Assembly (NCBI GenBank): GCA_016748015.1
Contig: JAAOMT010000263.1
Span: 64,193 to 128,192, forward strand
Direction of reading: 5' to 3'
DNA from: Geosiphon pyriformis uo1
Lineage: Eukaryota; Fungi; Glomeromycota
DNA length: 64,000 nt
Below the pieces are notes generated by a model. It did no database searches. It saw nothing but the letters and a program-made list of their open reading frames with translations, and was not told where the DNA came from. Position numbers and translations under genes: made by a program. Positions 1 to 64,000 of this stretch are shown one piece after another; position 1 is the first letter of the stretch; each line of letters begins with the position of its first letter.

Positions 1-60
1 AACCAATAAACAAATATAAATAAAATATTAGCAAGTATATTTTAAGCAAACTAAACTTAC

Positions 61-317
61 CGAAGTATCACCTCAAACATTTGTGGTGAAATATTAGGCT
101 TAGAGAAGATAATGGTGTTATTTTCTCTTTTAACCCAATTACTAGAGAGTGCTACAGCAAAATAGGAGGATCTTGCTGCTAAAATCTGCGAGTGAGCATG
201 AAAAGTTTTAGTATTAAGACCATTACCGACGATAATCCTAACATCTACGAATATTTCGTTATTCAATAAGGTGCCGAAGTCGCGAAGTAAAGCGTGGAGG
301 AGTTTTTGGGACGCCAT
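61..317 (-). CDS. BTB/POZ-domain protein, exon 1 (gene continues off the left edge; probably BTB-BACK-TLDc family)
   Basis: ATG at 317 gives MASQKLLHALLRDFGTLLNNEIFVDVRIIVG...FHAHSQILAARSSYFAVALSSNW...KPNISPQMFEVILR, a typical BTB N-terminus. A GTAAGT donor starts at 60. Upstream region, exon and intron are homologous to the locus at 60691. Confidence 0.9.
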
Positions 318-576
318 GAATCTCCAGAAATCACAATTTTTGGTCTTTATAACTCTGCCCACATTTTTGTTTACCTTGAGCAAGATCCGTGAGTCACTAA
401 TAGCGCAGTTTATGGCGTAGTCTTTTATTTTTTAATCTGCGATTGATTATCACAGATAACGTGATTTTAATCTGAAATTTTTCATTTAAACAATATACCC
501 CTACAATAAATTATTCCCATAGCCATCGAGTATTTTTACTGCGTCAGTTAACAAATATTCTATTTAAAATAAATTA

Positions 577-1268
577 CCAGAGAGCACTGCCTACAGTAAT
601 CGGGTATTATTCAAAACTTTTTAATCAGAAAATTGAATAGTAACCGTGGGTACTATACATGCATGGGGATACTTTATAAGATAGCAAAAAAATAATCGAA
701 CACAAATTATGTAAACCTTTTAAAGCTAAGATAATTAAAATAATTTTTATAATATATTCTAATATTTGATTATTTTTAACAGATTTGTCACATTTATAAT
801 GAAGGGATGGCAAATGAAATTAAAGAATATACTCCTTCTGGCAAAATTAAATGACCATCCTATGCAACAGTGGCTGAATGGGTGAAAAATGCATTGAAAT
901 TCCCTTAATTCAAAGATCATTCAAATGTTGTGGCATTTCAAATAAAATGGATAGATTGGAGGAAAAATTACTTCTCCATTTTCGAATGTACAATCTAATA
1001 GTATTAATATTATTGTAATTCATTTTTAACAAGAAAGCAAAATACGTGATTAATCTTTGAATAATTATGAAAATAATTATAATATAGAAAAGAGGATTAT
1101 AATGTTGACGAAAGTAATGAAACTGAAACAATATATATTAATAGTCATGAAGACTAAATATATAATAAATTCATAAAACACTCGGGTTTTATTCAATTCT
1201 TCAAAATTAAAATCGTGTAGTGTACGCGGTCTTAATTATGGCAGGATACCATAGGCAGTGCTCTATGG
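577..1268 (+). mobile_element. Internally deleted pogo-like (Tc1/mariner superfamily) DNA transposon with TIRs and TA target-site duplication
   Basis: Left end ta|ccagagagcactgcctacagta and right end taccataggcagtgctctatgg|ta are inverted repeats (21/24 including the flanking TA). The interior translates to a pogo DDE transposase C-terminus: KPFKAK...YNEGMANEIKEYTPSGKIK*PSYATVAEWVKNA...LIQRSFKCCGISNKMD. Confidence 0.85.
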
Positions 1269-1849
1269 TATTATATTAGATTTATTTGAATAATTAAATT
1301 TTATGTTTATTTAATTTATGAATTATCAAGGGGAACAAACAAATTTTCATAAATAATGTGCCGCAAAACATGTTTTTTATGGTCTGAAAGGCGTTAGGGT
1401 TGACCAAATGTTGTTAAATTGTGCCAAACCCTTTGTTTAAAATTATTTAAATTGATGGGATAGAAATATTAAGTTAAGCTGAAATTGATACCATCAAGGT
1501 AAGTGCGAAATATATGTTCGTAATTCTTGGTAGTTAAATTATTTTCTTGATTAAGAAAAGTTTAAAAGAGTGCACTAACATAATAGCATAGGAAATGAAG
1601 ATGTATTTTCTATCGCGCATCGGTAGAAAAATGGTATGCAATATATATTTCTAACTTTTTTGTCGAGATAAAAATTTTTTTACACCGAAAGGAATGGTAA
1701 CATTTCAACAAAGGTTTTTTGTGAGTCAAAGCTATATGTCTTTAGCAATATAGAGTGAAAGCTCTTAATGAGATTTAGCCAAAGTTTAATCAAAGGAAAT
1801 AAAAAATCACTTACCAAAGCATAAGATTTTTATGCAAAAGAATCAAAAT

Positions 1850-3080
1850 TTTGAAGTTACATTCATTTTTTATTTATAAGAGTAAAATTTAAATTTATTA
1901 AGAAAATCAAACATATACGTATGACAAATTCAAACCGGAATATTTAAAATGAGAGTATTAATCTAATAGCATATTCTCTTGAAGATAGAATGAAAACAAT
2001 ATGTTTCATTGTCAAAATTAATTAAAAAAATTCCTTTTAAATTCTTACTACAATGTTTATTTAAAAATTAAATTGTGGTTTTTTGTGATCTTCCAAAAAG
2101 ATATGTGAAACTACAATAAATATGAAGTTAAAAATGCTGTAAAGAAAAATGAAAAAGATGACTTGAATGCCATAAAGAATTTGTCGTTTATTTTAAGTTT
2201 TATTTAATAACAAAACTTTGAAAATAAAATGTAAATAAAGATAAGTTTAATTTTTATTTTTTGATATTCAAAAAATTTAAATCAAATTATTTTAAATCAG
2301 TAATAAAACATATTCAAAAAGTACATAATTTAATGAAAATTTCAAAGCACTAATTAATAATATTAATTTTTTTTATTTATTTTTAAAAATTGGACAACTT
2401 TAAAATTTTATTTACAATTTATTTGTATTTAAACCAATTTTTTTTTACTTTTTAAAGAAATAACAATTAATATTTAGCCTTCTATAGTATATTTCGAATT
2501 TTTGATTCTAAAACAAGAATTTTAAAATTTATTATTATACCAAAAATTAAGATAATATACTTAAAAAAAAATGAAATTTGAAAAAACTATAAATATTTTT
2601 TTTGATCAAATTGAATTCATGTAATTCAAACCTATTTTTTTTATTTTTATTTAAAATAAAATGTAAATGTAACAAATAAGTATTATATAAATTGCAAATT
2701 AATTGTAATTAAGCATTAGACTAATTAAAATTCTATGTAAATAATTCTGATTTTCTGTATATTTTAAAATATGTATCTATATGCCAATTTATTTATATTA
2801 CCAAATTTTAAAAAATTTGTTTTTTATATCGATAATTTCTTGTCAAAATTTTTGCTTTTAAAAATATTTGTAGTTACAGTATTTTATATTTTTGAAAGTT
2901 TTAAATTATAAGTTATGTTAATATTAATTGTTTTATGAAAATTAAATGTTTTCTTGTTAAAATTATTACCAATAAAATTTTTGATTTTATTTTATATAAA
3001 AAAATATTACTTACAAAGATTAATTTAAAATTCATTAATTTAAATAAAAAAATTCAATTAATCTTTGTTATATATTTCAG
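1850..3080. repeat. Hyper-AT-rich decayed repeat tract
   Basis: Almost no G/C and no credible ORF; abuts the LINE fragment at a sharp compositional boundary. Confidence 0.5.
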
Positions 3081-4110
3081 GTGTTGGACTGCCGAGATCG
3101 TCAAGCGGCGATCGCTGCTTGCAAATCGGAGATTCTGTCGGGTGCGCCTGATTATCGCACTGCGATGGATGTTTGGCTGGCAAAGCCGGGGCATGTAGTC
3201 CATCCCTTTGGTTACAAAAAAACAATTTTTGATGAGCGGTATCGATGTTTCAATATTTTACAGCGCCAGGCGGTATGCCAGAGGTTTTTATGATATCGCC
3301 GAAGTAGTAGACTGGGAGAGAACCGTGATGGTCTGGCACCTTGAAGTCAGGTACCACGAGCAGGAAGTCGGCTGGATTTCGTTACGCAATGAAAGTCCTG
3401 CATGGTTTATTGCCGGTTGCTGAGAGAATGAAGATTTACAATAAGGATTATCTCAGCTTCAAATGTTTTAAATGTGATGAAGTAGAGTCGTCAGATCATG
3501 TTTTTGAATGCTGCGCTGATGCGGGATTGAGGGTATCCATTTTGAATTATGTTGAGAATTTTTGGAAATCTGAAGTTGGCGAGCAGTGGTACGGTTCAAA
3601 ATTTGGTCTGAATTTGGCCGATTTGAATTGTTGAGTGATGTTACTGATGCTGCAAGGAAGTATATGACGCTAGCCAAGGGCTTCGTTTTTAAGGATTGGT
3701 TCGTGGATTTACATAGTATCTTCGGGTCTGCGAAGCTGGCCACGGCAAAAGTTGTGGAACTTGTTAGATTGGTTATAGATCTTCACAGACAACGAGTCTG
3801 GATGGATACGACTTCCAGATGGAGAAGCAGGGTTTGATCAGGAATGAGGATTCTGAGATTATCGATCAAGTGAGAAGATTAGATAAGGGTAGGTCGGTTT
3901 TGGTGGAAAGGTGCGGTTGTTGTATAGGTTACGGGTTCACGAAAGAAGCGTTTGATATCACATATTGCAACTTTGGTTTGCGAGGAATTTTTGAATTCAA
4001 TCGTGGCGGATTTTTGCGTGTTAGTTGCTAGTGTGGTCTTGATTGGCTCAGGTGTTGATCAAGTGTATAGAGCGTTTAATATAGAACATATGAGTGTTGG
4101 ACAAAAAAAG
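3081..4110 (+). mobile_element. 3' portion of a non-LTR (LINE) retrotransposon ORF2: RNase H remnant, CCHC zinc finger, 3' UTR and short A-tail; frameshifted
   Basis: GC-rich island. DRQAAIAACKSE..PDYR resembles the RNase H DSQAA region. MKVLHGLLPVAERMKIYNKDY..KCFKCDEVESSDHVFEC is a zf-RVT-like C-x2-C-x7-H-x3-C motif. Coding is split over several frames and ends at ~4031, followed by a UTR and caaaaaaa at ~4102-4109. Confidence 0.8.
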
Positions 4111-6150
4111 ATTTTAATTATTGATTTATATATTTTTTGGAAGAATAACCTTGATTTTACAAAATTTTGAGTTTTTGTTTTGATTTTAATTGATTTTGCT
4201 GAATCTTTAATGATTCTGATAAAATTCTAGAAATTTTATTCAAAACACTCAGATTTGGTCAAACTTTAATTGATTTTACCAATTTTAATATGTGGATAAT
4301 TCAATTATTGTATTTAATTGAATTTTTGAATTTTTGCAAATCAAGTTAATAATAATAGAAATACCGAAAAATTAAATTATGAAAATTAAGAATAATTTAT
4401 ATTGTTTGTTTTAAATGTCAATTAATAATTCAACAAATTAAAAAATTAAAAAAATAGTTATTAATTTTTTGTATCTAAAAAGCTGATATTTTAGAAATAT
4501 GTTGCTGATAATTTTTGTAAGCTGACATAAAATTATAAAATTTAGATTAAACTTTAATCTTATAATAATTCAAATTATTTAAAATATTATATTATCATAT
4601 TATTTTATAATAAAATACTATTTTAATTATTTTACTTAATAATAAATACTTGAAATAAAAACAGACAATGCATTGCACAATGATTTTATGTGTCATTATT
4701 TTACCAAATCTGTGCAAAAATAAAATAATTCTAATTCATTAAATCAACGGGTTCAGTGTTTTAGCAGTAATAAAAAAATTATCCATTTTAAAATTCATCG
4801 AAAATAATTGAAATTCATTTAAGGTTTTTGGAACTGTTTTTTATTTTAGTAAGCCTAAATAATGCTATTTACTAGACCAACATATAAGCAAATTGTATTT
4901 ATTTTATTTTTTATTATATAACAAGTAGCTGTAAAAACTTAATTCTATTCATTTACAGTTTTTGATATTACAACTATTTATTGAGTTTAAATTCAATATT
5001 AATAAAAAGAAATTGTGAATCAAAAGTATTGAAAATAAAAACTGTAAAATCTGATCTTGCTGAATTTTTTTACTATTACTTAGAATTTGGTAATAATATT
5101 TTTTAATTTATAAAAAAATGATAATAAATTTTTGTTTATATTTGTGCTTTAATATGATTTTTTAATAACTTATTTTTTGATTTTAAAAAAATATTAATAA
5201 ACAAAACAAGACAAAACTAATTGTTAAAAAGACTATTTTTACATTAATAATACAGTTTTTTTTGTTAACTGTATTAATAAATAAAACTTTTTATCTTTTA
5301 CAATTTTTTTTGCTATTAAATTATTTATATGTGTAACTACATAATAAATCTATTTTTCGGAATTATTTTCTAAGAATAAGCTCTAATAAAGACATGTTAA
5401 TAGATAATTTAGATTAAAATATACTGGCAAATTTAAGATTTGTAAAAAGTAACTGATTTATAATAACCTACAAAAATATTATAAAAAAGTGTTAATTTTG
5501 TTGTAATTATTCTTCTGTGTAATGATTTCACATTTTTTCAAGAAATTTTCTATGTAGAAAAAGTATCGTGACAACAGATGAATTAAATATTAATTGTTTA
5601 AGATTTTTCAAGATATAAGATGCTTGTTAATTAATATAATAATGTGGTTTAATAAAGAAAGCTATGGAAAGTTTTATCTTTAACAGTTCTTTGAATTTAA
5701 GCTTTGAATGATGTAAAAAGATCAAAAATAATATTGAGCCAAAATTAGACAACACAAACCACAGAGAGCATATACTAGTCTGAATTGCCTATCTACTTGA
5801 TCACTCATGCCCAAGAAATAGCATATGTGAATGCTACAGAAATGTAAAGACCAAACATTTTTCTTCCTTATACAATTAGAATGAGATGTAATAAAATTGC
5901 AGTAAAGCAAACAAACCTGAATGGTTTTCTCCTATACCATCAGAATAAGGTGATTTACCTTCACTAATTTCTTTAGACATTTTTACTTTCCTGAGCACAA
6001 ATTTCAGACTATTTTTTGACCAAAATGTATGCACAGTTGTTAAAAGACCAGATATTTTTTTCCTCCATCCCATTGAAATGAGGTGTAGCACAATTGTTAG
6101 CAAACTGTCCATGCAATGATGAACAGCTCATAGTGCGTTAAAATTATAAA
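4110..6150. repeat. AT-rich decayed repeat tract with a less-decayed coding relic at ~5730-6120 (family not identified)
   Basis: Extreme AT content to ~5700, then a stop-interrupted plus-strand frame (HREHILV*IAYLLDHSCPRNSICECYRNV...KPEWFSPIPSE*). Confidence 0.35.
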
Positions 6151-6449
6151 TGTGGTCAATTTAATTAAATCCATATTTACTTCAAGTTTTATGTTGTAAT
6201 AAAATAGAAATTGAGAAAAGATTTATTTTATTACTAAACGTCCCATCATTGCAAAGGTTATGAAAAGTGAAAATATTTATACTGTGAGTCCTTTTTGTTA
6301 CTTATTATTAGCAAAAATTTTCAATCCATTGAAATATGCAGCATAGGATTTTGGTTTCTTAGTACGAAAAATATGGATTTCATTTTTATTTATATTATTA
6401 TGAATTCCACACGATAAATTTAGGCCAGTCCAAAAATTGCGCATTTTTT

Positions 6450-7480
6450 TAAAAAAAGCAACTTATATACAAAATATAGGTAAGATTATCAACAAACTCT
6501 TTCTCTGTTCTAATAATCTCGAAAATAATTTCTTGTCGTTTAATTGTTTCAGAATCCAATTCTTTTTTGATTTCAGCTGGTACTTTAGCTTCAGAATTTG
6601 GCGGTAATGTAATGACAAGGTTATTTTATAGTATCAAATTATATTTCTCTTCTCGAAACAAATAATTGATTAAGCAACGTCAATAGATTTCAAGCAGTTT
6701 TAACACTTTAAAAAGCTTATTTTTGAAAGTATGACTCATAAATAGTACATTATTATTCTAATTTTGCTTTAAAAATTTACAGTTGCCTCTATCAAAATTT
6801 GCTTTTCTCAGGACTTCTTGTGCTGGCCGGTAAAGACAACTATTCGGTTGAAAAAATTTAAATTCCAATGACATCTAGGCTAAATCGATCATATATTTAA
6901 TGGATTTTCGAATGGAAATACTTTGCTCAAACATATTTCCTGCTCAAAAGATTGAAATATTGTTTATAGAAGAAAGCTTTTTATCAATTTTTTGAAGATA
7001 AAGAAAAAGTCATATTGTCAGCTATGTTAGATTTGGAAAAAGTTAAATTTGTAATAGTGAAAAGATTCAGCAAACTTCAACTGTTTTTTAACATACTTGA
7101 AATTGAGTTTAGAACTTCTTTTTCTCAAAATTCAAATTTACAATCAGAGATGATAACAACGACTTGAAAAAGCGAATCCATTTTTAAAGACAGACTAGAA
7201 AATTTGGGCTAAAATGGGATGGACCATTGCTGCTGAAAAATGGTGCACATAAACTGAAACTAGATAACAAAAATACATGTACTTGAGATATAAAAGAAAA
7301 AATTATATATTTGTTCTCATGTCTTTAGGTTAATTAATTTTTTTTTGAATATACTGTGAATATAAAACATTCCCGTTGTTACCATCCACCAATGACAATT
7401 TTACCCGCGAGAATTAACATTTTGGCCAAATGATATCGATAAAATCAGAGGGTAGGATGTATTCTTTCAGGGGTAAAAAA
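6450..7480 (-). pseudogene. Possible degraded F-box-type gene relic
   Basis: Near 7350-7420 the minus strand reads, with a frameshift, FSRVN(C)HWWMVTTGMFY, resembling the end of an F-box. The ~1 kb downstream has coding-like composition but many stops. Confidence 0.25.
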
Positions 7481-8590
7481 TTTTTACACAAATTCAAAAA
7501 ATCATTTTGCATTATAAATGGCTTTTCAACTGAAATTGTTTTCATACACATCAATATTATTAACTTATGAATAATAAATTTGGGTTTATCATCATTTTCA
7601 AATTTTCTAGAAATTTCACTAAATTATGCAACAAAAAAACTTCTAATATCAATATTTTCATTTTCATTAGGGAGTTTAGCCTTGATTAATTTGAAAAAAC
7701 TCTATTTTCAAATTATGAATTGTTTTGTTTTAAATTTCTTATGGACATATGTTCTGTATTAATAAAATAAAATGAAATGGTTCTTGGGTTTCATATAATG
7801 TGTATCCCAGAATATCAAATAAAAATTTTGACCAACCCTATGAGAAAAGATGTACAATAAACCGAATCCACTATTACCCTCATAATACTAACCAATTATA
7901 CAACATTGTCAAATCAAAAGTGCAAGAAAGAACTACAGAAGAAATCTGAAAACTGGAAAATTCTTTTAGAAGTAACAGATTAAGTTGTTACTTACAATTC
8001 GTTAGATTTATAATTCTGTTCAATCAGAAAAGAATAAGAACATTATTTAACTCAAATCAACATTTTTTTGTTTCTAATAAAATATAGTCTTTATTGACTA
8101 GTACATTGCCCTGTCCCTGAGGGCACTTTAAAGGCTTGATAAATTAAATACCTTTTTGGTTAATAATATAGAATTTAAAAAATTATATTGGATTTTGGAA
8201 TCTAATCCCAATCATAGTTTATAATCCTCGGACCTCTCAATCTGAGCATTTCCTTAAATCTTTTTTCTTTTATTTTGATTAAATCAACGTTTTCCCTTGA
8301 TTTTCAAGTTCTTATTCAAACATTGCTTTAGTGAATAAAACGATTTTTTTCCAAATAAACAAGACATGATGAATCTCAGATTACAAAAATAAAAATCTCA
8401 AGGTAAATCTTCAATAATTTGAAAAAATATTTGCAAGACATTTTCACAAAAATATATTTAAGCAAGAAGGTGCAAACAAAAAATTAATTCTTTCATATTG
8501 ACCAACTTCAATGGAATTGATAAACTTATTTTTCATTTAAAATCTCAAATCTCAACTTAAACGTATTTTGATAATTTTAAACTATCCTCT

Positions 8591-9376
8591 TTATAGATGG
8601 GCATTAAACTCCATTTTTCGATAAATTATACCTAAACTTAAAACCCAATCTTGATTGAAATTCCCATGGGCACCAACGATTTCATGTCCACGCGGAGCAC
8701 TAAGAACTCTACCGCTTGATCCTGACTTTCCATTTTTCGTGAACCATCCGGAACTTCGTCCCCAACTTGTTCGAATCAGAAAGTCAAGCAAACCATTCTC
8801 ATTACTGTGAACCTCAATTGAAAGGATGTGTTCATTTTCATTTATGGAAAATGAATGAAATTGTTTCCAGAATCGATTATAAATTGGGGATGCACCAAAT
8901 TTGACCGAAATCCCATCAGACCAAGTGAATTCTATACATGAAATCCATTTTCTCAAAAGTCCATAAGAGTGCCAGGCGGTAATACGGGAAAGATTGGAAA
9001 ATTGATTTTGAGTTGAATTGATGGAAATGTAATTTGCTCTAAGTGGACCGAAATTATCCAAAGTTTTGGAAAGAAAAAGGTTGAAGCATCGTCCAGAGAC
9101 ATTGCCATATGCAATTGAATATTTTAGATCAGTTTCTCTTTTTAGGAATTCAGTCTCAAATTTAATCGGTTTATTAGGAATTGCGGCTAATTCTAGATTA
9201 GGTGTGGTCGATTCAGTGGTCATTTCAAATACAGCCAGTGGAGTTATAATTGGCTCACTATCAGAAATTTCAATTTCAGGTAGCTCAACTGTAGCCAATT
9301 CAACTTTAGGTGAATCATTTGTAGTTGTAGCCGGTTCAGATCCGATCGGTTCATCATGAGGTATGTCCTTCTTCAT
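8591..9376 (-). CDS. Jacalin-like lectin domain protein with acidic Pro/Thr/Glu-rich N-terminal arm (261 aa)
   Basis: Single-exon ORF. C-terminal beta-prism pattern: ISCIEFTWSDG.SVKFG...FSINENEHILSIEV...LIRTSWGRSSGWF...APRGHEIVGAHG.....VLSLGIIY. Confidence 0.75.
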   Translation of the reverse strand: MKKDIPHDEPIGSEPATTTNDSPKVELATVELPEIEISDSEPIITPLAVFEMTTESTTPNLELAAIPNKPIKFETEFLKRETDLKYSIAYGNVSGRCFNLFLSKTLDNFGPLRANYISINSTQNQFSNLSRITAWHSYGLLRKWISCIEFTWSDGISVKFGASPIYNRFWKQFHSFSINENEHILSIEVHSNENGLLDFLIRTSWGRSSGWFTKNGKSGSSGRVLSAPRGHEIVGAHGNFNQDWVLSLGIIYRKMEFNAHL

Positions 9377-10129
9377 TTCAGTTGGCTATTTTCACATTTG
9401 AGAAATTTATTTGACGAAATTAGAAGCTTCGAGAATTTGGATGAATTCAAATATAATTATTGTAAAAAAATTTCATTTAATTTTTTCTGGTACTTCAGAT
9501 TAAACCTGCGACCCCACCCGCCGATTCACTATCAAATATATTTTTTTTACCAATTATATTTTTGCAATCTGCAAAAGATCAAAATCAATACCATAATCAA
9601 AAGAATTCCCAAATAATCGATTCAATTTTTTTATGATCACTTGTTCAGAGGTAAGAAATAGGGATGTTGAAGTTTTTCCGTCAATCCGACCGCTTTAAAA
9701 AATATGCAGCAACAAATAAATATTGCATGCACCTCAGCCATTACAAGTTTGGCGTGAGAGTAAAAATCAAGAAATAATAGTTCCATAGAATTTATCGATG
9801 GAACGAGCAAAAATAAAAACCAGGATATTTAAAATTGGTTGAAAGGATCAAAAAAAACAAGTGATTGGTGAAATTCATTTAGACCCTAAATGGTTTATGA
9901 TTTTTATCCCATAAATGGGGCACATTCAAAAGAGTAATTACTAAATGAAAATGAACCTTTTTAACAAATAGAATAATTTCGCTATTTTTTATTTTGGTTT
10001 TAAGTATATAGTGCCTTTAAATAAAAAATGCTAAGATTGAGGCACGAAAAATTTGTATAATGTAGTAAACTTTTGATTATCAGAAATTTGAAAAATTCAG
10101 AATACTATTAACTCAAAAATTGGCCTAGC

Positions 10130-11134
10130 TCAGCTCAACAAGGGAGCTCTCTCTGATCTTCTAAATCTACCAAATATTCCTGTACGTCTTATAAGCCTTT
10201 TGGCAAATGGTGAAAAGGAATATAAAAATAGGAAACATGCCACTCCAAATGCCACCATAGTAATAATGTTATCTTCTTGTTCAATCGAAATTCCAAAAAA
10301 CACCGATGCAATCACCAAACTGCCCAATACGTCATCATTATCTTTATAATTGATATATCCGAATGAGGTAATTATCAATATCAAAAATGAGACGGTCACT
10401 GATATATGATCAATCAATGATAAATTTCGAACACGATTTCGGTTTCGTGGATACGGAGCAAAATATACTGTTAATGCTGCAAAACTGTTGATCACGGCAT
10501 TAGTTATGGTCCAAGCATGATAAATTGAAAGTGGGGCGTGAATCCAAACAGAATCTTTTTTATTCTTTGCGGGGTATACACGACGAAGTCGGCGATAAAG
10601 GAATGTGGTATGAATGGCGAGGAGTATAGATAATGCTACTCCAAAAAAGTAGCCGTACGAATCACGAAAGACTAGAGCTTGCGAGGTGAGAGAAATCAAA
10701 AATACGAAATCGAGCTTGATTCCATTTAAAACTGTTTCACTGGCCACGGCGAAGAATTGATAAATTATGAAACCGAATAAAAGGAAATCCAACGGAAACC
10801 AGATTAGGTAGAATATATATGGTGAAGGTGATATTATTGTTGATGGCTACAGAAAAAAAGAAAGAAAGAAAGAAAGAAAGAAAGAAATGATATAATTGAG
10901 CGTATTTTCAAAAAATCTCTTTTAATTTTTTTTGAATTCAGCTCTGTTGTTATAATCTTTAAAATTTTAAAGATACTTGAAGTCGAACTTTAAATTCCAA
11001 AAGAAATATCTCTATCAAAAATTGATACTCACCCATTCTGTTTGAACGCCCAACATTTTTCCATGATGTAGTATGAACAAAGCGAACACAAAGATATTCA
11101 AAATTTTGATATAAGTTGAATAATAATCCGCCAT
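10130..11134 (-). CDS. Multi-pass membrane protein, DUF1774-like (272 aa; exons 11134-11033 and 10846-10130)
   Basis: The GT-AG intron joins the exons in frame. Motifs SPSPYIFYLIW, LLFGFIIYQFF, WIHAPLSIYHAW and a C-terminal ERAPLL; about 7 hydrophobic helices. Confidence 0.8.
10857..10886 (+). repeat. (AAAG)n microsatellite forming the intron polypyrimidine tract
   Basis: aaagaaagaaag... directly visible. Confidence 0.9.
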
Positions 11135-11239
11135 GTTTTTCGAAAGAAAAAAAAAAAAAAAGAGTTTGAATTCAAAAATACAAAAATGTAATTTGAACCT
11201 GAACTCTATCAATAAAAATAGACCAATAATAAAATAAGA

Positions 11240-11241
11240 AC

Positions 11242-11273
<32 letters not shown>

Positions 11274-11309
11274 TAAAAATAATAATAATAATACTACGGC
11301 TATTAATAT

Positions 11310-11341
<32 letters not shown>

Positions 11342-11348
11342 TTACTAC
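11240..11348 (+). repeat. Compound (AAT)n/(ACT)n microsatellite upstream of the DUF1774-like gene
   Basis: Directly visible. Confidence 0.9.
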
Positions 11349-12212
11349 AACAACTGCAACTACTAAAATTACAAAATGAAGCAGTGATGTTACTTAAATA
11401 AAAAATAACTAAATGGGACTTTCTTTTGTTATACAATTACCCAATCATAATGAATAAAAAAGAATGAGTAAATTTTTCAGGGGACCCTACATGAGCCGTT
11501 TTGGAAAAAGGCCTGTGGACATCAATTTAGTTTGTGTCTATTGCATCATACTTGGTTGATTATTTATACATCAAAAACCTCAGGTATTGTTGATTCATGT
11601 TAAAGAAAAATAGCCGATTGGATGATTTTCTATTAAACATTGATATCAGCACGTCTTTGGATCGAATTTTCACCTTTCTATCATTATGATAATGAAATGA
11701 TGCATTATGATGTTGATTCTCCTTTATTTTTCTTGAGTGCATACATCATTGTTGAGAGAAAATGACAATTTCTTTTTCATCAAAAAAAAAAAAAGAAAAA
11801 GAAAAAGAAAAAGAAAGAGGGGGATTTTTATTTGGCAGAATTTTATTTCAAAGCATGTGTAAATGATATCGAAATTACAGGTTTACTATCAAGTTAGTCT
11901 TGGCCGTTGATGAGCTTTGTGGTCACAACAATTTAATATTATTAATCAAAATGATCGATTTCAACATCTTTTCTGAAAAAATAAGCTAGCTATTTCGATT
12001 TCACAATAGCATTGAAACTTTTGGATTTTATTATAAAATTATAATTTGTCATTGTATGGAACTAAATACATAATCGGGGCTGTTGAAATTATAGATTTTT
12101 ATTGGATGGTTTTAAGAATAAAAAACAATGACCTTAATAGTGGATACCTTTAAAATTTGTGTAAAAAATGATTCAATTGTGATAGATAAATCAATAATAA
12201 TGGAATTAATCG

Positions 12213-12242
12213 AAGAAGAAGAAGAAGAAGAAGAAGAAGAAG
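12213..12242 (+). repeat. (GAA)10 microsatellite
   Basis: Directly visible. Confidence 0.9.
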
Positions 12243-13499
12243 ATTGTTCAAAGAGTTAATCATTTATTTTGGACAAGTTTCTGATGGAAAAATTTCTCGT
12301 TGCCTATCTGGATTTGATGTGCATGATCTTATAAAACTTTTTATTGAACGCATGAACCAGGTAGACTCGAATTTCTTTATTTCCTGTAATGAGTAGGTTT
12401 GATTTTGAAATCTGGCAAGATATAAAAACTTTGATGGCATTAATACACTAAGCTGGTCAAAAAATTTGAAGATCTTCAAAAATCCCGACTACCACATATA
12501 TAATGCCAATGGGCACGATTTTCTGCACGACTTTTCAATTGGTTAATATATAAAAAAAATATAGCTTTTCATCCGATCATTGAAATTCAATGCATGAGAT
12601 TTGTGACCAGATAACGAATTTATTATGCATAAAAAATTTTTTAATAGATATATTGGGAATTTTAAGTTCGATTTTTGGAAAATTCATTTGTGATTAATGT
12701 ACCTTTTATCCCGTTAAATAATAATATCGCATAAATCCCGATTCCCAACTTTGCTATATTATTCATGGGAAAGGTCGTACAGCTAGGCGTCGTAACAGTA
12801 GTAGAAAATTGTAAATTGAATTCTAGGATTATCCTTTTTTTACGAATTTCTTTGTCGAGTCAACATTTAAAAAAGTGTAGGATCAAAGTTATTTTTCATT
12901 TTTGAAATTATTTATTCAAGTTATTTTATTGAAATTATTTATTTCTTGAAAATGAATATGAAAAAGAAATTCTTTTGATTTATTTCGATTCTTGAATTAA
13001 AAATATTCCCAAAAAAAATTGTTCCTTTTTTTAATTCAAAAAATCTCTGTCCAAAATTAATTTGAAAATATCAATGTACTTTGGATAAGTCTGCTTGTAC
13101 TTTTATACTTTAAATCGAAAAAAAAAAAATTCTTTCAAACAAAGATCTCGAGATATAAATTTTATGAGAAGTTTTTCTGTTACAGCTTTCATAATTAGGT
13201 TTATCTATAATTTCAGAAAATTTTTGATTCATGTCACAAGTCTAATGATTACAAAAGAGTGTAGTTATTTCTTTAATCAAAATTTGTGGTTCAAAAGTAA
13301 AAAACTATTTTATAAGACTATTCCTTTTGACTATTATTATTAACTAGCCACAAAAGTATTATAAAAGAATTTAAAAATTTACTTGAAAATTTAATTCAAA
13401 AAGTATTTAAAAAAAAATAAAAGTGTTTTAACAAAATAATTTTTTTTTAAAAATCTATGGATTGCTCTATTCTTATGATAAGTATGAAAATTGAAATAG

Positions 13500-15340
13500 A
13501 AAAAACTATACATTTTCATTTATTTAGAAACAGCTTGCAGTTACAACTTTAAATAACAAGTCTACACTCATCTAATATAATCAAATCTCGTCAAATGAAA
13601 CTATTAATGAGATTTCTATTTTGAATATTGCTTACATTCACGCTATTCTTTTTTGAACTAAATGCAAATAGATTTGATATTTATAGATCCTTTAGCTGTA
13701 TGATTGAAAAGAAATTCCTCAAAAAAAGTTTTAAAAGTTAGATTTTATTGGGGATCTCCACACTATGAGAGATATAATTGCGGAAAGAATCGAAGAGCTA
13801 AATGGAATCTGGTGAATTCAGCAAACAAAAAATATTATTTATATTAATTTAGTAATATGGATAATGTTGGGCTCAGGAAACTTTTTCTCATTTAAAATGG
13901 AGTCCTAAAAATTTTACAAGAACACAAAATGATTTGATGCAGGGGCTTACCTTGAATCATATGGAAAAGACTTTATTAAGATATATATTAAGATTTTGCT
14001 TTAAATATTTCCATTTTCCAATAGTTTTTGATTTGAAAATGCATACTAATAATATACTTACCTGAAATTCTTTAAAACTAATCGATTGGTATTATGAAAA
14101 ATGTAGTCCACCATTAGTTTTAACTTTCCATCAGAATTTTCGGTAGATTTGTAATATTTTTAGTCCAAAAATTCTGAATCAGTCAACTCGTTTTGAGCTG
14201 TTCACATTAGCCATATTTATCTTTTAAAAAAAAGGCATCTCTTCGGACATGAATTTAGTTAAAGGAAATTTTTGAAAAGTGTACATTTTCAGGATCCCAA
14301 TGATTAAACAATAAAATTCTTTTAGAATATTTTCGCTATCGGGAAAATATTTGCTAAACAGCTGATTGTTATGAACAGGATCTTTGACAAATAAATTGTA
14401 CCAACTAATGTTCCTTCAACTTCTAACGTGAAAATCCAGAAAACTTGTTAAATATTTGTTACAAAGCTATGTTTTTCATCCAAAAAGTTCAAATTTCAAA
14501 AGCTGAATTAATGGCAATTACGTTAAGGTTACTTGGAAGTCCGGATATACATCAAAAAAGAAGTGAATTTTTTGAGTGAAAAGATTTTATTTTTGCATTA
14601 GACATATTTGAATTCAAGAAGTCAAAATGATTTAAAATAGCGCGCCAATATCCCAAGTTCTCAATATAGTGAGAAAAAATTCAAGAAATATCAATATTTA
14701 AATTTGTCTAAAGTTGTTGAACCAAGTATTCGTTATTGAAATTTTTTAACCAATCGAATCTAAGCTTTTGGATATTATCTCTTGATTTCGATTATTTAAT
14801 TCTTGCATTCAAAAAACTAAGCTCTCTCGATTCAGGATTGTTTAATAAAAAAAAATCATCCTGAATCCCATCTGGCAAGAGTTTCATCTTATATTAACGT
14901 CGCAGATAAAACCTCTGGTTTAATTATGAAATTTCAATGAGCTTCCAAAAATTTCAACGGAGCCGAATTTTCGATCAGGAGAAAAAATTTCAGGACAGAT
15001 GTTGAATTCCATGAGGGAGCATTAGGTATGCTTTCAAGTATACCCAATTTTGAGCAACCTTTGATTGAATAATTATAGTTTCTTGGAGAAAATTTCGACA
15101 AAATTAAAATTCTGAACTTTCAACTTAATATCAAATTCCCTCCATTAGAATGCTCAGTTTGAAATGTTTGTTGAAATATCATTTCGTTTTAGATTTCTTT
15201 ATATGCACACAAATTTCTCCATATAAATTTTTGAGTTGAGAATCGACGATCCCATTGCTTACTGATAAAAAGATTGTTTACGGGGGCAAGAAAGCTTGTT
15301 TCAGAAAATCTCCCTATAGATACAGGAATCAAAATATATT
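13500..15340 (-). pseudogene. Degraded F-box protein gene
   Basis: Minus strand ~15335-15200 reads ILIPVSI...SFLAP / (frameshift) ISKQWDRRFSTQKFIWRNLCAY, an F-box-like segment. About 1.7 kb of coding-like but stop-riddled sequence follows; the 3' boundary is approximate. Confidence 0.45.
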
Positions 15341-16771
15341 CAGTACTCTGAAAATTACTCGAAAATTATTCGAATCGATTTTATTTTGACAAAAGATTTG
15401 AAGGAATGAAGCTCATAGATATGGAGAAATACAATTGTTAATCTAAAAGGGATACAAATCATCAAAAAATTGAAACAATTTATTTATAAAATATACTCCC
15501 TTCAAAAAAAAAATCCATTTTGATAATATTGTTATCACTGCCTTTGTGACACTAACCCTGTAGTAGCTTTTCATTGTTGTTGCGACAAAGTATGACAACG
15601 AATCTTCAAAGACAAGGACTTTTAAGTAAATTTCAGATCATTCTCTTTCTAAATGAGATGTGAACAGTGCGAAATGTAGGAACATTTTGTTGAAATAAAA
15701 ATTATTTTTCCTTTTCAAGTTACAAATAATAATTGAGGATTGCGAAAATAAAAAATCATTTCAATAAAAAATAGGAAAAATGGAAATCAAACTATTTTAA
15801 CAAAGTTTTTTTTTTTAAACATAACAGAGAGCAAATGTCATTCTTTGCTATTAGCCAATTGAAGTTATGATGTTCATTCCTTGAATGATCAGGTAGTGCA
15901 AATCAAAGTCGTGAATTTTGTACTCCTCCAATAAACCAATCAGATAATTTTTAGTGTTTAGTAAGGATCATTTTTCATTTTTCTCATCAATATAACTATT
16001 CGCCGCCCCTTTCCAAGGGCAAGAAATACCAAGAACGCGAATTTCAAACTCTCTAAACTTTGTCGACATATTATTTAACTTAGACGCGTTTTGTACCCAA
16101 GGTATACGAGTACCTTTATATACTGTTTCAAAATACTTTCAACACAGCTTTTGTTAAAGGTACAAGAAAAAGGATTCTAAACTTTTTCCAAACTTTCATC
16201 TTGTGATATCATCTCTGCTGCTGAGAAACTGTAACATTACTTTCCTGAGTTTGTCCATCTCAATTGATTTTTCAAATCTTTTAACTACCCTTTTGTCATG
16301 GGCAATATAATAATAACAAAAAGTTCTTGCTAACGCTTTTGTCTATGTTTTCTAAAAAAAAAAAAAGTTGTTCCCCCAAAATACTTTTCATCAAGGAACA
16401 TTTCTTTACTCACACCCGAAACTCCACATTGTGTTACATAAATAAGGTAAGGAGTCAACTTTTTTAATTTTTAAACAATTCTGAGCAATCGATGTATGAG
16501 GTGCGGGTGATCAAAAAATGTTTGGTACTATAGAAATATAATTTTTTTTGAAGTCACCCATGTAGTAGACCTTTCTGATTATTTACGAAAGCAATAAAAA
16601 AAAAAAAAAAAAAAAGTTGAAAATTTTCTCTTTCACCGTTTATTTTGACATTTTCGTGTCGAATCTTCAATCTATAAAAATTCTTCAATTTCACAATTAT
16701 AACTTCAAATTCGACCTTTGTAACTTTATCTCAAAATTTGCTGCAACAGCAAAGTCATCCCCAATCAAAAT

Positions 16772-18369
16772 ATGGCCAAAACCAAAATAACTCAAAAACT
16801 AAGTAATGGTTACGGATCAGAAAAAAGAATATCGGTGATTTCAAAATCTGCTTCAGTTAATAATGGAGTCAATGGTGACCTCGATCGGGAAAATCTTTCA
16901 AAAATGAAAGCACAAACCGAGGCTGTATGTTCAACCACTTTCCCATCAAATTGTTTGTATTTTTTTAATTTCCTAAATCTTTATTCCATTCAAAATATTT
17001 TTACAAAAGGCTGCTGATGTATTTGAAGAGGCAGCGTCCAATTGGAAAGCGGCAAACGCACAAATACTAACGTTGCAAAGTATCATGGCCAATGGTCAAT
17101 CTATAGTAAAAAAGCGTTCAATTATTCAAAAAGTGACTATTAAGAGAAAACCGGGCAAACCTTCCTCTGAAGAATCTTCTGAAGAATTAGTTGATAGCGA
17201 TCAGAGTGATTCCGTTAATGAAAATGAAGAGATCGGGGAACAGGAAATACAGTCTCAAAGCACTCAAGACCACAAAACTGAAGTAAATGAGACAAAAATT
17301 CTCGATCCAAAGAAAACAAATGGTATTAAGAGAACAGGGATCAAAAGTCTTCCCAAGCAGTCTAAAAAACCAAAGTATGAGCATGATCTAATCGAAAAAA
17401 CGGTCAATCAAGTTACAAGCCCCACCATAGAGCCAAATACAGAATCATTGGAAAATCCTCCTGTTTTAAATACGTCTAAAATTGATGATGGATCACCAAT
17501 TTTAAAGAGCAAAAAAGTCCCCAAAACCGCTTATCAGTATTTTGTCTCAAAAAATTTCGCAGCGGTTAAAGCTGCACATCCTGGTATTAAAATGAAAGAG
17601 ATGAGCGGTAAACTGGGTTCAATGTGGACCAATCTACCATTCCATGAAAAAGAAGTAATTTTAATTTTATCGCCTTATTTTCGAGTCGACATATTCAAAA
17701 TTTCTGTTAAAGTATCATCTTTATTCGTTTAATTAGGCTCTGAAAGAAGAACTTTGTGCCTTGCAACAAAAATATAGTAAATCAGTGACCCAAAAACCTG
17801 TAGGTCCCAAAATGCCTCAAACAAGGCAACATTCGGCTGAGTTACTCAAGGCAGCATCTGAAAACGATCAGGTTTTGAAAAAGTCTTTTCAAAAGTCAAC
17901 CGCCTCATCTTCAAAACCAGTTTCAAATTCTCCTTCAAAACATGCTTCAATCTCAATTCTGAAATCCTCCAAAGCTGCACCCAAACAAATCGCGGAATCT
18001 TCTAGTAACCCAGCCAACTCTTCTGTAAAATCTTCACCCAGAGAACCCATAAAAGTCGATCGTAAAAAATCTACAGAAATTGGTGAAATAGAAAATGAAA
18101 ACTTTGACATCAGGAAAGTCGAAGAAGCAAAAGATTTAGATACTCCAAACGTAGAGGGGGTAATATTAACAGAGATTGTAACAGAAACGACAACTGTTGC
18201 GCCCACAACACCTGAACCAAATTCAAAATCTCTCTCTATGGGTACACCTCAGTCTCCAGGCGATTCAGTGCCTTGGATTTTGCCGATTGTTGGCACCCCT
18301 ACCTCATTCGGCTTGAGCCCCTATCGCAAACGTAAAGTCCGCAAAAGTAGCGCGAGTGAAGATTTTTAA
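16772..18369 (+). CDS. HMG-box protein (476 aa; exons 16772-16924, 17010-17654, 17737-18369)
   Basis: Two phase-0 GT-AG introns join the three ORFs in frame. HMG box KVPKTAYQYFVSKNFAAVKAAHPGIKMKEMSGKLGSMWTNLPFHEKEALKEE; basic NLS-like RKRKVRK at the C-terminus. Confidence 0.85.
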
Positions 18370-19961
18370 GGGATAATCACTATATTTGACATACTAAAAG
18401 ACCCGAAATTTTTAATTACTCTGCGAAATTCCTATCAAATGTAGAGGCATCATTGAATTTGGACGGCATCATCATCGAACTCATTATGAACAGCTGCGAT
18501 ATTGCCACTTTAAAATTTGTACATAAATTTCTATTTTAACACGAATTCGTGTGTGTTTATGGATCTTTTCCTTTATGGCCGATTATGTATGGTTCAATTA
18601 CCTCTTCGGAGATTCCTGGATCAGGGCAACCATGAATCGTATATAATTTTGGCTCTGTTTTAAAGCAAGCGGAATATGGTAGTAGCAATTGTTAAAACTT
18701 CAAAATTTCCATGCAAATCATGATAATTCCTTGTTAATCTGCTATGTGCACAGTTTGATTCTAGGCTTACAAGAAATTTTGCATGGCCTTCAAAGTATTG
18801 ATGAATTTTTCTGAATAAGAGATTTCAAAATCAACTCCAGGGAGTTGAAGAAATCAGATAGTAAAGAATACAGATTCCGAAATTTAAGCAGGTCTGGGTG
18901 ATTGACGATATTTCCAGCATCATTCCTTTGGCCATCAATGACTGCAGATAGATGTTATGTCTCTAGAAAATCACACAAATACGCTGCTCGCCAATTAGTG
19001 AATTTTATTTAATTGCTAAATAATCTTGAATTTGCAAACTTGATTATTATTCTTCCAAAGTCGCAATGCAGAAGTTTTACTTAAAGCCATGTGATCATTT
19101 TCCTGGTTAATTTAAACCATGCCAGTAATTGATTTACTTTCCAATATTTTTAACAATATAAAAGAGCGTTGGAATCTTCTATTCCCTTTTTTTGATATAA
19201 AGTATTTTAGTGTACATTACTATAGTTCCAACTTGTTTATCAATCAATCTGATCGTGTTACATGATCAAAAAAGTAAATATAATGTTTCCTTTTACAAAG
19301 ATATTAAAGGCAGCGCAAAAAAAGCCAGGTTTTTATAAGCTGGGGATTTAGTCATGTTATGAAAGGGGACGGGAAAATAATTTTCAGTTGATAGCGGCTG
19401 GAGATTCATCAAGTCAAAAGTCCGAAATTGGAATTGAAAAAATAACAAATACACTCCACAGAGGCTTGCAAGAGGTTAAGTATAAATAATCGAAAGAGTT
19501 CCTTAATATGTGATTCCAATTCTAGTTAGTTAAAATCAAGTAAATGTATCAAAAGTGCTGGTTATCAATTTTAAGAAATAAAATATTCTTGTAAAAGGGG
19601 CTTTTTTTCATAAAACTCTTTGAGATCGTCTCTCAATTTACTTATCACAGAAAAAAATTAGTAATTTTTAGTAGCTCTAAACTTTGAGATAGTAAAGTAA
19701 TGATGAAATTTTAATAGAATTTATAGTTATCTCACTAACAATTGTAGTTGATAAAAGCTATTTGAATAATTGTCTATCAACATTGAATGAATTTATCAAT
19801 ACAATCGCGATCATTTATATAAAGTATTCACAACTGCTTGCTTGCTCCCCTGTTAGCTTGAAAAAATATTTTCTTTACATATTTAGCATTCAAACCTAAA
19901 TTTCAAAATTTGTTTTGTCCAATGATCAAGGTAACACACTATAAGGATTTTAACCATCAGA

Positions 19962-21942
19962 TTAATATATATCAGCTGGAAATAAAAAGCTGTCGATAAC
20001 TGATGATGTAGTCGTCTTCATTGAAATTTTCATCCCGTACACCTTTTTCTCTTCTTTATCAAATAAAGCATAGAATTTCATATGAAATGATCCACTATCA
20101 TCGGCCCAATTCCAATCCTTTAGCTCGTATTCTTCTAAAGAAACATCAAGAATATGTGTAAAACAAAATGGTCATGAGGTACAAATTTCTTTCACAGAAT
20201 TTTTTAGATGGACAAACCTTTTCCTTCCTTATTTGCTAACCATGCCCATTTGCGCAAAGTCTCTGCATCGATGTATGGACGTCGGGAGCTAGGTTTAATC
20301 CAAACCTCCAACACGTTTTGATTCGTAAATCCGGGTTTGTGTGCAATTGGCAAATACATACGCTCCTCTGAAGAAACGTCATCGCATTGTACCCAATGAT
20401 ATAATTGGAGTCGTTGATCTTGTTCATATGATTTTCGATTTATAAAATTACCATTATTGAATGCTTGAACAGTTATTTGAGCCTGTTCCGAATGCTGATC
20501 TTTGATCGTGAATCGAATGTTGCATGGGTTAGGGAGAGAAGTATGAACACGTTTTGGCCCGTTGGTATATGATCTGTATTTTGTGTAGTCCAATGCGTAT
20601 TTCGCTCTTAATGCGATTTTACTGATTGTTTGTCCCTGGTATGTTATAATTGCATCATGTTCACCTGGCATGTTATAATAATCTGAATCTTTAACACCTG
20701 AGTACGCTCGTGCCGTTTTCCATTCCCCATCACTACCTTGTACTTCCGCTTCGATCTGAATAATTGAGACCGGACTGTCTGATGAATTTGCTATTCGAAA
20801 TTCAGCCGAAAAAAGTTGAAATGCACCACGATAGGACCATGATTGTTCGGCAAGCATTTTACTAATTTGTTGTAGAGAAAGGCAGGATCCACCGGTAGAT
20901 TTTATTATTGTCTTCGATGGATCATAAGGTATAGGATATCCTTCCTCTTTCAAGACTGGACCGTCGACTATGGTTTTTGTAAGTTTGTATACTTTTGTAG
21001 CGGGTGGTGCGAAACTTTCTTGAAGAGTTTTAGTAGATATTTTTTCGTATTTCCTGCCGAGGTTTCCATGATCAAAACTCACAACTTCAATATGAGGCCT
21101 CGGATCCGACATTGACTTTACATGTACTTCTACAGATCTCTTTCCATTTGCATCTGTGATAAAGTGTGCAGATGCATACCAATTATCGGTTCCCTTTTTT
21201 CCTTTAATTTCATCAATCAATTCTTTAGACGGGGAAGGAAGTAAGTTTAAAGCATCTTCATCAAAAACTTTGAACTTTTTCGAAAGTTGAGCTTGATAGA
21301 GACCTTTTTGGTCAACACAGATAGTATGTAATGAGTCTTGTGTGAATGTTCAAAAAATCAATTTTTTTACAGAATACATACCAATTCCAAATTCGACATA
21401 AATTTGGTTTCCTTTAGAGGCGTATCCTACCTGCACCCATCTAATTAGTAAAGAAGGATTAGGGATAAATATTTAATTATCTGGCACACCAAGATTAAAT
21501 GAAAATTAATATTTTACTTTGGCTGTTCATCGACAAAATCGGCTCTTGTAACATCCAACCTTGGAAATTGATAAAATTCACGAATGAGGCAAACTATTCT
21601 TTACCAAATTCCTTTTTGAATTCATTGTTGTCCAATTATTATTCCGCACCATTGATCAAGCTCGTTTTCCTCTTTAAATTTCTTAAACCATGTCTTGTAA
21701 TCCACAACTTCAAGTATATCTCCATCACTGATGACATCAGTCGCCAAATCCTTTTTATCAAGAAGAAATCCGTCGTCGGTGCGTAAATGAACAAAATAAT
21801 TATCGTCATCCAAATCATTAGTATGTTTTTTAAAACGATTTGAAATTTCTTCCAAGAGTCTTTTAATATTGGGAGCCGTATTTGAAGAAGGAATAGGAAT
21901 GACAAGACGAGTGTCATTCCAAATAACTTTAATGCGAGTCAT
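19962..21942 (-). CDS. Uncharacterised 550-aa protein with an N-terminal ubiquitin-like (beta-grasp) domain (exons 21942-21650, 21559-21518, 21440-21382, 21303-20218, 20134-19962)
   Basis: Four GT-AG introns give one continuous frame of 1653 nt. N-terminus MTRIKVIW...LVIPI...IKRLLEEISNRFKK...LRTDDGFLLDKKDLATDVISDGDILEVV fits a beta-grasp pattern; the remainder is beta-rich and unassigned. Confidence 0.8.
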
Positions 21943-22833
21943 TTTTTGAAAAGTGTAATAGATGGAGGATAAAGTGAGAAATGACCTTAAAAGAACTAAA
22001 TTTTTTATTACAATGGAACTAAATGTTTGATTAGGTTGGGGATGTCCCCTTTTTTGGGAAGGTGGGGAAGCTCAATCTTGATATGGTCAGTGATGATCAT
22101 TGCACATGACGAGAAGCATTTTCAGCTGATATCATTAAGCGATATTTCGCAATGTAAACGGGGAATTGATTGGAAAATCTGGACAGAATTCTGGTTTCGG
22201 GGCTGTCCGGGTATCACTCACTGTGGCGGAATGAAGAGATATTTATAATCTAATCAGAAATATATTTTGGCTTTTTGGGAATATAGGTTATTATTTGTCA
22301 AGATTGGTCATAACTAGTGAGCCCTAATGATTGTTTTCATAATATTTCAAAATAAAACTAGCATGGGGTTTCTTGACCTACAGAAAATTTTGTTTAGAGC
22401 TCTTAAACTTGAGTCACCATGGGAATTTCTATCTTGGTTTCACACTACCGAGATTAGGCCAACTATCTTTGGCTTGTGATTGTTACATTTTAGTAAACCT
22501 CAGTTAAAGATCGGGAAATTATTTTGAATTACGGAAAATTGCAGTATCTATTGTTAATTTATATAATTTTTGAACAGGTTGTATTCTTGGATTGAAATGT
22601 TGGGAAATGTATCACTCGAGATAGTAATGTTTTTAAATTCGCGCTATTTACTTAAACCAACAACGATAAATATTTTTCAGGCAACTTTTCTTCAAAAACA
22701 AAAAGTATAAAGTGGGAAAAAAGTTGTTTCAAACATTACCTTTTATCATAATAATCGCATGCATCAGTCATCGGTTTTATCGCCATTTTTCTTTCGCCCT
22801 TACCGTTAACACAATAAGGAACAAAGCAAAAGC

Positions 22834-24336
22834 ATGAAAATGAGGGATTTCAAACTTGTAAAACTTTTAAGTCACCGATTAAGAGCCCTCCTTCACCTGC
22901 GAAAACACTCCTTAATCAACGAGCTCCTCGCGATTTTCAATGCAGCTAAAGAACGTTATGAACAGGATATCAAAATAACACGCCTTGTCAAACACTGGGC
23001 AAATGCGAATAACCTTCGTTACACGCTCGTCTACAAGAAAGTCGACAATCGACGACATATTTTAAAATATGCATCTCTTTTTGCATTTCTAAATCAACGT
23101 GGAATTGGTACGGTTGTGCACGAAAAGCGAGCATTATTTTGGTATAAAATTGCGGCAGAGGAAGGACAAGATAGTTTTGCCCAGCGAAAGTTAGGTTGGT
23201 GTTATCGAAAAGGTTTTGGGATAGAACCGGATGATTTTTCTGCGTTTATATGGTATCGAAAAGCAGCCGAGGCGGGATCCACGGCTGGCCAACGAGATGT
23301 GGCCTATTGTTATCGAAACGGAATTGGAACCGAGATGGATGAATATCAGGCATTCCTTTGGTACAAAAAGTCTGCGGAGAACGGGTCTTCGAGAGCACAA
23401 ACAGATTTGGCTTTTTGTTTTCGGAATGGTCTTGGCGTACAAGTTGATCGATCTAAAGCATTTTACTGGCATAAAAAGTCAGCGGAAAGTGGATACCGAA
23501 TTGCTCAATTGCATCTAGGAGATTGTTATCGTGACGGTCTTGGGACAATTATCAATGAAGAAGGCGCCTTCTTTTGGTATCGTAAAGCTGCCATGGCTGG
23601 AAACTCGGCTGCTCAAGTTAGATTAGCTAATTGTTATTTCGAGGGATTTGGCACTGCGAAGGATCTGGTCAAAGCTTGCGAATGGTCACAGAAATCTGCC
23701 AAAGCTGGAAATCCAATTGGACTTTTATATTTGGGTGATTGCTATCGAGAAGGTGTTGGCATCGCACAGAATCATCAATTAGCATATAAATGTTACCAAA
23801 AGGCTGCGGCTAAAGGAGATTCAACTGCCAAAAGAAGAATATATCTTTGCGAGGTCAAAGGGATTGGAGTCAAGAAAAAATCCTTTGATAATGTTAATGA
23901 ATTCACAGATGATGATAAATCAATAGCCTTGACTGCCACAAACACGGAATTATATCAAGCGAGTGAAATTGGCAATGCATCTCTACCAAATCCAGATTTG
24001 TTGACAATAGCAAAGAATATTCCGGCTGAGGATGTCCCACATGGGATGTCAACCGTTGAAGAATCGGAAAAGACGATCTCTCAACCTCTACGACCAATCA
24101 AGAAAATATCACAGCATCGAAATTCGATATCATTTGATCATTGGGACGCCAAAGCCGTTACCGAACTTGCAAATGTGATTAGTGGTAGTCAAAGTAAAAC
24201 CGACCCATCACTTCTAATTCCAAAGAATTCTGTGAAAGTTCGTTCGAATAATCATACAGTTTCGAGTTCTGGAAAATCTTTGAAGACCACCACCACAGTT
24301 ACCATTTCTTTTCAAGTTGAACATAGCGTCTCCTAA
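22834..24336 (+). CDS. Sel1-like repeat (SLR) protein (500 aa)
   Basis: About seven 36-aa repeats of the form AQxxLGxCYxxGxGxxxDxxxAFxWYxKAAExG; single exon. Confidence 0.93.
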   Translation: MKMRDFKLVKLLSHRLRALLHLRKHSLINELLAIFNAAKERYEQDIKITRLVKHWANANNLRYTLVYKKVDNRRHILKYASLFAFLNQRGIGTVVHEKRALFWYKIAAEEGQDSFAQRKLGWCYRKGFGIEPDDFSAFIWYRKAAEAGSTAGQRDVAYCYRNGIGTEMDEYQAFLWYKKSAENGSSRAQTDLAFCFRNGLGVQVDRSKAFYWHKKSAESGYRIAQLHLGDCYRDGLGTIINEEGAFFWYRKAAMAGNSAAQVRLANCYFEGFGTAKDLVKACEWSQKSAKAGNPIGLLYLGDCYREGVGIAQNHQLAYKCYQKAAAKGDSTAKRRIYLCEVKGIGVKKKSFDNVNEFTDDDKSIALTATNTELYQASEIGNASLPNPDLLTIAKNIPAEDVPHGMSTVEESEKTISQPLRPIKKISQHRNSISFDHWDAKAVTELANVISGSQSKTDPSLLIPKNSVKVRSNNHTVSSSGKSLKTTTTVTISFQVEHSVS

Positions 24337-24799
24337 TTGGAAAATATATTCCTTATATTCACGAACAATTTAATGAAAGAAACGCTTGAGAATTTTTCAT
24401 TAAAGAGTAATATTGAATTGCTCTTTTGAGAAATATTTCAGGATAAGCTTATGTTGCTCTCTATCTTACTCAATGTTTGGTTTTGCGATATTAATATATT
24501 TTGAATTCAAATCTTAAGCGAGAAGAATTAAATTTTACCAAATGTTCAATTATTAAATTTTTTGACATATATATTACACTTTTTAATGAATTGAGCTGAT
24601 TGACCTATCATATAGTTCACTATATTTAATACACTAAAGCAGCAAAAACCGATGCTTATTGCACACTGTGATTTCATAGAAACTCATTTTTGTTGCTATT
24701 ACGCCAGTTAAACATATTTTAATGTTATATGTGGCATTTTTTAAGCATAAAAGAACTTGAAAAATATGGCAGTTCCAATAAAAAATATACTTGAGAAAT

Positions 24800-26190
24800 A
24801 TTTTGAAAGAAATTAATATAAGTATTAAAATTTAATGAAAACTTGTAAAAAAAAAGTTTGTAAATTTGATCAAGGATGGCTAAAAACTAATATTTTATAA
24901 TCAAAAAGTAGGTTTATTTAAAAAATTTAGTAAAATAATATTTTACCAAAAATTATATCAAAACTTTAATTTTTTTGAATATAACAAATATATTCTTTTA
25001 AATACATATTTTTTGTTTTTAAAATTACTGTGTCTAATACGGTGCGCGAGGAGGTAGAATTTACCGATTTCAAAGGACTGGTTAAGATTTGTGTTTTAAG
25101 GGGACGTGAAAACTTCAATAGACTTAACGTTAGTGGATTAGACGTTGCACCTAGCTTGTTAATATACAGGTGTCGTATAGTTACATGGGCTATGTACGTA
25201 GATAACGAAAGCAATAAAAAAAATTACTGTTGTTATTTATACAGTATTAAAAAGTTTCATAGTATAATTTTCAATTGTATTAACTTGCTTTATATCTATA
25301 TTTTGCTCAATTAAGATTAATAAATATATATTTTAATTATAACAAAAAAGCAAAATTTATTTTTTTATATTACATTATTCATAATTGGTATGATTAATTA
25401 AATAATTAATAATTTTTAAAAAGTAATGATTAAAACATAAAATATAATACTTGTGTCATATTTTATTTTTCTTAATAAGTTAAAAATTGATATTTTGATA
25501 TTATAAATTTGTAAATTTATATAAATTAAATGTATAAGTTTTTTTATTATAATTATTTATATAATCAAAAATTAACTAATAAATATAATTTTTATTTTAA
25601 AATTTAAATTTAATTCTTTTTTATATTAAAATAATGAGTTGAAAATTATTATTATTATTATTATTATTTATTATTGATCAAAATTAAAACAGCCAAATAC
25701 TAAAAAGAAGTGTTAAAGCTATTATTATTTATTTTTAATTAATTAATTAATAATTTTAAATAAATAAATTAAAGCTTTGTTAAAAATAAAAATTTTCTAT
25801 AATTTTGTGATCAGATTAATTAAAATAAAGTTATTATTCATTAATTATTTTAACATTTGTTATTTTTAAAATTTATTTATTTATTGATTTTCAAATACTT
25901 GATTTCAGTTATGGTCATTTTTAAATTTTATACTTTTGTTAAAAATTACTTATAATTGTTGTTTAAAATCAAAAGAATTCTAATTTAAAACCGAATTATT
26001 TTTGATTATGTACAATTAAATGCAATTCGCTTCTGATAGGCTTTGTAGAGCTTTTGAGACTAATAGTGTGTCACTTTTGAATGACGCGTAGTGCAGCCTT
26101 TATTGGCCCGAGTGGCTGGTCACATGTATTTTAGAGTATTTTTTGCTGTATCGTAGTAAGTAGTGGTTAGGCCGCACTCGTTAAAATAAG
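24800..26190 (+). mobile_element. Decayed retroelement relic with two preserved GC-richer islands (~25030-25210 and ~26020-26190); probable LINE 3' end
   Basis: Hyper-AT tract. The island at 26100-26142 resembles the 3' UTR of the LINE at ~4040-4077. Confidence 0.4.
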
Positions 26191-26768
26191 AATTTTAAAA
26201 ACATTCATATGTATTTTAATTACATTGTGAAAAAAAAACATATTCACAATATAGAAAAATTATGCAAAATGTTCAAATAAGAATTATCAAAGCTCAGCTG
26301 AAGAAATTTAAAAATGATTAGAAAGTAATTTTATATTCAAGGTGTTGTGAATTCAGCTATTTTTATGAAATTATTTACGTTTAAGAATAATATAGATGAT
26401 GTTACTTATAGACATATCAATCTTTGGGAGTCTTGAAGTTTATGTCTATGTGTCTATTTTTTAATATTTTAATAAAATTATTCGAAACGTGACACTGGAA
26501 GTCATATGTGAATAAGCAGAAGGCTCTTTTTTGTTTTAATGAACAAGAATCAGATGAAGAATATGGTTCAGTGATAATAATAAATATCAGTAATTGTGCA
26601 CAACAGGAGCCTTTCTATAAAGCCATAATTAGCTATAGGTATTGGAACTTCTGCTTTAGGGTGTTAGATTTTTTTTGCAGGGGAAATAATAGAATTGGTA
26701 AAATTGTTAGGAATTGCGCATTCTAAACTTTCTATTTATATATCTTTGAGGATCAGAAAATTATTTTT

Positions 26769-28477
26769 TTAAATAAAGTTTACAGTTTGATACCCGGTTT
26801 TAATACGTCTCTCTCCTGTACTTGCTAAATTCTTATACCCATCACAATTGGAAAACAGCACATTCAAGAAAGGCCCAAAATGGTCGGCAAAATTTTCGGT
26901 CGATCCTTTGTTGATACATTGCTTGGAAAAAGAGTTTTAAATATCAATTATGCTAGAAACCAAATTTGGCTATAAAATGAATGTACTAAACTTACTGAAC
27001 TCTCAGGTGAAGCAATGAATTGATCTTTTCGTTGTCGCAATGAACATATATACGCTGGTCCTCCCGGGCTACTCGCCCAAATCTCAATTCCACTATGTAT
27101 ATATTTTTGAGTTTCATCTTCTACTGGTTTTCTTGGTACTGGGTCATTTCCCGTAGTAAATCGGAAGACGTTTGCAGCCATGTCAACAGCAAGCGAAAAG
27201 GGTCCATTACCAATGCGTGGTTGGCCAAAAGTAAATACAACCAATTTGATGTCTCTTAAAATAGCATTCTTGTTTAATGTCACAGACATCAATTGAGCGT
27301 ATACTGTGATTGATGGATAAAACTTTAATAATTTGAAATTTTCAAAAATCTTTTTAAATAATTCTCTTTGAGGACTTACCGCCACCGAGACTATAACCAA
27401 TAAGCTGAACAATTTTGGGTTTGTTCTCTTTTATAAACGCAAGTGCTTTAGCGAGAAATTTTTTTTCCCATTCTTGGTATAGTTTGAATAATATAGCGTT
27501 AACTTTAACCCCGGGTGACCCCGATACATCCACCATATTTACTCCATCTCCATTTAGAATTTCAGACAAATCCATTTCGTCTCCACTAAATAAAAAGAGC
27601 ACTGATTTTCGAGAGTAAACGCCCACTCCTTGGAAATTGAAATTTAAGAACCATGTGAATATAACTTTTGGATTGTAATTTCAAAAAAAATTTTACCATA
27701 AATTTTATCAAATATCGTCTTGTTCATCTTCGCATGGCAATATGCATCTTTGGCACGAAGAGCCAATTCTTTGAAAATTTTATATATTTGTTGATTCACA
27801 GTCTTAAGAGGTACAGAATTTTCTGGTGGGGATTTTTCCACTTTTTGAAATGTTGGAACTTGCGTGATAGCATAAATATTCTCATTTGAATAGTTTTTTG
27901 TGTCAAACTCTTTTGAATCAAAAATATTTTGCGATGATAAATTTTCGGGATTATTGGTTAAAGATATTTGTTCATATCCATCGAGGGGCAATTTTTCAAT
28001 ATTGTTGAAAATGTAATGACTAGATTTTAAAAAAGGAGAATCAAATTGTATTTCAGGCTCAAAAATTTGATCAAAGGGATCTTCAACATTTTGAATCGGT
28101 TCTTGCTGGCTAATAGTGTCGATAATTTTATTTTCTAATGATATCTCATTCTGTATGTCATTTGTTGTTGGAATTTCAAACGAGTCTTGAGTTTTTTCTA
28201 ATAAATTAAATGAATTAGACTCCTCACTTTTAAGTTTTTCTTCCTTAACTGGGAAATCTTTCAAGAAAATTTCTGGTGATTTCGCAAAAATATCTTCAGG
28301 AATGCTTAACAGAAAGTCTTCTAGTTGAGGGATATTTTCGATAATGGGTATTGCTACTACCAAGCCTAGGAAGACATTAAGCAATGTAGCAAATGCAAGA
28401 AAATACATAAATTGTTCCCATTTTTTAACTTTTGTCAATTTGAACTGTTTTTTCAACGAATGACTCTTTTGCATCAT
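26769..28477 (-). CDS. Secreted class-3 lipase (Lipase_3), catalytic triad intact (exons 28477 or 28408-27697, 27628-27380, 27303-26996, 26921-26769)
   Basis: Signal-like segment MYFLAFATLLNVFLGLVVA and a long acidic pro-region. Motifs AKDAYC, nucleophile elbow GYSLGG, TFGQPRIGN, NDPVPR (Asp), YIHSGIEIW, DHFGPF (His). Three GT-AG introns keep the frame. Confidence 0.88.
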
Positions 28478-28914
28478 TTTTCTGCACAATGACCTTAGCA
28501 ATATCAGTTAAGTGACGAGAAACTTGATTTTGTAATACAGTTTTGAAGCGTTTATCTATTTGCCTTTTAACAAAGGATGGATTAATTTTTTTATTTGAAC
28601 GAGAGCTAACCAAGTAAAACACGTTAATAGACAACATTAATAAAACTAAACAAATACACAAAAGATTCTCAAATCAAAAGATGTCGACTTTAAGAAAGTA
28701 AAATCGGGAGGTTTCGATGCTGATCGAAATTTCAGTTCATATCGCAATTGTGTGAAGATCGATATGAAACAAGTGTCGCATTCAATAAATACAAAACATT
28801 AATTTAAGCTTTGATTTTTGTTTTCATCATTTCAATGGGTTTTATAAATATTTTCGGATCTTTCTCTTTTCGTAAAGAGTGACTCACATATGTTCGACTT
28901 TAGAATACATGTAT

Positions 28915-29060
28915 ATGGTCTCATAAGATATGGGGTATGCTGTAACAAAACCAAATAAAGTCAGCATGCAAAGTGGAACTAGTCAGGAAATAAAAAATTC
29001 CCTACCTTCATATTCATTCATCTCGAAAAGAGTCGTGGGAAACCAAGTCTGGTATCATGG
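28915..29060 (-). ncRNA. Candidate Fanzor omegaRNA scaffold remnant
   Basis: Overlaps and follows the Fanzor-like ORF end. Inverted repeats: acca/tggt (29042-29053), ttccc/gggaa (28998-29041) and atgctg/cagcat (28937-28967). Position-based inference only. Confidence 0.35.
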
Positions 29061-29345
29061 GTGTGAGGAGTTCATTTGCAAAATTGTACCTTGAGTGCTT
29101 GGCATCATGGCAATAGTTGATGGTCAGCAGCTAAAATAACCGATACTCCAGACAGAGCAATGTTTTCAGCTGCATTCACATTCCTTTCTTGTGTTTTGTA
29201 CTTGAATCTCTTTGCTGGACACTAGGAATAAACACATTCAATTACGCCATGCAGGCAAACAACCTACTCCTTTCCAACAATTGTGTAGGCTTAATGGAAA
29301 GGATTTTTGAAAAACAGTATTGACAAGAAGATTGTATTCTCTCTA
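29014..29345 (-). pseudogene. Decayed C-terminus of a Fanzor (eukaryotic TnpB-like RNA-guided nuclease)
   Basis: Manual minus-strand translation across two frameshifts: SSCQYCFSKI / H*AYTIVGKE*VVCLHGVIECVYS*CPAKRFKYKTQERNVNAAENIALSGVSVILAADHQLLP / DAKHSRYNFANELLTPMIPDLVSHDSFRDE*. This is a zinc finger (CxxC...CxxxxC) followed by the RuvC-III motif R[D>N]xNAAxNI. Confidence 0.75.
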
Positions 29346-30450
29346 AAAATAGAAAAATAAAAGAATCTTCTTTTTATATATAACATAACACAGACAATAA
29401 TTAGTATATAAACATAAAATTTTACTTATTTAATAAAATATTATCAGACTTTATTTTAAATACAACTTAAATTTTAAAAGTAATAAATAAATTGACTACT
29501 TTATTTTTTGTTTTATTGTTTACTATAATATAATTATTACTATAAAACTGCCTTATTAACATATTAAAATAAAGATTTAAAATTGCACCAACTGTTTAAA
29601 AAAAGTTATATGATTTAAAAATCAAATTTTCACACAATTATTAATATAAACAAAAAAATATTTTTGTAATAGGATATACATAAAAAATTACCATATTTTA
29701 AAATATATTCTATTATTTTTAACAAAAAATTTGGCATATTAGTATTAATTTAAATTTAAAAAACATATATGTATTTTCAAACATATTGTTTTTATTACTA
29801 AAATTCTATAAGTTTTGTGCTGTTAAAGTTATTAATACTTTCCAAAAGAAGTGGTCTGTTACTTTACTTACATATTTATAATAATTTACAAAATAATAGT
29901 GGTTTAATATAAGTAATTTAAAAAATCTTAATATTGTATAATTTATAACACAAAAACATTAAATTAGTTAAAAACTTTTAAAGTAAAAATATATAATATG
30001 AAATTAAATTACAAAAAGCATAAGCATATATACATAAGATGTTTTTATATATGTATTCCTTAATATATTAAATAATAAAAATATAATTGAATACTAAAAA
30101 GTTTTTTATTTTTTAAAATTAGACTGCAATTGTAACTGCGAATTCAAATATAAACTTTCAAATTAATCATGTAATACTTGTTAATACTTACAGAATTATT
30201 TGGAATTTAAAGCTTTTAAAAATTATCTGGCTTGCAAAAATTTCAATATTTTCTTTTGGCAAGTGCTAACTCTTAGATAGTCTAAGTCCAAAAGTTTACT
30301 AATGACTTTTTTCACAAATTTAAGCTATTAAAAATTGGCAAATTTGACACTTTAAAAGTCATAAAAAATATCAAGACTTTATAATTTCCAGTGCTGATAC
30401 TTTTTCTATTAAAATATAAGTGGTAAAAATCTTTTCACAAATATATTCAT
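29345..30450. repeat. Hyper-AT decayed tract, probably the rest of the Fanzor-carrying element
   Basis: Contiguous with the Fanzor-like remnant on its 5' side; too mutated to read RuvC-I/II. Confidence 0.4.
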
Positions 30451-30529
30451 CCGTTTGTAAAAAAATGAGTTTAAAGATATTATTTGTCCAAAATCAATAT
30501 ACAGCAATAATGAATAAAAATATATTATC

Positions 30530-31310
30530 ATGACTAAACCAATATTAATCTTCTTTTTTTAGACCCAGTACCTTTGGCAAAAAAATATGAAAACAAAGAT
30601 AAAACTCTACTACATAGAAAAAGGCTGAGAAATTGCTAATATTTCAATTAATTGGTGTTATTATTCTGAAAATGAACCAAGAACTCTTCTCTTTCAGATG
30701 AAGGAGAAGAATAAAAAAATTTGTTTCTCACTAAATTAAGAGAATTGCTTGCCAGTCAAGATACCAAAGCTCTGGATATAAAATATGAGTTTGTGTGCTG
30801 GGAAGCGGATGTTAAGTATCCAAGTAAAATATTCAAGCTCACTCGAGTGGATAACAAAAGAAACATCAAAGCCATGAAAGTAATTGTAGTTGAAGGCCAC
30901 CAATCTATGCGTATTCCCAAACTACTAGCTCTGGCTGACCTAAAAATCTACGTTGAGGCTGATCCTGATAATTGCTTAATTTGGAAATTTCAACGAGTCC
31001 TTATTACACTAAGGAGAAAGGTAAGGATACTGCAAGCAAAGGATCTTTCAGAGGAAGCTTCGGTGTTTCCAAAAAGAAAGGCTCGAAGCGTGTAAAACAA
31101 GATTTAAAAATTTATTGGCCAGCAGTCAAGGAGGGAGAAGAAAAAACTATTATTCCCTACAAGAAATACGCCGACCTCACCTTCAACAACGCACCTGGGA
31201 GGAACTAGCCAGAATACCGAAAAGATCAAATCCTGGATTGATCCCCTAAAGCCTATGAAAGGGGTTGGAAATAGCCAAGCAGGAATTAGCGAAAGAAAAA
31301 GCTTTAAATA
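30530..31310 (+). pseudogene. Intronless, frameshifted uridine/nucleoside-kinase-like (P-loop) gene, possibly of bacterial origin
   Basis: Degenerate P-loop MTKPILIFFF/RPSTFGK; ISINWCYY (cf. xDxYY); VIVVEG...LADLKIYVEADPDNCLIWKFQR; YWPAVKEGEEKTIIPYKKYADLTFNN. These are collinear with uridine kinase motifs, with several frameshifts. Confidence 0.7.
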
Positions 31311-31688
31311 AAATCTCGCCTATATGACTAATCCCACTATGTTAATAATGATGGGAATAATTGTGTTTTTAGTGTCTGATCTTCAATTATGTAACCAATA
31401 CTTTGATCGTGTTGATAATTTTTTATATTAAAGATTGAAATAGCATATTGAGAAATCCGTCTGATCAAATAATATAAAATGAAAGACTTATTATTATTTT
31501 ATTAATTCATAATTTCTAATAGAATTTGACAGGAAATCTTTTCAAAAGTATTAATGAAACCATAGTAAAAATTTCGAAATTATACCCAAAAAATAATTTA
31601 ACTTTACTGGATTTAATCTGCAATTTGAGATTTAAAAGACACAATTCCGATCAAAGGAAAAACCTCAATACTTGTACATATGTAAAAT

Positions 31689-33297
31689 CTAAAATGAGGT
31701 GAATGCCACTTCAGATTTGAGCTTTAACAAATTCTCAACATCTTTGCAACCCTCAAATGATAATCCTAAATAAGGACCAAAATAGTCGTTCGGAGTTGTT
31801 TTGGAATCCTTATTTATGCATTTCTTTGAGACGACAAAAAATTTCAATTATCAACAAGGAATCAAATTTGCGGAACTTTTAATTCTAAGCAGAAAATATC
31901 AAAATACCTCGCTTTCACCGGCCATATTTAACGTCTCATTTTCTAGAGGACAAGAAAAAATTGGTCCGGTTCCTGTATCCCAAATTTCAGTTCCACTGTG
32001 AACATACTTTTCTCCCTGATATTCAATTGGTTGTCTTGGCACTGGATCATGACCATGAGTAAATCGAATTACTTTAGCAACTTGATTAAGAGCCAAAGCA
32101 AATTTAGCGTTGCCAAGGCGTGGTTGTCCAAAAGTAGTTATACTTAATTGTATACTTTTGTCAATTTTCTCACTGAGAGAAAGTCCGACAAGTTGCGCAA
32201 GAACTTGATTAAAACAAAATTCTGTTAGATTTTAGAATATCTACTATATTAGAAAAGTGACAAACTTACCACCACTGTAACCAAACCCGACAAGGCTAAC
32301 CTTGTCGATTTGACTTTGCGATATTGAAATCAAAATTGTTTCAACAAGATTTTGCACAAATTTGTCATAAATTTCATAAGAGCAATTATTGACCTTGGCT
32401 CCTGATTTACCTGGGTATGAAACAAGCTTGCAACCAGTATTTGATAATGCAAGTTGTAACTTACCATCATCCGCTGCAATGGCTAATGATAATTTTGTCT
32501 TATCGCTGGGGTCACCTTTGAATATCAGAAAGTTATCTTGTAATCTTCCGTCTGAACGAATCTCAAGGAGAAATAATATGAAGAGTATTTACCCCTAGTT
32601 ACTGTAGAAGAAGTGTTCTCAATTTTTCTTTTGCAGTAAGCAACTTTTGCGCCCACAACAAAAAATTTATATTCATTTTCTTCTTCTTCGGTAATGGGCT
32701 GAAGAGTTGATCCTATTTTATAATAATTTTTGCTGTCTCTCCAGATTGACTCATTAGCATTATACGGGTTCACAAAACTCAATTTAGAAGATGAAGTGCT
32801 GAGTGGGTCTGTATTAGAATTTGGTCAAGGTTTAAACAAATAATGTCTTGAATCGATCTTATATATGCTCAAATAAAACTCTACTTGCCATTCTGGGAAA
32901 ATATGGGCTCAAGATTTCCTGATTCTTGGCTTTCAGCGGAGCTCTGGAGAGCATTCCAGTGAATTGAAGGTAATTTGTTAAACAGATCATTGGTTTCGAG
33001 GGGATTTGGGCGAAATAATTCTGAATCATATTCCAAATTTGCATTTATATCAAAGTCATTTATTGGATCAGCCGAATATGAAGCAGTTTCATCCTTTATA
33101 TCCAGGTAACTAGAAACTTGATAATCCACTGAAGATTGGCGTTTGTTAACTGACTTAATCGGGGTGGCATTGGCGAAGAAATTATCAGGTGTTAAAAAGA
33201 AAACAAATGTGACCAAAATTATAAAGAAAATGTGATGATTCTGACAAAGTCTCAAAATCTGTTCATTTTTTTGAAAGGAAAATGTTTGGTCAGCCAT
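31689..33297 (-). CDS. Class-3 lipase paralog lacking catalytic Ser and His, a pseudo-lipase (433 aa; exons 33297-32889, 32808-32593, 32515-32270, 32203-31908, 31823-31689)
   Basis: Hydrophobic leader then KR; AKVAYC; LVGFGYSGVLAQL in place of LIGYSLGGVYAQL; TFGQPRLGN, HDPVPR, YVHSGTEIW; NDYFGPY in place of ADHFGPF. The last three introns sit at positions equivalent to the neighbouring lipase's three introns; the first intron is GC-AG. Confidence 0.82.
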
Positions 33298-34199
33298 TAA
33301 GTGCTTTATTAAACTTCTTTTTGTTAAGAAATTTTGAAAAAAGCTCAAGGTTGAAAGAGCGAGACTTGAACTTGATAAGGATATTATGTATGTTTTGTTT
33401 TCAATTTTCGGAATATTTTTACCAAACTAAAAAAAAATATTTGGAAGAATTTTTTGGTTTTCGAAAATAGGATATATATTTTTATATTTTTACAAATCTG
33501 GCAAAAGGAGTTCTTGTTATCGTTTGATTTTCAAGGAAACTTATTATAAAACACAACAATTATCGATCGATCTAAATAAATATCTTGCAAATATTTTATT
33601 TTTGGCTCGAATTCATTGAAGGGTTGTTTTCAAATTTAGCAAAAAAAAAACAAATACTCGAATCAGAAGAGGCTTTTTTAAATTTCATAAGATCCTTCTG
33701 GTCAAGATTTGTTTGAATAGCTTTTGACATTGAAAAACTCTCAATTTTCAAATAGATGATTTACTATTTTTGATAAGAAGAAAATCAAGGGTGAATTGAA
33801 TTTAAAGTTAAAAAATGCAATTTATTTATCATGAAAGTTTATCAATTGCTATTGCTTATTTTCTTGTTTTTATTTAAATCCAAAACACGAGTCTAATTAT
33901 ACTCTTGTTCTCGTGAGTCACAAAAAGTGATGATTTATCGTGGAAAATCAAGGATATTTTAAAAAGATCAAATTCATAAAAGGAAGCGAATTGAGATTTG
34001 GTTTTATGAGATTTTTTAGCGTTAAAGACAATATTTATATCAAATAAAAATTTCATTTTTGATAATAGATAATAATTTTGAAAGTTCAATTTTGTGAAAT
34101 ACTTTAAAATAATTATAAAAACCATAAATTTTGTTATCTAAATAAGAACAATATTTCTCAATGATAAAAATATTTGATAAAGTTTCCAAGATTGGATTA

Positions 34200-35520
34200 T
34201 TATTTAAAAGTTTTTATGGATTTAAGTCAAAAGAGAAATGTAATACAATAGTAAAGAGCTGAAGTTTCAATGTATATAGAAAACTGTGGCTGGATAGAAA
34301 GTCATAACATTCTACCCAAATTAAGAGATACTGATGCATGCTTATACTTTAGTTTTCAGAGTTTCTAATCAGTGTAACAATTAAAAGTTTGTTATTGTAA
34401 GTATTAATATTAATGCTGTTGTTATTATTGTTATTATAAATTTATATTATAAAAATTTTAGGTGAGAAATTTTCATTATAATTCTTATTTACAAATAACT
34501 TTTATAAAAAATAATAATTAAAATAATTAAACCTAACCAATAAATTTAATTATCTGAAATTATTTCATTTACCTTCTTATTTACTTTTTCATTACAATCT
34601 TTTTAATAAAAAAAATAAATTTAGCATAAAATATTTGTTGTATTTAGAAAAAAATAATGTAATTTTTTAAAGTTTTTATAATATTGCAATACAAAGATTG
34701 AAAATTTGTCTTTTTAATTTTTTTGTGTTCCCAATAAGATAGTTTTAAAGGGTTTTAAAAAAGTTTTAACTTTTAATAAAGAGCTGTTTTATCACAATTA
34801 TAATTTCTATTTTAATAAAATTTTTTGAAAATTATGATAAATTAATTAATGAAGCATTGTTTGTTTTTTGTATTTTTTGATTTCTTTAATATCATAGTAC
34901 TTTTTAAACCTAAATAACCATTCTTGAATTTCTTGAAAATTAACAATGTTTATAAGCTGAGAAAATTATTAGCTTTTTAAAACAAGATATCTTCAAAAAA
35001 ATGACAAGTTTGCATTGTTTGTTTGGTTAAATGATAATGCTAATTATTATTTAATTTGGGTATTTTTTCTATTTTAAGATTAAAGAATATATGTATTAAA
35101 ACTTTTGTTAAGAAATTCATTTTATTTTAAAAATAATTTTTGAGTCTGCTATAAATATATAAAATATTCAATAAGTGAAATCTTTCTTTTAATATTTGAA
35201 ATATCAATTTGGTCTGTAATGTTGTTATAATTATCAAAATAAATGTTTTGAAAATTTGAATTTAATTAAATGGTTTGTTCAATTAAATAATGTTTTTACA
35301 GATACTCAAGTCAAAAATTGATATAATAAATGATAGGGTAATACGATTATCATTATTCCGCCAACAATAGTAAAAGATTGTTCGTTAATCCGAAGATCAC
35401 TTTGGATTGTCCAACATCAGGGATTCATGCATAGAAATTCACAAATTTTAAAACCATTACACTGCTTGTGAAACACGCCGAAATTAACACTTCTTTTATA
35501 TTTCAATTAATGACATTGGA
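34200..35520. repeat. AT-rich decayed repeat tract with a small coding relic at ~35340-35500
   Basis: Extreme AT content. The minus strand near 35430-35465 reads CNGFKICEF, a Cys-pair fragment of unassigned TE-like origin. Confidence 0.35.
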
Positions 35521-36751
35521 TTAATAGTTAAAAATGTTTTCTTTTGGATGTGCATTGAAAATTAAAAAATAAATTGTTGGCTAACTAAAAAATTTTATTA
35601 AACAGTAAAAAAAATTGCAAAAGTCAAACACTAATTTTCAATTAATTTATATATCGAATATTATTTTGCATTGAAATTTTAATGTAGTTGTTTTTTAAAA
35701 TGTCCCCATTTAGCGTGTTATGCTTTCGATTCATATTTATGACAGAGATTTTATAATTGTATTAGTCATACTTTAACTTTTTTGCGAAAAAGCTCAAAGT
35801 TTTTTTTTCGATAAAAAACAAATTTTTAGAGGAAAGATTAAGCGTTAGATCGTTAACAAAGAAAAAAACGATAAGACTTTATGATCATGATTTTTAAAAG
35901 TTTGTTCATAACAAGTTAGTAACGAGTACTGATGCCCAACGGAAAAATCTATTTGCTATCGAGTAATTTGAAATGTCCATCCATCGATTTTTTGTCAACC
36001 AACATAGTGGCAGTTCAATAGTCTCTTCAATTTTTTTTTTAAAAAAAAGTCATTGAACCAATATAATTTCATTTCTAAGAGGCATTTCTTTGCCAAAAGT
36101 AGCTTTTAAAAACTTGCTGTTACAAAAAAAAAATTTCAACGATCAAAATATAAGGGTTATATGGACAGCCCTAAATTTTGTAGACGAATGTTATAAAGTT
36201 TTCCGTCAGCAACAAAGAAGATATTTCATAAGAATTTTTCAAATTTAAACTTGAAAAAGTTTATTAATCAAAGAATGAAAAGGTTTTTCCCGACTTGTCT
36301 CTCTTTCCGAAATATTTCACTAGGATGGATTGCATTTCCAAAAAAACAAATAATAAGAGTATTGAGTCCATCTACGTTGTCAGTCACTCTCTATCCTATC
36401 TACATTTGTCAATTGAAAAAGTATTATTTGATTCCATTAAATAGACTCACCGCATAGAAAAAACAAAGAAATCTAAATCACCTGAACGAGACTGTATATT
36501 TTATTCTGAAAATACAAACAAAAATAAATCTCAAAGAATAAGCCGAAAATATTACTCCTTTACTGAAATTATTTTTTGGCTTCTCCAATGAATCTAGTTT
36601 TGAATTGACCTTTCAAGATTATTCAGAATTTCAAAAAAAGGAAATGCTCATTAAAATTTATTCCCAATTTTAGCAACCAATTTAATGAAAACCTTCAATT
36701 CCTGCTTGAATGCTTTCAGTTACTACCTTTTGAGATTATGAATCTGTGACA

Positions 36752-36783
36752 ATTTCCATTTCCATTTCCATTTCCATTTCCAT
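36752..36783 (+). repeat. (TTTCCA)n hexanucleotide repeat
   Basis: Directly visible. Confidence 0.85.
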
Positions 36784-37663
36784 CTCAATTTCAATTTTCA
36801 TCCCCTGTTGTTCTCGTCAGCAGCACAAAAATAACACCATCAATCCACTGCATACATTTATCAAAAAATTTACTATGTGTCATGTTACCTCGTCTGATAT
36901 TGCTATGCACCCCTAAACTTTATTACCAAAGAGATTCTAGATCATTTATTTTAGGTGTCGATTATGTAAATCTCTAAACCCCCCTCCCATACAAATCATC
37001 ATTATTTGATTGTTCAAAATAGAAATCCTTTGTAATAGTAAAACTGATTTTAATTTCAAAAGACCAGTCATATTATACCAATAGGCAAATAACTAATTTC
37101 GCGTGACCGTGTACCATTGTTCCATTAGCACCATCGACATCTTGTAACTGGATGATCCATGCTCAAAATTGGGCTGACGCTAATTATTGATCGAATGTTT
37201 TTCTATCTGAAAAGATTAACAAAGGATTTTATTATTGTTACTATTAATAAGATTATTTATTAAGATTATTATTGTCATTGCTGTTGTTATACTATTTAGG
37301 CTCAACGGAAATTAGTACATGGGATGGGATGGAATGGAATGTGGTGTGATGAGTAATGTAGTACCACATAGCCGACCGATGGATAAACATCAATTGTATC
37401 ATATGGTGAATAAATAGGATGTGAAAAAGCCCATCTTCCCATTCTTACTCTTCTTTTTTCTTTTCTCTTAAGTGTGTTACGCGTTTATCATGAACATATT
37501 CTAATAATTTTCAAATCTTACCATAAAGTTAAAATAACGAGAATTTATTGCGTTCAAATAATAAAATTCTTTTTTTTTTTGAATGTAAATTTGGTTATTT
37601 TTTTTGAATTGAATTTCCCAAAAAGAAAAAGAAAACCAATTTTTTTTTACTTAATTTTTTAAA

Positions 37664-38118
37664 ATGACAAAGAGTTCAAAGCCTTTATTACCGCTCTATA
37701 ATAACCAAAAAGTTCCCGTACCAACCGATCCCATCATACCAACACTAACATCTCAGTCTCAAAAACCTGGTCTCCAAAATAATTCGTTATCAATAGATTC
37801 TTCCTCAACAAAATCTATTCTCTTTGACGATGCATTATGGCGGACAAAAAAATACAGAATTCTAACGGCGACCCTGGGAATCTTTTTATGCTCACTCTGG
37901 ATCGTATCACATTTCTCTGGTGCCTCTTTCGATATCCATATTTTAAATCAATATAAAGATAATGCGGCTGCAATGGCAGCTGCTAGCGTTATGGGCGATG
38001 GAGGCGAGGAAGGAATACATGGGATTGAAGTTCAGATCCATGGAATTTCAGGTCCGATTGGGCATAATCATGGTATACATGATATGAGTGAAGATGAGGA
38101 TGAATATGACGATGAGAC

Positions 38119-38157
<39 letters not shown>

Positions 38158-38768
38158 CGATGATGATGATGATGACGACGAAACTGAACCAGAAACGGAA
38201 TTGGAACAGGAAATCGATGATATTATTCATGATAACCCTATCGTGATCTTTAGTAAGACTTATTGTCCGTAAGTAGGGTTTTAAATTTGTGATGGGATGG
38301 ACCCCCATTACTTGAAACTTTTTCAAATTTTTAATCTTATTTTCTTTTTATAAATTTTCTTGCAGATATTCAAGACGTGCAAAGCATATTCTAGCACAAT
38401 ACGACACAAAACCTCATCCATTCGTCGTAGAAGTTGATATCAGAGGTATTAAAAACTTACCCTCTTTCTCAAATTTTTAATGTTTCAATTCATTTGAGCT
38501 TAAACATAAAAATAGAAATCTCGAAAACTTCATACATAGCTCGCTTTAAATACAAAACCTAAATATCAATTTTCATTATCATTTCAACTTCCTATTAGAT
38601 GACCAAGAAGAAGTAAAGCTCGCACTATACAAATTCTCCTATCAAGCAACCTTTCCTAATGTCTTTATTGATGGTCGATCAATCGGCGGTAGCGAGGAAT
38701 TAGCTATATTGCAGACTAATGGTCGCCTCAAAGAGTTACTTGTTGATGCGGAAGTATTGAAGGCCTAA
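37664..38768 (+). CDS. Membrane-anchored monothiol glutaredoxin, Grx6/Grx7-like (284 aa; exons 37664-38268, 38366-38445, 38599-38768)
   Basis: N-terminal TM helix ILTATLGIFLCSLWIVSHF and a poly-Asp linker. After splicing: IVIFSKTYCPYSRRAK (CPYS active site) and TFPNVFIDGRSIGGSEE. Confidence 0.92.
38119..38179 (+). repeat. (GAT)n coding microsatellite (poly-Asp)
   Basis: Directly visible inside glutaredoxin exon 1. Confidence 0.9.
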
Positions 38769-39399
38769 TTCATTCCGATTTGCATCTAATCGATGGTGAC
38801 ACGAGGAAATCTCATGATATTCATAAATATGCTCATGTAAAATAACAAAAGTTTTAAAATATGCTTTAAAATTTACCCTCAAAGATCCGTGCTCTTAGTT
38901 AAAAGGATCAATGCTTGTACAAATTTATTATATTGTACTTTAAAATATAAATATTTTAAAAAATAGTATACGCTGACTTGATCGTTTTGGATAATTAACT
39001 TTTGGTAATTATTAATTTTATTATTCGATTTGTACATATTGTGTACTCTTATTATCCGTTTAAGCTTTATTAACTTTTAAACGAAGAATAAATCAGAAAA
39101 GAAAATTACTGCTACTGTTAAAGGTCTTGTGAAAATCATTTCATTCAAGGTACCAAAAATGAAAAAATTGAATAGTGAAATCACCAAAAATCTTTTTAAT
39201 TAAACGTGCCATCTTTTGCTAGAAAATTTTCTTTCAATACCCCCCAAAAAAAGGAACGCCCGATTTGCATGTGTAACCATATTTTAAAAATCAAGATATC
39301 AAGTTTTCTCCATTTTTTAACAAATATAATATCCTGGTGTGAAAAAAAAAATCACATAACTAAATTAAAATTGAAAAAGGTTAAATTCTGCGCACATGA

Positions 39400-40145
39400 A
39401 AACCGTAAATAGCAAAAATGCTTAAACGTGAACCCACAACAAATACGCCGCTTTATTGTCAAGTACTAAAGAACAGGAAAAAGTAAAAACTTACCATGTT
39501 TCTGAAGACCACCAATTCTTAATAACTTCGAAAAAGTTTTACTAATATGTAAAGCCAAAGAAAAACGACATGCACTAGTCCACTGTCAACAATTTAAGTC
39601 TTAACTGTTGCAAATTTCACGTATCACAAAAATCAAAATAAAACCGCTTACGATTGATGGGACAAGTGTGAAATTGGGAAGCAATCACGACCGCCAAGCG
39701 ATTCAATGCTGATTGCTTGGCGCCTAATTTCAAAAGTGGACTAAAATTCGTAATGGTTTGGGAGTGTTTTGCGTGGTAAATAAAAGGACTCATTAGTATT
39801 TTGTGATGGATGATGAAAAAATAATGCTAATGCTTAAGTAGTTAACGACGATCCATGATGTAGAAAAATGGTTAACGGAAAATAAAATTGCGACCGTCAA
39901 TTTGAGAACATATGGAAACTGTTGAAGGACAATATAAAGTTTTTCCGAAATCTGTGGTCGAACTTAAAGGAGGAATTGGAGAAATTTGAAGCCTCTATTC
40001 TCGAAGAGATTATTACCTCAATGCCAAGGAGGATTGAAGCAATAATAAAGTCAAATCGAGGGCCGAAAAAGTGTCAATTAGATATTATTTTTTATTTTTT
40101 GTGTCAAATTTTGAATCTGGGGATTACTCTACATGATCACATTAT
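39400..40145 (+). mobile_element. Tc1-family transposase remnant
   Basis: PNFKSGLKFVMVWECFAW (cf. PTFKSGRKSVMVWGCF), ENIWKLLK, and SMPRRIEAIIKSNRGPKK (cf. SMPRRIxAVIxAxGGxTKY). Deleted and frameshifted; left TIR not found. Confidence 0.8.
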
Positions 40146-42325
40146 AAGAAATCTTGAAATTGGAAGACTAAACACTTTGAAAATAAAATAAAATTTTAAA
40201 TATTTTTTAGTTACAACCATTTGGATTCTCATAAATAAAATGATTTTTTTTACAATTATTCATGTTTAAATTGGAATGTAACGTTGAAAAAATTATATCC
40301 AATTGCAAACGATTTTTTTGTAAAGTAATCTTGAAGATTAGTGAAATATTCTTTTCAGTTACTCATCACACTTTATCACCAATTACCCTGGCACCCCACT
40401 GAAGTTACCCAAAGCTATTCAATTTAATTGCAAAATGAGACCCACCACTATTTTTTCTCAAAAAGAAAAAGATTTGCCCCTGACCTCTAATGACATAAAT
40501 GAATGGTTTAACACTGGTATGTACTCCTTTATGCAAAACTTTAGGTGAAACCATCCGATAGCATGTTTTTAATTATAATCAGTGAGAATTCATTCATGAA
40601 CCTTTGATATATGTACTCATTTTGGTTTCGAAAGACAACAGGTAATGGATAAGGAAAATGGCGCATGTGAACTATAACAATTGAAAGAATTCCAGAATTC
40701 GGTGATGCAAAGTATTACAATATTAAATACGAATTTTCGGCTAAAATAAAGTCGATCTGATTTTTAGTTGCAAGTTAAAAAGAAATTTCCCGGCAACCAT
40801 TTATCATTTGGACAATTAAATCTTTTAAAAGTTAGCTTTTGGTTGATTCTTCTGTTTTAGCACAATGGCAATTATAATTTTAGCTATCTCTTAAACTCCC
40901 ATACAAATCTTCCCATTATTATTATTATTATTAATTAGCGATGTTTTTTCATTAAATATTGTTTAGGCTATCATTTTCAAGAAAACTACTTGTTTTTTAT
41001 GTTATCAATTGGCTTTCCTTAACATTTTAAATGATGCACCTAGCGTATCTTGGAATTTTCTTCAAAGAAATAATTTAAGCCATAAAATTTAATTGAGTTT
41101 CGAGTAACATATTTTTTCCGGTTATGATAATTTCTCTTTCAAGAATAAGCTAATATGGAAAAGATTCTAAAGTAATCATTGAAAAATATATTAGATTTGG
41201 AAATTTTTGGTCATAGAAATTATTTCCAAATAACCTACGCGATTTATATTCGAATCAGAACCACATATGGAAACACTTATTTATTTGTAATTGGATATTA
41301 ATTTTTATACAAAAAGAAAGGCTTAATTTGGTCGATTAGAAAATTCCCCTAAAAAAACCGAAAAAGTTGGTGGGTTTTTTAAAAGGCTAATTTGATGAAC
41401 CATTTAATTAATTTCAAGAATTTTTTGATTTATTTTTTAATCTTTTAAAATCTTTTTAAAAAAATTATTGTAAATATTATTTCAACAAACACTATTTGTT
41501 TTTTAGTAATAAATTTCTAAATTTGGACTAATCTATGAAAATTCTTGCTTTCTTAGCTGCCCTGCAGGTAATTTCTCAACCCTTTTTTGAAATGGAGAAA
41601 TACTTAAATAGACATCAAAGAAATGGAATTAACTGCTTAAAAATTATATTTAAAATTGTATAGTTCAATGTCTATGGTTGAAAATCGGGTTGGGTATAGT
41701 TTGAAAGAAATTATTTGTTTTTTTTTCCTCGTTACAAATCAGAAAAACTTTATACAAACATTAATAATCTCTTAAAAATAAAGCAAGACTAACATACATT
41801 CGGCCTAAACATTAATTATAAATATTAAAATCTATAACAACATTAAAAACTATTTGAAAATACTTTACAAATTTTCCACTCAACTTTTGCTCGATTCAAA
41901 TTTAAACTATCAATTGCTTTAAATCTAAAAATTCTGTGTATTTTGCTAATACAAAAATTTTGATAGTACCCGAGCTTACAATTTCCCGAATACTAACATT
42001 TTCTTAGCTAGGCAAACAAGGAAACAACTTTAGAAAATATATTCGATTTCATCCAATTATAATGATTTAGATAAAACCTTTTTCTTGTTTTTATTGCAGA
42101 GGTTTATACAAGGAACTAATTTTGAGATTTCGAATGAGAAAGTTTTGCAAATTAAATTCCTCTTCTCATTCGAAAGAAAAATAAACATGACCGTTGTTTA
42201 AAAAAGTCCATTCATTTGTTACTTTTGAAAGTGCTTTATGGGTTCAAAGAATCTTGACAGTACGATCCTAATTTAGAAGATTTGTTCGAGTTGCTGGTTT
42301 AATGACTAAATGAGGATTTGTTGTT

Positions 42326-44065
42326 TTACTCCTTTTTATCACTAGTTCTTTGGATATTAGGATTATTAACTTGAAGAGATGGTAAATACATGGGAATATT
42401 GTAATGCGGCCTGCCCACAACATTCAATTCAACTGGCGACAAGATTGGCACGGATCCTGATGGCGAAAATTGAGAATAGAACCCTTGACCTCCTTGAATA
42501 GCAGGGTTTACTGCAATTCCATTTTGTGGGGCTTGATATATATGAGAGCTATTGGAAGAACCGGTAGAATGCTGTGCTAATTGAGTGGCAAGTAGGTATG
42601 ATTGTGCCGAGGATGGCAATACATGGGATCCTGAGGATGATGAGGAAAGAGATTGAAAAGACTGTAAATGTGGCCTGGGTTGTTCACTAATATTTGGATG
42701 TATTGGGGATTGTGTGGCCAGGGTAAAATAACCTGTTCCGGCAGAGTTCATTCGTTGATTTGTTGACCTTTTGATAATTTAAAAGAAGATTAATTTCATT
42801 CAAACCATTAAGTTGAGATTTATTTTTGAAAAAAAAATTCGTAAAAAATTTACATCAATATACGTACAAAACGTTGATATAAATTTTGGGGAATATCCCT
42901 GAACTTCCTTGGGCTCGATTAGTGCCGTACCACCAATCCGCATTGACATATTGGGTGACATCAATTATATCGCCTTTTTTGAAACTCAGATCATCTTCAT
43001 CAACGCCTAAAAATTTTCGAAAAGTTGCATTTTCCTTAATAATTTGAGAAAGGCTAAGTACGAAAGAGAATTGGTCAAATAAGAATAACCATTTAAATCC
43101 CATAATGCCTCAACTGTACAAAGACAATAAGATAAGTCGGCTGCTTCTGCTCGTTCTCTTCTTTCTCTTTCTTGATCTTGTTGAGCATAAAAAGCAGCCT
43201 CTTCGTGTTTACTCATTTTCCTTAAAGCTTTTTGGGTTGATAAACCAGATGAACTTTGTCCATTAGCTCCAGTAATCGGCAAAACGGGTAAAGGCCTATT
43301 TGATGGTCCAGTTAGGGGATTGAGACCAGTGGGTTCCATGTCCGAGGAATTTAAGGTTTCTCTCACGGGTGTTTGTAGCTTTAATTGATTAGTATCATCG
43401 TCTTCCAAGTCATCAATGGTGTTTGTTGCATTTAAAACAGGGGATAAATACTGTACTCTTGGCATTGGAAAATCTGGAGATTCTAAATAATCATCTTCTC
43501 TTTCATTTATCATAAATTTTTCTGACTCGATAGATGGTGATGAGGTAGTAATATCTAGCAAAGACAAGGCTCGATGAAGATCAGTGGGTGATACAGTTTT
43601 GACATCTTCATTTGATATTTCGGCTGGAGCCGTTTGGTGATTAAGATGATCCGATTGAAGAGGGGGACTTGAAGAATTTTCATTAGACAATGTCTCTTGT
43701 GCTAATATAGGAGAACCTGAAGTTGGTGACTTTTCAGCTGGAATATGTTGAGTAGAAACACTACTAGGTAGTTGAGCAGCTTGAAAACTCTGGGGTTTTG
43801 GTAATCGATTCACAATCTCTGCTAACGCGATTGGAGAAAGATAATTTTGATCGCAAAGAAATTGCAAATCACGGATAACGCCTTGAATAATATGCCAGAC
43901 ATACGGCTCGTATATTATAGGTGCCCCTGAATTGGAAGAGTTTGTGGATAATGATTGGGAAGCTGTCAATACTAATCTTTGTTGGTTAGAGTTTTCGTGT
44001 GCCGTCGCTTGTTGTTGTTGGTGGTGGTGGTCGTGTTGTTGTTGTTTTATCTGTTGGCCTTGCAT
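42326..44065 (-). CDS. SH3-domain protein, Lsb1/Pin3-like (518 aa; exons 44065-43090, 43006-42868, 42767-42326)
   Basis: Spliced SH3 domain VEALWDLNGVDEDDLSFKKGDIIDVTQYVNADWWYGTN...GIFPKIYI. The N-terminal HIIQGVIRDLQFLCDQNYLS...IVNRLP resembles the Lsb1/Pin3 N-terminal helices; Q/S/P-rich flanks. Confidence 0.85.
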
Positions 44066-44399
44066 TTCTTAATATTCAAATATTCAATACGATAATATAT
44101 TATTGGCCGAAATTTCAGTTCAAGTTATGATTTAGGAATTTACTCTATTGAAGCCTATATATATATTTTAGAAAATAAATTCCGAAATTATGCCACAAGT
44201 TGATTACTGAACACATTCCCTTTGTGCTCTACCTTATTTTGGGATTGATCGACATCTATTTCCGATCTTACCAATTCAACTAAAACTTTTAATGTTTAAT
44301 CATGTGATAAATTTAAATTTGGTATTGTAATAAGTTTTTTCTGAACATTTAGTTTTTGTGTGATTTAATTTATGCCGAAAGCACCATTTTTTGCTGTTT

Positions 44400-46880
44400 G
44401 AATTTTGCCAATTGATTTGTACACATAATTTAATATAATAATATTAATAAAAAAGTGCTTTTAATAAAAAAAAAATTCTGCTATCAAACAACTTTTTATT
44501 AAAAATAATCAAAATTTCTTTTTTGAAAATATAATAATAAATTAAATTAAATTTAAATTAAATTAAATTAAATTTTGTGTAATTTTTACATTAATTAAAA
44601 AGTATATTTTTATTCTGAATTTTATTTAAATAAAAATTTATATATTAGTTAACAATTAATTAATTAAATTTTTTTTAATAAAATACGCTAAAAATACAGA
44701 TAAAAAATAAATACTAAATAATAATGAATGTTATTTAAAAATGTGTTAGATAAAACATTACAAAATACAATAGCAGCAAAATTAAAAACATAATCACAAA
44801 TTACAGCAATTTTAATGTATTAAGAAAAAAATAAACCAGTAAGTTCACATTTTAATTACATTATTTAAGACTTTTTTTAGAAACATATTTTACATAAAAA
44901 AACTTATTATTATTAATAGTAACCAATAAAAGACCAATATTATTTAACAAAAATTATTATTTAATTAACTAATTATTGAATAAAAAAATAAAACAATTAA
45001 ATAGTATTTATTAATAAAGTAATAATCATATTAATATAATATAAGTAATAATGCACAATCAAATCCAATTACACAAAATTAAAAAAATTGGTTTTTCAAA
45101 AATTTAAAGTATTTTTTAAATAATAAATATCTTTAAAAAAGTATTAAGTTATCAATTGTTTATTATTTTGTTTAATAATTTTTATTTTTTTACTTTTTAA
45201 ACCAATTAGCTTTAAAACACTCTTAATTTCGATTTAAAATTATTTTTTATTCAAAATATAATTACTAATAAAATTATTATTAACATCCTAAAATTTTACT
45301 TATTTTTGGCCAAACATTTATAGTTGACTTTAAATTCTAAAAAATTTAATAATTTGAATGAATAATATTTGATCAAAAAATTTACAAATTACTAATTGTT
45401 TTTTTTATTTTTTAATTTATTAAAACTAGTAATAATACAAATTAAGAAAAATTGGAATTTTTATTTTAACATATTTAAATTAAAAAAAAATAAAATTTAA
45501 AAATAATTAAAGTGAATTAGATTGTTAATACTTAAATAGTCAAATACTTTTTTACACCTTTAAAAAAATTTTTCTTATATATTTTTTTAAAAAAACAACT
45601 AACCAAATCAATAATTAAATTAATAGTTTGGTTAATAATTACATTAATAATCAATTCTAAAAATAGAATGACTAAATATATAATATTAAAAATTAATAAA
45701 TAATTAAGATAATTAAAAAAAAAAAGAAATTTAAACCATAAAATTATTATTATTTAGATTGTTAGAGAAATTAAATTATCTATTTTCAATTAAAACAATT
45801 TACAAATTATAAATTAGAAGTTAATATTTCCAACTACCAAAAATTTATTTCTGTAATACCAACCAAGTCATATAGAAATTAAAATATAATTAAAATATAA
45901 GCCAATATAAAATTTGAAAAAATATTAAACACCAGAACAGAAACCATTTATTTAAAAAATCTTAATAAATAGTAATAACTTTTCAGTTATCAAATAAAAT
46001 ATTAAGAAATATATTATATTTTAGTTTTTATAACATTAAGTTAAATTTTAAAATAAAAATATTATTTGATAATTAAATAAAAACACATGTTAAAACATAA
46101 TTTGTTTTTTTAATAAAAAATATAACCAAATATTAATCTATATTTATTTTAATAAACGTGTTTTTGCTATTGTTGTTTATAACTGAATTGTGATTAATTG
46201 CTATAGTTACAATTGGTGAACAAAACTGGCAAAAAAACCAAAGCTTTGTTTTTAAAAAAAGAAAACTGGTTCCAAACAATAGTAGTGAATTTAAAATTTT
46301 CAAAAAATAAAGAGCTAATGTTTTCAAAAATGGTAAAAGGAAAAGGTTTGTTGTTAAGATTAATGATAATCGCGGTTGCTTTATTTTTTCTGGTCATTTA
46401 AGAAATGATGATAATGATAAATTTGGTTTTAGTTTGTTGTTAAAAATTTTTAAACTCTTGGTGATAGTTGTTACAACACTAAAACTGTTCCTAAAGAATG
46501 ACTATCAGTTAAGAAGAAAAAATACTTTTAAAACAATCAAAAGTTGTTTTAAATTTGTATTATTTAGAAGAAATGCTTTTACAATGTTTTATTTAGCTAT
46601 CTTTATTATTAAGAAGGCTTTTTCTGTTCTAGCTTTTTTAGTTATTTTATGAGAAATAGTGGAGGAAAAAGTTTTTGATATAATAATAATTTTTATTTAA
46701 TTAACAAGTAAAAAAAAAAAATAATTAATTAAAAATTGAACAAATTTAAATAATTGTAAAAATCAATATAATAATTGTAAAAATAAGAATCTATTTGAAT
46801 AAAATATCAATTTTATTTTCAACTTATTCCTTGTATGAATTTTTGAATTTATTATTTATTATAAATTAAATTTTCTAAAA
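44400..46880. repeat. Hyper-AT decayed transposon tract
   Basis: About 2.5 kb almost devoid of G/C; the ORFs listed here are low-complexity artefacts. Confidence 0.55.
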
Positions 46881-47379
46881 ACTGATTGAAAAGTAAAAGC
46901 CGCTTTTTTGCAAGACAAATTTTATTATAATGATCAAGTCTTCCATGTAGACCTCGTTTTTAATCCTCATTAAAAATTTCTGCTACATTGAACCAAAGAT
47001 TTTTCCCTGATAAGGGTTGAATGTCGGTCTGATATTTCTTTTTGAAGAAGTGAGTAATTGTAAGAGATATATAATGAAAGATTTTGTTTCTTGAGAGAAT
47101 TCCCAGTAATTCTCAAGTTTAATTGCTTTGCGATTATTTTTTTGACTACTTCGCTTTGTATATTAATACTAAAATTTACAACTGAAAGATTAGAACATGA
47201 CCAAATCTAGATTAGTCGGTAAATTGCATAAATGATAAGGATCTCACATTACTTATTTTAAATAATAAGCACAACAAATTAAATTTCGCATTGATAGTAA
47301 AACAAGAAAAAATAATATTTTTTTAGGAATAAATTGAATTTTTCCTTTTATTTGAAAGAAAATATTTTTTTATTCCTCT

Positions 47380-48180
47380 TTCTCATCACAAGGTGACTTT
47401 ACATCATAAAAAAATGCAAAGCAATCAGAAGGATGAACGCTCTGCAAGAACAGCGACCTTCCGGACCTGGAGAATATTATCAATTTAATTTTCAGATAAA
47501 TCTGAAAAGAAATTAAAATTAAAAATTATAATCACAATTTGTTGCGGCATTAGCCTTCTGAACTCATAATAATAACTTTTGGCTCCTTTTATGTTCTCAC
47601 AGCTTAATTTACTTTCTACCGGAACACCATCAATTGTTGTAGCAACCATAATAAGAGCTTTATTAACCACTAATCGACCAGAATTAGGAAAAATACTATT
47701 AGCCATTGTGTTTATTAAAACTGATTTCCAAGGTTTATCCAAATGATTATGAATCTTAACATATTTGAATTTAAGTTTTGAGAGTAGATTCCTTTACAGC
47801 TTAAACAGAAAAGGAAATGACAGCAATTAGCACCCCACTAGAACTCTTTTCTAATGACCAATTTTCACCCAAAGAGTAAACGAAGGCAAAATAATCTTCT
47901 TTGCCATAATTACATTATTATCGGCAGTATTTTGCGTATTTAAGTTCCCTTTTCAAAGTTTACTAAAAGCTTTTTTCACTTAGCAAGAGAATTCCGAGGA
48001 AAGTTATAACTAAAAATTTGAAAACCTTCCAACTTTCTTCTGTCCACCATTGGGAATAGTGCTGGTGTAGCTTTCGTAGTTATTGGTTTAGCTAACGATT
48101 AATAATTTCGAACCAATTTTTAATAAAATGATTGGTGAGACAAAAAGGAATCACTGCACGCACTGTCCTAAAAAATGAGA
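47380..48180 (-). pseudogene. Unassigned degraded coding relic
   Basis: Coding-like composition. The 85-aa frame continues past its stop (SDLSEN*IDNILQVRKVAVLAERSSF*); family not recognised. Confidence 0.3.
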
Positions 48181-49869
48181 AATAGGGTTAGTAAATGCTA
48201 GATTAAAGTTTTGGCTAATCTTGAATTACCAAAAAACAACAACAACAACAACTAAACCACTTTCTCATAATCTAGAAAACAAACCTTAGCGTTTACTTAA
48301 TTACTTTTGGTAAACCAAAAAAAAAACTCGTTTAAAAAGAAGAATAAAAGATTTAGGTTCGAGTACCATTTCAAATTTTAATTTTTTTATTTTTCCAAAA
48401 TTTCATTTAGTAATTTCTTCAATTGTAATCTCTTTCGTTATTCTTGAGATCACAAACAAGTAAAATCTCTCGTTTTTTTTTTCGCCATTCTTGGAATTTC
48501 GCTTTTTATTAACTACTTAGGCTTTATTAATGAGAAATTAAATTTATACTATAAATAATTTGATTATTGATTGTTCTTTTGACAAAGATTCTTTTTATTT
48601 TCAGTGATTTTCTTTTATTAAATGTATATTAAAAATTTATTAAGTAAATAAATACCATTTTTAATTAGTTTTTTTTGCTTATTAAAATATCATATTTATA
48701 ATATTTTCCCAAAAAATTAATTATAATATATATTTACAGATAAATAAATTAATTTTTTTAATAATAATTAAAATAAAAGAAAAATCCAAAAATAGAAATA
48801 AATTAAAAAAATTTTATTTTTTTTAATAATTTATAAAGTTTATTTGAGACTTAGTCGTGTTTCTTTACGTCAATTTGAAATATTTAAATTTTAAAGGTAA
48901 ATTGGTAATAGATTTAATGGTAAAAAATTCGTGTAACTGTAGGATAAATTTTTGTTTGTATATACTTGGATTTTTGAGAAGTCTATGTTATTGTTGTACT
49001 CATTATATTTGTATTTCATAATATGAGCCCAACATTTAAAACAAGAACAAAAAAAAATGGTAATAGAGTTTAAAAAGAATCATATTAATTAGTTTATCAT
49101 TGATTGAAAGCTCCCACGTAAAAAGTTGTCACGCAAACAAAAATCATACCAATTATATCTTTTAAAAACAATAAAAGATAATAGTTTCTAGTGTCATCTT
49201 TTCTTTTTTATTTTAAAACTTTCTTATAAATTTACTTTTTGTTTCAATGCCACAGAGCCCTGATCTCTGATTAAGAAGGTTAAGACTATTTTAGTAAAGT
49301 GGCTTTTTTAACTTTTTTCTAATTTCCCCACAAAATTCCTAAAGTATCACAGTGCGATGAGAAATCTTGTTTTACACCAATCATTAATTGCCAGCATGAA
49401 TTAGAATCTGAATAGGGATTTTTGAAAAACATTATTATTTCTCAGAAAAAAAAAAAAAAAACTGGCCTTTGCTCTGATTGTTTGTATCCTATTAAATATT
49501 CTATCTTTCGGAATTAACTTGTTGAGAAGGTTTTTCCCATCTACTGTTGCTTACTCATCCGTCACCTGGAAAGTTAAAATAAAAATCGACCTTCAACCCA
49601 AATAAAGGTATTAAAATAACCACGCCACGCTAGATTGGGCTTCAGATGAGTAAGAGTTGGTCTGTGCGGTTTTTTTTCCCTGTGGTGATGCTGATAACCC
49701 TGTGATATTTGTAAACATTTATGAGAATTGTGATTACTATGAGATTAATTGACTAAATTGGAAATTTTGATTGTCAAACCTTTGGATCGTGAGAATATGA
49801 ACCAAATTAGTTTTTCCATTGTAAAAACTCGATACAAACCGACAAGAGGAAATTGATTCATCAAACTTT

Positions 49870-49874
<5 letters not shown>

Positions 49875-49921
<47 letters not shown>

Positions 49922-49930
49922 TTTTTTTTT
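49875..49930 (+). repeat. Long poly-T tract
   Basis: About 40 consecutive T plus a second run. Confidence 0.9.
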
Positions 49931-50304
49931 AAAAAATTGGATAAAAAATGTGATATTAGATATTTAAAATATTCACCCAACTCTTCGACTAGCCGTACAT
50001 GCAAGATAATCACGGAAATTAAAGTTGAAGATCAGCAAATAGAATGTTTAACCAAATTGGCGTCGCGCCTACTTACTAAGCGAAATATGATGATAGAGGG
50101 GCTATTTATCTAACTGATCAAAATACTCTACAAAAAATTGTAAAAAAATAGCTCATCTTTTAGCGCGCCACAAATCAGACTGTACAGTAACATAGTTGCA
50201 CCTGCGCACAGGCATTCATCAATCCAAAACTAAAACACTACAGCCTTGTATCACACACAAACTCTCACATTATCAACGCTACACTTTTCCTAAATGTTTC
50301 CACA

Positions 50305-50368
50305 CCCCCCCCCCCCCCCCCCCCCCCCCCTCCCCCTCCCCCTCCCCCTCCCCCTCCCTCCCTCCCCC
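50305..50368 (+). repeat. Poly-C plus (TCCCCC)n tract (G-rich on the minus strand)
   Basis: Directly visible, ~440 bp upstream of the F-box/LRR gene. Confidence 0.9.
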
Positions 50369-50805
50369 AATAATTGGTGTAAATTAAATTGATAACAATA
50401 AATTTTCTCGCATCAAAAGTGTCCAAAGATTAATAAGATTTAGGGGTAAAAATATTATTGTTCTTTATAACAACCTAGCACCTAGAATTTTTTTTTGGAG
50501 CGTTTTTCCATTTGCTTTTTCCCAGGTGATTTTCCTTTGGCAGCGAGGTGAATACGCCAGCATCATAAATGGTAGGGCACGAGGGGTAGTTGTCACATCA
50601 AATTACTGTGCAGTTTGCAGTGTTCTTATCACATCTCCAGTTAAGACTCCGATAGTATTACAAAACTAATTTTATTTACAATCACCTTAATATAAAAAGG
50701 TGTATAGAGATTCAAAAAATTCTTTAATCACTTTCTCCTTATTTTTTTTTAATGTTTTTATAACCTATATATTTTTTTTGTATCGGTTATTAAATTTTCT
50801 TCAAA

Positions 50806-52053
50806 ATGATGGCAAGAACATCAAAAACATCAACAACATCGACAAAAACAACAAAAACAACAAAAACAGCAACAACAGTTTTTCCTCTTAACCGATTACC
50901 TTTTGATTTATTAGAAAATGTTCTTTCATTCCTGATTAAACATGAAGACACTCAAGTTTTTGGAGTTGAACTATTATACGTGAATCGAAATTTTGCTCGT
51001 GCAGTAGTACCACATATTTGGAACCATATTTTTATCGTTGAACCGACACAATATCATCTATCAACGATTTTGAAATCACCCATCGAGAAATTAATGTTCA
51101 ACTATCCAGCCATGATTCGTAGCGTGAAAATATGTCCAGTCTCAATATCAGATATGAAACCTGGAGGCTTGCTGCGGTCTTTGAAAATTTTAAGTGACCA
51201 GTTGCCAAACTTGAAACGACTTCATATTGAGGATAAATTATCTTTTTGTCATGTTTGTCTTGTGGGTAAAGAAGCTACAACTATACAAGTTGCCGCATTA
51301 ATTTCTTCAATGAAAAAATTAAAAGAGTTGAACATCGATTCGAATCATGATATTTTTAATGACAGCTTATTAGCGTTTATTGCTCCAACAATGACTGATA
51401 ACTTGACTCGAATTTCATTGAGTGGTGGACATTTTACGGATAAAGGAATCGTTGAAACTATAATACCAGCATTGAAACATAAATTGGTTGAAATATCAGC
51501 TGGATTGGGTGGAATAAATCCTGTTTCAATTACTGGATCTACAGTTATTTCTCTATTAACCGAATGTACACAACTACGAAGAATGTCATTGGAAGGCCTT
51601 CACCTTCACGATAAAGACTTCCTTATCGAAGATCTTCCTGAAAATAAATTAGAATATCTTTACCTTGGCAAAGTATCCCCACAAGATTTTACCACTTTTG
51701 GGCTTCGCTCACTATTGTTAACCTGTCACAAATCCTTAATCACACTTAAACTTGATCTTGATCATATTTCTCAAATTGTTATACAAGACATTATCATTCC
51801 TTTATTCCAAAATCAAAAACTCTCTCAATTTCATTTGGTGTCTGATTCATGGGCTGCTTGGGCAGCGCATTATCCTCGTCCACGATATGAACATGAACTT
51901 CGAGCCAAGGAAGCAATGTGGCGCTGGAAAATGAAAGCTTATTGGGGATTATCGAATGATTCGATTCAAATGATTGGCAAACAAGTAAAAACTCTCCAAA
52001 TATTTAGTATCTTGAATATTAATCATTTACAAAAAACAATTACTCATTTCTAA
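50806..52053 (+). CDS. F-box / RNI-like leucine-rich-repeat protein (415 aa)
   Basis: F-box-like LNRLPFDLLENVLSFL...LLYVNRNFARAVVPHIWNH, then LRR-like segments LPNLKRLHI, LKELNID, LTRISLSG, LRRMSLEG, LEYLYLG. Confidence 0.82.
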   Translation: MMARTSKTSTTSTKTTKTTKTATTVFPLNRLPFDLLENVLSFLIKHEDTQVFGVELLYVNRNFARAVVPHIWNHIFIVEPTQYHLSTILKSPIEKLMFNYPAMIRSVKICPVSISDMKPGGLLRSLKILSDQLPNLKRLHIEDKLSFCHVCLVGKEATTIQVAALISSMKKLKELNIDSNHDIFNDSLLAFIAPTMTDNLTRISLSGGHFTDKGIVETIIPALKHKLVEISAGLGGINPVSITGSTVISLLTECTQLRRMSLEGLHLHDKDFLIEDLPENKLEYLYLGKVSPQDFTTFGLRSLLLTCHKSLITLKLDLDHISQIVIQDIIIPLFQNQKLSQFHLVSDSWAAWAAHYPRPRYEHELRAKEAMWRWKMKAYWGLSNDSIQMIGKQVKTLQIFSILNINHLQKTITHF

Positions 52054-53465
52054 TTTGAACGCTTTTTATTTATTATCTTTTAATCTTGAGTAATAAATAT
52101 CCTGTTAAATAGTACTAAAAGTAGCAGTATACACAATTTTTATTCATTAGTAATTGTAATAATTCGTAATTAGATTTTATAGAAAAAATATAAACCAATT
52201 AGATTTATCTCTCTCGTAATTTTTAAATGTCATTTATGAGGGAAACGAGGAAGATGGATGAATTTTAATTATTGTATCGTTGTAAACGTCAGATATTTGA
52301 TATAAGAACCTTTATTTTTTTTCATAGACTGAGAAGATAAAATAAATTTTCTGTCCGAGATTTCCTTTCCTTTCCTTTATTGTACTCTAATCAATGATCA
52401 GTTGTGAATTTCAAACACCAAAAGTGCTTATGTATTTTGCAATTTTTTCATGTTTATTCAAAAACGCTCTTTTTTTCTCATCACTAAATGAATAGAGACC
52501 TCCTCATAATGTATCAAGAAAATTTTTCAAAACTAGAGAAAAAAATAATGAACGATTCCATTATCTATTACCCCAGAACACAGTAAAAAATTTTAGAATT
52601 TTTTAAGACCAATTATTATTGGTTATGGTCGGGACTTTGTGAACTATTAAAAAGATCTAGGTCCGAGTTTCTATATAGGCACGAAAAAAATTATAACCAA
52701 TATTAGAAATATCAGAAGAACGTTCGAGAAAGTTCTGGAGTACGACAGATACGTGGAGAAGCTAGAAAGATTGAGTGAGTTGAAGAAAAAAGTCAAGGGA
52801 AAACAAGTACAGGGACGACGAGAAAGAGATATGGACAGAAGAGACGCCGAGAGAACGAATAAAAAGGGGCAGATGCAGAAAATAAAATATTTTTTTGATA
52901 ACAAAAACTCATGACTTTGGACTTGGGGACTTCAAGTAAAAAATGAAAAATTACTTTCCCATTCATCTATCTCGTTTAAAACATTGTAATATTTATTTTA
53001 CTCATATATAACATATATATTCGGAGGATAGTTTGAAGTTATCACAAAGCTATTATAGTCAGAATACTTATCTTAGGGAACGTTTAATATACTTTCTGCG
53101 ACATTAATTTAATTGTGCTTTTTTCCTTTTCCTCACTATCATTGCTTCTCACTATAGAAACTATAGATGCTGCAGTGAGACAGATTTCTTACTGGTGCTT
53201 TTAAATGCCTCATTGACTCTTTGATGCAACCATTTGCAGATTCAAAAAAACTTAATGTCATATCGAGAGAAAGACATGTCCCTTGAGAGGTTTTTAGAAA
53301 CTGTGGAGAGTCTTCAACAAACAAGATTAGTCCTTCTGCTGAGACCAGAAAGTGGTTACTTTCGGCAAATTGTAGGTAGTCCGGACGCCATACACTGCAG
53401 CGCCTATGATGTACTACAATTGACTGAATTTTTTTCACTCAGTCACAATGATGATCTGGAGTTTC

Positions 53466-53486
53466 GGGGGGGGGGGGGGGGGGGGG
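53466..53486 (+). repeat. Poly-G tract
   Basis: About 21 consecutive G. Confidence 0.9.
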
Positions 53487-54839
53487 AATGTCTAGTAAAA
53501 GAGTTCAACTCGAAAGTATGAAAAACTATGATCGAGACCAATTTTCCTTTGGCAATGCGTTTGGGGATATGGGTAGAAGCTCTGTGGGGAGAAAACAGGA
53601 GTACTAGGTACATATTAAAAAGAACTGCTGGAAGATAGACGGCGGACTTCTCATTGGTCATATACTAAATCTGTTATTATTCGGAGCTCTTTATGAAACA
53701 CTTGTTTTTCATTTTTACATTATTTGCTGGAAGATCATTTTTAAAAAAAATGGGAAATGATGTTACAAAAGGAAAAAGAGTAAATATTCATACGAGGACA
53801 ATAATCAAATGGCTATTATTAGAAAAGACAAATAGAAGATATTTGTAAGCAAGTATTTTGAACTAGAGGATTGATCAACTAAAAAACTTTATCAGAAATG
53901 GAAATTTATTAATCTAGACTTTTGGAAAAAAATAATAGATTCAGTGGATTTAGTGTTATTTATATCCCAAAATAAAATCCCATCATTTTGTATTATTTTA
54001 GTTATTTGAAATATCACTATCATCATCCTTGGTATTACTCTAAAACTTGGTATGCGATAAAAGAAATGAATCAATTAACCCCTTCCTAATACCACACAAA
54101 TCAAATCTTATTTCTTCTATCTGGGAACCTTTTACATCAAAGATCGATATTTTCATCATATCCTCGTCATTTTTGTTATGCGAGATTTAAATTCTTATAA
54201 TTATATATATATATATATATATAAGACTTTTAAATTATTTAAAGAAACTCTGTATATTGAATACCAGTTTGTTTGTTAGCACAAAAAATTTGATCAAATG
54301 GCTTCTTTTAGGAACTAAAAGATTCTATAAAACTTTCTATTTATTGATTTTATATAACTTCAATTTCTCGAGAATTTAAACTAAAAAAATTTTTAAATAG
54401 ATTTGAAAAAGGGTTTCAAAGAAATTAAAAATTATACGATAATCTCATATCAGCATTAGTGATAGTGTTTTAAGTTTATTTTATGTTAGCTTTCTTCATT
54501 TTTGAATAAGAAAAGAGGAATTAGTTAGATTAGAAATTGAAATATTAAAATGTCTAGTTTTACCAAAACAAAATTTATTTATTTGTTTAACGTACATGTA
54601 CATGTACATGTACAATAGGAAATTACAAGATTCTCGTTCAGATTTCATGAAAAAATATAATAATAATAATCCTCAAGTCTACTAAAGGTTTTAAACGACA
54701 GAGATTCTATTAAAGAAGTATTAAAAATTTTTTTCCTTCCCTTCTGGAAAAATTTGTATTTTAGAATAATTTCGTGAAACTAAATAAATTTAGTTTTACA
54801 TGTCGAAAATTTTGAAGTGTAGCATCACCTATAATACAA

Positions 54840-55663
54840 CTATGAAAAATTCCATAAGAGTCTATTTAAATTTGAGTCATGTAACAAAGTTTCAAAATAT
54901 ATGGTCTATCGATTTGACGTTTGAATAAAATTTAATAACAATGACTCATTTAGTCTGAATAACTTAAAAATGAAGATGCTAAGTTAGAAACCTTGACACA
55001 ATCAAAATCATTAATGGTTTCCGGAGCGAGGTCATCAATAAGGGCTTGAATCCAATCATAACCAATTGGAAACGCAGCAAAGAAAATTGACTTGTTATCA
55101 CGTTTTTGAGCTTTCGATTTGTTATTTTGCTTTTTTGGAAGTTTGTAATCCTTTGGAACTCGGATGCCATTGCATTTTTTAACAATTGTTTCGCTTGGTG
55201 CTGGGCTAGTCTGGGTTGACGTTGGAGTGGAAGATGAATTGTCAGATGGAGAGGGAGTTGAAGATGAAGTGTCAGGTGGAGAGGGAGTAGAAGATGAAGT
55301 ATCAGATGGAGAAGGAGTAGAAGATGAAGTATCAGATGGAGAGGGAGTAGAAGATGAAGTCTCAGATGGAGGGGGAGGGGGAATCGATGAAGTGTCAGTT
55401 GGAGTTGGAATCGATGAAGTATCAGGTGGAGGGGGAGTAAACGATGAAGTGTCAGGTGAAGCAGCAAAAGGGATTACGTTGCCTACGTTATTATTTCCCG
55501 TATTATTTTCATTAGTATTGCTACCATAGCCGTTACCAATGTTTCCATTTCCATTATTATTACCCCCTTGACGTTTCATCATTGGGGAAGCATAAGAAAA
55601 ATTAAACATAGAAAGAATTACTATGGAAAAAATTATTAAGGTATTCATGAATTTAGAAACCAT
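54840..55663 (-). CDS. Secreted Ser/Pro/Thr-repeat protein (exon 55663-54992, probable second exon 54905-54840)
   Basis: Signal peptide MVSKFMNTLIIFSIVILSMFNFSYA, KR site, G/N-rich segment, repeats of SDTSSSTPSP, then KKCNGIRVPKDYKL. The GT-AG splice to TIYFETLLHDSNLNRLLWNFS* is plausible but not required, since the unspliced ORF ends at 54950. Confidence 0.75.
55225..55460 (-). repeat. Coding minisatellite, ~27-33-bp units (~8 copies)
   Basis: gatgaagtatcagatggagagggagtagaa-like units on the + strand. Confidence 0.9.
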
Positions 55664-56679
55664 TTTGCTTTCTTTTTTTTAATGATTATTTTTAAAGAGT
55701 ATAAAAATTTTTTTAGATTCTTTGGGTCGAATTCTCTTACTTATATAGCTTATGACTTTGTTAAAGAATCTTTGAACCCGAACTCTGAAAAACACACATA
55801 ATGACATATATATTATATCATCGGTGAAATGGAGTATTTTTCTCGGTCATTTTGAGATCATCTAATCTTTTTTAAGTTAAATTCGGACTTTTCCCTAGAT
55901 TTTTCAGATTCCCATTTTCTGTGCAGCATACATTAACTTGTTCGCTTCACTCTGATTGAACGAAATCGGTTTTTTGGTTTCAGTTATTTTAGCTACTTTT
56001 TTCAAATCAAAAAGGTGTGAACTAGGCGTTTACTGGGCAATAAATCTAAATATCTAGGCTTTTATTTTAAACGTTTTTTTGTGATACTATTTGAAAAGTT
56101 TTAACGTTTATTCCCCTAATCAGTATCTAAATTAGAGCAAAGTGGGGACACAGCCATCCAAATTATTTTCTACTGCTCTAAAAATGATAAAAATCTAAAA
56201 ATTTCTTTATTGATGATTATTTTGAGCTAACTATTTAAGTTTTAAAAAGCATTATTCATATTTATGACTTATAAATATCTCGAATTGATTTCATCTAAAT
56301 TTGTAATTACAAAGGAAATTCCTGATACAGAATTCTTCAGGCATATTCTATGTTAGTTATTTTTTATCGTAGCATAGTTATATAAATGCATATTTTAAGG
56401 TTTAGTTTAAATTAAGTTAACAAGAAATTAAATTAACCAAGTGTCAGATTGATTATAATTTGGAATTTTAATATTAATTAGTTTTTAATAAAAATAGAAA
56501 TATAAGTAAACAATAATTTATCAAGCTAGTTAAAATGGACAGCCATTTATAAAAAAAAAAATGATTCGATATGTAAAAAACTGTTCATTTGTTCGTTTCT
56601 TTAAATTATTAGTTTTATATTGCTTTAAAGATATCCGATTTCTTTTAAATTTATCAAAATAAATACTAACAATTTACTT

Positions 56680-57161
56680 TAGATCCAGGAACAAATTTCA
56701 GGATAAGGAATATAATCAAATTTAGCACGAGTTTCATGGGCTACGTTATCAATCAAATTTTGAGCCTTCTAGTAACCTATCTATTTCAAGCTTATAACCT
56801 TTTAGCACTCGAATCCCATCACACTTTTTATCACCATTCTTCTTTCTAGCAACTTTTGATTTTTTATCTTTTAATCCCTTTTTTTGGTGAAGACCTGTCA
56901 CTTCTCTTATCGTCTTTATTGTTTCTAGTATTATTTTCATTGATGTTATTACCATAGCCACTATCAATATTTCCGTTCCAATTTCCATAACCGCGGCCTT
57001 AACGTTTTACTAAATTGACTTGACGCGAGGGAAATTGGGGCTTTAAAACCTTTCGGAGCTTTATAATACTACGATCCCGATTGATAGGCAGAGGATATAT
57101 CAAAAATTGAGAGAAGAACGATAGAAATAGTAATCAAGTTGTATACGAATTTAGGGACCAT
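56680..57161 (-). pseudogene. Pseudogene paralog of the secreted protein at 54840-55663
   Basis: MVPKFVYNLITISIVLLSIFDISSA..., KR*GRGYGNWNGNIDSGYGNNINENNTRNN and KKCDGIRVLKGYKL align with the neighbour. It has in-frame stops and a frameshift. Confidence 0.8.
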
Positions 57162-58027
57162 TTTATGTTTTGATTGTAGTTTTTCATGGATTTAAGATTG
57201 AAGATTTTACTTTTAATGTTTCGAAAATTTAATTTCTTGCTTGAGAATTTTTTAGCTTATGTTCAAGTCAACGATTACCTTTATATTTTTGATTCTTTGA
57301 ACTGATTCCCAAGATTGGAGATTTACAAACTTTGAAGATCTAATCCTTTATTTGAAAACCTCGGGTCAATCGTTTATTTTATACACTGTCAGAAATTCAT
57401 GAAAATCGCTGTTTATTGTTTCGAATTTAACTTGTTTTAAAACCACCATGTCTTTTAGCTTTGTAGGAATTCCAAGTTTATTATATTATTATTTAAATAA
57501 ATAAGGTATTTATCACCGAAACTTCTTTTTAAGAATTAATACCAAAAAATTTCAAAAAATATAGTTGCGTTAACCATCCACGAGATAACATTTAAAAAAT
57601 TTTCACATGTTATAAATCCTAAATTCGAAATTTAACTATTTAGAAATAAGATAGAAAGAATTACTAAATATTTATACTTGAAATATATTATATCTCCTAC
57701 CTCTACAGGTTTAAAACCTTTGCTGTATGCCTTCATTTAAAAATCATTATTTCAGTCTTAATAACTATCCTTTCATTTGTTAAATAAATTTTTAGACCGT
57801 TTTCAATGGATAAAATTCTTAATAACTGTCTATTTTTAGACTTTATTTAAATTTTTTTTTCCGGTAAAATAATGTAAAAATATAATAGTAAAGATAATTA
57901 TATATAATGTGACTAAGATTGAAAAAAGTTATAAAGTTATAAAAGGAAATTAGACCTTCTATAGCGTTTTAAGTAATCAAAGATGTTAAATTATTAATTA
58001 TATAAAGGAATCAATTGGTAATACAGT

Positions 58028-59187
58028 TTAAACTTTATTTATTAATGTAGAAATTCCTATTTTCTTTATATAAGCATCTAAAAGTGGTATCGATGCATTT
58101 CTCACTGAGGCGACAAAGGCTATAGTTTTAACTGCTTCACTAAGCCATTGAACTTCGCTAACTCCGTCAGGCTTAACATAAGCTCCTTTAGATGTTGCTA
58201 CTATCTCCTGTTTCATCGCATACTTCATTCCGATCTCCCCCAATTTTCCATCCGGAGTTAACAGTGAAAAATTCGAAGCCAGCTGACCAGAGAATAGAAT
58301 TGTATTTTTTCCTGGATTAATTGTGAGATCTTGAATTTCGGCTGGACCTATGTATGTGGTATTATAGTAAATATCGATTCCAAAGCTGCCGAGATAGAAT
58401 GTAATTGATGATGGGTTATAAAGATCTGCTTGAATTGATTGACCAAGTGTTGTGATGGAGGCGGGACTAATCTTGTAGCTTGTTACATTAACATTTTTAA
58501 GTCCGTTGCCACCTAAAATAAATTTTAAGAATTATCAATTATTAATGATAAATTATAATCTTATATTTTAAAAATTATTCATTATATATTAGAAAAACTC
58601 ACCGGCTAATAAGATATCTTTTTTAAAGTCAAGTCCACTTTTTGTTATACTAAGAGCCTTAACAGTTGCCTTTCCATCTAAAGTCCATGTAAACTCTTTA
58701 TCATTCAATAGGACTTTTGTAAACTCTTTAAACTTTTCTTTTTTAGTAATCAAAAACTCTTCATTAGATTCTATCTCCGCTTCACCATGATGAATGTTCG
58801 TCTTAGAAAACCTTACATTCCCTAACACAGTACCATTCCAGATAATATTAACCGGATCCGGAAATCTGATGCTAGCATCTAAACTTCCAGCAGTTTTAAT
58901 TTTTAATTTTGTAAGAAGACGAAAGGAAGATTCGGTAATTGGTGGGGAGATTGAAAGAGAGGTGATTGTTATGGTCGATTTATTTATTTTATTTTGAATA
59001 GTTTTTGGAAATACAACAAGGATCAGAACCGGGATTAAGATTGCAAGGAATATAAGAAGAAGGCTAATTAATAAGAACCAGAATTTTTTTTCAGCGTAAA
59101 ATTTAGATTTAAATTAGGTCTAGATTTAGATTTAGATTTAGAATTAGTAGGTAAGAAAGAGTATTCAAGAGTATCCTGGGGATTCAT
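58028..59187 (-). pseudogene. DUF3712 (Tag1-like) type-II membrane protein gene with a single 1-bp frameshift near 59115 (exons 59187-58603, 58512-58028)
   Basis: TM segment KKFWFLLISLLLIFLAILIPVLILVVFPKTIQNKIN; FKEFTKVLLNDKEFTWTLDG; YNPSSITFYLG; DLTINPGKN; QWLSEAVK. Everything is open except a -1 slip in a (TCTAAA)n repeat. Confidence 0.75.
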
Positions 59188-60690
59188 GTTTTTATAATTA
59201 AAGATATGAAATTAGTTTTAAAATTGCACTAGTATCCTCTTTAAAAGCCAAAATGATTAAATCAATTTCGATAGGAATAGTTAAAATTAAATTTTTTTTT
59301 TCAAAAAAAACAAGGTGTATTTAAAGATATTCAAAATTTTTGTTTATTTTGTAAATATTTATAAAAAAATCAATTTCATATTAACTTTCGAAATTTTTGT
59401 CTGAATGTCTTTTTTTCTCATCAGGATTTTGATAATCTTTATTGTCTATCAAGAATTTAAACTTGTTTTAACCCTCAACCGTTTAGTTTCAAAAAATTGT
59501 TAACACCGATTTTCTTATTATAATTTTTTATGCTCATTTTATTGGAGATTTACAATGCTAGGATTAGTGATCATTATAATTCTCTGAATGCATTGTCGTT
59601 ATTACATCTGTTTATATCCTTATTAAAAGTGAAGCTATTTTTAAATTTGAAAAAGAATGCATTTATTCTTTTTTAGGATCTAAAATAAATGGGAAAACCA
59701 GTACCTTTGAAAAAAAGCTTTACAGATCATGTTGAAAGAGAAACAAGATTCTCAATCAATATTACATTAACTCTTTATGGAAGACATATGTTTAACTTGT
59801 AATAACTATTTTTCAACAAATTCTGCTAACCTTACAGAATTTATTTAAAATATTATATATTATTCAATATTTTTAATATATTCTTTAAGTAATTACAATT
59901 GTATTATTGAATAAATAAAATATATTTTTTTCATTATTAATGTTATGGTTTTAAGCAAAAAAAATTTTTTGTTTAGTAAATTATTTTAAAAATTATAATT
60001 TTAGTTAATATTAATTTTTTAATTTTTTTTTATAAGTTTTTAATATATATGTTACAAAGTAAAAGTTTTTTTTAAAATAAATTAAAAGAGTTTAGACAAA
60101 AACTAATCAAAATCATAAGATCCATTGAAAAAATTTTGGTGAAGAAGCAAATTTTGTAGCACCTAAGAGATGTAGTTCAAGGGTGATGTCACAAGAGCAT
60201 GCATGTGTTTGAAGAGTTGGTGGAATTGTAAAAAATAAAAATAGATTTATATTTATTACATTAGATTGAAAAAGTTATTCAAATATTACCAGACATTTAA
60301 AAAATAGAAAATTTTGAATTTAGAAAATTGTCCATATTTCTGATTAAAGATTAAATTTTATTGTATAATATAGCTACCGGATTTTCGTTTGCATTTCCAA
60401 AAGTTTTATATGCTCTGGTAACCCATAATGTTTATTGGATCCTTTGCAATAATAAAGCTGACCCAAGATTCGGTGCTAAAAAACTAAAATTTCCCGGTTT
60501 TTTATCTCTAGCATGCAAGAAAATGAGTTAATTACTGTGATGATAGAACAGATAAGAAAATCCACTATAAATTTCACTACTGGTAACTTATGGATCTTTT
60601 TAGAAGGTAAACATAAACAAGTGGGCTCAACGTAATCACTTTTTAGATGCTTAATTATAAAAACCTAAGAATTTTGCTTCCTTGATATTC

Positions 60691-62016
60691 ATGACGCCTC
60701 CACACTTTATCTCACGATTTCGGCAGCTTACTGAATAATGTAAGATTCTCTGATATTAGGATTGTCGTTGGCGATAGTTCGGTGAGTTTAGTTTGGTCGA
60801 ATATACTTGTTAATTTTTTATTCATACATTTTGTCTAGATACAAATATGGTGGTAAAATATCTCTTGAAGAACACGGAATACTTACGATCTTGGAATTGC
60901 TTGTTGCTGCTGATGAGCTCATTTTGAAAAACCTTATCAACTACCTGGAAGACTATCTAATTGAATATCACGCAAAACAGCTAGTAGAAAACTTTGCCTC
61001 TTTACATGAAACATTATTTATGCATGATTCGTTCAAAAAGCTACAAGGATTCTGCACTCAAATTGCTGTTAGACGTCCAGCTATAATCTTCAGATCCCGA
61101 GATTTCATCTCCCTTAATAAAAGTTTTCTTTCTTCGATTTTATCCCAGAATGACCTTATCATGGAAGAATCTCAAATTTGGGAAAAGGTTGTGGAATGGG
61201 GAGTTGCTAAATTGGGTAGCAATATTGATATAAAAGAAATCTCTAACTGGACAGATGAAAACTTTGAAGCCTTTAAGGAAATAATTGAAGAATTTCTACC
61301 TTTAATCCGGTTCTTTCATATATCTTCGGTTGACTTCTACTACAAAGTAAAACCGTTTGAAAAAATCTTGCCCGAAACTTTATATGAGGATCTTTTACAT
61401 CATTATTTGGTACCGGGGAGTCATCAAATGTCTGTAGACGCTCAGACATTACGTTGTTCTCGATTAAATGTTGATTCGAAGCTTCTTCGATTGCATAATG
61501 TAGAGCAGCTTGATCACTGGATTCAGGGCAAAGACGAAAATACTCCTTTCCAAAACCAACTTGAATATGATTTTGTTACTTCGAGGCAGTCGAGACGGAT
61601 TCAGTCCAGCTGATTTTCATCGATTATGCGATAATAAAGGAGCAACAGTTAGTGTTATCAAAGTGAAAGGAACTGGTCAATTAATTGGTGGGTATACCCA
61701 AGCATCTTGGGATTCTTCGAATGAATATTTAGATGGAACAGGCAGTTTTATATTTTCTCTTGATGGCAAAGCTGAAGATGCTAAACTTAGCAAATCTGTT
61801 TCCGATAATGGACCTTATGGTGCATCAAATCGTGGACCAGAATTTGGCGAGTTTAGTATTGTAATGAAAAGTGAAGATTTTCAAAATAGGCCTGGATGCT
61901 TTTGTGCAAAGGATACACATTATGAGCACACGATAATGCCTAATTCAGAAAATGAACAAGTAGACTTCTTTGTCGAGGAGTATGAAGTTTTTCGAATCAG
62001 AAATCAGAAACATTAA
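60691..62016 (+). pseudogene. BTB-BACK-TLDc protein pseudogene
   Basis: Exon 1 (60691-60781) is a deleted copy of the exon at 61-317; intron 60782-60838. LELLVAADEL and EESQIWEKVVEWG (BACK); LLRGSRDGF...FHRLCDNKGATVSVIKVKGTGQLIGGY...VEEYEVF (TLDc). Frameshift at ~61570. Confidence 0.88.
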
Positions 62017-64000
62017 AATTGGTTATATAATTTAATTAATTGAGTTTTTATATTTTCTAAAGTTTATATTAATAGGGTTCCCTATTTTGGAAAAGATTCT
62101 TTTAGAACTTATTACTATAAGCTCTACAATAAAGATACAGAATTGGATATGAAATATTATTTCAAAAATCAGTGTATCTAATTTCAACTGAGGTTAGTGC
62201 CAAATCTTTTAACTACTTTGAAAATTATTTCAAGTTAAAATATATTCTATGTTATTAAAAAATATTCATAACTTTGTAAGATACGAACAAGATAGTTTTA
62301 CGCCAATAATTTAATATATAATATATTTAAACATAATGAGTTAACCAATTTAATCAAATCCAAAAAATTTAATTCAGCTAATTAATGTTAATAAGATCAA
62401 ATATAATTAAGCTTGTTGCCTATAAAAAATCATTAATAAAGGATACATTTTGTTATATCTGATATTTTTCAATAGAAAAATCATAAAATCTCCTCGAATT
62501 ATGCACTTGAAAATCCTACAAATTTTGATGTTCAGAAAATTAATGGTTTTTAGATTGTAGTTCTTGAAAATATTTTAATATTAATTTTGCTCAAAAAAAG
62601 GCAGTAAAACAATATTGAAGATAAAGCATTTTGTGAACAAATAAAGCAAACAAGAGGAAAATTTTTTGATTTTTATATCTTATTTTTATATATTATATTT
62701 ACATACTAATATTTAATTTTATGTTAAGTAAATAAACCATAAAGCTTCATAAAAGAAAGTAAAGAATTTGGCAAAATGCCTAAAGTAAAATTAAAATAAT
62801 TAATAATAGTTTATCACTATCAATTTATCATCCTGATTAGAATGAATTCAATATTATTTTAAGCCTTCATTCGAGCAGTGAAAAAATGATAACCATTTAA
62901 ATTCAATCGTAGAGCTCATTATTATTTCATTCAAATTGTGTAATGAGTTGAAATTGACAAATAGATAATGCTGGAAGTCGAACGTTACAAAACCTAATAT
63001 GTGAATGAACATAAGAAAATGGAAAACACATAATATTACGTGCTTTATCATGGATTGTTACCATGTACATATTCAGGCATAATTATTTTGTGTTATTATA
63101 CTATGCAACTTACTGTCATTTCAGGCTCAATTATTTAATATGAATGAATTTTATTTTAAATTTTCAGGCCAAAAAACTTGAATTATATTTAAAAATAATT
63201 TTTAGTCGTAATGAATAACCTTGAAATTATATGTGCAAGGATAAAATAAATTTCTGTAGGAAATATCAACTTAAAAAAATGATGGATTAATATTCTTGGG
63301 AAAAATGTTTTTCTATTGATTTTTGTTCAATTGAATTATATATGACATCTTTTTCAAGTAGTCTATCAGTGAAGAGATGTTTTTGAACTTGGATTTTATA
63401 AAATCTATATATAAAAGTATCAAGTTTTTGCAGCGCGGCTTATGTGTATTAAATTAATTTTTTATTTACAAGTAAGATTTTATTTAAAAGCTAGTTTACC
63501 CATTTGCTGATTTAGAATTTTGAGCTAATTTTGGTGATTTTAAAATAAAAATATTCTTGATTTATTGAAAAAAACTTTCTAAAGCAACTTTAAATCTTGA
63601 ATTCAGGTTAGCAAAATATCATTTTTCTTGGTTAAATGCTTTTTAAGAATCTAAGCCCATCATGATTGAATATATTTTCAGTCTAAAATATTAAACTGAC
63701 AATATATTTATTTTATATATTGAACTTGAATTAAATCTTAAAAATAGTATTGCTTTTCAAATGCTAAATTGAAGTTTTCATCATAAATAGATATTTTTGA
63801 ATAACATAAATCTTTAGGATTATTTAATATCTAATATTCATCAGAATTTAGCAAATTAGAAGTAAATGAATTGTTCCAAAATAAAAGGACAATAAATTTA
63901 TTACAATCTGATTCATAAAAATCATTATAAGGATTGAATGAATAGCATGTTGATTGCTTAGCGATGTTTCTTGCTAATAAAGGAAAAACTCTTTTTATGC

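Follow-up and report, generated by a model that had tools for sequence, protein, structure and literature searches.

A decayed 3'-terminal fragment, probably of a Fanzor1-like TIR transposon, in the genome of Geosiphon pyriformis

What is the broken coding sequence that lies on the minus strand at 29345-29014 of this stretch of Geosiphon DNA, and did it ever belong to the gene of an RNA-guided nuclease? The window, i.e., the whole stretch of 64,000 nucleotides analysed here (C436:64193-128192, from an assembly of 128.3 Mb in 792 contigs), is AT-rich and eukaryotic in composition, with a GC content of 17-38% per 2 kb. The ORF list of the window holds no ORF longer than 44 aa over 29345-29014, and Pfam gave no match to the separate pieces. 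The earlier note had nevertheless read a protein end here through three stops and two frameshifts, and translation reproduces its quoted strings exactly: the first frame gives ..SSCQYCFSKIL.., the next frame gives ..H-stop-AYTIVGKE-stop-VVCLHGVIECVYS-stop-CPAKRFKYKTQERNVNAAENIALSGVSVILAADHQLLP, and the return to the first frame gives ..CHDAKHSRYNFANELLTPMIPDLVSHDSFRDE-stop. We conclude that window 28929 to ~29330 is very probably a dead, 5'-truncated, 3'-terminal fragment of a Fanzor1-like TIR transposon, of which the final ~105 codons remain, together with a tail of ~85 nt and a TIR of 39 nt ( Table 1 ).

Table 1. Parts of the window fragment and positions of related copies (positions without a prefix are those of the window).
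Feature	Position	Strand	Basis or remark
3' TIR, 39 nt	28929..28967	-	common homology boundary of many copies; TIR consensus of the MITE alignment; motif search; flanks
Non-coding tail	28968..29013	-	conserved among copies; no structure or covariation signal (decayed copies, a weak test)
C-terminal tail codons ..CHDAKHSRYNFANELLTPMIPDLVSHDSFRDE and shared TGA stop (29016-29014)	29014..29114	-	61% identity to P0042 residues 276-306
CPAKRFKYKTQERNVNAAENIALSGVSVILAADHQ: last zinc-finger Cys (29221-29219) and RuvC-III motif	29115..29221	-	alignments A6 and A8, to 8GKH and to L081
TNB zinc-finger spacer ..H-stop-AYTIVGKE-stop-VVCLHGVIECVYS-stop	29222..29301	-	three in-frame stops; 3-nt deletion
First Cys pair C-Q-Y-C-F-S-K-I (29325-29303), other frame	29302..29330	-	1-nt deletion
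554-bp MITE/'ghost' copy	L053:1290-1835 (G000:C718, near 2169517-2170062); also L054, L063, L066, L071 and ~20 more
Inverted TIR pairs, 5.2-8.6 kb apart	G000:C669:920967-921008 + 926157-926202; C648:282797-282837 + 289962-289999; C633:293659-293699 + 302220-302272

The motif order that the earlier note had described, a CxxC...Cx4C zinc finger followed by R-N-x-N-A-A-x-N-I and a C-terminal tail, can be read in the window. The first cysteine pair, C-Q-Y-C, occupies 29325-29314, and the second, C-V-Y-S-stop-C (Cx4C, interrupted by a TAG), occupies 29236-29219; in the R-N-V-N-A-A-E-N-I-A segment, an Asn codon (AAT, 29182-29180) replaces the RuvC-III Asp, which corresponds to D606 of SpuFz1. The rearranged RuvC-II motif would fall at the truncation point or past it and cannot be read in the window, and the RuvC-I part is likewise missing by truncation.

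The terminus of the element reads ...CCCCATA (28929), and the adjoining positions 28928-28927 are TC, where other copies have TA. Homology of the window to the family loci is confined to 28928 to ~29320, and detectable homology ends at ~29320-29330, which is the 5' truncation point. A search of the window for an inverted partner of the 3' TIR (a 5' TIR) found none, and a search of window 26000-40000 for upstream coding remnants also found none, which makes the window copy a terminal fragment truncated at its 5' end. The GC content of the fragment is 38.5%, compared with 30% and 14% in the flanks. The 500 nt directly upstream of the truncation point (29346-29845) have a GC content of only 14%, and no relatives of this segment were found among the family loci.

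The fragment belongs to a repeat family. Fourteen other genomic sites match the 451 nt surrounding it with 66-82% identity, its 38-aa RuvC-III piece has 21 other matches, and a profile of the family finds ~40 loci, many of which have in common one 3' boundary, the end of a 39-40-nt TIR. A related protein from soil metagenomes (P0042) aligns with the window by tblastn at 58.6% identity over 58 aa and 61% over 31 aa. Searched against the whole 128-Mb genome, it gave 38 matches (best candidates scored), with E=5.5e-15 at the window locus. In this search no intact copy of the lineage was seen among the best candidates scored: matches longer than ~90 residues carry 3-9 stops each, and the stop-free ones are fragments of short (MITE) copies.

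Long and short members can be distinguished within the family. Three long copies (C622:659000-668700, C622:464300-474000 and C673:347900-357899) have ~4 kb in common at 65-76% identity; they are full of stops and align colinearly with outside proteins as far back as RuvC-I. The short derivative is 554 bp long, has ~25 copies, retains only the final ~85 codons with their stop, followed by a tail of ~95 nt, and carries 39-40-nt TIRs at both ends (TATGGGGCGTGCTGCAACAAAACCAGACAAAGTGAACAT), which were located with a majority consensus computed solely for that purpose. These copies are 82-92% identical to the consensus, from which we take them to be younger than the long copies. Their flanks are TA at 7 of 8 5' ends and at 4 of 10 3' ends, so that the target-site duplication of the element is probably TA. 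The 5' ends of the long copies (L045-L047, L064) have a common sequence, but no TIR matching the 3' TIR. Of the element ends and target-site duplication that the earlier note asked to have defined, the analysis gives the 3' TIR and a probable TA. Separately, TIR-only matches with 88-95% identity occur, some of them in inverted pairs 5-9 kb apart; the pairs listed in Table 1 are candidates for younger, possibly autonomous elements with the same ends.

The existence of the short copies raises the question of whether a whole Fanzor gene was ever present at the window locus, since the fragment might instead descend from a short derivative of the non-autonomous MITE or 'ghost' type. Internally deleted derivatives are indeed common in this genome, not only as the 554-bp MITEs but also as L064, in which a 5' piece is joined to the 3' end, and the window holds no upstream remnants. 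However, the window copy retains ~100 nt that lie on the upstream side of the breakpoint of the MITE deletion (from CQYCFSK... to ECV), its closest relatives are copies of the long lineage (75% identity to C727, compared with 70% to the MITE consensus), and there is no 5' TIR near it. The extra ~100 nt and the 75% identity to C727 indicate that the window copy came from the long form, and we consider an origin from a short derivative improbable.

To judge the lesions of the window copy, we used a near-intact metagenome copy (L081) as the reference. This copy is a soil contig of 2235 bp with a GC content of 45% (JGI metagenome 3300010376, Ga0126381_100290171, 1-2235), in which at least 650 codons lie in a single frame with two stops and which ends in the same terminal TIR. 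The window is 70% identical to it (275 of 391 positions) and colinear with it to the common stop codon and the TIR. Relative to this reference the window has lost 1 nt near 29302, 3 nt near 29279 and 11 nt between 29115 and 29114; the last of these deletions leads into the frame of the C-terminal tail. The in-frame stops are TAA at 29293-29291, TAG at 29266-29264 and TAG at 29224-29222, and two of the three fall on CGN codons of L081, as expected from CpG decay. C>T and G>A changes make up nearly half of the substitutions (57 of 116), and the window has lost 18 of the 20 CpG sites of L081. The decay of the window copy is thus mostly C>T/G>A at CpG sites, which is consistent with silencing of repeats by methylation and deamination.

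The same comparison bears on the cause of inactivation. The RuvC-III codon is AAT in the window and GAT in L081; across 17 family copies (alignment A6) the residue is Asp in 10 and Asn in 5 (the window and four others), and it is Asp in all outside relatives (alignment A8). The earlier note was therefore right that the catalytic Asp reads Asn and that the copy is dead; but the window copy, which has no remaining function, was killed mainly by the 5' truncation, the stops and the indels, not by D>N alone.

These lesions also weigh against the idea that the fragment was exapted by a neighbouring host gene, be it as an exon or for regulation. The fragment is located between a Lipase_3 gene and a PRK/uridine-kinase-like exon, either of which could be considered as the recipient; a MITE copy elsewhere forms, in the annotation, the final exon of a bZIP gene model (P0006), and a pyrimidine tract ending in AG lies just upstream, at ~29342. 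But three stops and two frameshifts interrupt the fragment, in which no frame stays open for more than 44 aa; its decay spectrum is neutral, and it is intergenic, outside the homology of its neighbours. We regard exaptation as very unlikely. The neighbours themselves are a class-3 lipase on the minus strand (26948-28501; Pfam Lipase_3, E=1e-9) and an exon of the PRK/uridine-kinase family on the plus strand (30721-31095, E=2.7e-6). A possible second lipase-like exon, recognised from ..HGHDPVPRQP.. in an ORF translation, lies ~3.4 kb off on the minus strand (31899-32096); Pfam gave no match to it at E<=0.001.

To place the family among known proteins, we built a profile (A6) from 19 stop-free C-terminal pieces of the family and used it for an exhaustive HMMER search; window and family pieces split by stops or frameshifts were searched separately, and no joined or read-through protein was used. 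The search returned 41 proteins at E<=1e-3, and every named one is fungal: Jimgerdemannia flammicorona RUS34296.1, Lichtheimia ramosa CDS09887.1, Mortierella spp. KAI8345659.1 and KAF9109796.1 (1285 aa), Linnemannia gamsii KAK3844920.1, Modicella reniformis KAF9987217.1 and Geosiphon pyriformis KAG9284042.1. The top matches, P0001 and P0042, come from soil metagenomes and have the C-terminus ...LVPRDSIRDE, as in the family. Aligned with one another (A8), the relatives show, in order, G-(T/I/D)-D-(Y/P)-G, IG(D/H)xGxGxGS..KG..RG, (N/D)-E-x-x-T-S-K-x-C-x-x-C-F, C-x4-C and R-D-x-N-A-A-x-N-I-A-x-x-G-A-S, and in several copies of the family N-E-(Y/F)-N-T-S-K-T-C-x-x-C-F is found directly upstream. 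A scan of metagenomes for further copies yielded short contigs only, none with a 5' end.

The better-preserved relatives keep the acidic residues of a RuvC nuclease, namely the RuvC-I Asp, the RuvC-III Asp and, in NExxTSK, a rearranged RuvC-II Glu. The RuvC-I Asp (G-x-D-x-G) is conserved in each of the six relatives that extend over this part of the protein and is D23 in P0042. The canonical RuvC-II place of P0042 is a Gly (G157, ..CFGHW..), an alternative Glu follows (E192, ..TNEYNTSK..), and the RuvC-III Asp is D248. Such a rearrangement, with the canonical Glu changed to Gly or Pro and an alternative Glu downstream, is a hallmark of Fanzors (PMC10530073). The spacing from Gly to Glu is 35 residues in P0042 and 36 in SpuFz1. 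Several features of Fanzor1 are therefore found, although distributed over different copies: the RuvC-I Asp and the rearranged RuvC-II in the relatives, the zinc finger in the window, carriage in a TIR transposon (in the window by the 3' TIR only), and the RuvC-III Asp in the lineage but not in the window copy, which has Asn.

Profile searches gave signals of different strength. The best family member scored 20.1 bits against Pfam PF07282 (Cas12f1-like TNB), compared with a gathering score of 26.3 (E=7.4e-4), and P0007 matched it at E=0.0088. At E<=0.01, PF07282 matched none of the long fungal relatives; and no PDB sequence matched a profile built from the C-termini of the family. With the A8 profile of the outside relatives, the only PDB match with E<0.4 was SpuFz1 (8GKH), at a marginal E=0.0085. 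In this alignment, the Glu and Asp of the family fall on chain residues 935 and 1000, i.e., E541 and D606 of SpuFz1, which are metal-binding, catalytic residues (PMC10432273).

The predicted fold agrees with this placement. An AF2 model of P0042, made with 36 relatives, has a pLDDT of 83.4 and a pTM of 0.81. In a Foldseek comparison with the PDB, its top six matches are PpFz and SpuFz (E from 2.7e-6 to 4.1e-5), followed by Cas12o, GtFz, Cas12f, ApmFz2, Cas12p and TnpB, and the best 50 Foldseek and VIA-align matches are all Fanzor, TnpB or Cas12. VIA-align superposes the model on SpuFz 367-633 with Z 13.0 and an rmsd of 4.6 over 212 residues (18% identity), and the Z values of CasPhi and Cas12f are within 1 of that of Fanzor, so that the modelled fold by itself says 'type V RuvC' and not specifically Fanzor1. 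Judged from the model of P0042, in which a RuvC fold is split by a zinc-ribbon TNB, membership in the TnpB/Fanzor/Cas12 superfamily is secure; the assignment as Fanzor1-like rests on the E-values, which are best for Fanzor1, on the sequence identity, which is highest with it, and on the rearranged site. The results support the earlier note's reading of a TnpB/Fanzor-type remnant, closest, in profile and fold, to fungal Fanzor1. That the motifs are short and that Pfam finds nothing in the window pieces could suggest a chance resemblance, or the peptide of an unrelated zinc-finger protein, but this has a negligible probability given that the fragment is colinear with P0042 at 59-61% protein identity over ~90 residues, to the same stop codon and TIR, that the locus reaches E=5.5e-15 genome-wide, and that the relatives are predicted to fold as a Fanzor/Cas12 RuvC with TNB.

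It is instructive to compare the family with the known systems. SpuFz1 of Spizellomyces punctatus (element SPu-1; PDB 8GKH, 9CEU-9CEZ) has the RuvC+TNB fold in common with the relatives' model (Z 13, 18% identity, 367-633). Both have Gly at the canonical RuvC-II Glu, an alternative Glu ~35 residues on in DE/NE-x-x-TS-x-x-C-x-x-C (E541 in SpuFz1), a second zinc half H-G-x-x-x-C-x-x-P-x-C, and R-D at RuvC-III (D606). The SpuFz1 element, like the family, has a single ORF, 30-40-nt TIRs and a TA target-site duplication, and its ~550-nt 'ghost' loci are resembled by the 554-bp derivatives (PMC3627910, PMC10432273). The differences are these: sequence identity is only ~14-18%; RuvC-III is RDxNAAxNIA in the family, as in TnpB, and RDMLSTCN in SpuFz1; and the family has a conserved ~45-residue tail after RuvC-III. 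The family relatives are 650 to 1285 aa long, compared with 633-638 for SpuFz1, and they are not recognised by Pfam; the window copy is, in addition, a dead fragment.

PpFz of Parasitella parasitica (PDB 9CF0/9CF1), a Mucoromycota Fanzor1, gives the best Foldseek E-value with the P0042 model (2.7e-6), and its host falls in the broad fungal group that also contains the hosts of the relatives; but identity is 14-16%, and PpFz is missed by the sequence profile and differs in its domain insertions (389 alignment columns, rmsd ~22 in Foldseek). Bacterial TnpB (ISDra2, PDB 8H1J) and Cas12f have the same order of RuvC-I, -II and -III, a zinc-ribbon TNB and the RDxNAAxNI motif. In contrast to them, the family lacks the canonical RuvC-II Glu and shows the Fanzor/TnpB2-type rearrangement instead, and it resides in a eukaryotic TIR transposon rather than in IS200/605. 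With the P0042 model, Foldseek gave E=1e-2 for TnpB and 1e-6 to 1e-5 for Fanzor1.

How would such an element have worked? Very probably it was an old cut-and-paste DNA transposon with 39-40-nt TIRs, a probable TA duplication and a single large gene for a Fanzor1-like RuvC nuclease. If SpuFz1 is a guide, a live element would have produced the nuclease together with an omegaRNA from its 3' end and right TIR; the guide would have been read from the flank, the protein-omegaRNA complex would have cut matching DNA, and such guided cutting would have aided the persistence of the element. What the window retains is the second half of the TNB zinc-ribbon, RuvC-III with its Asp changed to Asn, the C-terminal tail, the stop, the ~85-nt tail and the right TIR, and the same family also gave rise to the ~25 554-bp 'ghost' or MITE derivatives. 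By analogy, the omegaRNA scaffold would lie at 28968..29013. The reconstruction of an omegaRNA envisaged in the earlier note found no fold or covariation signal to build on in the 3' tails: RNAalifold on 14 copies gave 17 pairs without a compensatory change, a weak test with decayed copies, and single-sequence folds gave z-scores of -1.3 to +0.6, again a weak test under neutral decay.

Fanzors in early-diverging fungi are already known, and the lineage is a divergent branch of a known kind rather than a new system. The earlier note's 'new RNA-guided nuclease system' thus overstates the case, and the P0042 search saw no intact copy in this genome among the best candidates scored. The lineage may represent a Pfam-invisible and so far undescribed branch of Fanzor1 in Mucoromycota sensu lato (Glomeromycota, Mortierellomycota, Endogonales), whose proteins, 650-1285 aa long, have a conserved tail after RuvC-III. 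It may still be active somewhere, as L081 has only two stops in its 650 or more codons. The 3' 344 nt of L081 are 87.8% identical in DNA to the Geosiphon 554-bp consensus despite GC contents of 45% and ~30%, respectively; either the host of L081 is a related fungus or the element has spread horizontally, and the 88% identity across this GC gap hints at recent horizontal spread. The 554-bp ghosts, which keep the last 85 codons and the tail, may be guide-RNA-only loci served in trans. This combined reading, of a new Fanzor1 branch that may still be active and of ghosts as guide loci, we consider unlikely.

For the window itself the fragment has little weight, being neutral debris between genes. 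Its wider meaning is that a symbiotic, early-diverging fungus holds a graveyard of at least one divergent Fanzor1-like family with its short derivatives, which standard domain models have missed and of which one derivative has leaked into a gene model. For those who look for new compact RNA-guided nucleases, the soil metagenome contig and the Mortierella and Lichtheimia proteins are, from their sequences, candidates to test.

That the genome has hosted Fanzor-carrying transposons, as the earlier note had proposed, is borne out by the ~40 loci of this lineage and by 118 genome-wide PF07282 matches of other Fanzor lineages. The latter read ..EAYTSKTCSxCG..DRDxNGAxGIFLRAL, e.g., in L001 (C701:384126-387323), L006 and L012; the 12 loci inspected are interrupted, with open frames of at most 183 aa. 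When the family was aligned by hhalign with these other Fanzor C-termini, only a 19-column segment, NE-x-x-TSKTC-x-x-C, matched (E=1.5e-4), because the long spacer in the zinc finger blocks any extension. The leaked derivative is found in KAG9284042.1, a Geosiphon gene model of 716 aa with bZIP_1 and Aft1 domains, whose terminal exon is a ghost copy (..RINRITRERDANAAVNIALLGAS..FIQDE); its last ~56 residues are, by eye, identical to the translated short copy at G000:C784:167915-168118 (L062), which points either to a chimeric annotation or to exonisation of a transposon.
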